A DNA stretch of 32,000 nt from Halogeometricum borinquense DSM 11551 (GTDB lineage Archaea > Halobacteriota > Halobacteria > Halobacteriales > Haloferacaceae). The DNA lies in NCBI RefSeq assembly GCF_000172995.2, contig NC_014729.1, positions 1,290,001-1,322,000 of the forward strand, written 5' to 3'. This document shows, piece after piece, positions 1 through 32,000 of the stretch. How positions within the stretch are numbered: the stretch's first letter is position 1; every line of letters begins with the position of its first letter. The notes beneath the pieces are model-generated. The model was not told where the DNA came from. It saw only the letters and a list, made by a program, of their open reading frames with translations, and did not search any database. A program made the position numbers and the translations under genes.

Positions 1-860
1 ACCTCGTCGAGTAACTCCATCTCCGCAACGTCGCGTCCGTTCGAGTCAGCGCCGCGAACGAGACAGTCGAGAAGAAACACGCGACGGAGCAAACTCGCAA
101 CCGCCGACTGGTAGCGAGGGTTCGGCTCGAACTCGTGTTCGAGAGTCGCCGTCCGCAAGGTCGGAGACACGTCCGCGCCGTCGGCGACCCGAATCTCCGC
201 ACCGAGGTAGTGAGCCAGCGAGGATGCCGGAACGAGATAGTCGAGACTCGGCGGGAGTTCGAAAACGACGGCTGAGTCGGGGTTCCGGGCGGCGACGCTA
301 TCGGGAATCGTCGTTACGGAGCCGAACTCGATACGCGGTGGCGAAGCGCGCATCTCTGGGCGCGACCGGTCGGGCGTGGCGGTGAGGTGACCAGCGGACA
401 TCACAGACAGCGCCGTAGCAACGCCCTCAGGTGTCTGTGAGACCGTGACTGTCTCCGGACGTTCCGAGCGGTCACCGACACCGACGGTAACGCGCCGGCA
501 GTCGGAAAACGAGAGCAGGGGGTCGCCGCCAGCGCCAGTCATCGTCGCCTCGCCGTCGAAACGGATGAAGATAGTGACCGCGCCCTCGACGCAGAGCAGA
601 TACGGAGCCGCCGGGAGTTGCACTGTTCCCTCCACGGGTGCGGCCAGCTTGCGCTCCGTTTCCGAGTCGAGTCGGCGGAGGCGAATCACCCCCGGGAGGA
701 GCTTCAGTCCAGTCGTTACACCGCCGACTGAATCGACCGCCGCACGTGGAAGTTCGTGAGACGGGTCGTCCGCCGACCACCCGTCGGCGGTGACGACCGC
801 GGTGGCTGTATCGGGTCCAACGGCTTGGACCCCTGTGTCTGTCACCGTCAGCGTAACCAT
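1..860 (-). CDS. Hypothetical protein, partial; the 3' end lies beyond the window start
   Basis: I checked the minus-strand frame triplet by triplet and it is open from 860 (ATG, MVTLTVTDTGVQAVGPD...) to position 3. It is absent from the ORF track only because its stop lies outside the window. Codons are GC3-rich and the composition is acidic. The track ORFs 445..759(+) and 472..780(-) are out-of-frame shadows of it. No family was recognised. Confidence 0.6.
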   Translation of the reverse strand, partial: MVTLTVTDTGVQAVGPDTATAVVTADGWSADDPSHELPRAAVDSVGGVTTGLKLLPGVIRLRRLDSETERKLAAPVEGTVQLPAAPYLLCVEGAVTIFIRFDGEATMTGAGGDPLLSFSDCRRVTVGVGDRSERPETVTVSQTPEGVATALSVMSAGHLTATPDRSRPEMRASPPRIEFGSVTTIPDSVAARNPDSAVVFELPPSLDYLVPASSLAHYLGAEIRVADGADVSPTLRTATLEHEFEPNPRYQSAVASLLRRVFLLDCLVRGADSNGRDVAEMELLDE

Positions 861-1057
861 CAGATACACCGGAAAACCGGGTTTGCCAGGCTTATGTCTG
901 TTGCCGACGGGCAGGCGAGGAAGTCCTAAAATATTGTGCTACCCGTGCTGAATGTTATACCCTATTCACTCAAATTTGGGCACGTACTTGAATAATATTA
1001 CCTGCATCGACTGCCAAAGTGAACACACTTATTGGTAAGACGCACGCCGTGTGAGAT

Positions 1058-2305
1058 ATGGACTACAGCCACGTCCGCGGCGTCGACCCTGAAATCGCCG
1101 ACGCACTCGAAGGCGAGGAGGACCGACAGCGGAACACGCTGGCCATGATCGCCAGCGAGAACCATGTGAGTGAGGCGGTCTTGCAGGCGCAAGGGAGCGC
1201 TCTCACCAACAAATACGCCGAAGGGTACCCCGGTTCGCGCTACTATGCGGGCTGTGAGTACGCCGACGAGGTTGAGGAGCTCGCCATCGAGCGTGCGAAA
1301 GAACTCTGGGGCGCAGAACACGTCAACGTCCAACCGCACTCGGGCACGCAGGCGAACATGGGTGTCTACCTTGCCGTCCTCGACCCGGGCGATAAGATTC
1401 TCTCCTTGGAACTCAGCCACGGCGGCCACCTGAGTCACGGCCACCCGGCGAACTTCACGGGGCAGACGTACGAGGTCGAACAGTACCACGTGGACCCCGA
1501 CACGGGGTACATCGACTACGACGCACTCGCCGAACAGGCCGAGGAATTCGATCCCGATATCATCGTTTCAGGGTACTCTGCGTACCCGCGCGTCGTCGAA
1601 TGGGAACGCATCCAAGACGTTGCCGAGAGCGTGGACGCCTACCACCTCGCGGACATCGCACACATCACCGGTCTCGTCGCGGCGGGTGTCCACCCCTCCC
1701 CCGTCGGCATCGCCGACTTCGTCACCGGTTCGACGCACAAGACCATCCGCGCGGGCCGCGGCGGCATCATCATGACGACCGAAGAACACGCCGACGACGT
1801 GGACAAAGCAATCTTCCCCGGTGCGCAGGGCGGGCCTCTTATGCACAACGTCGCCGGGAAGGCAGTCGGCTTCAAGGAAGCGCTCGAACCCGAGTTCGAA
1901 GAGTACGCCGAGCGAACCGTCGCTAACGCGAAGACGCTGGCCGAGACGTTCGAAGAAGCGGGAATCGAAGTCGTCTCCGGCGGTACCGACAACCACCTCG
2001 TCCTCGCGGACCTTCGACCCTCGCATCCGGACACGACCGGGAAGGATGTCGAGGCCGCCCTCGAAGAGGCGGGTATCGTCCTCAACGCTAATACCGTCCC
2101 CGGCGAGACGCGTTCGGCGTTCAACCCCAGCGGGATCCGCGCAGGCACGCCGGGACTGACTACCCGCGGCTTCGACGAGGCTGCCGTCCGAGAGGTCGGT
2201 GAACTCATCGTCCGTGTCGTAGACAACTACGACGACGAGGAGACAATCGAAAGCGTCGCAGAACGCGTGCAGGAACTCTGCGACGAACACCCGCTGTACG
2301 AGTAG
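1058..2305 (+). CDS. glyA: Serine hydroxymethyltransferase
   Basis: 415-aa ORF with SHMT hallmarks: IASENHVSEAVLQAQGSALTNKYAEGYPGSRYYAGCE, HLSHGH and the PLP-lysine region GSTHKTIRAGRGG. Confidence 0.97.
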   Translation: MDYSHVRGVDPEIADALEGEEDRQRNTLAMIASENHVSEAVLQAQGSALTNKYAEGYPGSRYYAGCEYADEVEELAIERAKELWGAEHVNVQPHSGTQANMGVYLAVLDPGDKILSLELSHGGHLSHGHPANFTGQTYEVEQYHVDPDTGYIDYDALAEQAEEFDPDIIVSGYSAYPRVVEWERIQDVAESVDAYHLADIAHITGLVAAGVHPSPVGIADFVTGSTHKTIRAGRGGIIMTTEEHADDVDKAIFPGAQGGPLMHNVAGKAVGFKEALEPEFEEYAERTVANAKTLAETFEEAGIEVVSGGTDNHLVLADLRPSHPDTTGKDVEAALEEAGIVLNANTVPGETRSAFNPSGIRAGTPGLTTRGFDEAAVREVGELIVRVVDNYDDEETIESVAERVQELCDEHPLYE

Positions 2306-2578
2306 ATAGTCACCACCCCGCGGTCTCCCGGCGACCGCATTCACATCCACGCCGGACTTTTGCTCGACAGAAACAACGAACGAGCCGACCGAAACGGCAA
2401 CCGAAACGTCGGATAGCGGTTCGAAGTGACGCTCGTCAGAGAGATGTAGCCATTCCTGTCGATGATATAACAACCACTCCCGTTTTGTATACACGAAAGT
2501 GAACAATACAAAGTATTTAACCGGGTAAGTATGCACGAATCCGCGTGATTGAAGTGTGATGGCCGCGGCGGTACAGGT

Positions 2579-3472
<894 letters not shown>

Positions 3473-3532
3473 TCGGTCGGACTTCCGAGAGCGAGAGTCC
3501 GCGCTCGCTGTTTTCTGCTGGTATCGCTGCCG

Positions 3533-3766
3533 TCACCGGTGCGTACAGACGACAAGACGGTCGTCTTCGTCGGTGACGCAGAACTTCGAGTTCCCGGCCA
3601 CGTCGAAAGAGTGCGTCTTCCGTTGGGTGAGAAGAATGCGGTCGAACGGATCACCGCAGGCCGGACACGGAACGTCGTCGCGGTTCTCGTACAGCGTCAC
3701 GTCCCCATCGTCCGTCAGGAGTTTCATCTTGTGTCGGACGGCGTGTTGGTCGAATCGCTCGGCCAT
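3533..3766 (-). CDS. Small zinc-finger protein of the CPxCG type (77 aa), function unknown
   Basis: Acidic 77-aa ORF with VPCPACGDPF and a distal FCV/VCTH pair. It lies 38 nt downstream of the next zinc-ribbon gene on the same strand. The overlapping + strand ORFs are basic and look spurious. Confidence 0.6.
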   Translation of the reverse strand: MAERFDQHAVRHKMKLLTDDGDVTLYENRDDVPCPACGDPFDRILLTQRKTHSFDVAGNSKFCVTDEDDRLVVCTHR

Positions 3767-3804
3767 CGCCGGTGAAGGGTGCGCCGCGAAGAAAGGTTCT
3801 CTGG

Positions 3805-4515
3805 TCAGGCGAGACGCGACAGTCGGTCCCGCGCCGTCGTGAGCGCCGATTCGTCACCATCGCGGGCGTACGCAGCGAGTTCGCGGGCGGTTCGTACGAG
3901 CGTCTCGGACTCTTCGACCGGCACGTCACCCTGTAGGGCCTCGACACGCTTTATGTGCTCTCCGAGCGTTGCGAGCGTCTTGCGCGCTTCCGGGTCCGGA
4001 TGGTCTTCGAGCCACGTCGAAAAGTCGCGGCGGTACGCGGCCAGTGATTCTGCGTAAGCCAGCCCGCGTGCTTCGGACAGGACGGACGGAACCGCCTCCG
4101 GTTTGGGACGTTCGCCCTGATCTGCGCCGCGAAGCAGTGACAGCACGTACAACTGCGTTTCCTCGTCGGGGTCGCGGAGTCGGCTCAGCACGTCGGCGGC
4201 GTGGAGGAGTTCGCGCACGGTGAGATACGTATCGTCGATATCGCGGAGGTCACCGCCGCGGATGAACCCACGCGCTCTGAGATAGGCTCGCAGGTCGCTT
4301 TGTAAGCCCGCGGTAACGTCGGTGAGCGACTCGTCGTCAAGTGCGTTGCGGTGGGGAGCGAGGTCCAACTCCTCGGCGCTGTCGGTGTGCTGCATCCGGT
4401 CACCGATGCCGACGCTCTGCATGCTCCCGCAGGCCGGGCATGCGACTTCTCCGGTGTCGTAGTAGGACCACTCGTGCCCGCACGACTTACACCGTCTTCG
4501 ACCCCGAATCTCCAT
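3805..4515 (-). CDS. Zinc-ribbon domain protein with a helical acidic C-terminal domain, function unknown
   Basis: Track ORF 3805..4704. I trimmed it to the ATG at 4515 (MEIRGRRRCKSCGHEWSYYDTGEVACPACGS, a CxxC...CxxC ribbon). The 63 upstream codons are hydrophobic or basic and atypical for the proteome. Confidence 0.7.
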   Translation of the reverse strand: MEIRGRRRCKSCGHEWSYYDTGEVACPACGSMQSVGIGDRMQHTDSAEELDLAPHRNALDDESLTDVTAGLQSDLRAYLRARGFIRGGDLRDIDDTYLTVRELLHAADVLSRLRDPDEETQLYVLSLLRGADQGERPKPEAVPSVLSEARGLAYAESLAAYRRDFSTWLEDHPDPEARKTLATLGEHIKRVEALQGDVPVEESETLVRTARELAAYARDGDESALTTARDRLSRLA

Positions 4516-4629
4516 GGTCGAACGTGTGCGGTCCCGGAACAAAAGCCCGACGCCACGGCGGCCGGTCACATTGAAGCCATCTGTGCGCCGGTCGTTACTT
4601 CCTTGCAACCGACGTGAGTACGATGCCCC

Positions 4630-4776
4630 ATGCGCACAGAAGAGGAGATACGTGAGCAGTACGAGTTCCTCGAAGAAGAACTGGCATCCGAGGAGATGCG
4701 CCACAGCGGCGTCAAAGAACTATTCACCCATTACAAGCGTGCGCTCGGGTGGGTTCTCGAAGAAGAACACATGTGA
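4630..4776 (+). CDS. Candidate small acidic protein (48 aa)
   Basis: It falls below the size cut-off of the ORF track and was read by hand: MRTEEEIREQYEFLEEELASEEMRHSGVKELFTHYKRALGWVLEEEHM. The composition is typical for a haloarchaeal cytoplasmic protein. It is divergent from the zinc-ribbon gene. There is no homology evidence. Confidence 0.35.
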   Translation: MRTEEEIREQYEFLEEELASEEMRHSGVKELFTHYKRALGWVLEEEHM

Positions 4777-4841
4777 CGTAATGCGATTACGCAATCGGCA
4801 ATCAGGACGTACGCCGGTATCTTTAAGTTTAACCGGCAAAT

Positions 4842-5240
4842 AGTTGCAGGTGACGCTTCGCTTTGGAGGGCCGAAGCGTCAGCGGGGACCAATTCAGGGC
4901 GGCAAGCATCCACGCGATTTTCGCGTGGCTTGCTTCCTTTTCCACGAACTCACACCGGTGAGCGACTGCTTCGTTCTGTCCCACATTCGACGCTCATACT
5001 CATCCCGTAGAAAACATTTCACCGCGAGAGACACTCATCTTCTACAGCTATTTCACACATCAAAGAGATGACGGCGGCGGGGTGTCCGATAGTTTGTCCC
5101 GTGGTGACTACGTGTCGATTAAATAACAGAAGTTTGACAGTGTTGCGGTAGCGAACACGACAAAAAGAGAAACCATACTTTTTATTACATTAATCATCAA
5201 ACGGAAGCTTCAGATTCCGCCTGCATACTCTCAGTTTGTA
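4842..5240 (+). mobile_element. Degenerate third copy (C) of the structured non-autonomous element family; the 3' boundary is uncertain
   Basis: The 5' end AGTTGCAGG aligns with AGGTTGAACAGG of copy B. Two hairpins follow: GACGCTTCG/CGAAGCGTC at 4851..4879 and CCACGCG/CGCGTGG at about 4910..4928. Next come CTTTTCC...GGTGAGCG, as in copy B, and CCCGTGGTGACTAC, which matches B's ACCGTGGGACTAC. No intact right-end hairpin is present. The region is AT-rich and has no credible ORF. Confidence 0.35.
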
Positions 5241-5299
5241 CGACCTAGCTCCGATATGTTTATTTCAATCAGACAATAAGGGGTGAATTGAATCTACCA

Positions 5300-5596
5300 A
5301 TGTACGACTTGACAGGATTTCAGCGAGACCTACTGTACGTTATTGCCGGGTTGGACGAACCTCACGGGCTTGCTATCAAAGAGGAACTCGAAGATTACTA
5401 CGAGAAGGAAATTCACCACGGGCGACTCTATCCGAATCTCGATACGCTTGTCGAAAAAGGACTCATCGAGAAGGGGCAACGTGACAGACGGACTAACTAT
5501 TACACGTTGACGCGTCGGGGGCGCAGAGAGATAAAGGCACGAAAGGAATGGGAGGGGGACTACATCGATATCGAGTACGGTGGCGTCCGAATCTAA
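5300..5596 (+). CDS. PadR-family transcriptional regulator
   Basis: Track ORF starts at a TTG at 5288, and I prefer the ATG at 5300 (MYDLTGFQRDLLYVIA). It has a PadR-like winged helix: HGLAIKEELEDYY...HHGRLYPNLDTLVEKGLIEKGQRDRRTNYYTLTRRGRREI. The gene is visibly less GC-rich than its neighbours. Confidence 0.85.
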   Translation: MYDLTGFQRDLLYVIAGLDEPHGLAIKEELEDYYEKEIHHGRLYPNLDTLVEKGLIEKGQRDRRTNYYTLTRRGRREIKARKEWEGDYIDIEYGGVRI

Positions 5597-5628
5597 CCAA
5601 CGACCTGTTTCTCTCACCCAGAACTATC

Positions 5629-6885
5629 TCAGGAAGCAGATGGCCCATCATCTGCTCGATTCGACGTCTCAGCCGACGCTTCCGATGTCACGTCCGACAC
5701 GGCGTCGTCGTCAGCCGCCGGCATCTCGTCTGCACCGGCTACATCGGACTGAACGGACCGATCGACGAGTTCAGAATCGTCCTCGACTGTCGCGGGATCA
5801 ACGGCGTACGGTTGAATCGGGGTTCCCGTCACCAGTTCTGGAAGGACGTACTTGGCGAAGTTAACCACGAGAACCAGAATCATCGGCGCGAAGAAGATGC
5901 CGTACCACCCGAACAGGAGGGGACCGAACGTGTACGCAATCATCACCGCGCCCACGTGGAGCGTCCGGCCGGATACGTACGGTCTGAGGACCAGATCCGG
6001 GATGGTGTCCACAATAACGAACGAGACGGCGATGAAGGCGATAACGAACCAAAACGCGCCGGGGTTCGAGAAGTACGAGACGCCGGCGAGGTAGATCGCA
6101 ACCGGAATGTAGACGAGTTTCATTCCGACGACGGGAATGAGACTGGCGACACCTGCGAGAAGTCCGACGAGTGCGGCGGCAGGAATATACACTCCGTCCG
6201 GGCCGACCATGTTCAGGACCGTGTAGGCGATGACACCGATGGTGCCCGTGAGGACGGCGTTGAGGATATTTCCGAAGAAGATGTTCTTGAAGTCGCGGTC
6301 TACGGCCGTACAGTAGGCTTCCATCACTCCTCTGTCGTCGGCAAAGTTCATCCGGACCCACCGCGCGAACCGGTGGTCGTCGCGCAGGAGGTAGAATGCG
6401 AGAGCGATCATGACGAACAGGTGGACACCACCGACACCGAGAAACGCGAGCGTATCTGCCGCAGAGCCAATCGAAGACAGGATCTGAGAGAGTTCAGACT
6501 CGGTGAGAGACGAGAGTTCAAGCGACAGTATCGTGTTCGGGTCCGTCAGACGGGCGAGTTGGTCAGACGTGATCGGATACCGCGACAAATCAAAGAATCC
6601 GTTGTTCGTGAGCCTCACCAGTTCGTTCACGACGATGGCGAGTGCATAGGCGATGAGAGCCAGCGCCGGGAGGGCGAGCGCAAACAACGCGACGGCAGCA
6701 GCCAAACTGGGCGGGCGAACCCGCCGTTTGATACGGCGGTAGATGGGCCGCGTAGAGTAATAGATGAAGATTCCGAAGACGAACGTGCCGACAAACGAGT
6801 AGAACACGTAGGCGAGGGCCGCTGCGAGGACGAGGCCAATGGCCCACCAGACCATACGCGAACGATCCATGTCGAGGAGGGGCAT
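5629..6885 (-). CDS. AI-2E (PerM/UPF0118) family transporter
   Basis: Polytopic membrane ORF of roughly 7 to 8 hydrophobic segments, with a YSTRPIYRRIKRR loop after the first TM segment and a long acidic C-terminal tail. The start is ambiguous between ATG 6912, 6885 and 6870. The antisense 452-aa ORF is an R-rich shadow. Confidence 0.8.
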   Translation of the reverse strand: MPLLDMDRSRMVWWAIGLVLAAALAYVFYSFVGTFVFGIFIYYSTRPIYRRIKRRVRPPSLAAAVALFALALPALALIAYALAIVVNELVRLTNNGFFDLSRYPITSDQLARLTDPNTILSLELSSLTESELSQILSSIGSAADTLAFLGVGGVHLFVMIALAFYLLRDDHRFARWVRMNFADDRGVMEAYCTAVDRDFKNIFFGNILNAVLTGTIGVIAYTVLNMVGPDGVYIPAAALVGLLAGVASLIPVVGMKLVYIPVAIYLAGVSYFSNPGAFWFVIAFIAVSFVIVDTIPDLVLRPYVSGRTLHVGAVMIAYTFGPLLFGWYGIFFAPMILVLVVNFAKYVLPELVTGTPIQPYAVDPATVEDDSELVDRSVQSDVAGADEMPAADDDAVSDVTSEASAETSNRADDGPSAS

Positions 6886-6988
6886 ACTGCAGAACGGAAC
6901 CCGTGACAGCAAAAGTCTGTCGTGAATCCAACTGATTTTGTCGAACTGCGCGGGGATTTAAAGTCATCTCCCGCCGAACGTGCGAGAG

Positions 6989-8296
6989 ATGCCGCTTCTC
7001 TCGCCACTCGTCCTACAGGGCGGAGACGTGCTGTCTGCACCTCTCTCGAACGATGTCGTGCGATTAGTTCTCGCGGCACTGTTAGGGATGTTTCTCGGAT
7101 TAGAGCGCGAGTGGTCCGAGAAATCCGCCGGGATTCGAACGTTCGCTCTCACGAGTCTCGTCGCTGCCGTGTTCACTCTCGTCGCATCCAAGTCGGAGCT
7201 TGGAGGTTCCCTTTTGGCCGTCGGCGCAGTTCTCGTCGTGGTGCAGGGTATCCTCCTCGCGGTTCACGGTCTCCGTCAACGGGACGGTACCGGGCTTTCG
7301 CTCACGACATCGGTGTCGCTCATGGCGGCCTACGGTGTGGGCACGCTCGTCGCTCTCGGATACGCGCTGCAGGGCGTGACCGTCGCCGTTGTTTCGTCGT
7401 TACTGCTCGTCTTGAAGCGCGAACTGCACGGTCTCGCTGGACGACTGGACCGTGAAGAAATCCGCTCGACCGCCGAGTTCGCTATCCTCGCGTTCGTCGC
7501 GTATCCGATCCTTCCGGCAGAATCATACACGCTGTACGGGATTACCATCGACGACCCGCGCGTGGCGTGGCTCATGGTTGTCACCGTCGCGGGCATCGGG
7601 ATCGTGAACTACGCCGTCGTGCAGCAGTACGGCGGCCGCGGTATCGCGGTGACTGGATTCTTCGGCGGTCTCGCCTCCTCTGCGGCCGTCGTCGGGACGA
7701 TGCTGGATCACGTCCGTCAGCAACCAGAGGCCTACCGCTACGGGGTTGCCGCCGTGCTCCTCGCCGACGCGGCGATGTCAGTCAGAAATCTCTTTATCGC
7801 CATTACGTTCACCGCGACGAGTCGTCCGTTACTCGGTGTCGTCCTCCCGCTCGGCTGCCTCATCGTCGGAAGCGTCGCCGCCGCGTGGTTCGCTGCCGAC
7901 TGGAGTCAGGAGGTCACGATTCCATTAGAAAGCCCCTTCTCGCTTCGGAACGCGTTCGGATTCGGGTTCGTCTTCCTCGTTATTCTCGTCGTGGGGACGA
8001 TGGCACAGGGCCAATTAGGGACACTCGGCCTCTACGCCAGCACGTTCATCTCGGGATTTGTCTCGTCTGCGGGCGCAACGACGACGGCGGTTCTGCTCTA
8101 TCGCGGTGGGACGATCAGTCCGACGGCTGCCACCGTTGCGATTCTCCTCGCAACCGCGGCGAGTGTCCTCGCAAAGGCCATACTCGCGGTGACCGGACCG
8201 AGCGAGTTCAGACGTGCCGTCTCGATTTGGTCCTTCGGACTCCTCGTCGCCGTTGGCGCTCTCACCGGGGGGTTCGTGGTACTCGGAATCGTGTGA
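6989..8296 (+). CDS. MgtC/SapB-family membrane protein with a DUF4010-like C-terminal half
   Basis: It has the N-terminal MgtC signature LLGMFLGLEREWSEKSAGIRTFALTSL followed by many TM segments. The start is either the GTG at 6980 or the ATG at 6989. Confidence 0.8.
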   Translation: MPLLSPLVLQGGDVLSAPLSNDVVRLVLAALLGMFLGLEREWSEKSAGIRTFALTSLVAAVFTLVASKSELGGSLLAVGAVLVVVQGILLAVHGLRQRDGTGLSLTTSVSLMAAYGVGTLVALGYALQGVTVAVVSSLLLVLKRELHGLAGRLDREEIRSTAEFAILAFVAYPILPAESYTLYGITIDDPRVAWLMVVTVAGIGIVNYAVVQQYGGRGIAVTGFFGGLASSAAVVGTMLDHVRQQPEAYRYGVAAVLLADAAMSVRNLFIAITFTATSRPLLGVVLPLGCLIVGSVAAAWFAADWSQEVTIPLESPFSLRNAFGFGFVFLVILVVGTMAQGQLGTLGLYASTFISGFVSSAGATTTAVLLYRGGTISPTAATVAILLATAASVLAKAILAVTGPSEFRRAVSIWSFGLLVAVGALTGGFVVLGIV

Positions 8297-8356
8297 ATAT
8301 AAACCGATGCACCCGGTAACGAACCGCTTAACAGGGGGGTGGTCGTACGGCGGTTT

Positions 8357-9706
8357 ATGGACCGAGATACGGCCACCCCGCAAGTCGATTCTCTCCCCGG
8401 AGACAACGCACGCGAGTGGGTAGAGTACCACCGCTCGAACGCTGCCCCGAGCACGTATGTCTACGATTTCGTCTGGGACATCAGCAGTGACGCCGAAGGC
8501 CCGTTCTGTACCGACGTGGACGGGAACGTCCTCTTGGACTTCACGAGCCACGTCGCGGCCGCGCCGCTCGGCTACAACAACCCGAAGATCATGGACCGCC
8601 TCCGCGAGTTCGACCTCGTGGACCCGCTGAAAATCGCCGGACAGGACTTCTACGTCTCAAACGGTGAGCGTCCCGGCGAGGAGGAGTTCCCCGGTCCAGC
8701 GGGCCTGATGGACCGCCTGACCGACATCACCTCGCAGTACGACATGGACACGGTGTTCCTCTCGAACTCCGGCGCTGAAGCCGTCGAGAACGCCATCAAA
8801 ATCTCTTACGACGAGTCCGACGGCGCAAAGTACGGATTCGCCTTCGAGGGAGCGTTCCACGGTCGAACGCTCGGCGCGCTCTCGCTTAACCGCTCGAAGT
8901 CCGTCTACCGCCGTAAGTTCCCCGAAATTTCGGGTATCGTTGACCTCCCTTACTGCGACAAGCGGACGTGTTCGGGGGGCTCCTGTTCCTGTGGGTTCTT
9001 CCCCGATGGATCGGACGTTTCCGCGCTCCGGAAGAAACTCGACCCCGACAAGGGGCACATCCACCCCGACGACGTGGCGTACATCATCCTCGAACCGATA
9101 CAGGGCGAAGGCGGTTACCGTATCCCCTCCGACGCGTTCATGGACGAACTCGCCGCCGTCACCGACGAGTACGATATCACGCTCATCTCCGACGAGATTC
9201 AGGCGGGCGTCGGCCGCACGGGCGAGATGTGGGGTTCGGACCACTTCTCCATCGAACCCGATGTCATCACCTCCGCGAAGGCGCTCCGCGTCGGTGCGAC
9301 CATCTCCCGCTCAGATGTGTTCCCCGAAGAGAAGTCGCGTCTCTCCTCGACGTGGGGTGCGGGCGACATCATCGCCTCCCTACAGGGTGCGCTCACACTC
9401 GACGCCATCCACGACTACGATCTGATGGACAACGCCGTCGAACGCGGCCAGCAGTTCAAACAATTCGTCCGCGATGCGGACCTCGGCCCTGTCACCGACG
9501 TGCGCGGGAAGGGTCTCATGCTCGGCGTCGAGTTCGACTCGAAGGAGCGACGGAACGACGTGCAGGAGGCGTGTCTGCAGAAGGGACTGCTCACGCTCGC
9601 TTGCGGCTACGACGTGATTCGTATCCTCCCGCCGCTTGACGTGACCGAACGAGAAATCGAAATCGGCGCGTCCCTGTTCTGCGACGCGGTCGAGGACGTC
9701 TCGTAA
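8357..9706 (+). CDS. Class-III (ornithine/GABA/lysine-type) PLP-dependent aminotransferase
   Basis: Motifs LSNSGAEAVENAIK, AFHGRTLGALS, ILEPIQGEGGY, DEIQAGVGRTGEMWG and TSAKAL (candidate PLP lysine). The start is ATG 8357 or 8339. Substrate specificity cannot be called from the sequence. Confidence 0.9.
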   Translation: MDRDTATPQVDSLPGDNAREWVEYHRSNAAPSTYVYDFVWDISSDAEGPFCTDVDGNVLLDFTSHVAAAPLGYNNPKIMDRLREFDLVDPLKIAGQDFYVSNGERPGEEEFPGPAGLMDRLTDITSQYDMDTVFLSNSGAEAVENAIKISYDESDGAKYGFAFEGAFHGRTLGALSLNRSKSVYRRKFPEISGIVDLPYCDKRTCSGGSCSCGFFPDGSDVSALRKKLDPDKGHIHPDDVAYIILEPIQGEGGYRIPSDAFMDELAAVTDEYDITLISDEIQAGVGRTGEMWGSDHFSIEPDVITSAKALRVGATISRSDVFPEEKSRLSSTWGAGDIIASLQGALTLDAIHDYDLMDNAVERGQQFKQFVRDADLGPVTDVRGKGLMLGVEFDSKERRNDVQEACLQKGLLTLACGYDVIRILPPLDVTEREIEIGASLFCDAVEDVS

Positions 9707-9773
9707 GCCGACTGCGACGCAGTTTTCACGCCTGAGCCAACCGTTCAACGGTTCCAATTACTGTGGTCGGTGG

Positions 9774-9857
9774 CTAAATGTAGAAGAACACCATCGGGCC
9801 GCCGAACGCCATCAGCAGGGCAATTATAGCGATGACTGCACCCACGATACGCATCAT
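9774..9857 (-). CDS. Candidate micro-membrane peptide (27 aa), apparently translationally coupled to the preceding small ORF
   Basis: Hand-read ORF: MMRIVGAVIAIIALLMAFGGPMVFFYI, a single hydrophobic helix. Its start shares the A of the upstream TGA. Confidence 0.3.
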   Translation of the reverse strand: MMRIVGAVIAIIALLMAFGGPMVFFYI

Positions 9858-10003
9858 CAGGAGTCGCGCCCCGCTCGGTTCGACTGTCGTAGTGCCGGCG
9901 GGACTGTGCATCTGCCATCACTCAGCCGTTTCGGAAACAGCGCCATTGCAGCGGCCATGAGTGCGATCAGGGCGGGAACGAGTCGGAAAATCGCGGGTGG
10001 CAT
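9857..10003 (-). CDS. Candidate small membrane protein (48 aa)
   Basis: Hand-read ORF: MPPAIFRLVPALIALMAAAMALFPKRLSDGRCTVPPALRQSNRAGRDS. It has one TM helix. A TATA-like AATATTTTT box (reverse complement of 10029..10037) lies about 26 nt upstream of the ATG, the spacing expected for a leaderless haloarchaeal transcript. Its stop overlaps the next ATG as TGATG. Confidence 0.3.
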   Translation of the reverse strand: MPPAIFRLVPALIALMAAAMALFPKRLSDGRCTVPPALRQSNRAGRDS

Positions 10004-10218
10004 ATCCGACTGCTATTCTGACTCTGAGAAAAATATTATGAACGGCTGTCATCTGGGCCGTTGAACAGTCGCTATCCGAATGCTGAGTATCGAGCGCAGT
10101 CGTGGCGAGCCTCGGTCCGGCAGTCTAACTCTTTTTGCGGACTTCTCGACCGACTGTGGGTATACACCGATGTTCCGAATCGCCCGTTACAAACCTGTTT
10201 CTCTGATGTCCAGTCCAA

Positions 10219-11199
10219 CTACGTCCACTGATCCAGTCCGGTCTGGACCAGCGAGTCTTCGATGCGTTCGAAGCCGCGTGCGACCTCGTCCGCGGGAACC
10301 TCCCACTCCTCGGAAACGTACGCACGGGCGGCGTCGAGGTCGGGCGAAAGATCTGTATCGAACTCGTAGTCGTCGGTGACAGGGGGATCACGGAACAACT
10401 CGCGCACGCGGTCGGCGTTCTCGATATAGTCGTCGCGTGCTTCCAACACCGTCCACAGGTCGCCGTGTTCTTTGACTTCCTTCAGCGCCGTCTTCGGGCC
10501 GACGCCGGAGATTCCCTCGTTGAAGTCCGTCCCACAGAGGATGGCGATATCGATCAACTGCTCTTGTGTCACGTCGAGGTCCGACAGCGTCGCTTCGAGG
10601 TCCATCAGTTCGGGGTCGCCCTTCGAGGTGAGTTGCCGGAGCGTGTACGGCGCACCCAGCAGGAGCGTGTCGTAGTCCTCGCTGCCGACGTAGTCCACGT
10701 CGCCCTGCTTTGCCATGTACGACGCCTGCGCCTCGCCCTCGGCGGGCGCTTCGATGACTGGCACGTCAAGTCGTTCAAGGAGACCCCGACTCGTCTCGTG
10801 GATCACGTCCGTGAGGCGCTGTGTTCGCGCCTCCAACCGAGCGGCCTCCATGTCGTCACCCCGCTCTTCGGCCTCTTTCTTCAACTCCTCGGCCTTTTCG
10901 CGCTGGGCGCGGCGTTCGGACACCTCAGCGTCTTTCAACTCCGTGACGCCGCCGTCGAAGACGAAGACGGGCGTCAGGTCGTGTTCGAAGAACTTGGGAA
11001 GCCCCTGGACGATGCCGATGAGGTTCGCCACTTCCTCACCCTCGGTCGTCGTGTACACCTCGTCGCCGGTGAACTTGACCGTCGTCGTGAGATAGCGGTA
11101 CAGCCAGTTGTGTGCGTCAACGGCGACGACACCTCCCGCGAGGTCGTCGAACGAAACCTCAGAGAGCGAAGCGAGCGAGCGCAAATCTGCGTTTCCCAT
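10219..11199 (-). CDS. fen: Flap endonuclease 1
   Basis: XPG-N and XPG-I motifs are present: [36 protein letters not shown] and [18 protein letters not shown]. The C-terminal QTGLDQWT resembles a PCNA-interacting (PIP) box. Confidence 0.96.
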
Positions 11200-11226
11200 T
11201 ACGATTCGGTTGGGCCGCGACTCGCT

Positions 11227-11880
<654 letters not shown>

Positions 11881-11946
11881 AGTCGAACGACGAGCGCCGC
11901 AGGGTTGAGTGCGTCGGTTCTTCACCGTTCGCGTCGTAGACGAGGT

Positions 11947-12555
11947 ATGTCGAGACTCCACGGCCGTGGCGACGTTCGTTTTTTCGACCGTATCGCCGCT
12001 CTCTACGACCTCGTCATGCCCTCTGCCGATGCAGACGCGCTCCAGCGGGGACTCTCGTTCGCGCGACGACCCGTCGAACGCGTTCTCGACGTAGCGGGCG
12101 GAACTGGACGCGCGACTCGTGCCCTCGCCCGAAACGGTCTCGAACCGGTCGTCGTAGACTTCTCGCGCGGCATGCTCTCGCGGGCGCGAGCGGACGGCCG
12201 CGATACCGTCCACGCCGACGCCGGGACACTCCCGTTCTGTGATGACAGCGTGGACGCGATCATCGTCGTGGACGCGCTACATCACATGCCGGATCCTGAT
12301 GGTGCAATCCGTGAGGCGGCCCGCGTCGTTTCGCCGGGAGGAGTAGTAGTCGTTCAAGAGTTTGGACCCGACACGCTCCGCGGACGCGGACTCGTTCTGG
12401 CTGAACGAGCAATCGGCTTCGACTCGCAGTTCTGGACGCCCGACGAACTCTGTGCGGTGTTTGAGAATGCAGGGCTGACCGCGAGGCTTGTCTCAAGCGG
12501 CTTCGAGTACGTCGTCGCCGGACGTGTCGAGTCCGCGGAGGCGTCGCACGAGTAG
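11947..12555 (+). CDS. Class I SAM-dependent methyltransferase
   Basis: This is the 3' part of the 696-aa track ORF, and only the section from ATG 11947 looks real (MSRLHGRGDVRFFDRIAALYD). It has motif I VLDVAGGTGRATRAL and post-I and II-like DSVDAIIVVDALHHMPD. The upstream 494 codons are antisense to fen and the GNAT-like gene. Confidence 0.85.
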   Translation: MSRLHGRGDVRFFDRIAALYDLVMPSADADALQRGLSFARRPVERVLDVAGGTGRATRALARNGLEPVVVDFSRGMLSRARADGRDTVHADAGTLPFCDDSVDAIIVVDALHHMPDPDGAIREAARVVSPGGVVVVQEFGPDTLRGRGLVLAERAIGFDSQFWTPDELCAVFENAGLTARLVSSGFEYVVAGRVESAEASHE

Positions 12556-12642
12556 TGTCTGGTGGGAACGCGGGAACGTCGCGCGGGTAGCGACCGGCGG
12601 CAAAACGAGAGAGTCTTGTGGCGTCGTTCGGATGAGAGAGAT

Positions 12643-13065
12643 ATGGGAACCTCGAACGGTTCGTTCCTCGACCAACGACTCGACGCCGACGCCCTTCCAC
12701 TCGCTGTAGGGGACTTTCTGATGTTGGCGGCCGTGCTGACCATCGGTTTCATAAATCACAACGGCGTGGACCAAATCTTCGACGACCCGACAGGGTGGAT
12801 TCTCACGCTCGTCCCGTTCCTCCTCGGGTGGGGAATCTTCGGCGTCCTCATCGGAGCGTACTCCGCCGGTGCCGCAGAGACCGCGAAAGCCTCCATCCCA
12901 CTGACGATTCGTGGATGGATTCCCGGCGCGATACTCGGACTCGGCCTCCGCGCATCGCCGCTGTTTGAGGGCGGATTTGCGTGGATCTTTGCCGCCGTCA
13001 TCCTCGCAACGGGCATGCTCGCCCTCGTGGCGTGGCGCTGGCTCTTCTTCAAAATCATCGGATAA
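12643..13065 (+). CDS. DUF3054-like small integral membrane protein
   Basis: Trimmed to ATG 12643. It has four hydrophobic segments (LAVGDFLMLAAVLTIGFINH..., ILTLVPFLLGWGIFGVLIGAY...). The family assignment is from memory of the N-terminal pattern. Confidence 0.65.
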   Translation: MGTSNGSFLDQRLDADALPLAVGDFLMLAAVLTIGFINHNGVDQIFDDPTGWILTLVPFLLGWGIFGVLIGAYSAGAAETAKASIPLTIRGWIPGAILGLGLRASPLFEGGFAWIFAAVILATGMLALVAWRWLFFKIIG

Positions 13066-13133
13066 TCGCGGTCTCTTTTTGAATTTCGTCGGAACGGGGT
13101 GCTGCGAATCCCCCGCTGACTGCCGAAAACAGT

Positions 13134-14468
13134 TCAGTCCGAGGTAACTTCCGACCCGGTCGCCGCGCCGTTCTTTCGGGCGAGATAGAACCCAAAGAGT
13201 GCACCAGCGACGGCGATTCCGGCAAGCGTCGTGAACAACGCCGTCGGCGTCGCGTAGGTGAGGATGGTACCGGCGAGTGCGCCGCCGAGTGCACCGACGC
13301 CGAACACGCCGAGATAGGTGTATCCGTAGGAGAGGCCGCGCGTGCCCGCTGGCGTGTACTCGGCCACGGTGGCCTGATAGAACGGCTGGATGACGAACAG
13401 GAAGAAGCCGAGGATGGCCCCGAAGACGAGGAGCGGAGCGAGGCCGGCGTTGACGACCGGCAAGAAGAGAACAGCGAGGACGGCCAGCGCCCCGAATGCA
13501 CCGACGAGACCCCATTCGACTGGCAGACGGTCGGTGAGTTTTCCGCCGGCGTACTGCCCGAGAACGCCGACCATCAGCAGGCCCGAGTAGAAGTATCGCT
13601 CCGGTTTGAGCATCCGGCCCGACCCGGCTTCGACGCCGAGCGCGTCAGCGAGTCCAGCGGGAAGCAGCGATGCCAACGGGATGGGATCGAACGTGTCGAG
13701 ACCAGAGAGAAGGTCCGGCAGGAACGTCAGCACACCGCGGTAGAACAGCCCTGAACAGATCACGACGAGGAAGACGACGGCTAATCCGCCCGCAATCAGG
13801 CGTTTCGACTCGGTGACGAACTCCGCGAACGAACCGACGCCGGCGTCTGCCTTCGATGATCCTCCCGCGCCCGCATCGACGGCCGCCGATTCGTCGAACT
13901 TCGCGCGCGTCGCGTAGGCACCCGCAACGAGAGCAGGGACAGCGAGAAGCATCGCGACCGTCGTCCAATCGAGAAACACCAGTAGGATTGCGGTGAGAAG
14001 AGGGCCGAGACCGATACCCACGTTTCCGGCGATGCCGTGGTAGGCAAAGCCCGTGCCGCGCTCGTTCATGCCTTTCGAGATGAGAGCGAGGCCCGCGGGG
14101 TGGTAGACACTCGCGGCCGCGCCCCAACAGAGGAGTGCGAGCGTGACGACGACGAGATTCGGCGAGAGACCGAGGAGGACGAACGACCCGGCCATACCGA
14201 ACAAACACAGCGAAATGAGTCGCCGGGAGCCGATGCGGTCCACGAGAACGCCACCCGGGAGAGCACCGATACCGAACAGACCGTACCCGGCGGTCACAAC
14301 CCACCCGAGCGTCGCCGCCGTCACGTCCAGTTGCGTGAGTCCGAGGTTGACAACGTCAAACTCCATCAACCAGATAGTGACGAAAATGGGAAGGGATAAC
14401 TCGTAGGTGTGCACCATCCCGTGAGCGAGCATCACGAGTGCGACGATTGAGCGGTCGTTCCGGTTCAC
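13134..14468 (-). CDS. MFS transporter
   Basis: 444 aa with about 12 TM segments and an MFS loop 2-3 motif (GVLVDRIGSRRLI). The substrate is unknown. Confidence 0.9.
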   Translation of the reverse strand: MNRNDRSIVALVMLAHGMVHTYELSLPIFVTIWLMEFDVVNLGLTQLDVTAATLGWVVTAGYGLFGIGALPGGVLVDRIGSRRLISLCLFGMAGSFVLLGLSPNLVVVTLALLCWGAAASVYHPAGLALISKGMNERGTGFAYHGIAGNVGIGLGPLLTAILLVFLDWTTVAMLLAVPALVAGAYATRAKFDESAAVDAGAGGSSKADAGVGSFAEFVTESKRLIAGGLAVVFLVVICSGLFYRGVLTFLPDLLSGLDTFDPIPLASLLPAGLADALGVEAGSGRMLKPERYFYSGLLMVGVLGQYAGGKLTDRLPVEWGLVGAFGALAVLAVLFLPVVNAGLAPLLVFGAILGFFLFVIQPFYQATVAEYTPAGTRGLSYGYTYLGVFGVGALGGALAGTILTYATPTALFTTLAGIAVAGALFGFYLARKNGAATGSEVTSD

Positions 14469-14723
14469 GTCGGAGAATCCGACTACAGGACAGTTGAACG
14501 CACCGATGGGGGCAGTCTATGTACCTACGATATTCGACAAAAGATAGACGAAATAACGGCCCTGGTTCTTCTCCAACTTAAATGGTTCAAAAAGAGGCAT
14601 TAAATCCTATATATCCGAGTCCGGCTCATAACTTATGGAGATAATTTTCGAATCTAACTAGAGACGTATCGGTGAATCATGGGAAAGAATTATATCACCT
14701 GTGTCCGTATAATAATACGTATT

Positions 14724-14972
14724 ATGACAGGGTACTACGACTACGTTCTCGGCCTCATTCCAATGGCACTGCTCGGTCTTACCGGAACACTGACCGTTGC
14801 CGGGTTCGGCCTGACGCAAGCCGTCCCAATTGCCGCAGGTACAGCCGCCTGCATCGTCGGCCACGCACTGTTCATCAACGGACCGGTCTCCACTCCAACG
14901 GGGAACTCGCTCGAAGCAGACACGTCGGCGAACGCGCACTCGAACCCCGCAACGCCCGTCGACGCGGACTAG
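14724..14972 (+). CDS. Small membrane protein (82 aa), function unknown
   Basis: Track ORF 14679..14972, trimmed to the ATG at 14724 (MTGYYDYVLGLIPMALLGL). It has two hydrophobic helices and a polar tail, and is divergent from the MFS gene across an AT-rich promoter region. Confidence 0.5.
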   Translation: MTGYYDYVLGLIPMALLGLTGTLTVAGFGLTQAVPIAAGTAACIVGHALFINGPVSTPTGNSLEADTSANAHSNPATPVDAD

Positions 14973-15119
14973 TCGTCCCACCCTGTCACATCGACGACTC
15001 GTCTGCGACCAGCATTTTTCAACACTAATTTTTCGATCACTCGACCTCCGAGCGTCCGCGCTCGCACATACGTTTCCGCCGCCCGCACGTTCATCACGCT
15101 GGCGTCCGATGTACACCAC

Positions 15120-16118
15120 ATGACGGAAACTCTGTTTTTAACGAGTGACGACGTGTCCGGATTGGCAACCCCGGCGGAGTTCGTTGACGCGGTTCGAGAC
15201 GGGTACCGGCAGCGCGGTGAGGGCGCGCCGGCCGAACCGCGGACGAAGCTCCCGAACGAGAACCCACCGGGCTTTTTCACGACGTACGCCGCCGTTCTGC
15301 CCGACACGGGTGCCATGGGCGGTTACATGTACAGTGCCGGGTTCGGCGGGCAGGACGCGTGGTTCATGACGCCCCTGTTCGACGCCGAGTCTGGCGAACC
15401 GATGGCGCTCATCGACGGCGCGAGTATGAATCCGTTCAAGACCGGCGCGGTCGGGGCGGTCGGCGTCGATGCGCTGGCACGCGACGATGCCGAGACGCTC
15501 GCTATCGTCGGCAGTGGCGCACAGGCGCGCGGACAACTCCGCGCCACCGCGGCGGTCCGTGACCTCGAAACCGTCTGGGTGTACTCCCCGACGAAAGAGA
15601 GCCGCGAGTCGTTCGCTGGTGAGATGGACCGCCGACTCGACGCCAGCGTCGCCGCCGTCGCCTCCTCCGCCGCTGCAATCGAGGGCGCGGACATCGTCAT
15701 CACGGCGACGAACGCCTCCGAACCCGTCTTCGACGGCGACCGTCTCGAACCGGGCACACACGTCACTGCGATGGGACAGTACGCGACCGACAAACGCGAA
15801 CTCGACGCGACGACCATCGAACGCGCGAAGTACGTGCCGGACCTCAGAGACCGCGTGACGCAGGACGCCGGGTCGTTCCTCCACGCGCTTGCGGAGGGCG
15901 TCGTGGATGAAGACCACGTCTACGCCGAACTCGGCGAGGTGATCGCGGGCAAAGTCGAAGGCCGCGAGGACGACGAGGAGATAACCGTCTTCGACAGCGG
16001 TGGAACCGGCATCGAAACCGTTGCCGGAGCGTATCTGCTCTACGAGAAGGCACAATCCGAAGGACTCGGGACGACTATCGACTTTGCTCCCGCGAGCGAG
16101 GCGTTGACCGGAGCGTGA
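15120..16118 (+). CDS. Ornithine cyclodeaminase / mu-crystallin family protein (archaeal alanine dehydrogenase-like)
   Basis: 332 aa with a Rossmann motif LAIVGSGAQARGQL and the family-typical ITATNASEPVF and HVTAMG segments. The TGA stop (16116..16118) lies inside the terminal nucleotides of element copy A. Confidence 0.9.
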   Translation: MTETLFLTSDDVSGLATPAEFVDAVRDGYRQRGEGAPAEPRTKLPNENPPGFFTTYAAVLPDTGAMGGYMYSAGFGGQDAWFMTPLFDAESGEPMALIDGASMNPFKTGAVGAVGVDALARDDAETLAIVGSGAQARGQLRATAAVRDLETVWVYSPTKESRESFAGEMDRRLDASVAAVASSAAAIEGADIVITATNASEPVFDGDRLEPGTHVTAMGQYATDKRELDATTIERAKYVPDLRDRVTQDAGSFLHALAEGVVDEDHVYAELGEVIAGKVEGREDDEEITVFDSGGTGIETVAGAYLLYEKAQSEGLGTTIDFAPASEALTGA

Positions 16119-16446
16119 CATCCTCCCGCGCCTAACGTCGCGGGCCTCCCACCCGGTGTTGGGCGGGCAGGTCAATCCTGAAGGTTGAGAGTGTAAGGTT
16201 TGCTGGACAGTCAGCCAGTGGCTCTGCCACGAAGCCGTTACTCGTACCCCGTAGGAGAGCTTCGAGTTATCTGATTGTTTAACGACTGTCGGCGTGGTCG
16301 GCTTACGTGTTTGATTTCGGCTCTCGCCGTGGCAAACACCGACTCAACTGCCAGTTCCCACGCACAACTCTGTGTGCAATGATTTGTGACTTAAATTGTC
16401 GGATTCATCTGGTGGCTAAAGCCACCAGTATCCTCCTTGAATCTCT
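16115..16446 (-). mobile_element. Copy A of the structured non-autonomous IS200/IS605-like element (332 nt)
   Basis: It fills the otherwise unexplained convergent spacer between the cyclodeaminase and pelota genes. Read on the minus strand it is TTAT|AGAGATTCAAGGAGGATAC-[CTGGTGGC ttta GCCACCAG]-GATG ... CCAACACCGGGTGGGAGG-[CCCGCG acgttagg CGCGGG]-AGGATGTCAC|. This is the same end architecture and shared blocks as copy B, with internal deletions. Confidence 0.55.
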
Positions 16447-16462
16447 ATAATCGCCCGGCGGT

Positions 16463-17530
16463 TCACTGCAGGCGGTAGCGGAGAATCGCCGCGATGCCGC
16501 CGAGGTTCTTCAACTGGCGGCCGGGGTCGAACTCCGAGGAGAAGACGGCGACGTCGCCGCCCTGCCGTTCGACAGTCTGGATGACCTCATTCACGTCTAC
16601 GTCCCACTCGCCTGCACCCTGTCGCTCTTCTCGGAGGCGTTCGTCGAGGACGAGAAGCGTCTCCACCGCGCCGAACTCGGCCGCTTCGGCGACTTCCTCG
16701 ATTCCGTAGGCGACTTTCTCGCCCGTCGAGATACCCTCCATCAGGTCGTCGATGAGGTCTGCTTCCTTGGAGATGCGCGTCTGCGTCTGCACTTCGTCCA
16801 CCGCGCCGCGTTTCAGCACCTCGTGGACTCCCCTGTCGCCGACGCTGGACGTATCCACGACGGTTATCTTGTCCACGACATCACGGTGGTTCTCCGCGAT
16901 GTAGTCGCGGGCGTCCTGCTTCGTGAAGCCGGGACCCGCGAGGATGATAGCGTCTACGTCCATCCGCGAGAGCGCCTTGCCGAGTTCGGCAAACAGTTCT
17001 GACCGCGGTCGGGCGTACTCTCCCTTCCCGGTCGGCGCAGTGAACGAGAAGCGCTCTTCGGTACCGTACTGTGCGACGGTATGGATGTGGGCTTCGCCCT
17101 CCTCGACGGTGGCGATGACCACATCGGGGTTCTCCGCGGCCTGCTCGGCCTCTTCGATGCGGTCGAGTTGGTCCGGCTTGAAGTGCTTCTCGATGGTCAC
17201 CTCGTCGTGTTCTTCGACGTTCAGCGTGTGATGGTGACCGAGTTGGTCCTCGCGGGAGCAATCGACGATTTCGCCGCCGACGCGGAGCCGGTTGGCAAAG
17301 CGGGCGAACTCCACGTCGCTGACGCTGATAGTGACGTGCATGTGTTCGCGTTGTCCACCAGTGTCTCGCATCTGGTCGTCGTCACGTTGGATGCGTCGGG
17401 TGGTGTCGCCGGAGACCAAATCGCCCGATTCGAGGACGTGCGAGAGATGCCAGAGGTCGTCCACGTTCTCGGGGACGAGCGTGATGCGTTCGCGGCCCTC
17501 CTCGCCGCGTCCGCGACTCGAAATGCGCAT
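16463..17530 (-). CDS. pelA: mRNA surveillance / ribosome rescue factor Pelota
   Basis: 355 aa with a Pelota N-terminal domain ([24 protein letters not shown]) and eRF1-like central and C-terminal domains ([24 protein letters not shown]). Confidence 0.95.
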
Positions 17531-17581
17531 ACCCGACGTGCGGGGCGGGCGGGGAAAGGTGCTACTATCGCTGTCGCCGGG

Positions 17582-18286
17582 TTAGTAGTCCGGTTCAGCG
17601 ACGTCGCGTCGCTTCTTGCCGAGTCCTTCGGCGAATCCGCGGCCGAACAGGTAGTAGGTGACCACCTGTGTGTAAAACAGGATGAAGAAGCCGACGATGA
17701 CAATGAAGAGCAGCCCTCCGATGAAACTGAGAATAGACCCCACAACGAGGACCAGCACCCACGCGACGAAGTACTCGCTCGTCATGGCTCCCGAAACGAT
17801 AGTCGAGATGTCGAACGCCGCACCGAGAGAGCCCTCGATGGCAAAGTTAGCCTGCGCGGCGGGAATGAAGTAGCTGACAACGATGCTGAACAGCCCGATG
17901 ACAAGGATACCGAGAAATCCGACGATACCCAGCGCGGGAGCGGCACCGACTGTAACGCCCGGTTCGGGACCGGGAGCACCGGCCGAGAGTGAGTTGCCGA
18001 TTCCGAGAACGATAGACAGCGCAATCATCGGGATGAGCACGATGAGGCTGTAGACGAAATTAATGATCACCAGCTTGAGACCGTCCACGATGAGCTCCCC
18101 CCAATTGGTGAACGACGGCGCGGCCGTCTCACCCTTTGCCGCGCCTCTGAGGACGCGAACCATATACCCCTGTATGATGAATATCGGGATAATGAAAACG
18201 AAGAGGAGGCTGAGAACCCCACCGATGAGTATCGTCGGTATCCAGTCTGAACTGTTCCGCGGGTAGGACAGGGCGTCTCCTAACAT
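17582..18286 (-). CDS. DUF4013-family membrane protein (paralog 1)
   Basis: The N-terminus LSYPRNSSDWIPTILIGGVLSLLFVFIIPIFIIQGYMVRVLR and the following TM segments match the DUF4013 pattern as I recall it. It is clearly paralogous to the adjacent gene. Confidence 0.8.
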   Translation of the reverse strand: MLGDALSYPRNSSDWIPTILIGGVLSLLFVFIIPIFIIQGYMVRVLRGAAKGETAAPSFTNWGELIVDGLKLVIINFVYSLIVLIPMIALSIVLGIGNSLSAGAPGPEPGVTVGAAPALGIVGFLGILVIGLFSIVVSYFIPAAQANFAIEGSLGAAFDISTIVSGAMTSEYFVAWVLVLVVGSILSFIGGLLFIVIVGFFILFYTQVVTYYLFGRGFAEGLGKKRRDVAEPDY

Positions 18287-18346
18287 CGGACGAACCGACT
18301 CCCGAGGATAAGTTAACTCTTTATCAAAAATTGCGAACGGGACAGC

Positions 18347-19063
18347 TCAGACGGCGGCCTGTTCGTCGGGTTGGCCCTCGCCCTCCTGCATCTCGACATC
18401 GTGGAGTTCGCCCCACGCGTTGCCGATGATGTAGTACGCGGCTACCGCGGCGTAGAAGCCGAGGAACCCGCCGGCGATGAAGCCGAGCGCGGGAATGGCA
18501 TTCAGGATGCTCGCAACCAGCCCTGCGACGAATATCACGGCAAAGCCGCTCACCCATGCCGTGAAGTACTTGCCTGAGACGAGGACCGAGCGCAAGTCGC
18601 CCACAGAGAACGCCTTGCCGAACTGGTCGGTCTCAGCGAAGTTGGCTATCGCCGCCGGGATGATGTACGCGGCCACGAGGCCGAGAACGAACGATACGAG
18701 GAGGCCGAGAAGGACTCCTGCTCCGCCGGCTATGGACAGTCCGCCGGACCTCGCTGCGTTCCCTGCGACGATGGCGAAAATGCTTCCACCAACTAATACA
18801 CCCGCGATGAGTGACGGGATAAACCCGTAGATGAAGGCGATAACCATGGCTTTCAGGCCGTCTACTGCCATGTCGCCCCAGTCGTCGAACTCCGGCGGTT
18901 CCTCGATACCGTGCATCGTCCGACGAATGACGCGGACGAGATACCCCGCGACCAGTATCGTGGGGACGATGAGGACGCTCAGCAGGCTAAGGATGCCGCC
19001 GATGAGGACCGTCTTTACCCAGTCCTCGTCGTTGCGTAAGTAGTTGAGTGACTCGTTGATCAT
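18347..19063 (-). CDS. DUF4013-family membrane protein (paralog 2)
   Basis: LNYLRNDEDWVKTVLIGGILSLLSVLIVPTILVAGYLVRVIR is collinear with paralog 1 along its whole length. Confidence 0.8.
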   Translation of the reverse strand: MINESLNYLRNDEDWVKTVLIGGILSLLSVLIVPTILVAGYLVRVIRRTMHGIEEPPEFDDWGDMAVDGLKAMVIAFIYGFIPSLIAGVLVGGSIFAIVAGNAARSGGLSIAGGAGVLLGLLVSFVLGLVAAYIIPAAIANFAETDQFGKAFSVGDLRSVLVSGKYFTAWVSGFAVIFVAGLVASILNAIPALGFIAGGFLGFYAAVAAYYIIGNAWGELHDVEMQEGEGQPDEQAAV

Positions 19064-19273
19064 GATGTCTCACGAGCGTGCTCCTGCCCACTCCCGCATT
19101 GCGGCCGACCATCCGTCGGTTTCGTGCCCAAGTTCGACGTTCCATCGGTTGGACGGAGTGTACGCTCAACAATGTATACGATGTTTCAAGAGATAAACAT
19201 AGTGGCGAAGAGTACGAATAACGGAGTATTATTCCGTTTCTGTAGATTGTCAGTTAGTTTCCACTAATGTAAA

Positions 19274-21382
19274 CTAATTGTCAAGTAGTTCGCTCCCGCC
19301 CGGCGGAAGGAACTCTTGAATCTTGTCCGGACTAGCAACCTTGCGGACGAACGACTGGTCTTCAAACATCTCGCGGAAGCGGCGATACACCATCTTCGCC
19401 GCGTCGTTCTGTGCGTACCGTCCGGGTTGGAGGCTGACAGCCGCCTCCACGTGGTCCTCGATTGCCGACGGCGGGCCGCCGAGGACGCGCGTCTCGCCTT
19501 CACATTGGACGCCGACCAGTACCTTCGCCTCCACGTCCCGGAAGTACGTCCGGTCGCCGCGGATGACGAACGAGCCTTTCTCGATGTACTCGCCTGACTC
19601 GGGTGTTTTCGACACTTGATCGGGTGTCACCATGTAGGCGTCGTCGGCGTATCGACCCTCCTTCCAGATCGAGGAGTACGAAACGGCGAACTGTGCGGCC
19701 TCCCGTTTGGTCGAATCCGGGAACTCGACTTCCTGTGCGGGTTCGGACGGGCCGGTGGCCTTCACGACGGTGACGGGGCCGCCGTGCGCCTGCGTGTGGA
19801 AGAACAGGTCGTGTTTGTTCAGGTATTTCTTCACGATCTCCTCGTTCTGGTCGGCGTTGCGGCCGCCGATAACGAGGTAGCCGTCGGAGGTGTGGAACCA
19901 GCGGAACTGCTCGTACCACTGTTCCTCGGTCTTGAGCGGGATCGACGAACGCGAGAGCCAATCGATATCCTCGGGTTCTTCGGGTTCTTCGTCGTCGTCC
20001 TCGTCGTCTTCTTCCCACGCGTCGCGGCGGGCTTTCACTTCGGCCAGTTCCTCACGGGTGTCCTCGATGGCCGCCATCGCGCCCTCTTTCTTCCCTTCGA
20101 CGCGTTTGGCTTCCTTGTACAGTCTGTCGGCGTTCTTCTCGACGCCCATGTCTACCTCGACTTCGATGCGCGTGCCATCGATTTCGATGGTGACTGTTCC
20201 CTCCGCGCCGTCTACGTCAACGACCGCTTCGGCGGCGGGAATACCGCGTTCGGCACCGTCTTCGAGTGTCTGGCGAATCTCATCCCACGGGACGCTCTCA
20301 TCTCGTGCCGAGCGAACCGTCGAGAGCACTTCGTCTACCAGTTCGTAGTTGGCATACAACAGTTCGGCGCGTTCGCGTTCGCGCTCGGCCTGTTGCTCGA
20401 ATCCCTCGATAGCGCCCTCCTGCTGTTCGATGATGCGCTTTTTCTTCTCGATTTCCGCCTCGAAGTCCGGACGATTCGATCCCGGTTCCTCTTCGGGTTC
20501 GTCCTCCGCCGACCGGTCGAAGGCGAAGAAGTACTCGTCGAGGGCCTCGTTGAACGTGTCGTACGACTCGCTGTTCAGGCCTTCCGCTTCGTGTTCTTTG
20601 AGCGGGAACGGCGTCGCATCAACGACGTTTCCGTCTTCCGTGTAGACACGCGGGTCGAAGTCGCCCGACTTGAGACGGTCGTGGAACGTCTGGATTGCGT
20701 CGTAGATGGCGCGGTACTCCTCGTCGCCCGCGTCGGAGATCTCCATCGTCTTTTCGACGCCAGCGCGAGTACAGAACTCCTCGGCGTACAACCCACCGAG
20801 ATTCACCTGCGTCGCCAACGTCCGCACCACGTCTGTGTCGGAGTCCTCCATGCGCCGCTTGAATCCCTCGTAACTGACGGTGAAGGGATGTAGCCGCGAG
20901 GAGGGGAATTCGTACTGTGCGCCGGGGGCGACGGTGCGAGATTTCAACCGCACTGTCTCCAGACTGCGGACGACCTCGCCCGTTTCGTCTAAGACGGCAA
21001 CGTTGCCTTGGCCGAATAGCTCCACCACGATTTCCGTATCCTCGTCGCCGCGTTCGAAGTCGAACGTGAGGATACGGTCGAACTCGTACTGTTCGACGCC
21101 CGCGAAATCAGCCCCGTTGAGACGGTTCCGGAGCATCATAGCGAAGTTCGGCGGCCGACCGGGTGCGTCCGGAACGTGTTCGGGTTTCGCCGTGTGCGCC
21201 CGTTTTACGTCGCCGACTTCGAGGATGAGTTCGACGCGACCACGGTCGAAGTCGCGCATCCGCAGGCGAAGCAGGTTGTCGCCGTAGAGATAGGCCTTAT
21301 CGACCTTCGCTCCCTCGTACCGGTTCAACTCGGTGACGAGGGCGCTGAGGTCTACGCTCGTCAACTCCCGCTTCGGATCCAT
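19274..21382 (-). CDS. rqcH: NFACT-family ribosome quality control protein (RqcH/Rqc2 homolog; FbpA-N plus DUF814)
   Basis: Trimmed to the ATG at 21382 (MDPKRELTSVDLSALVTELN). It has an NFACT-N domain, a central coiled coil (EIEKKKRIIEQQEGAIEGFEQQAERERERAELL), an acidic linker and an NFACT-R/DUF814 block (WFHTSDGYLVIGGRNADQNEEIVKKYL...FFHTQAHGGPVTVVK). Confidence 0.85.
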   Translation of the reverse strand: MDPKRELTSVDLSALVTELNRYEGAKVDKAYLYGDNLLRLRMRDFDRGRVELILEVGDVKRAHTAKPEHVPDAPGRPPNFAMMLRNRLNGADFAGVEQYEFDRILTFDFERGDEDTEIVVELFGQGNVAVLDETGEVVRSLETVRLKSRTVAPGAQYEFPSSRLHPFTVSYEGFKRRMEDSDTDVVRTLATQVNLGGLYAEEFCTRAGVEKTMEISDAGDEEYRAIYDAIQTFHDRLKSGDFDPRVYTEDGNVVDATPFPLKEHEAEGLNSESYDTFNEALDEYFFAFDRSAEDEPEEEPGSNRPDFEAEIEKKKRIIEQQEGAIEGFEQQAERERERAELLYANYELVDEVLSTVRSARDESVPWDEIRQTLEDGAERGIPAAEAVVDVDGAEGTVTIEIDGTRIEVEVDMGVEKNADRLYKEAKRVEGKKEGAMAAIEDTREELAEVKARRDAWEEDDEDDDEEPEEPEDIDWLSRSSIPLKTEEQWYEQFRWFHTSDGYLVIGGRNADQNEEIVKKYLNKHDLFFHTQAHGGPVTVVKATGPSEPAQEVEFPDSTKREAAQFAVSYSSIWKEGRYADDAYMVTPDQVSKTPESGEYIEKGSFVIRGDRTYFRDVEAKVLVGVQCEGETRVLGGPPSAIEDHVEAAVSLQPGRYAQNDAAKMVYRRFREMFEDQSFVRKVASPDKIQEFLPPGGSELLDN

Positions 21383-21522
21383 ACCCCTGCGTTCACGGGC
21401 ATGGCTGAAAAGCCGCACGTTCGGACGATGTGGCGCAATCGACACGAGAGCAGGCGCTGTGAATACTCGAACCATTGACTGCAGTCGAAACGCTCAGTCT
21501 ATGGGAGTCCATGTGAGAAGAT

Positions 21523-22005
21523 ATGACCCACCGAAACGCCGACGACAAGGATCTCGATACTCCGTCTCGAACGGGCGTCTTCGTCGCGCAAACGGAGACT
21601 GAACGGGAAGACGCCTTCTCGATTCGCCGAACGGTGTTCGTCGAAGAACAGGACGTCGCCGAAGAACTAGAGTGGGACGAACACGACGAACCGGACGCTG
21701 ACGCGACACATCTTGTCGCATACGACGACGGGACTGTCGTCGGCGCAGCGCGTGTCCGCGCCTACGACGAAGAAACGGCCAAAATCGAGCGCGTCGTCGT
21801 CGCGGCGGACAGACGCGAATCGGGGTGGGGCAGACGCATCATGACCACCGCAGAGCAGGAGGCCGAGGAGATGGGATTCTCGAAGGTGATCCTCAACGCC
21901 CAGATCCGAGTCCAACCGTTCTACGAATCACTCGGATACGAAGCATTCGGTGACGAATTCATGGACGCAGAGATTCCACATATCTCGATGCGAAAACGGC
22001 TATAG
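21523..22005 (+). CDS. GNAT-family N-acetyltransferase
   Basis: 160 aa. The segment IERVVVAADRRESGWGRRIMTTAEQEAEEMGF is GNAT motif A (R-x-x-G-x-G). The C-terminal FYESLGYEAFGDEF is typical. Confidence 0.85.
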   Translation: MTHRNADDKDLDTPSRTGVFVAQTETEREDAFSIRRTVFVEEQDVAEELEWDEHDEPDADATHLVAYDDGTVVGAARVRAYDEETAKIERVVVAADRRESGWGRRIMTTAEQEAEEMGFSKVILNAQIRVQPFYESLGYEAFGDEFMDAEIPHISMRKRL

Positions 22006-22065
22006 GATTATTCATATTGATAATATCGAGGCGTCTTTTATATACTATCTACGGGACTGCTACGT

Positions 22066-23592
22066 ATGGTGAGCCAACTGACTACGCTCGTTCTCGGTGC
22101 GGTGACGGGTGACGCCGACGAGTCGTCGTCGTCAGCATCGATGCTTGGCGAGGGGGGAACGGACATGGATGCGGGAAGCGTGCTCTTAGACGCGCTTCCG
22201 ATGCCCGCGTTTGTTATAAGCGCAACAGGGGTTGCAACCGGATGGAACGAGGCGGCTGAACGCGCCTTCGGTATTCCAAAGGAGAAGATCATCGGCGCAT
22301 CAGAGGAGGACGCTACATCGATGGTGTCGTACGACGACGACCGCGCAGAGAAGACGCTCGCGCACAAAGTCGTAGACGCACCCGACACGGCTCATGAGAA
22401 CGACCCGAGCGTCGAACGGGTTCGCGGACCGAGTGGGCAGTTCTTCGTCGATGAGCGGTCCTTAGAGAACGCAGACGGCGAACGGATGTACATCTCGTTC
22501 CGCGCGCTCCCGATATACGACGGCGACGAACTCGTTGCGGTCGTAGAACTCGTCGAAGACAAAACCGAAGCGCAGCGCCAACAAGAAGCGACTCACACCC
22601 TCGTCAACGAAGTCACTTCGACGCTCGAACAGATCGGCGAGGGTAACCTCGACGCCCGTGCGGAACTCGGGTCGGAGACCGAAGTGCTCGAAGACGAGTT
22701 GCTCAACATCGTCGCGGAGGTGAACCGGACCGGCGACCGGTTCGAGTCGCTAGTCGATGAAGTCGAATCGCACGCGACGGACGTCTCGAACACGATCACG
22801 ACGGCCAACGACGCCGCCTCACAAATAGATAGCCGCGTGACTGAACAGCGGAAGGCGTTAGAGGCCGTCCGCGACGACTTGGCATCGTTCAGCGCCGCGA
22901 TGGAAGAAGTCGCCGCCAGTTCGACAGAAGTCGAGTCCGCCGCCGACCGCGCACGCGACAATATCGGCTCGTCACTCGATTGGACGGTTGACACGCGCAA
23001 GGTTACTGACGAAGTGAAAGAACGGAGTGACGACCTGTTAGAGTCGGTCAAGCGCCTCGAAGACGATATGGAAGAGATCGGCGACGTGGTGGGTCTCATC
23101 TCCGAGATCGCCGACCGGACGAACATTCTCGCACTGAACGCGAACATCGAGGCAGCGCGAGCAGGCGAAGCAGGCGAAGGGTTCGCCGTCGTCGCAGAGG
23201 AGGTCAAGTCGCTAGCGAACGAAACCCAGTCGCACACCGAGCAGATAACCGAACGCATCGACCGCATCCAATCGCGGGCCGATGAGACAGTAACGCTGGT
23301 CGAGGAGACGCACAAAGATGTCGGGCGCGCGGACGACGCTATCGATAAGACCGTCTCGTCGCTTCAAGAGGCTTCGGACGCCGTCGAAGAGGCGGCCGAC
23401 GGTGTGAGCGAACTCTCACGCGCGAGCGACGACCAAGCGGAATCGGTCGAGGGCGTCGTCTCCGCCGTCGAGGATGTGAGTGACGACGCCGCGGAGATCG
23501 AGGAGTCCGTCGACGACATCGTGTCGGTCACGCAGACGCAGCGGGACTCGGCCGGCGAGTTGGGAACGATGATCGACGGCTTGAGCAAATAG
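22066..23592 (+). CDS. Soluble methyl-accepting chemotaxis transducer (Htr-type) with an N-terminal PAS-like domain
   Basis: It has the invariant MCP signalling hairpin [37 protein letters not shown] and an N-terminal PAS-like block ([38 protein letters not shown]). No TM segments were seen. No che genes occur in the window. Confidence 0.9.
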
Positions 23593-23600
23593 AAAAGCGG

Positions 23601-24842
23601 CTACTCGGACGTACTGACTGTTTTCGGCGTCTCTTGATTCTCGGTGTCTCCGGACCGAACGACGAATCCGCTCGTTTCCTCGCGGCTCTGTAGCTCTCGC
23701 TGTGGGTACGGGATCTTGATTCCCCGTCCGTCGAACGCCGCTTTGATCGCCCGCACGACAGCGGCGTTAGCTTTCGCTCGCCGTGGAGCAGAGGGGTGTT
23801 TGATCCAGAATCGCACTTTCAATCCGACCGCGGAGTCACCAAACGTCGTCGGCAGGACGTTCGGCGCGGGAACGTCCGCAACGACATCCACGTCTTCGAG
23901 GGCCGCCTCCGCAACGCCGACCGCCACGTCGAGATCCGTCTCGTAATCGACGCCGACATCGACGCTAAGGCGGAGTTGATCGCGGCGCGTCCGGTTCGTG
24001 ATGGTGGCGTTCGTCACGCGGTCGTTCGGGAATACGACCGTCTCGCCGTCGAAATTGCGCAGGCGCGTGTTGATGATCGTCACGTCCGAGACGATTCCCT
24101 CCTCGCCGTCGATTTCGACCCAGTCTCCGATTTCGAACGGGCGGGAAAACATGAGGACGAACCCGGCGATGAACGATCCGAGGGTCTGCCGAGCGGCCAT
24201 CCCAACCACGATACCGAGGAACCCGGCACCGACGAGCAGGTTACCGACTTCCGCATCCCACACGGCCAACGTTGCCAAGGTGACGGCGGTCAGCATGACG
24301 AGTTGCAGTACGCGGAAGACGATTCCTTCCTGATGTTCGTTGATCTGGTCGGATTCGGCAGCGTACGACGTCAACCACGATTCGAGCGCGTCGATACCGA
24401 CGTACGCGCCAACGAACAGTCCGGCCGTCATCAGAACTTTCCCCGCAACCGGCGTGAGAGAGACGAGCAACGCCACGATAGTCACTGCGAGATCCTCGCG
24501 CCCCCAAACGACGAGGATCGCAAGCCCTGTCGAGAGGAAAATCGCCGCTTGCAGCATGCGGACGATCACCGACGGCGGGAGTATCCACCGGGCGTCGGAA
24601 ACCAAGTCAGGGACCCGCGAGTTCGATAACACCCGTTCGTCAAGTTCGCGGGCGATGCGTCTGACTACCCACGGCGCGAACAGGAGTGCGATGCCGACGG
24701 CGACAACTACGAGGGTGGCAGTTACGCCGAGGCGCGCCTCCGTGGTCGAAAGCTGTGCGAGCGACGAGCGGATCACTGTAAGCGGCGAGCCCGCCGTCAT
24801 CACTGCCCCAACTGTTCGAACCGCACTGCGTTCGCGTCCCAT
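23601..24842 (-). CDS. Mechanosensitive ion channel, MscS family
   Basis: It has several N-terminal TM segments followed by the MscS core FIAGFVLMFSRPFEIGDWVEIDGEEGIVSDVTIINTRLRNFDGETVVFPND. Confidence 0.9.
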   Translation of the reverse strand: MGRERSAVRTVGAVMTAGSPLTVIRSSLAQLSTTEARLGVTATLVVVAVGIALLFAPWVVRRIARELDERVLSNSRVPDLVSDARWILPPSVIVRMLQAAIFLSTGLAILVVWGREDLAVTIVALLVSLTPVAGKVLMTAGLFVGAYVGIDALESWLTSYAAESDQINEHQEGIVFRVLQLVMLTAVTLATLAVWDAEVGNLLVGAGFLGIVVGMAARQTLGSFIAGFVLMFSRPFEIGDWVEIDGEEGIVSDVTIINTRLRNFDGETVVFPNDRVTNATITNRTRRDQLRLSVDVGVDYETDLDVAVGVAEAALEDVDVVADVPAPNVLPTTFGDSAVGLKVRFWIKHPSAPRRAKANAAVVRAIKAAFDGRGIKIPYPQRELQSREETSGFVVRSGDTENQETPKTVSTSE

Positions 24843-24942
24843 CCCAGTCCCATTGGTCTACCAGTAGGCAGAATTGCTAGCATATAACTCTCGTGGATAG
24901 ACACAGTCGCTGATAGGTTCGAAAAAACGAACCGAATCGTCA

Positions 24943-25320
24943 CTACTCTCGGTTGAGTTCGACGTCGGTTTCCGCGTTGGACTCCCGCCGCTCGACGGTC
25001 ACCACAACATCTTCGAGCGTCTCGACCTCGACGAGTCGCTCCAGTTTCGCCTCGAACTGCGCGTCAGTGAGTTCGCCTCGGGCGTAGCGTTCGCGGAGTG
25101 TCGAGAGCGCATCGTCGGAGTCGTCGTCGGAAGTGAGGTCCATTGAACTCGTCTCGTCGTGGTTGCGCACGGCGGCACCGGCGAGTCCGACCGCGAGGAC
25201 GCAGAATCCGATTCCAACGATGGGTGCACCGGTGGCGAGAAAGCCGAGTCCAACAGCGATGAGGACGAACCCGGCGGCAGCGACCCACGTTGGACCGCGA
25301 AGTGAGACCATACCGGACAT
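24943..25320 (-). CDS. SHOCT-domain membrane protein
   Basis: Trimmed to the ATG at 25320 (MSGMVSLRGPTW). It has two TM helices, an acidic linker and a SHOCT-like motif LRERYARGELTDAQFEAKLERL. Confidence 0.7.
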   Translation of the reverse strand: MSGMVSLRGPTWVAAAGFVLIAVGLGFLATGAPIVGIGFCVLAVGLAGAAVRNHDETSSMDLTSDDDSDDALSTLRERYARGELTDAQFEAKLERLVEVETLEDVVVTVERRESNAETDVELNRE

Positions 25321-25452
25321 TCGGGTTGAGACACAAAAAGCCACGTTACCTTTCGTCCCACATTTTCGGCGGTTCGCTTCGCTCATTCCCCTAACTCTTG
25401 GAGGAAAAGGCCGCCACAGCTCCGAAGAACCGGCAAAAACCGCGACAGCCCC

Positions 25453-27126
25453 TCAGAACCGCTTCGAAACGTACGGACCGTCTTGGTGATAGCCCAACTT
25501 CTGCTTGTAGTACTCGCGGACGCCGATCCCTGAGATGACGCTCATCTTTTCGTACCCGGCGTCTCGTGCGATCTCCTCCGCGTGTTCGAGGAGGCGACGG
25601 CCGTAGCCCTTGTGCTGCCAGTCGCCGTCGCCGCCGAGTCCGACCTCCGACCCGTAGACGTGGAGTTCGCGGACGAGTGCGGCGTTCTCCAACTCTCGTC
25701 GGACCGGGTCGTGCGGGAAGCGAAGGCGACAGAAGCCGATGAGGAGGTTCTCTGCGGGGTCCTCGAACGAGATGAAGTGTTCGGTACCTTCTGCGGCCTC
25801 GTACGTCTCGACTTGGAGTTCGACGCGTTCTGGGTCCGGGTCGGCGTCGTTCATTCCGACCTCGCGCGAGCGGATGTCGTTGAGTTCGATCCCCTTCTCT
25901 GCTGCGCGTTGCTCGGCCAGTTGGCGCAGGTTCGACTTCCAGACGCCCGCGTCGATGAAGTCCGCCGGGATGTCTCGCTGGACGCGTTGCAGTCGGGTGT
26001 ACTTCGGAATCATCCCCATCACTTCGGCCACCACGTCCGCGGCTTCTTCGTTGTTCAAGGGTTCGTACTCGTCACGCCGCCACATGTCGTAGGTGATGGT
26101 GTCGCGGACGACGAGCGTCGGGTAAATCTTCAGGTAGTCCGGGCGCCAGTCCGAGTTCTCGAACAACTGCCGGAAGTCCTCGACGCACATCTCCTTGGTC
26201 ATCCCGGGCTGTCCGGGCATCATGTGGAAGCCCACCTTGAACGCCGAGTCGCGGAGTCGGCGGTTCGCATCGAGAGAGGCCTGCACGCCGTGACCGCGGT
26301 GCATTTCGCGGTTGATTCGCTCGTAGGTGGTTTGGACGCCGACTTCCACCTTCGTCGCGCCCAGATCGAGCATCCGGTTGATCTGTTCTGGGTCACACCA
26401 GTCGGGTTTCGTCTCGAACGTCGTCCCGATGTTGCGCACGTCGGCCGTCTCGTTCTCCGCGATAACGTCCTCCAAGTAGCGGAACTCTACGTCCTCGGGG
26501 TCCGGCTTGAACGACTGATCTTCCGCGGGTTGCGGGTCCGAGTCGAGGTCGTAGTCGTTCATCGCCTCAAGCGCGCGCTTGACGAACCACTCCTGATAGT
26601 CGTGGCTCCGCGCGGTCATCGTCCCGCCCATCAGGATGAGTTCCACCTTGTCCACAGGATGGCCGATGTGACGGAGTTGTTCGAGGCGGAGCGTCACCTG
26701 TCCGTACGGGTCGTAGTCGTTCTGGACACCGCGCGCCGCGGCAGGTTCGTGCCCCGTGTACGACTGCGACGAGGAGAACTCCGAGGCGGGACCGCCCGGA
26801 CAGTACAGACACTTCCCGTGCGGGCACATGTGCGGGGAAGTCATGATGGCGACCGGCGAAACGCCCGAGGCAGTCCGAACGGGCTTTCGCTGGACGACCT
26901 CTTTGACCTCCTCGCGCCGTCCGTCGGGGGCGTACTGGAGGATATCGGCGTTTTTCGGCACCTTCGGCGAGGAGTGTTTCGAACAGGCGTTCAACTTGGC
27001 TGACTCCAAGTCGTCTTTCTCGATTTCGCCGTCGAGGATTCGTTCGACCAACGTCTCGCAGGTGCGTCGGAACGCCTCCGTCTCCGTCGGGTCCTCCGTT
27101 TCCGTGGGGTCTGTGTCGGCGCTCAC
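25453..27126 (-). CDS. elp3: Elp3-type tRNA uridine(34) modification radical-SAM/GNAT enzyme
   Basis: It has a radical-SAM cluster motif (CPHGKCLYCPGGP), an Elp3 core and a C-terminal GNAT (WQHKGYGRRLLEHAEEIARDAGY). The only in-frame ATG (27327) would add a basic, atypical extension reaching the divergent gene. A GTG at 27126 (VSADTDPTE...) gives a normal length, so the start is uncertain. Confidence 0.88.
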   Translation of the reverse strand: MSADTDPTETEDPTETEAFRRTCETLVERILDGEIEKDDLESAKLNACSKHSSPKVPKNADILQYAPDGRREEVKEVVQRKPVRTASGVSPVAIMTSPHMCPHGKCLYCPGGPASEFSSSQSYTGHEPAAARGVQNDYDPYGQVTLRLEQLRHIGHPVDKVELILMGGTMTARSHDYQEWFVKRALEAMNDYDLDSDPQPAEDQSFKPDPEDVEFRYLEDVIAENETADVRNIGTTFETKPDWCDPEQINRMLDLGATKVEVGVQTTYERINREMHRGHGVQASLDANRRLRDSAFKVGFHMMPGQPGMTKEMCVEDFRQLFENSDWRPDYLKIYPTLVVRDTITYDMWRRDEYEPLNNEEAADVVAEVMGMIPKYTRLQRVQRDIPADFIDAGVWKSNLRQLAEQRAAEKGIELNDIRSREVGMNDADPDPERVELQVETYEAAEGTEHFISFEDPAENLLIGFCRLRFPHDPVRRELENAALVRELHVYGSEVGLGGDGDWQHKGYGRRLLEHAEEIARDAGYEKMSVISGIGVREYYKQKLGYHQDGPYVSKRF

Positions 27127-27926
27127 GGCGGCATCACCGCCGCATCGGCCGTTCGAGCGAAGATTCTCATTAGCTTTCAGTCGCGTCGTTTCGAGGTTAA
27201 GGGTGTCGCTCACTAGACGCGGCCGACAAGCTGCGATTCGAGTCACCGAAATGCCACCTCGGCAAGGTTTCTCGCGGACCGAACACCGACTTACAGCGTG
27301 AGGCACGGTTATCCGTCCATGCCACATAATAGCATGATAACGGGAGAGACGATGACCGACACGATAGCTATCGAAGAACTGCTACGGTACGCCGCCGAGC
27401 GACGACTGCTTCGGGAGGAACTCGACGACGACAGACTCGATACCGACACGATGATCGACGTGGTCCGGCACGGACCTGTCTTGGAGACACTGTACGGTCA
27501 GTCGTTGGATCGGCGAGATGTGGAGGACTCCCTCGGCGTCTCGCGGGCGACGAGTCACCGACTAACCCGGTGGCTGGTCGAGGAGGGACTTGCCGAGCGT
27601 CGGGATGGAACGTTCTCGCTCACCGGCAAGGGAGAAGTGTACGCCGACGAACTCCTCAGACTGGATCGAAACCTCCGTGCCGCAGAGCGGTTGGCTCCAC
27701 TGCTCGACTGCATCTGTGAGACGCACCGCGAGTTCGTGGTGGAACCGTTTGCTGATGCAACGATCACCGAGGCGACGCCGAACGACCCGTATCGACCGGT
27801 CTCGCGCTTTCTCGAACTGCTTGCGGAGAGCGACACGTTCCGCGGGTTCAACACGACGCACGTCGTTCCGCCGGGAACACCCGGAGCCGAAGACCAACTG
27901 TTCGACACGGACGACGCCGAATTTAT

Positions 27927-28442
27927 AGGTTGAACAGGCGCAATACCACGCCGTGAACGGCGTGGATACGCGCCGTCACTTGTGGTGACGGCCACCGTTG
28001 AAATGCTTTTCCGAGTTCCCTACCGTGATGTTTAATTGACAGGTGAGCGTAGTAGCCGGTAGGAATCGGTCGGAACGGAGCGGATTCCGAACTGTCCTTC
28101 GGAGGCGGCCTGTCCGCCCATGTAACGAGGCAGTATCCGAAAGGGCAGTCGGTGAACGCACATTCCAGAAGAGTGTGTCGACGTGCCGACTGCTGAAAGC
28201 GAGCACCACGATACCCCCGACTCCACTGACACCTGCTGGCGTCCCTGTGGCAAAAACAACACCGGGACGCCGTACATGATCAAGGATAGGGGTAACGGCC
28301 ACTTGGCATGGCCAGCAGTCCACCAGTCCAACACCGTGGGACTACCCGTACCCGAAAGGGCTGGTAGTCCGCTGATTGGACTGCGAACCTGAAACTCCCA
28401 CCGCTCGGGATTCCTCCGCGTTCACGCGGAGGAGGATGTCAA
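27927..28442 (+). mobile_element. Copy B of the structured non-autonomous IS200/IS605-like element (516 nt; boundaries +/-1 nt)
   Basis: The left flank is TTAT and the element starts AGGTTGAACAGG. Two perfect left-end hairpins follow: CCACGCCG tgaa CGGCGTGG (27946..27965) and GCCGTCAC ttgtg GTGACGGC (27972..27992). The right-end hairpin is CCTCCGCG ttca CGCGGAGG (28413..28432), followed by AGGATGTCAA. It has no credible ORF, no terminal inverted repeats and no target duplication. It interrupts a gene in frame-neutral fashion. Confidence 0.65.
28316..28442 (+). ncRNA. Putative omega-RNA (reRNA)-like structured module at the right end of copy B (hypothetical)
   Basis: It contains nested perfect helices. 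The outer helix is CAGTCCAA (28324..28331) with TTGGACTG (28376..28383). Inside it, GGACTACC (28339..28346) pairs with GGTAGTCC (28363..28370) and encloses CCC-GAAA-GGG (28351..28360). The terminal hairpin is 28413..28432. Its position and orientation match where TnpB guide-RNA scaffolds lie in IS200/IS605 elements. No expression data are available. Confidence 0.3.
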
Positions 28443-28707
28443 CACTGTTCCGTCGGTTGCCGACCACTTCATTACCGGCGAGAAAATGGCGGCCTCCTTC
28501 GAACGCGGCCACTTGCAACTCCGAACTCGGGAGGCGCTGCCGTACGGGTTAGCGATATTCGACGAACGGGTAGGCGTCGGCGGCTACGACGACGAGACGG
28601 GCACGTTGCGCGTGTTCGTCGATACCGATACCGACGGCGCACGGCGGTGGGCCGAAGGCGTATACGAAATGTATCGGCAGGCCTCGGAACCAGTCAGCGT
28701 AGCGGGC

Positions 28708-28782
28708 GAGTCGAACGATGCGCCAAATGGGTCAAACGACGCACCAGATGAGTCGAACGGTGCGCCAGATGAATCGAACGAC
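28708..28782. repeat. 21-nt tandem repeat, about 3.6 units (GAGTCGAACGATGCGCCAAAT-like)
   Basis: Read directly. The units start at 28708, 28729, 28750 and 28771 (the last is partial). They encode ESNDAPN/GSNDAPD/ESNGAPD/ESND in the acidic tail of the regulator fragment. Confidence 0.85.
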
Positions 28783-28889
28783 ACGGGAACGGCAACCAGC
28801 GCACAGTCAGATGGTGCAACAGCCCCTGATACCTCCGCCGACAGCAGTGGCTGACGAGTCGAGGAACGGGACGGGAGAGAGCGTCGAGT

Positions 28890-31004
28890 TTAGAACTGAT
28901 CGACGGTGGCCGTCACGACGGCATCGACGACTTCGTCACGGGCACCCGACAGGAACTCGATACGGTTGTCGCGGACGGCAACGGCGGTAACGCCACCCTC
29001 GGGGACGGCGTCGCGTGCTGCCTCAGCGATAGCTCGAATATCAACATCGTCCGTGGTGCGGACGAACAGTTCGTCCGTCGAGGTGGCGACGGTGACGTAC
29101 TCGTCTCCCTCACGGTTCCGACGGTGCAGTTCGTCCACCAGAAGCGACGTCGGCGGGAAGTCGAACCGGTGGGTGTACGCGTCGGCGTCGAGAACGGCGA
29201 CAGTCACGCCGGCTTCCTCGCGCACGTCGATGTTCGCCTGTGCCGTCTCGACTTCGGCGTCGAGTTTGATGCGGAACTGCTCTGCGATGTGCGCGGCGAG
29301 GTTACCCTCTACCGCGTCGCCGCCTGCGCGCTGTGCGCCCGGCGAGACACCGTCATCGAACAGCAGGTCCGTGATGAGTTCGCGTTTGTCCTCGTAGGAC
29401 TGGTAGTACGCCTCCAGCGCGATTGCTTCGCGGAGTTCGCGCGTCCGATCGGCGTCGTACCCGGCTTCTTCGGCGAGTTCGACGTACTCGGCGGGCGTAT
29501 CCTCCCAGTAACTCACGGCAGGCAGGTGAGCGATATCCTCGCGGACACCCGAATCGACGGCGGCAGCGAGGTTTGCGCCCAGCGCGCCGGTCGAAAGGTC
29601 TGCGGCGTCGGTTCCGGCCAGTCCGGGGTTGACGACCGCATCAGCGACATCTTCGACTTCCTCGTCTGCGGCCGCGGCGTCAACGACGACGCGTTCTGCA
29701 CCGTACACGTCGAGGAGTCCGAGACCATCGAGGGATTCAGCGGTCGCCCCAACACCCAGAAGAAGGACGAGAGGGAGCTTCTCGTCGTGGCGCTGGTTGT
29801 CCTGCAGCATTCGCGTGACGTCGTTCGTCGCCGCGTCCATGCCGTAGATGGGGTCATCAAGCGGTCGGCGCGTGAAGTAGTGGTACTCGGCGTCAGCGCG
29901 TTCGTGTTCCTCGCGGATGCGCGGGAGCACAGCGCGCTCGACGGCCGCACCGGCAACGTATCCGTCTGCCGTCGCGGGGTGACGGACGACGATTGGGCGC
30001 GATTCGAGGATGGCGCGACGAACCGTCTCCGCGGCGTCGCGGAGTTGCTCGGTCACGGCTTCGACCGGTGCGTGCGCGGCCAGCGGTTCGACTGAGTCGG
30101 GACGCGCTCGCGCGGCCATCGCGTCGTCGAGTCGCTGGACGACGGCGTCGGCTTCCTCGCCTTCGAGTGCGACGAGTTCCTCGGTCTCGACCTGCAGTTC
30201 GTCGCGGCGTACTTCGACTTCGCCGTCGAGACGGACGATGTCGCTCTCGCCGACTTCGGGGTAGGCACGGACGCCTGCTTCGACGAACGCGGCGCAATCG
30301 ACGACGCCCGTCTCGTCACGAATCTCGAAGATGGTCGGACCGCCAGTCTGGCGCGTACTGACGACTTCGCCCTCGATTCGGACCGCATCACCCACGCGGT
30401 CAGACAGGTTCTCGATGGAAACGAGTTCAAAGCGGTCGGTCTCGGCTTCGGCCTCGTGCGTCGGCGTTTCGGCTTCTGCGGTTTCGGCTTCTGCGCTTTC
30501 AGTTTCTGCCGCTGCGTCCTGCGTGTCGGCGTCAGACTCGGCTACCGCCCCGTCGTCGGCGTTGGTCGTCTGACTCTCCCCGTTACGTTCTCTGGACTTC
30601 GTAGAGACGTCCTTTGGCTTCTTTTTCACCGGGGCGGACGAACTGTCGTCGGACTCCTCGACCGGCTTGCCGTCATCTTCGCCGTTCGGGTCGTGGATGC
30701 GAGACCCGCGGAACTCGCGTTCGGACTGACGGATGGACCAACCGAGGTCGATGTTTCCGTTATCGCGGATGTTCTTCACCTGTACGAATACAGTGTCGCC
30801 TGCTTCCCAGTCGAGACTCTCCAGGCGGCGGTCCAGTTCACTCCGGTGCAGGAGGCCGGTCACTCCCGAAGCGAGGTCAACGAACACACCGAACTCCGCG
30901 AATCCGTCAACTTCACCCTTGTAGTATCGCCCCGGCGTCAGCTGGTGAGGGGAATCTCCCCGAAACTCAAACCACACGTCTTCGTCGTGCGTAATCCAAT
31001 CCAT
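28890..31004 (-). CDS. RecJ-like DHH-superfamily protein with N-terminal S1 and OB-fold domains; the catalytic motifs appear degenerate
   Basis: Trimmed to the ATG at 31004 (MDWITHDEDVWFEF). It has an S1-like domain (GRYYKGEVDGFAEFGVFVDLASGVTGLLHRSEL), an acidic linker, an OB-fold block (VRIEGEVVSTRQTGGPTIFEIRDETGVVDCAAF) and then a DHH/DHHA1-like region. The upstream 128 codons of the track ORF are R-rich and overlap the Yip1 gene. Confidence 0.8.
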   Translation of the reverse strand: MDWITHDEDVWFEFRGDSPHQLTPGRYYKGEVDGFAEFGVFVDLASGVTGLLHRSELDRRLESLDWEAGDTVFVQVKNIRDNGNIDLGWSIRQSEREFRGSRIHDPNGEDDGKPVEESDDSSSAPVKKKPKDVSTKSRERNGESQTTNADDGAVAESDADTQDAAAETESAEAETAEAETPTHEAEAETDRFELVSIENLSDRVGDAVRIEGEVVSTRQTGGPTIFEIRDETGVVDCAAFVEAGVRAYPEVGESDIVRLDGEVEVRRDELQVETEELVALEGEEADAVVQRLDDAMAARARPDSVEPLAAHAPVEAVTEQLRDAAETVRRAILESRPIVVRHPATADGYVAGAAVERAVLPRIREEHERADAEYHYFTRRPLDDPIYGMDAATNDVTRMLQDNQRHDEKLPLVLLLGVGATAESLDGLGLLDVYGAERVVVDAAAADEEVEDVADAVVNPGLAGTDAADLSTGALGANLAAAVDSGVREDIAHLPAVSYWEDTPAEYVELAEEAGYDADRTRELREAIALEAYYQSYEDKRELITDLLFDDGVSPGAQRAGGDAVEGNLAAHIAEQFRIKLDAEVETAQANIDVREEAGVTVAVLDADAYTHRFDFPPTSLLVDELHRRNREGDEYVTVATSTDELFVRTTDDVDIRAIAEAARDAVPEGGVTAVAVRDNRIEFLSGARDEVVDAVVTATVDQF

Positions 31005-31174
31005 TGCGTGCAACAAACGACCCGGGACTAAAACCCTTGTCGAATCCGCCTCAGAAACGCGCTCGTCGCGGCGGCCTGCCGCCACATTTCGAAAGGAGTC
31101 GCGGTAAACCGGCTCCGTTATTGTTCTCTGGACATGTTTGTGCCCAACTTCCGCGGGACGCGTTGCGATGCGAT

Positions 31175-31780
31175 TTAAATTACTCCGAGAGTCCGAACGA
31201 TGGTGATGAACGCTGTCGCCCCACCGAAGACGTAGCCGAAGAGGAACGTCGCCGGAACCGCTCCGGCCACGGCAGCGTGCGCAATGCTCACGTCGTGGAC
31301 CTCGCTCAGGCCGATGAACATGAGAACTGCGCCGTAGCCAGCGCAGACGAGACGGAGTTCTGGACTCGGAATTCCGGCGACAGCGCACGGTGCCGACGCG
31401 TAGGCGATGACTTGTACTGTCTCGCTGATTCCGCCGCGGTTCTCCCAGACGGTCGCGATGAGAAAGACCGTCTGAAGCGCGGCAGTGATGTGGAGGACGG
31501 CCGGTGCGAGGAGGAGTGCGACGGCGGCGAGGCCGACGAACGCGGAAAGCGCCTGTCCGCCCGCGAGTGCGGGTATCCGGGCGGGGACAAACGCGAACAA
31601 CACGGTCGTGTACGCGACGGCGACGACGACGGCGAAGACGAGGCCGGGTGCTTGGTCGCCCGGTGAGACGCCGTTTCTGAAGAACCGCTGGGGGCGTGTG
31701 AGTACCTCAAACCACGCTCGGGCGACGCCACGCGGGCCGCGTTCCCGCCCACCTTCCGGATGCTCTATCCAAGTGGTCAC
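31175..31780 (-). CDS. Yip1-domain membrane protein
   Basis: It has the Yip1-like pattern WIEHPEGGRERGPRGVARAWFEVLTRPQRFF followed by 4 to 5 TM segments. Both in-frame ATGs (31927 and 31876) overlap the tdk 3' end. A GTG at 31780, just downstream of the tdk stop, is the more likely start but remains uncertain. Confidence 0.65.
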   Translation of the reverse strand: MTTWIEHPEGGRERGPRGVARAWFEVLTRPQRFFRNGVSPGDQAPGLVFAVVVAVAYTTVLFAFVPARIPALAGGQALSAFVGLAAVALLLAPAVLHITAALQTVFLIATVWENRGGISETVQVIAYASAPCAVAGIPSPELRLVCAGYGAVLMFIGLSEVHDVSIAHAAVAGAVPATFLFGYVFGGATAFITIVRTLGVI

Positions 31781-31790
31781 GTCGTCTAGA

Positions 31791-32000
31791 TTAGTCGTGC
31801 CGGAGCGTATGACAGTTCCGACATCGTGCCTCGTAAGACTCCTCAGCACCGACAACGATAGTCGGTCCTTCGGCATGGGCGGGTTCGCCGTCAACGAGGC
31901 GTTGATTTCGACTCGCAGGTTCGCCACAGACAGAGCAAATCGCCTGTAGTTTGTCCACGTACTCCGCCATCGCCATCAGTTGCGGCACGGGGTCGAACGG
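31791..32000 (-). CDS. tdk: Thymidine kinase, C-terminal part (the gene continues beyond the window end)
   Basis: It has the C-terminal zinc-binding pattern of type II thymidine kinases: [19 protein letters not shown]...[16 protein letters not shown]. The frame stays open up to position 32000. Confidence 0.85.

Follow-up and report, generated by a model that had tools for sequence, protein, structure and literature searches.

Palindrome-associated transposable elements (PATEs) derived from IS605-type elements have been described in Haloquadratum, and the main text of that account gives the first catalogue of haloarchaeal PATEs, in Haloquadratum walsbyi (Dyall-Smith et al. 2011, PMC3119063). 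An overlap with stop codons is not mentioned in that main text. PATEs are said often to encode omegaRNAs, which TnpB has to use in trans (PMC10055086), and in Halobacterium salinarum an ncRNA that stems from a PATE is expressed (PMC4615843).

We analyzed a 32,000-nt stretch of the Halogeometricum borinquense genome, hereafter the window, in which a 332-nt segment named element A lies between two convergent genes, one for a protein of the ornithine cyclodeaminase/mu-crystallin family and one for Pelota (Table 1). Our reading, to which we give a probability of roughly 85%, is that a PATE inserted at a TTAT lying over the A-TAA end of the cyclodeaminase gene and that its terminus regenerated the stop codon.

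Insertion site and orthologous loci

The cyclodeaminase ends in ...ALTGA, followed by a TGA stop at positions 16116..16118; the features and positions that an earlier note on this DNA had listed are all present as described. On the minus strand, TTAT (16450..16447) directly precedes the left end at 16446, and the element runs to 16115, where it closes with GGATGTCAC. With the family-wide bounds TTAT| ... GTCAC|, the whole TGA falls inside element A, and no flank repeat is seen, i.e. there is no target duplication. In silico removal of 16115..16446 gives ...ACC GGA GC|A TAA TCG. The TAA that had been expected from excision is thereby restored, at exactly the orthologous stop codon in 80 of 80 orthologues (332 aa, ending in ...LTG-X-stop). 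Removal also reduces the spacer between the two genes from 344 to 12 nt, in agreement with the proposed enlargement from about 12 to about 345 nt. The ATAA at 16447..16450 on the plus strand is the leftover of the original A-TAA stop, and the pre-insertion allele is reconstructed as ...GGA G(A/C)A TAA TCGCCCGGCGGT TCA....

Table 1. Features of the cyclodeaminase-pelota locus, of element A and of copy B (window coordinates)
Feature	Position	Strand	Remarks
Ornithine cyclodeaminase/mu-crystallin family gene	15120..16118	+	332 aa, PF02423; stop codon within element A
Pelota gene	16463..17530	-	convergent to the cyclodeaminase gene; unaffected by the insertion
Element A, assigned to the non-autonomous IS200/IS605-type elements (PATE)	16115..16446	-	332 nt, no transposase ORF; bounds from family alignments
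TTAT target tetranucleotide (expected TAM)	16447..16450	-	directly 5' of left end; ATAA on the + strand
Right-end terminal GTCAC	16115..16119	-	complement holds the G at the third base of the last codon and the TGA stop of the cyclodeaminase
Original spacer between the two stop codons	16451..16462		12 nt, read from sequence; 11 nt in sister lineage
Left-end hairpin CTGGTGGC-TTTA-GCCACCAG	16409..16428	-	perfect 8-bp stem; type common among metagenomic copies
Sub-terminal right-end hairpin CCCGCGAC-GTTA-GGCGCGGG	16125..16144	-	5/8 pairs with compensatory changes in a 30-sequence alignment
Conserved structured RNA-like core	16115..16376	-	3' ~155 nt similar to the scaffold of omegaRNAs from TnpB insertion sequences
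Motif GAGTAACGGCTTCGTGGCAGAGCCA, remnant of the TnpB C-terminal coding region	16219..16243	-	SNGFVAEP (SNGCVAQP in real TnpBs); most conserved block of the sot0042 alignment
Flank, putative guide of a read-out omegaRNA (GCTCCGGTCAACGCCT)	16099..16114	-	predicted, as it lies 3' of the right end
Copy B, 516-nt PATE of another family	27927..28442	+	TTAT 27923..27926 | ... GGATGTCAA|; splits a FilR1-like regulator gene

With these bounds, the TTAT target is shown to be the complement of A-TAA, in which the A is the third position of the closing sense codon and TAA the stop. Owing to the ...GTCAC end of the element, the gene strand continues in frame into G-TGA: G replaces A in the third codon position, a substitution that is nearly always synonymous, and the new stop follows directly. 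The length of the protein is kept, as was its sequence at the time of insertion. The view that neither protein had been altered holds for Pelota, which is untouched, and for the length of the cyclodeaminase, but the terminal Ala seen in the window is probably a later change. In the sister lineage CP048739.1, which is 96.5% identical to the window at the locus and carries the element at the identical site, the cyclodeaminase ends in ALTGE (GAG TGA); because of this ending, the ancestral site was probably GGA GAA TAA and, given a GAA-TAA ancestor, the Ala would have arisen after the insertion. The element occupies the site in four of the four H. borinquense lineages examined, and the insertion is old, being common to lineages that are 96.5% identical there. 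A 94-nt 'tandem duplication' inside the element in AOHT01000012.1 was dismissed as a scaffolding artefact, joined by an N.

Comparison of orthologous loci, as the earlier note had suggested, yields fitting stops and short spacers, but no empty site. Three orthologues naturally end in GAA-TAA, whose opposite strand offers a TTAT target, and cyclodeaminase-pelota spacers of 20-33 nt are also found in relatives; in Halogeometricum pallidum, the closest other species, ~540 nt of apparently coding sequence separates the two genes. An empty site was sought among the 80 orthologous loci, the H. borinquense lineages and metagenomes and was not found, and the predicted empty-site 24-mer has zero matches in metagenome contigs.

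Family boundaries, RNA-like core and predicted mobility

Matches to element A were detected at 41 places in 30 haloarchaeal plasmid records and in 76 metagenomic stretches, each of the latter in another context. More than 60 relatives from plasmids of haloarchaea and from metagenomes of hypersaline sites have both boundaries in common with element A, with unrelated flanks. The genera in which the family was met include Halogeometricum, Natrinema, Salinirubellus, Natronorubrum and Haloplanus. The eight plasmid copies aligned with element A all end in ...GGAGGATGTCAC and their flanks diverge beyond it; the same right end is shared by 74 metagenomic matches, 54 of them unique and with flanks that are all different. 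GTCAC is the nearly invariant terminus of these 54 unique metagenomic and 8 plasmid copies, while a few end in GTCAA. At the other end, TTAT stands directly before the element in ~30 of the 40 full-length unique copies whose upstream sequence could be read, and it also abuts the left end at four named loci (L006, L008, L009 and L013) and in copy B. Judged by these alignments, the bounds of element A at 16446 and 16115 are not a product of chance.

The segment 16115..16446 has the makeup of a PATE, a miniature IS200/IS605 element reduced to a left end, a right end and a guide-RNA module. It lacks TnpA and TnpB coding capacity, its sole ORF being a 47-aa antisense one, and no TnpA or TnpB gene is present within the 32,000-nt window. 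Terminal inverted repeats are absent, and sub-terminal hairpins are found at both ends. A tRNA scan found none, and the core motif has zero matches in viral contigs. In Logan contigs of H. borinquense read sets, breaks fall at 16160 and 16420, within element A, as expected if its interior were repeated in the genome, which suggests other near-identical copies.

The earlier note had taken elements A and B for copies of one element. They fall instead into two different PATE families, whose only common feature is their end architecture, and neither the repeat finder nor BLASTN detected a second copy of element A inside the window. The terminus 'GATGTCAC' and the boundary rule TCA(A/C) proposed there nonetheless hold for both. 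Copy B divides the Pfam domain FilR1_middle, with model positions 1-40 before and 61-127 after the insertion, and the boundary rule rejoins the two halves, in line with the in-frame restoration that had been put forward. Its family aligns from TTAT to TCAA at 177 places in 75 plasmid records. Two kinds of further candidates in the window were rejected: five other GGAKGTCAM matches lie in coding sequence and are devoid of right-end hairpins, and a putative third element at 4777..5123, with TTAT/GTCAC bounds and overlapping the stop of a 48-aa ORF, has just two short plasmid matches.

The structured core of element A is composed of two parts. The 3' ~155 nt match the region that overlaps and follows the 3' ends of TnpB genes at four loci, where the TnpB genes lie directly upstream of partial core matches (HMM positions ~108-265); in two of the four, blocks homologous to the core overlap the TnpB 3' end itself. 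The ~105 nt located 5' of this scaffold part are particular to element A's PATE family, an extra conserved block that distinguishes it from the TnpB-encoding relatives. A permissive search matched Rfam sot0042 (RF02656, model positions 1-174) at 16146..16272 with 24.3 bits (E=2e-4), well below the gathering score of 88, so that element A is not a member by the Rfam criterion; the scan of the whole window at the gathering threshold returned nothing. The structure is well conserved, as testified by 49 pairs with 96.7% of cells paired, against 33-47% in slid alignments, and by covariation, with 131 compensatory cells where the slid controls gave 16-24. The fold of the segment has a z of -3.2. Part of this conserved structure could act as single-stranded DNA for TnpA instead of as RNA. 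The SNGFVAEP remnant matches a TnpB lineage other than that of ISHvo18/ISNma12, of which BLASTX found no meaningful protein remnants in element A. A TATA-like AATTTAAG (16390..16397) is conserved only within element A's left-end subtype.

By analogy with the known peel-and-paste mechanism, a Y1 transposase (TnpA) encoded elsewhere in the genome would have inserted element A as single-stranded DNA immediately 3' of TTAT, without target duplication. The circular single-strand junction of the excised element would read GTCAC|AGAGATTC. An internal promoter would drive transcription through the right end to give an omegaRNA with the flank as its guide; after excision, TnpB acting in trans would cut the vacated TTAT and flank, and the element would be restored by recombination. 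As had been noticed earlier, the flank that would serve as guide lies antisense to the final codons of the cyclodeaminase gene; its sequence is unique in the window.

Recurrence at stop codons and alternative readings

A stop codon supplied by the terminus of an element was found in at least 11 cases in all. Besides the cyclodeaminase, the terminus holds the stop of a convergent gene for a GT61 protein, an SDR, a DUF3006 protein, a hypothetical protein, a diphthamide synthase and a PGF-CTERM glycoprotein; in the family of copy B, the cases are MgtC/SapB, an HTH protein, a DsbB-like protein and a hypothetical protein. Six of the 92 copies surveyed combine a terminus-supplied stop with an ORF of at least 100 aa, the baseline being 1.8%, defined as the TTAT sites that overlap the TAA stop of a gene (16/910). 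Raw ORF length does not discriminate, since among 54 metagenomic copies 8 long frames end at the terminal TGA and 6 and 4 are counted in the other frames; two of the eight are confirmed by Pfam and three more resemble real proteins. Regeneration of the stop is automatic because of the combination of a TTAT target with a TCA(C/A) terminus. In a compact, GC-rich genome, the stop codons of convergent genes are among the few harmless TTAT sites, and for this reason such insertions recur.

Element A may have arrived as described and now be an immobile, functionless fossil that drifts as intergenic DNA, a reading that we consider a real possibility at somewhat less than even odds. Fixation at one site in all four lineages and the absence of TnpA and TnpB from the window are in line with it, as is the divergence of the element, which is 92.5% identical between the lineages as compared with 98.5% for pelota and 96.7% for the cyclodeaminase; the CP048739.1 copy bears substitutions in both the left-end hairpin and the GGATGTCAC terminus. 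In the window copy, however, the left-end stem is still perfect, the right-end hairpin intact and the terminus that of the family consensus. The structure-preserving covariation of the family and the contig breaks, with the near-identical copies elsewhere in the genome that they suggest, also speak against a fossil.

Stop regeneration and the antisense guide might themselves be selected, the motif pair TTAT/TCAC being kept for colonizing convergent stops and the read-out RNA regulating the host gene or terminating convergent transcription. We regard this as unlikely. Terminus-supplied stops are several-fold above the 1.8% baseline, but simple purifying selection against in-gene insertions would yield the same enrichment, and ~85% of the copies are not on stop codons. 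By its geometry, every such insertion yields a guide that is antisense to the gene's 3' end, and an H. salinarum sotRNA is antisense to a neighboring 3' UTR with anticorrelated expression (PMC4615843). Silence is not general, though: TCAA-type ends alter the last residue (E to D, Q to H) or add one (+Y). A related element also lies 28 nt downstream of the orthologous cyclodeaminase of Natrinema thermotolerans, but it is of another left-end and right-end subtype and off the stop, hence an independent event, and no further cyclodeaminase neighbor was detected among the 76 metagenomic loci. Homing as the source of the Natrinema coincidence was considered and rejected, the flanks sharing just 7 of their first 9 nt and the subtypes being different. 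The associated proposal, that the TTAT/TCAC motifs persist since together they make A-TAA insertions silent and thereby open safe sites genome-wide, seems unlikely to us as well; if the motif pair were selected, the guide RNA could modulate the 3' end of the host mRNA or convergent termination.

A quite different reading, which we judge very improbable, holds that TGA is the native stop and that the element starts just downstream, the boundary being some bases off; the empty site would then be ...GGA GAG TGA followed by ATAATCGCC..., with TGA retained. Many orthologues do end in GAG TGA (e.g. ...GGC GAG TGA in H. pallidum), resembling GCG TGA in the window and GAG TGA in the sister lineage. 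Against this, GTCAC forms the nearly invariant last five bases of more than 60 copies with unrelated flanks, TnpB-encoding relatives included, and IS200/IS605 elements insert without duplication, with the left end directly abutting TTAT; the element would be left without its cleavage motif, and the ATAA at 16447..16450 without an explanation. Finally, although the segment is structured, occupies one and the same site in all H. borinquense genomes seen and has a relative adjoining the N. thermotolerans orthologue, a conserved, non-mobile ncRNA gene of the cyclodeaminase-pelota locus is hardly credible: its relatives occupy dozens of unrelated contexts with sharp TTAT and GTCAC boundaries and, since the element is missing from all 80 orthologous loci of other species, the syntenically conserved ncRNA locus that the earlier note had named as the test of its own claim is ruled out.

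Under the preferred reading of a PATE inserted over A-TAA, the stops of some haloarchaeal genes come from the ends of unannotated mobile elements, which matters for annotation; examples are the genes for the cyclodeaminase, the glycosyltransferase, the SDR, diphthamide synthase, MgtC and the DsbB-like protein. Such genes can gain or change a last residue when the element arrives or departs. Tolerated landing on stop codons helps explain the persistence of the elements in genomes that are compact, GC-rich and poor in TTAT, and the two families, whose bounds are exact, offer a ready collection in which TAM, guide and scaffold of archaeal TnpB systems occur in natural combination.

Comparison with known systems

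Element A resembles the PATEs of Haloquadratum, as the main text of PMC3119063 presents them, in being protein-less, without inverted terminal repeats or target duplication, and in having near-terminal palindromes, a 4-5 nt 5' targeting sequence and a conserved 3'-terminal oligonucleotide. In both, the ends are common with IS605-type transposons, of which the elements are presumed to be core-deletion derivatives; in sequence, element A represents another family.

The 3' ~155 nt align over the full model of the sot0042/sotRNA of IS1341-type elements (RF02656; Gomes-Filho et al. 2015, PMC4615843), the common features being a GAGUAACGG...GGCA...GCCA block and the right-end hairpin. As in the sotRNAs, the scaffold occupies the 3' end of the element and is directed at the flank; the score, however, stays below the gathering value. 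VNG_R0052 (PMC4615843), which is expressed, is built in the same way, its left end being joined to a right end with no tnpB in between. The PATE-like omegaRNA elements of Geobacillus stearothermophilus (Meers et al. 2023, PMC10055086) consist of the same minimal module of left end, right end and guide, and element A may share their peel-and-paste and homing logic, with TnpA and TnpB supplied in trans and a TAM that equals the TnpA target. Element A differs from them in being archaeal, with TTAT as TAM and TCAC as terminal motif.

Over its last 38 nt, element A shows 89% identity to the right end of the ISHvo18 (Haloferax gibbonsii) and ISNma12 (Natrialba magadii) families of tnpA+tnpB elements. 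In both annotated copies of these, the stop of the convergent neighbor is likewise the TCA of the terminus. Unlike element A, they are autonomous (Y1_Tnp and TnpB, confirmed by Pfam) and end in GGTCAA, and nothing else is common to them and element A.

IS608 of Helicobacter pylori, a bacterial element that encodes tnpA and tnpB, has TTAC as target and TCAA at its right-end cleavage site. The same motif logic applies, the complements GTAA and TTGA each containing a stop triplet at offset 1, and for this reason the stop-regenerating geometry is probably a trait of the IS200/IS605 family; we know of no report of stop-codon regeneration for IS608. Element A is a representative of a known class of elements, and its insertion a standard one with a tidy but ordinary outcome that recurs in salt-loving archaea.

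Insertion site at the cyclodeaminase stop codon

In Halogeometricum borinquense, element A, a 332-nt segment read on the minus strand, separates the stop codons of a cyclodeaminase and a pelota gene that lie 344 nt apart. On this strand the order is ...CTGCAG TGA ACCGCCGGGCGA TTAT/AGAGATTCAAGGAGGATACTGGTGGCTTTAGCCACCAG...CCCGCGACGTTAGGCGCGGGAGGATGTCAC/GCTCCGGTCAACGCC..., with the element between the slashes. The cyclodeaminase TGA (16116..16118) lies entirely within the terminal GTCAC of the element, and deletion of 16115..16446 leaves ACC GGA GC/A TAA on the gene strand, with the pelota stop 12 nt further on. The placement of element A on this stop, proposed in the earlier note, is borne out by the junction and by a predicted excision product that carries TAA.

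Features of the window and loci at which the annotated or inferred stop of a neighboring gene sits in an element terminus
Feature	Location	Strand	Remarks
Ornithine cyclodeaminase/mu-crystallin family gene (PF02423)	15120..16118	+	ends ...ALTGA-TGA
Element A	16115..16446	-	332 nt
Pelota gene	16463..17530	-	
Copy B, 516-nt PATE	27927..28442	+	TTAT at 27923..27926, ends GGATGTCAA
Copy-A family/full-length relative	L011		GT61, 389 aa
Copy-A family/full-length relative	L097		SDR, 242 aa
Copy-A family/full-length relative	L095		DUF3006
Copy-A family/full-length relative	L094		hypothetical
Copy-A family, metagenomic	L121		diphthamide synthase
Copy-A family, metagenomic	L173		PGF-CTERM at very C-terminus
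Copy-B family	L179		MgtC/SapB
Copy-B family	L180		HTH
Copy-B family	L181		DsbB-like
Copy-B family	L182		hypothetical

Eighty orthologous cyclodeaminase loci from other haloarchaeal species (72–86% protein identity) all encode a protein of the same length ending ...LTG-X-stop, where X is E, Q, K, R, D, or N and all three stop codons are used. Element A is absent within 4 kb of the gene in 80 of 80, which contradicts a syntenic ncRNA locus, the alternative set beforehand as the refuting case. In most Haloferacales, pelota is the convergent neighbor, the spacer measuring at least 20 nt (20 nt in L020, 29 nt in L090, and 33 nt in L066), and three orthologues carry GAA TAA at the stop, the architecture predicted for an empty site, with TTAT on the opposite strand. 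No actual empty site was found among the orthologous loci, the metagenomes, or the available H. borinquense lineages, and the exact predicted 24-mer had no match in metagenomes. In H. pallidum, the closest other species, the two genes are separated by about 540 nt that appear to be coding.

Every available H. borinquense lineage carries element A, with TTAT and GTCAC at junctions identical in position; GCA_000337855.1 and GCA_004150395.1 encode cyclodeaminase and pelota proteins identical to those of the window, and NCBI assigns to this species a pelota variant from the same 90% cluster. The most divergent lineage, CP048739.1, is 96.5% identical across the locus and 92.5% within element A, and its cyclodeaminase ends ...ALTGE (GAG TGA). 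Together with the outgroups, this ending points to GGA GAA TAA as the likely ancestral site, in which case the terminal Ala (GCG) of the window would be a later E-to-A substitution. The insertion itself left the protein unaltered, as had been proposed, but the original codon was likely GAA rather than GCA. Just past pelota, at 17582..19063, two paralogous genes for DUF4013 membrane proteins of 234 and 238 aa stand side by side and are kept in every H. borinquense strain seen.

Boundaries and kinship of element A

Relatives of element A were found by BLASTN at 41 places in 30 haloarchaeal plasmid records, with alignments that end at the base equivalent to 16115 or begin at TTAT. All eight aligned plasmid copies end GGAGGATGTCAC with unrelated flanks beyond, and four of them start directly after TTAT. 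A scan with a conserved internal motif of the family retrieved 76 metagenomic stretches; in a profile search 74 matches, 54 of them unique, reached the right end, and nearly all of the unique copies end GTCAC, with different flanks in all. Upstream sequence is readable for 40 unique full-length copies; about 30 of these begin immediately 3' of TTAT, and the left-end type of the window element (AGAGATTCAAGGAGRATACTGGTGGC...) is common to many full-length metagenomic copies. These alignments mark the TTAT and GTCAC sides as the true boundaries of the element.

Element A has no transposase ORF. The terminal 38 nt share 89% identity with the right end of annotated tnpA+tnpB elements of the ISHvo18 (Haloferax gibbonsii) and ISNma12 (Natrialba magadii) families, whose ORFs are Y1_Tnp and TnpB by Pfam. 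The 3' ~155 nt are matched in four metagenomic loci (L113, L153, L171, and L178) by sequence that overlaps the TnpB 3' end and continues past it; the L153 ORF carries OrfB_IS605 and a Cas12f1-like TNB domain. One frame of element A still spells SNGFVAEP, against SNGCVAQP in the TnpBs of these loci. In a permissive Rfam search, 16146..16272 (minus strand) aligned to full-length sot0042 at 24.3 bits, far under the gathering score of 88; sot0042 is the sense-overlapping transcript of IS1341-type tnpB genes, today called omegaRNA. In 30 sequences of mutual identity below 93%, a consensus structure of 49 pairs reaches 96.7% pairing with 131 compensatory cells, versus 33–47% and 16–24 cells when the partners are slid. 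The lack of a transposase, the TnpA/TnpB-element kinship, the sot0042 match, and the conserved structure together identify element A as a palindrome-associated transposable element (PATE) with an omegaRNA-like module.

By the established IS200/IS605 mechanism, TnpA acting in trans would excise the top strand and insert it 3' of TTAT, the expected TAM, and a transcript through the right end would carry as guide GCUCCGGUCAACGCCU, a sequence unique in the window. TnpB, also in trans, would then cut the vacated TTAT plus flank, favoring re-installation of the element, while the occupied site would be shielded because GTCAC replaces the TAM. The anatomy of element A, with its boundaries, TnpA/TnpB kinship, conserved structure, and stop-codon geometry, is established; this copy may be a fossil that is no longer active, a reading compatible with its age and with its having diverged faster than the genes on either side.

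Copy B, other elements, and rearrangements

Copy B splits a gene (27298..28854) for a FilR1-like transcription regulator with HVO_A0261_N and FilR1_middle domains. The upstream ORF ends with FilR1_middle positions 1–40 and the downstream ORF starts with positions 61–127, so that excision of the element, whose length is a multiple of three, rejoins one domain, in agreement with the proposed in-frame restoration. Unlike the cyclodeaminase case, copy B truncates its host: the upstream half enters the element by two codons and then meets TGA. Relatives of copy B align from TTAT to TCAA at 177 places in 75 plasmid records. BLAST detected no similarity between element A and copy B, and the view of the two as copies of one element gives way to an assignment to different families with only end architecture in common. 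The 3' part of the regulator contains three tandem 21-nt repeats (28708..28782) encoding an acidic repeat (...ESNDAPNGSNDAPDESNGAPDESND...).

In GCA_004150395.1 (99.7% identity), cyclodeaminase and pelota share one orientation, with about 88 kb between them. At the junctions (L002 4040..4160 and L099 4060..4290), the element A right end contributes its first 55 nt to a fusion with the final ~105 nt of a copy-B-like element, and the left ends of the two elements are joined across a 10-N gap. This is consistent with an inversion with breakpoints in two PATEs near the shared near-palindrome CCCAACACCGGGTGGG; the rearrangement may also be an assembly artefact, as a scaffold gap lies in one of the junctions. 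In the draft assembly AOHT01000012.1 (L001 4150..4340), window positions 16269..16362 stand twice in tandem; this 94-nt repeat is joined by an N and was rejected as an artefact of scaffolding. Three read sets gave Logan contigs (L003–L005, L100–L102) that all end at 16160 or 16420, inside element A, a pattern suggesting that the genome contains other near-identical copies.

In Natrinema thermotolerans (CP031304.1, L009 1501..1780), the stop of the orthologous cyclodeaminase (ALTGN-TAG) is followed after 28 nt by a PATE in the orientation of element A, which belongs to the 3' family of element A but to another left-end/right-end subtype. Seven of the first nine flanking nt agree with those of the window; the chance of such a coincidence for the window gene is estimated at roughly 2%, and the insertion looks like an independent event. 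In Natrinema sp. SYSU A 869 (L008 1377..2921), an annotated 514-aa "SDR family oxidoreductase" CDS runs through a PATE copy; the insertion has probably extended or disrupted the gene, with its annotation as intact then being an error. The window segment 4630..5300 is low in GC (44–46%) and holds a 48-aa ORF (4631..4776) whose TGA lies inside GTCAC after the short minus-strand hairpin GCGTAATCGCATTACGTCAC; a TTAT (5124..5127, minus strand) stands about 350 nt beyond the ORF end, with several strong hairpins between. With only two short plasmid matches (Haloarcula and Halorubrum), the segment was not called as an element; it may represent an ncRNA or a further PATE in decay.

Stop regeneration at other loci and known elements

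The complements of TTAT, TCAC, and TCAA read A-TAA, G-TGA, and T-TGA, all in the same phase; therefore, insertion on the A-TAA of a convergent gene always rebuilds a stop, and stop regeneration is a general property of TTAT/TCAC(TCAA)-ended insertions at such stops. At TCAC ends, replacement of A by G in the third codon position alters no residue in any case seen except L121, where TGA becomes TGG and adds one Trp; the Pfam match of this protein covers profile positions 4–217 of 219 and stops four residues short of the stop. TCAA ends can alter the last residue (E to D, Q to H, or stop to Tyr). In L094 and L095, annotated full-length tnpA+tnpB elements of the ISHvo18 and ISNma12 families, the annotated convergent stop of the neighbor is the TCA of the terminus (2532..2539 in both); the original codon predicted for L094 is TAA, so the insertion would add one Tyr.

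In 694 kb of haloarchaeal DNA, the baseline is 1.8%: of 910 TTAT sites, 16 overlap the TAA with which a confidently called ORF of 100 aa or more ends. Well-supported terminus stops of such ORFs number 6 among about 92 copies, several-fold above this baseline, and there are at least 11 cases in total when short genes and the window are counted. By raw ORF length in the metagenomic set alone, the stop frame is not set apart (8/54 versus 6/54 and 4/54 in the other frames), so the enrichment should not be overstated. Its simplest reading is a survival filter, in which insertions within genes are lost and those on stop codons are harmless.

The PATE class was defined in Haloquadratum (PMC3119063), and a PATE-derived ncRNA is expressed in Halobacterium salinarum (Gomes-Filho et al., PMC4615843). 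PATEs with omegaRNA modules have already been noted: according to Meers et al. (PMC10055086), omegaRNAs are often encoded by PATEs and depend for their use on TnpB acting in trans. Set beside these systems, the stop-codon property involves no new mechanism and is an apparently little-discussed consequence of the end motifs.

Follow-up and report, generated by a model that had tools for sequence, protein, structure and literature searches.

The insertion in the HTH-regulator gene

The window, by which we mean the whole 32-kb stretch of DNA analysed, contains a gene for an HTH regulator that is broken by a 516-bp block (27927..28442, + strand) with exact, sharp edges. This block is called element A or copy A here. 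ORF 27298..27933 terminates two codons inside the block, and the same frame picks up again at 28441. Removal of 27927..28442 in silico gives an uninterrupted HTH regulator of 328 amino acids (PF25213 and PF08350), and the junction DNA that is left, ...DDAEFITVPSVADH..., agrees with intact orthologues. The rejoined protein reads ...DDAEFI|TVPSVADH..., compared to ...GDAEFVTVP... in the orthologues. Three orthologues of the regulator (P0001-P0003, 73-78% identity) are unbroken, and P0004, which has the very sequence of the N-terminal part, is the annotated 199-aa protein of Halogeometricum borinquense DSM 11551. The features of the locus and of the two ends of the element are as follows.

27298..28854, + strand: host gene, HTH regulator (PF25213 and PF08350), split into 27298..27926 and 28443..28854
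27923..27926, + strand: TTAT target tetranucleotide, part of the flank; presumed TnpA cleavage and target site, and presumed TAM of TnpB
27927..28442, + strand: PATE copy A, HqIRS56-type, 516 bp, in sense orientation within the HTH-regulator gene
27927..27965, + strand: left end, a 19-nt linker followed by the hairpin CCACGCCG-TGAA-CGGCGTGG at 27946-27965
27972..27992, + strand: second left-end hairpin, GCCGTCAC/GTGACGGC, perfect in copy A alone
28409..28442, + strand: right end, GATT followed by the hairpin CCTCCGCG-TTCA-CGCGGAGG (28413-28432) and the tail AGGATGTCAA

The orthologous empty site reads GAGTTCGTC|ACCGTC, against GAATTTAT|CACTGTT in the window, and this comparison therefore places the insertion 3' of TTAT, without target duplication. 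In more than 40 copies from genomes and in the 12 plasmid copies of full length, homology to element A sets in directly 3' of TTAT (27923-27926) and stops at ...GGATGTCAA (28442), and the alignments show the flanks of the copies to be mutually unrelated. TIR and TSD are absent in all copies inspected, both where flanks were aligned (more than 40 copies) and at the orthologous empty site, in agreement with the first-pass annotation, which had delimited an element lacking both at 27927-28442.

An empty site was looked for in other H. borinquense assemblies and was not found; element A and a second element in the window, copy B (see below), are both present in both strains. It is worth adding that a B/A chimeric junction and an N-gap in the H. 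borinquense assemblies resemble assembly artefacts at repeats.

Ends, copies and relatives

In IS608, the IS200/IS605 prototype from Helicobacter pylori, cleavage takes place 3' of TTAC, 19 nt 5' of the foot of the left hairpin (IPL), and the TCAA lies 10 nt 3' of the foot of the right hairpin (IPR); at either end, the tetranucleotide 5' of the hairpin foot (AAAG on the left) forms base pairs with the cleavage site (PMC3201880). As read from the sequence, the ends of element A have this same geometry, with a 19-nt linker, a 10-nt tail, TCAA and a guide 5' of the foot. The last four nucleotides of the linker are AATA (27942-27945), the presumed guide tetranucleotide GL, and the GATT of the right end is the presumed GR. 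The tail AGGATGTCAA is 10 nt long and terminates in TCAA, correcting the 11 nt given previously. Element A also resembles IS608 in having no TIR or TSD. The target and guide are TTAC and AAAG in IS608 but TTAT and AATA in element A, and IS608 differs further in carrying tnpA and tnpB; the two have no sequence similarity.

Both subterminal hairpins, CCACGCCG/CGGCGTGG at the left and CCTCCGCG-TTCA-CGCGGAGG at the right, are conserved and covary. Two perfect hairpins had been described near the left end, and of these the first (27946-27965) is the real and conserved one; the second (27972-27992) is perfect here, but alignments show that it is not preserved in other family members. Three types of left end are found within the family, and AATA is kept before the hairpin in every one. 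Homologous left ends are found with TTAC and ..GAGAAAG (HqIRS54 and the pNRC200 PATE) and with TTAT and ..GAGAATA, such that the target change from C to T accompanies a guide change from G to A, as the IS608 pairing rule predicts.

BLASTN matched element A in 64 haloarchaeal plasmid records at 146 places. Twelve of the plasmid copies are full length, with 70-87% identity, and come from Natronorubrum, Natrinema, Halomicrobium, Halobacterium, Halorientalis, Haloarcula and Natrialba, among others. When genomes were scanned with a pattern, one for each species, at least 120 rows were returned. The records with listed titles are all Halobacteria or archaeal or halobacterial MAGs, with the exception of L088, a bacterial MAG contig; this proved to be a pattern-only match without similarity to element A and was discarded. 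Among the matches listed, TTAT lies directly 5' of about 36 of the 42 genome copies with upstream context, and it also precedes 42 metagenome copies, which were collected by a scan seeded with an internal 23-mer from the 5' domain described below. Again among the matches listed, genome copies cluster at 501-521 bp, and metagenome copies at 501-520, 567-574 and 625-628 bp. A phage collection gave no match to either the sf1 or the sf2 query, and a scan of viral contigs gave one incomplete match. Across Halobacteria the total runs to hundreds of copies at unrelated loci, most of them intergenic or antisense at gene ends, with some disrupting genes or adjoining stop codons.

The family had been thought undescribed; its ends, however, match those of HqIRS56, a palindrome-associated transposable element (PATE) of Haloquadratum walsbyi (Dyall-Smith 2011, PLoS One, Table S9; PMC3119063). 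That study defined PATEs and tied them to IS605-type elements, and reported strain-specific HqIRS56 insertions in a genus in which nearly all tnpA genes are disrupted (PMC3119063). The left end of HqIRS56 is given as TTATA TGCTGAGCAGGCGCAATACCACG..CGTGGATACGCGCCGTCA... and its right end as ...CCACCGCTCGGGATTCCTCCGCGTGAACCCGGAGGAGGATGTCAA (PMC3119063). Set side by side with element A, the 5' ~50 nt and the 3' ~45 nt are near-identical, with ..CCACCGCTCGGGATTCCTCCGCG....GGAGGAGGATGTCAA at the right end. The target and the lack of ITR and TSD are also shared, and the sizes are similar (532-574 bp for HqIRS56, 516 bp for element A). The differences are the host genus and small repeat expansions in the Haloquadratum copies, and the 2011 study confines its description to ends and mobility, without RNA content. 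Element A is therefore a member of a known PATE family, in a new host and at a new site.

Longer elements lie between the same ends. They are tnpB elements of 1457-1518 bp, of the tnpB-only IS1341 type (e.g. ISHwa21), and were found in Haloterrigena, Haloarcula, Haladaptatus and MAGs. They share with element A the TTAT flank, the first ~58 nt of the left end, the last ~64 nt of the right end, along with an omega-RNA hairpin whose loop is UUCA. Their sole ORF encodes TnpB, with OrfB_IS605 and Cas12f1-like TNB domains, and in this they are unlike the PATE, which has no ORF of this kind; they also lack its 5' RNA domain, and their 3' ends reach the gathering score of the sot0042 family. None of the full-length relatives carries tnpA. 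Thus the additional copies, TTAT flanks, TCAA termini and full-length relatives that the first-pass annotation had suggested looking for were all found, and its assignment of the element to a non-autonomous IS200/IS605 type with IS608-like ends is borne out by the 19-nt linker, the 10-nt tail, the TCAA and the ends shared with tnpB elements.

The 32-kb window holds neither tnpA nor tnpB, consistent with the earlier proposal of mobilisation in trans. Element A is too short for a transposase gene, and two antisense ORFs inside it have no Pfam match. Neither the window nor a set of 130 loci gave a true match to approximate TnpA queries in tblastn; a single weak tnpA match turned out to be located in a helicase ORF. 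When BLAST was run for tnpA with the left end only, every left-end match examined adjoined a tnpB-only element, and two haloarchaeal tnpA elements found by tblastn and inspected have ends that differ from those of element A.

The window contains one further element of the same general design, which had been taken for a second copy of element A.

16115..16446, - strand: PATE copy B, 332 bp, with HqIRS54-like ends; its family differs from that of copy A
16447-16450, - strand: TTAT flank of copy B, followed by an 18-nt linker ending in GATA
16409-16428, - strand: left-end hairpin of copy B, CTGGTGGC/GCCACCAG, followed by a TTTAAG box and ~250 nt of RNA
16125-16144, - strand: right-end hairpin of copy B, CCCGCG/CGCGGG, followed by the tail AGGATGTCAC

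By alignment and fold, copy B has the same architecture as copy A, as had been stated. Its sequence, however, assigns it to a related, HqIRS54-like PATE family, and it is not a copy of A. Its RNA part is 71-84% identical to sequences in 15 plasmid records, which form a different set of loci and do not match its left end, and its sot0042 match (16146-16272, - strand) scores 24.3 bits. Copy B lies between convergent genes for an ornithine cyclodeaminase and a Pelota/eRF1-like protein, and the stop codon of the former (16116-16118) falls within the terminal TCA of the element.

The RNA domains of the interior

The first-pass annotation saw no coding capacity in the interior and missed what it does contain. 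About 75% of element A is made up of a putative promoter and a structured RNA of ~380 nt which, by homology, is related to the TnpB omega RNA. The features are as follows.

28031..28036, + strand: TATA-like box TTTAAT (family consensus TTTAAG), the presumed archaeal promoter
28061..28212, + strand: 5' RNA domain of ~160 nt with six helices, PATE-specific
28228..28442, + strand: 3' RNA domain including the right end, homologous to the TnpB omega-RNA scaffold (sot0042/HgcC) but diverged from it
28443..28460, + strand: flank CACTGTTCCGTCGGTTGC, which by analogy with VNG_R6334 would supply the guide

At gathering thresholds, Rfam finds nothing in the window, and the matches to sot0042 and HgcC, both archaeal TnpB omega RNAs, surface only in permissive mode. 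In that mode, 28254-28433 matches the full model of sot0042 (RF02656) with 46.9 bits (E = 6e-11), and 28364-28450 matches HgcC (RF00062) with 23.6 bits. The RF02656 gathering score is 88, and we therefore describe the window copy as homologous to the family but below Rfam's cut-off for membership. The tnpB relatives with the same right end reach 86-102 bits to sot0042 at the 3' ends of their genes, and the PATE on pNRC200 of H. salinarum reaches 76 bits. The 3' ~215 nt of element A align to the whole of sot0042, including its terminal hairpin of 8 bp with a UUCA loop. [quoted passage not shown] The PATE RNA differs from sot0042 by a 5' extension of ~160 nt and by an additional internal hairpin, in which the GGCAAAAACAAC loop is conserved. 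The extra hairpin also distinguishes the PATE scaffold from that of the tnpB elements with the same right end, and DNA similarity between the two is confined to the last 64 nt. In frame 2, element A retains ..GNGHLAWPAV.., a relic of the TnpB C-terminus (..SNGWLAQPGV..).

The fold of the element is far more stable than that of shuffled sequences, with z = -5.8 for the + strand and -6.3 for the - strand. An alignment of 52 sequences in three subfamilies (66-88% identity) was analysed with RNAalifold, which predicted 67 pairs, 36 of them with compensatory changes. Subfamilies that are only 66-75% identical preserve the helices through compensatory changes across all 380 nt. The alignment contains 261 G.U cells but only 25 A.C cells, and the folded strand is therefore the sense strand. 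These comparisons show the interior to be a conserved and covarying sense-strand structure, with the proviso that sequence does not fully separate this from structure in top-strand single-stranded DNA. The suggestion that structure is under selection is therefore upheld by covariation within the family. The evidence first offered for it, 'covariation' between copies A and B, does not hold, because copy B belongs to a related family and the comparison is one between two families. RNAalifold also paired the 5' domain with the 3' tail over a long range (89:455 and 90:454); this pairing was considered and rejected, being without covariation support.

The six helices proposed for the 5' domain have 92.4% of cells paired, with compensatory (double) changes in 18 of 33 pairs, compared to 25-52% paired in slid controls, in which partners were shifted by 1-3 columns. 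A covariance model of the domain, R1, scores 167 bits in the window. In 86 sources (600 kb) it matches another 27 PATE copies, including the Haloquadratum loci L039, L040, L078 and L117 that the 5'-domain model recovers; in the same 86 sources it matched no tnpB element, nor did it match copy B. These loci had been picked by their right ends, and the search was therefore re-seeded in metagenomes with the 23-mer from the 5' domain. Among the matches listed, all 94 of the 94 occurrences with enough contig room lie within PATEs, and none has a TnpB neighbour. The domain belongs to no Rfam family, even in permissive mode, and blastx of element A against TnpB proteins found no TnpB relic in it. Differing left ends are joined to one and the same RNA module.

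Haloarchaeal promoters have a TATA box of the TTWT type (PMC4983044). In 41 of the 52 copies, the first helix is preceded, at a distance of 30-31 nt, by a T-rich box. The column identity of this box is 0.75 and that of the RNA 0.71-0.74, against 0.52 for the poorly conserved spacer. Consensus and spacing together suggest that the TTTAAT box drives the RNA, with a predicted start near A28061.

Support for such a transcript comes from Halobacterium salinarum, where VNG_R0052 and VNG_R6334 are transcribed PATEs with the RE-like tetraloop. RNA-seq places the ends of VNG_R6334, from the pNRC200 PATE, at 268030-268304 (PMC4615843, Table 2). Its 5' end is 30 nt after the equivalent box and its 3' end is 18 nt past GATGTCAA, which is the layout of an omega RNA, with a scaffold followed by a flank-derived guide. 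VNG_R6334 shares with element A the order left end, T-rich box, RNA, right end, and its 5' part gives a weak R1 match of 34 bits; it differs in being an HqIRS54-like element with the target TTAC, shorter (~370 bp), and with a reduced 5' domain. By analogy, the RNA in the window would run from ~28061 to ~28460, and its guide CACUGUUCCGUCGGUUGC would come from read-through into 16-20 nt of the flank. In Halorubrum lacusprofundi, a 489-bp PATE is strongly transcribed (PMC10544981), and, according to Meers 2023, the omega RNAs that many PATEs encode depend on TnpB in trans (PMC10055086).

Interpretation and significance

On this evidence, element A is an insertion of the IS200/IS605 type with IS608-like ends and an omega-RNA-like interior. 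We think it probable that it is a PATE of the HqIRS56 family, that is, a transposase-less IS200/IS605 element which is mobilised in trans and TnpB-guided in trans via its RNA. The mechanism that we propose is as follows. A Y1 TnpA made elsewhere would recognise the subterminal hairpins, with AATA pairing with TTAT, and would excise and insert the top strand as single-stranded DNA (peel-and-paste). The box at 28031 would drive an RNA from ~28061 through the right end into the flank. TnpB, also made elsewhere, would bind this PATE RNA, with a flank-derived guide and TTAT as the TAM, and would cut the site (TTAT|CACTGTTCC...) in any copy that is emptied or naive. The element would then be restored or spread by recombination with a chromosome copy that is filled, a step that should be efficient in polyploid haloarchaea.

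It is less likely, but worth considering, that the RNA serves the host: the element would be a PATE by origin, with an RNA (especially the 5' domain) that acts without TnpB and is maintained for that reason. Overexpression of a PATE-derived RNA gave better growth of H. salinarum (PMC4615843), the 5' domain is missing from every tnpB element searched, and the PATE scaffold has diverged from the omega RNAs linked to tnpB, all of which would fit. However, the insertion sites are unrelated, and the disruption of genes and abutment on stop codons are as seen with selfish insertions; moreover, the omega-RNA core, the right end and the layout for read-through into the flank have all been kept. We regard this reading as improbable.

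We give still less weight to the idea of an inert deletion relic, in which the interior is left over from an IS and its conservation reflects recent spread from a master copy together with hairpins needed only as single-stranded DNA. The documented origin of Haloquadratum PATEs by core deletion of IS605-type elements speaks in its favour, as does the remnant of the TnpB C-terminus in frame 2. On this reading, however, one would not expect compensatory changes over the whole 380 nt in subfamilies of 66-75% identity, a 5' domain without DNA or protein similarity to TnpB genes, a fall in conservation precisely in the promoter spacer, or different left ends on the same RNA module, and we consider it very unlikely.

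A further reading is a self-splicing, IStron-like intron, in which the RNA would remove itself from the regulator mRNA and leave the host gene functional. The IStrons of Clostridia consist of a group I intron with IS605/IS607 ends and an omega RNA, and to that extent resemble element A in having IS605-type ends around a large structured RNA with an omega RNA at the right end. Copy A is in the sense orientation within its gene, and the number of its base pairs is divisible by three. However, there is no detectable group I core, models of group I and group II introns give no match at E <= 10 (Rfam 15), the host is archaeal, the element has a promoter-like box of its own, and the majority of copies lie between genes or in antisense at the ends of genes. 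Group I introns end in a terminal G, but the final base of element A is A. A candidate group I P1 pairing, between the TTAT exon end and an internal GUAA, was rejected on finding that the G is not conserved. The probability that the element is such an intron is therefore slight, and that it is a DDE-type MITE of the classical kind or a structured housekeeping RNA is slighter still: nothing beyond small size and strong folding would suggest either, and the element is multi-copy at unrelated loci, with no TIR or target duplication in the flanks and no match to a housekeeping RNA family in Rfam. A lack of other copies, TIR, target duplications and homology to a housekeeping RNA were the signs that the first-pass annotation had said would tell against its own proposal. 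The intron and DDE-type MITE readings are both contradicted by these direct tests.

Returning to the PATE that is mobilised and guided in trans, what goes beyond the published descriptions, as far as searched, is the 5' domain, the modular layout of left end, promoter, RNA and right end, in which left ends can be exchanged, and the wide distribution. As to the role of the 5' domain, one might guess at stabilisation of the RNA, or at help in competing for TnpB. More tentatively than for the assignment of the element itself, we raise the possibility that it is a new functional RNA module, enabling either the use of TnpB in trans or a TnpB-independent activity. The PATE family, which spans the Halobacteria, would then be a self-propagating parasite consisting of a guide RNA only, carrying a promoter for it and able to exchange left ends, and not a decayed IS.

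In terms of annotation, these results account for a split regulator gene of H. borinquense and for a second, intergenic repeat in the window. They also provide a recognisable signature (TTAT, AATA-hairpin, TATA-like box, RNA, ..GGATGTCAA), by which hundreds of copies that lack annotation, in the genomes of haloarchaea and in hypersaline metagenomes, can be identified. For the biology of TnpB and OMEGA systems, the family offers a natural omega-like RNA that is uncoupled from its nuclease and has a putative promoter of its own and an extra domain. It would make a tractable system for studying the sharing of guide RNAs in trans, the role of the 5' extension, and the transposase that serves haloarchaeal elements lacking tnpA.

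Possible exchange of left ends, and elements that carry tnpA

In alignments with the window (for example of L006-L009, L041 and L049, which are loci from other haloarchaeal sequences matched with copy A), a single module of promoter, RNA and right end is found to carry three unrelated types of left end, the hairpins of these being CCACGSCG, CCTGCGGC and CACCCGC. The window itself holds two of these transposase-less IS200/IS605-type elements (PATEs):

27927..28442 (+), copy A, an A-type PATE of 516 bp
16115..16446 (-), copy B, a PATE of a related family, 332 bp

The left end of copy B is similar to the second type, with hairpin CCTGCGGC. Taken together with the three left ends on one module, this sequence comparison suggests that PATE families exchange left ends.

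Two plasmids that have an A-type PATE also carry an IS200/IS605 element with tnpA:

L268, Natronorubrum aibiense plasmid, tnpA-bearing element
L269, Haloarcula sinaiiensis pHsi117, tnpA-bearing element ISHsi2

The ends and targets of both differ from those of the PATE (TCTAA|ACGAAAAGCAGCGCGAG..., ..TAG|CTGATAGCAGGCGCTAAG...), and an enzyme matching the TTAT elements was not found in these two haloarchaeal tnpA elements. The right-end search pattern gave a single match in a bacterial MAG contig (L088, labelled Victivallales bacterium), a locus with no BLAST similarity to PATE, and this match is probably a chance or partial one.

Inserts and repeats within the 5' RNA domain

Tiny mobile inserts were found within the PATE 5' RNA domain, for example at approximately 2687-2742 of L001. 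Further cases are:

L041, L056, L080, L085, L115 and L137, insert of 55 nt
L042, insert of ~110 nt

The inserts are bounded by 8-bp terminal inverted repeats, TCGTTCGA...TCGAACGA/CCA, with two hairpins flanking CGTGATGACGA. They lie in both orientations at the site GAGG^C, which is not duplicated, and resemble SMR-A, a kind of element for which PATEs were reported to be a target (Dyall-Smith 2011, PMC3119063); the right-end hairpin of ISNph12, as printed in the same work, contains the same kind of insert.

Haloquadratum copies of this domain (L039, L078 and L117, Haloquadratum walsbyi MAG loci) show short tandem expansions of GCAGTT/GCAGAT beside helix P5/P6, and helix P4 of L081 has an expansion of a CCCCG repeat.

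Copies in H. borinquense and the genes they split or adjoin

In the assembly of another strain (GCA_004150395.1), the right end of copy B runs directly into the 3' portion of an A-type element, and copy A is bordered by a stretch of N (L140 2247-2354, L264 ~1345-1356). Draft contigs L265-L267 start inside copy A, at window 28280-28390. The junction, the N run and the contig breaks are probably repeat-induced assembly problems, a hint that H. borinquense has more than one copy of the A-type element.

The HTH regulator disrupted by copy A has an acidic low-complexity repeat (..ESNDAPNGSNDAPDESNGAPDESND..) as its C-terminal tail (window 28690-28850), which its orthologues lack.

Copy B holds the stop codon (16116-16118) of the ORF 15120..16118. 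The terminal TCA of the PATE provides a TGA stop for the convergent gene, both here and in L002 (3020-3023), L004 (3019-3022) and L005 (3019-3022). An antisense open frame of at least 80 codons terminates in the element-derived TGA at 28 of the 127 right ends, the other two frames giving 16 and 12. Read on the opposite strand, the target TTAT is ATAA, and insertion of a PATE at a TAA stop codon is nearly neutral, because it turns a gene end xxA TAA into xxT (or xxG) TGA.

Follow-up and report, generated by a model that had tools for sequence, protein, structure and literature searches.

A PATE-type mobile element with a conserved omega-RNA-like fold in a regulator gene of Halogeometricum borinquense

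The element and the interrupted regulator gene

The window, as we call the whole 32,000-nucleotide stretch of Halogeometricum borinquense DNA that was analysed, contains a gene for a transcriptional regulator of the FilR1/HVO_A0261 type (27352..28854, + strand) that is interrupted, its two parts lying at 27352-27926 and 28443-28854. As it stands, the split gene gives two partial Pfam matches (22 and 55 bits). Once positions 27927-28442 are deleted in silico, a single FilR1_middle match is obtained (positions 1-127 of 128, 91.9 bits), homologues of the regulator align across the junction as a single ungapped piece, and this precise removal restores the reading frame. The regulator gene has been split by the insertion of a PATE (palindrome-associated transposable element) immediately 3' of a TTAT. 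An ELP3-like gene is a neighbour. The 452-aa ORF at 5548-6906 has no Pfam match, and ARAGORN detected no tRNA-like element.

The inserted mobile element is 516 bp long (27927..28442, + strand) and complete, with sharp alignment boundaries and unrelated flanks. The TTAT at 27923..27926 (+ strand) is the target site and the would-be TAM for a TnpB using the guide of the element; TTAT is found immediately upstream in 32 of 38 full-length copies from other genomes, and TTAT or TTAC lies directly upstream of the tnpB-bearing relatives. The 3' terminus reads ...GGATGTCAA, and its final four bases, TCAA (28439..28442, + strand), are the presumed right-end cleavage site. All 88 copies that we examined end in CAA (GTCAA in 85, ATCAA or CCAA in the remaining three), and in every one the flanks diverge from one base after TCAA. 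An inverted-repeat search located a subterminal imperfect palindrome at the left end (27937..27974, + strand; core CCACGCCGT-GA-ACGGCGTGG), presumed to be the TnpA recognition hairpin. At the right end, there is a subterminal hairpin, CCUCCGCG-UUCA-CGCGGAGG (28412..28433, + strand), which was recognized as an inverted repeat and is marked by compensatory changes. Some family copies have small nested repeats inside their palindromes. No inverted terminal repeats were found in the 516 bp, the flanks GAATTTAT and CACTGTTC have no target duplication in common, and the element has no ORF, stops interrupting each of the three + strand frames.

Neither tnpA nor tnpB was found in the 32-kb window, the latter by tblastn with four haloarchaeal TnpB proteins. 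The initial annotation had named the element "copy B", implying a second copy nearby, but blastn, nhmmer, and a search for both end motifs recovered no further copy in the window. Elsewhere the family is widespread, with 146 places in 64 plasmid records plus at least 120 genomic loci, almost exclusively in Halobacteria, among them loci in a Haloquadratum MAG (L024, L048, and L050). The contexts of the copies are unrelated, and no conserved neighbour gene travels with them. In about 120 related loci there is no tnpB between the ends.

An element that moves, carries neither tnpA nor tnpB, has a subterminal palindrome at each end, and lacks inverted terminal repeats and target duplications corresponds to the PATEs described in Haloquadratum walsbyi and other haloarchaea (Dyall-Smith et al. 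2011, PMC3119063). Those PATEs are likewise transposase-free and multi-copy, without inverted terminal repeats or target duplication; they have subterminal palindromes at both ends, ends related to IS605/IS1341, and small nested repeats (SMR-A) in the palindromes, as some copies do here. They were handled as DNA elements, and no conserved RNA fold was described in that work. We classify the element, from its sequence, as a PATE, a transposase-less and nuclease-less non-autonomous derivative of haloarchaeal IS200/IS605 insertion sequences of the IS1341/tnpB type.

Conserved fold of the + strand

The structured RNA region makes up the right-hand three quarters of the element, with conserved + strand secondary structure over some 380 nt (about 382). 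The perfect helices listed in the initial annotation were all recovered at their positions. P1 contains CGGAA/TTCCG (28071-75/28085-89), P2 contains GGCGG/CCGCC (28104-08/28114-18), and P3 contains GCAGTCGG/CCGACTGC (28145-52/28186-93); farther downstream are H4 (GGCGTCCC/GGGACGCC, 28238-45/28264-71) and H5 (GGCCA/TGGCC, 28297-301/28309-13), the arms being exact reverse complements in all five cases. A three-tier stem (28324-28383) is built from CAGTCCAA/TTGGACTG, GGACTACC/GGTAGTCC, and CCC-GAAA-GGG. The structured region had been drawn from 28040 to 28460; the structure is real, but its start belongs nearer 28061, where the structured block begins, and 28041-28059 is a poorly conserved spacer.

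Compared with shuffled sequences, the 421-nt stretch folds with a z of -4.0 on the + strand and -3.4 on the - strand, and, as both strands beat the shuffles, the folding of a single sequence is weak evidence. We therefore give the weight to a comparative set of 61 non-redundant homologues with 62 to 90% identity to the window copy. In a 90-pair structure that includes the listed helices, 91.4% of the cells are paired, versus 31 to 46% when the partners are slid, and compensatory double changes occur at 49 pairs (633 cells), values that none of 500 shuffles equalled. The initial annotation had let its proposal stand or fall with the conservation and covariation of the helices across copies, and both were found in the 61 relatives. 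The right-end hairpin alone has GC-to-CG compensatory changes in 17 of the 61 sequences. The family falls into three subfamilies with one architecture throughout, and the covariation lies mostly between them, so that it represents few independent events. The MAFFT alignment is poor in the three-tier hairpin. RNAalifold also paired 28084-89 with 28434-40 in a long-range helix, GAUUCC/GGAUGUC, which we regard as doubtful, both sides being invariant and the pairing competing with P1.

One could attribute such a pattern to chance hairpins in a GC-rich genome (about 61% GC) or to the decayed remnant of a coding sequence, and the good folding of the - strand would agree with this. The comparative data refute it, with 49 covarying pairs and no shuffle as good; stops in the three + frames, copies that differ by indels other than multiples of three, and a TnpB coding trace of only 23 aa at the C terminus (tblastn, E 0.03) also speak against a remnant. 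This explanation has practically no chance of being correct.

Which molecule adopts the fold is a separate matter. Outside the poorly aligned hairpin, G-U pairs outnumber A-C mismatches by about 5:1 (170 versus 32), a bias that points to the + strand and that cannot tell RNA from top-strand single-stranded DNA, since the top strand is also the form in which IS200/IS605 elements transpose. The fold might act in single-stranded DNA, with the hairpins compacting the element or joining its ends for TnpA and with transcription being incidental. The G-U (G-T) bias marks precisely the transposing strand, and subterminal hairpins are known TnpA signals. In the published IS608 mechanism, however, subterminal hairpins and cleavage sites suffice for TnpA, while the invariant positions of this family sit in interior loops (GGCAAAAACAAC, GGTGAACG, and GGATAGGRGTA). 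Moreover, the counterpart of this stretch in tnpB-bearing insertion sequences has been mapped by experiment as an RNA (sot0042), and the transcript of a related PATE has a 3' extension of guide length. We consider a role as single-stranded DNA unlikely.

Kinship to tnpB-linked RNAs

Homology to tnpB-bearing elements covers the left end of the element and roughly its last 190 to 230 nt. One tnpB insertion sequence (L045) has a nearly identical left end, the final 64 nt align with 3' ends of genes annotated "RNA-guided endonuclease TnpB", and the family profile (nhmmer) matches the 3' ends of four tnpB insertion sequences with E values of 1e-24 to 1e-27. By tblastn, there is no TnpB similarity within 28058-28250. 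We delimit an omega-RNA-like core at about 28209..28442 (+ strand) by Rfam, profile nhmmer, and covariation; it consists of a long-range helix (ACCCC/GGGGT), H4, H5, the three-tier hairpin, and the right-end hairpin. The last 15 nt before the flank junction are strictly conserved.

The initial annotation had called for a scan of Rfam for omega-RNAs, which yielded two relevant matches, both below threshold. The RNA sot0042 (RF02656) matches 28254-28433 on the + strand with 46.9 bits (E 5.9e-11; gathering threshold 88), and HgcC (RF00062) matches 28364-28450 on the + strand with 23.6 bits (E 0.003; threshold 50 bits); at the gathering thresholds, nothing in the window matches Rfam. For calibration, tnpB-linked ends score 81 to 89 bits with the sot0042 model and VNG_R6334, an RNA of Halobacterium salinarum NRC-1, scores 76 bits. 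The core is thus a diverged relative of sot0042/HgcC that lies below the Rfam membership thresholds, and with about 47 bits against a threshold of 88, binding by a given TnpB is not assured. In position and strand it agrees with the sotRNAs (sot0042; Gomes-Filho et al. 2015) and HgcC at the right end. Both the element and these RNAs have a hairpin with a UUCA tetraloop followed by ...GGATGTCAA (the "RE-like UUCA tetraloop" of sotRNAs and HgcC, PMC4615843) and the blocks GUAACUCCGAGUC...GGAUAGGAGUA...UUGGCA.

Like an omega-RNA, the RNA lies at the right end on the + strand and ends at the element boundary, and, as in TnpB omega-RNAs, the guide position directly follows the element end. The would-be guide, CACTGTTCCGTCGGTTGC (28443..28460, + strand), is assigned by its position and is flanking sequence of the regulator gene. 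A TnpB omega-RNA has its tnpB in cis, whereas the cognate tnpB is missing from this element, which makes it a PATE, or "orphan", RNA. The initial proposal, in which the right end holds an omega-RNA-like scaffold that lacks a nuclease in cis and takes the flank as its guide, is supported by this homology and by the IS200/IS605-type ends.

A second part of the RNA has no such kinship. The PATE-specific 5' domain (about 28061..28208, + strand; 148 to 150 nt) comprises P1 to P3 and is backed by compensatory changes in helices 3-7. P1 spans 28062-28098, P2 is formed by GGAGG-GGCGG/CCGCC...UCC, and P3 encloses an inner CACATTC/GAGTGTG; the domain carries the invariant GGTGAACG and, among P1 to P3, the likewise invariant GGUGAACG. 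It is present in every intact copy and missing from all six sampled tnpB-bearing relatives. The locus L017, which had looked like an exception to this rule, was rejected as a 5'-truncated fragment. H4 carries the invariant GGCAAAAACAAC loop, which is seen only in tnpB-less elements. Among 120 pattern-positive loci, we found no full-length parent with either the 5' domain or this loop; the intact elements are all PATE-sized, and the rest are contig-end fragments, nested inserts, or truncations. When the 5' domain was compared with plasmids by blastn, the matches lay solely in unannotated DNA, and no credible Rfam family covers 28061-28208 even at relaxed thresholds.

As the initial annotation had suspected, the RNA is larger than known TnpB scaffolds (about 382 nt, compared with 174 nt for the sot0042 model), an excess due to the extra 5' domain of about 148 nt and to longer internal hairpins, with H4 and the three-tier hairpin far longer than in tnpB-linked RNAs. 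One could take the size, the confinement of the 148-nt 5' domain and the invariant H4 loop to tnpB-less elements, and the position of 28061-28208 outside all Rfam families as signs of a distinct RNA class with another effector, its IS200/IS605 ends being merely borrowed. We hold this to be very unlikely, as the 3' 230 nt are clearly homologous to tnpB-linked RNAs, the copies lie in unrelated contexts with no conserved gene beside them, and VNG_R6334 is an intermediate that bridges both types. The earlier suggestion of a distinct class was wrong; the RNA has diverged from a known relative, and the element that carries it is of a known type.

Putative expression and use as a guide RNA

TTTAAT at 28031..28036 (+ strand) is a candidate archaeal TATA box, a conserved motif at a fixed distance, and would set the transcription start at about 28061. 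In subfamily 1, GTTTAAG(T/C)GACAGG is conserved and lies a fixed 20 nt or so from the conserved block, the intervening spacer being variable; the TATA-like motif is weaker in subfamily 2 (TTCAA). Halobacterium salinarum NRC-1 makes PATE-derived intergenic RNAs, VNG_R6334 and VNG_R0052 (PMC4615843), in which a left and a right end are joined with no tnpB between them. VNG_R6334, a distant relative, begins some 26 nt past a TATA-like TTTTAC and runs 18 nt beyond TCAA; the family profile matches it in the 5' domain (E 2e-5) as well as in the core (E 4e-6). Both RNAs (275 nt and 99 nt, respectively) are shorter than the one described here, and VNG_R6334 lacks P1, most of P3, and the long three-tier hairpin and is preceded by TTAC, not TTAT.

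We think that the fold is probably the RNA body of the PATE, expressed from a retained promoter and used as a guide scaffold serviced by TnpB, in an element that parasitises both TnpA and TnpB. The left-end promoter would direct a transcript from about 28061 into roughly 16 to 18 nt of flank. We infer that TnpB would be supplied in trans, with the protein from a full-length insertion sequence elsewhere in the genome binding the scaffold. In other species, tnpB insertion sequences with related ends share a replicon or strain with PATE copies (L009 with L011, on one plasmid; H23 with H52; and L045). The TnpB-RNA complex would recognise TTAT followed by CACTGTTCCGTCGGTT, which is the empty, precisely excised site. 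After excision by TnpA, the complex would cut the restored empty site, and recombination with another copy of the chromosome would put the element back. Haloarchaea are polyploid. The element would thus parasitise TnpA to move and TnpB for its retention, which would explain why an elaborate RNA fold is under purifying selection in a non-coding mobile element.

The same transcript could instead serve as a decoy or regulator, soaking up TnpB or TnpA that autonomous elements would otherwise use, or it could act at the level of the host. Over-expression of VNG_R0052 improved growth, and competition for TnpA was speculated (PMC4615843); the age and wide spread of the family, with no cognate tnpB in cis, and the 5' domain missing from tnpB-linked RNAs would fit this as well. 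Yet a decoy would have no need of the whole scaffold, and the conserved last 15 nt together with the TTAT target suit a guide function equally well, so we regard this role as improbable. The exapted regulatory RNA offered as an option in the initial annotation finds nothing in the analysis to support it.

Servicing of PATE omega-RNAs by TnpB in trans has already been stated (Meers et al. 2023, PMC10055086). The PATE-like IS605 elements of Geobacillus stearothermophilus embody the same concept, with ends and omega-RNA, no protein, TnpA and TnpB presumed to act in trans, and a TAM that equals the transposon target site (PMC10055086). They are bacterial and unrelated in sequence to the element here. 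TnpB-mediated retention has experimental support for full-length Geobacillus stearothermophilus elements (PMC10055086); for the present element it is a prediction.

The orphan PATE omega-RNA is already a published concept (Dyall-Smith 2011; Gomes-Filho 2015; Meers 2023), and the current picture is unchanged, with PATEs, their transcription, and the idea of TnpB in trans all in print. The mildly new point is the 5' domain, conserved and covarying and without counterpart in the sampled tnpB-linked relatives. Many haloarchaeal genera have retained this domain and the GGCAAAAACAAC loop, with compensatory changes, and we suggest, tentatively and with considerable reserve, that the two could be an adaptation of guide-only elements, the family being a dedicated RNA hyperparasite of TnpB and not a decayed insertion sequence. 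As a self-contained module close to the promoter, they could serve folding or stability and take the place of processing from tnpB mRNA; they could let the RNA beat the resident omega-RNA in the contest for TnpB; or they could dock a second partner.

The alignment of 61 sequences provides a covariation-backed structure for a haloarchaeal omega-RNA relative that the Rfam thresholds miss, and it may be of use in annotation, because such elements lie in unannotated DNA of the plasmid records examined. The locus itself shows cleanly what a natural guide-RNA-only IS200/IS605 derivative looks like, with its boundaries, TAM, putative guide, and empty-site target legible in the sequence, and it suggests testing whether polyploid archaea let TnpB be borrowed in trans.

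Insertion in a regulator gene and the element family

The ORFs flanking the 516-bp insertion at 27927-28442 are halves of one gene, the upstream ORF (27298-27933) encoding the HVO_A0261 N-terminal domain and the first 46 positions of the FilR1 middle domain and the downstream ORF (28486-28854) positions 65-127 of the latter. Removal of 27927-28442 in silico fuses the halves in frame (...DDAEF-I-TVPSV..., with the junction after AT of the isoleucine codon ATC) and yields a single contiguous FilR1 match (positions 1-127 of 128, 91.9 bits), and homologous regulators on haloarchaeal plasmids give a one-piece alignment over the 27926/28443 junction. As the halves rejoin in frame and the homologs align unbroken, the insertion interrupts a FilR1/HVO_A0261-type gene.

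The insertion has the anatomy of a palindrome-associated transposable element (PATE), an IS605-type derivative without transposase defined in Haloquadratum (PMC3119063). It contains a subterminal hairpin at both ends, every + strand frame is broken by stop codons, and there are neither terminal inverted repeats nor a target duplication. A blastn search of plasmid records located it in 146 places on 64 records (14 full length), every one haloarchaeal, and scanning the genome collection with a sequence pattern added at least 120 loci; among the matches listed, the latter belong to Halobacteria (genera including Halorubrum, Natrinema, Haloarcula, Halobacterium, Haloquadratum, Natronomonas, and Haloferax) except for one Clostridiales MAG contig. 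When 10 copies were aligned with their flanks, the ends were sharp and the flanks unrelated, with TTAT before most copies and ...GGAGGAGGATGTCAA at the end of all. TTAT lies directly 5' of 32 of 38 complete copies, and the 3' end reads CAA in all 88 examined copies and GTCAA in 85 of them, with the sequence diverging right after.

Two independent short-read assemblies of Halogeometricum borinquense, in which this locus is L135:1-250 and L137:1-155, stop inside the element, at ~28182 and ~28088, which hints at more than one genomic copy or at hairpins that break assembly. Draft contig AOHT01000012.1 (GCA_000337855.1; AOHT is Halogeometricum borinquense, PMC3783009), which encodes a protein identical to a 413-aa protein of the window, is an assembly of the species terminating within the element, as does an independent read assembly. 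Decayed fragments of the family persist too, as seen in a 5'-truncated copy (L017:6516-6790) that begins in the 3' strand of hairpin P3 (GACTGCTGAAAGCG...) and is joined to unrelated sequence. Many copies carry a nested palindromic mini-insert of ~55-57 nt (e.g., TCGTTCGAGAGAGCGTCGCTCTCTCGTGATGACGAAAATCTTGGATTTTCGAACCA), such as the Natronorubrum aibiense copy (L004:2687-2743); the carriers among the matches listed are loci L004, L008, L001, and ~13 loci. One recurrent site interrupts the GGAGG^CGGCC hairpin, following position 46 in the profile of the 5' domain, and at least one other site is in use. These mini-inserts resemble SMR-A elements, small mobile repeats that reportedly insert into the palindromes of Haloquadratum PATEs (PMC3119063). 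The window copy has no nested mini-insert. Another small mobile repeat, unrelated to PATE, may lie at 4838-4928, an intergenic stretch with two strong hairpins (GACGCTTCG...CGAAGCGTC and CCACGCGA-ttt-TCGCGTGG), of which ~57 nt (4847-4904) are repeated on two haloarchaeal plasmids with 90-95% identity. A low-GC island at 5001-6000 (0.52 versus about 0.61) with an AT-rich intergenic region may be foreign DNA; the product of a small ORF in region 5288-5596 looks by eye like a PadR-type winged-helix regulator.

Conserved fold of the + strand

All of the helices proposed in the initial annotation are present, each exactly at its proposed position. The 421-nt stretch has a fold energy of -180.9 kcal/mol (z = -4.0 versus dinucleotide shuffles), a single-sequence result that is suggestive at most, because the opposite strand folds nearly as well (z = -3.4). 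For comparison, 61 copies with mutual identity below 95% were aligned, 62-90% identical to the window copy and falling into three subfamilies. RNAalifold predicted 66 pairs, 30 of them with compensatory double changes, and the remaining proposed helices were added to give a 90-pair structure. In this structure 91.4% of cells are paired, versus 31-46% with the 3' partners slid by 1-3 columns. Double changes occur in 49 pairs (633 cells), and the covariation score is 0.347 versus 0.176 in shuffles, none of 500 shuffles reaching the observed values; few of these events are independent, as much of the covariation falls between the three subfamilies.

Support is strong for the predicted helices GGCGG/CCGCC with its extension, GCAGTCGG/CCGACTGC with its inner hairpin, the long-range ACCCC/GGGGU, GGCGTCCC/GGGACGCC, GGCCA/UGGCC, and the terminal hairpin (28412-28433). 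The inner tiers of the hairpin at 28324-28383 are less supported because MAFFT aligned the subfamilies poorly there; folded separately, each subfamily forms an equivalent long hairpin. The loop of helix H4 (28238-28245/28264-28271), GGCAAAAACAAC at 28249-28260, is the same in 59 of 61 sequences (GGCCAAAACAAC in the other two), an invariance inflated by the use of the motif itself as the search pattern that recruited most loci. It was not seen in the four tnpB IS 3' ends read, and no complementary pseudoknot partner was found by eye.

G-U pairs exceed A-C pairs in the 5' domain (170:32), the core (138:24), and the 3' end (50:5), so the functional strand is +. Such a bias alone is no proof of RNA, because the + strand also transposes as single-stranded DNA. 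That the fold serves transposition in this form is less well supported than an omega-RNA-like RNA.

Kinship to tnpB-linked RNAs

Across the whole window, no Rfam family scored as high as its gathering threshold. At relaxed thresholds, the + strand gave a sot0042 (RF02656) hit of 46.9 bits (E 5.9e-11) over 28254-28433 and an HgcC (RF00062) hit over 28364-28450 (E 0.003). The sot0042 RNA is a Halobacterium transcript that overlaps IS1341-type tnpB in sense at the gene's 3' end and is today understood as omega-RNA. Against its gathering threshold of 88 bits, genuine tnpB-linked ends score 81-89, a published PATE RNA 76, and another copy of the element family 47, so the RNA is related to sot0042 but diverged and falls outside formal membership.

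The terminal 64 nt (28379-28442) align with 3' ends of genes that bear the annotation "RNA-guided endonuclease TnpB family protein" on many haloarchaeal plasmids, and the family profile matches tnpB IS ends at E values of 1e-24 to 1e-27 across roughly its last 165-190 positions, with common blocks extending by eye back to GUAACUCCGAGUC (~28209). At four loci with tnpB-bearing ends, the tnpB stop codon lies ~48 nt 5' of TCAA. These Rfam and profile matches bear out the main reading of the initial annotation, an omega-RNA-like RNA on a nuclease-less element; the core is homologous to tnpB-linked RNA, and the feature is of a known kind, a PATE with an omega-RNA-like RNA.

No tnpB was found in the 32-kb window or, among the matches listed, between the ends of any related element; some 15 of the listed loci have a separate tnpB IS no more than 8 kb away. 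In Haloterrigena sp. H1, a full-length tnpB IS (L045:3250-4770) and a PATE copy (L045:6121-6631) are 1.3 kb apart. The left end of this IS, TTAT followed by AGGTGGAACAGGCGCAATACCACGG..., is nearly identical to that of the window element, and the right end of the IS gives 85.9 bits against sot0042. The IS is a candidate both for the donor lineage and for the supplier of TnpB in trans. That a different effector stands behind the RNA, or that the RNA is a decoy or regulator, is less well supported than action with TnpB.

The 5' domain (~28061-28208, hairpins P1-P3) also covaries and equals the core in conservation, with a mean pairwise identity of 0.68 versus 0.71 for the core; the 12 columns upstream are poorly conserved (0.48). 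Among the matches listed, every intact copy has it alongside the core, and it is missing in the six sampled tnpB-bearing relatives. Its blastn matches fall in unannotated DNA only, and no Rfam family covers it, relaxed thresholds included. Together with longer internal hairpins, it accounts for an RNA of ~382 nt versus the 174-nt sot0042 model. The RNA is thus unusually large, as the initial annotation held, but it is a composite on a known core and not the new class suggested there. The conserved PATE-specific 5' RNA domain is the one modestly new feature.

Expression by analogy and proposed guide function

A motif, GTTTAAG(T/C)GACAGG, is conserved ~20 nt 5' of the conserved block in subfamily-1 copies and is weaker in subfamily 2. 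Its window version, TTTAAT (28031-36, + strand), fits a candidate archaeal TATA box with a putative start near A28061, directly after which the first helix pairs GGA (28062-64) with UCC (28096-98). Two PATE-derived RNAs have been mapped in Halobacterium salinarum by Gomes-Filho et al. (PMC4615843). One of them, VNG_R6334 (275 nt, pNRC200 locus), is matched by the family profile over the 5' domain at E 2e-5 and over the core at E 4e-6, and it has TTTTAC ~26 nt upstream of its 5' end. Its element has TTAC in front and TCAA at the end, and the RNA ends 18 nt beyond TCAA, which is a guide-length extension.

The mechanism that we propose draws on established TnpB/omega-RNA action and on Meers et al. 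(PMC10055086). The transcript of the element would run on into CACTGTTCCGTCGG... and would be bound by the TnpB of a full-length IS. This complex would target TTAT plus CACTGTTCCGTCGG..., a site present only once the element has been precisely excised, and once it is cut there, recombination with a further copy of the genome would bring the element back.
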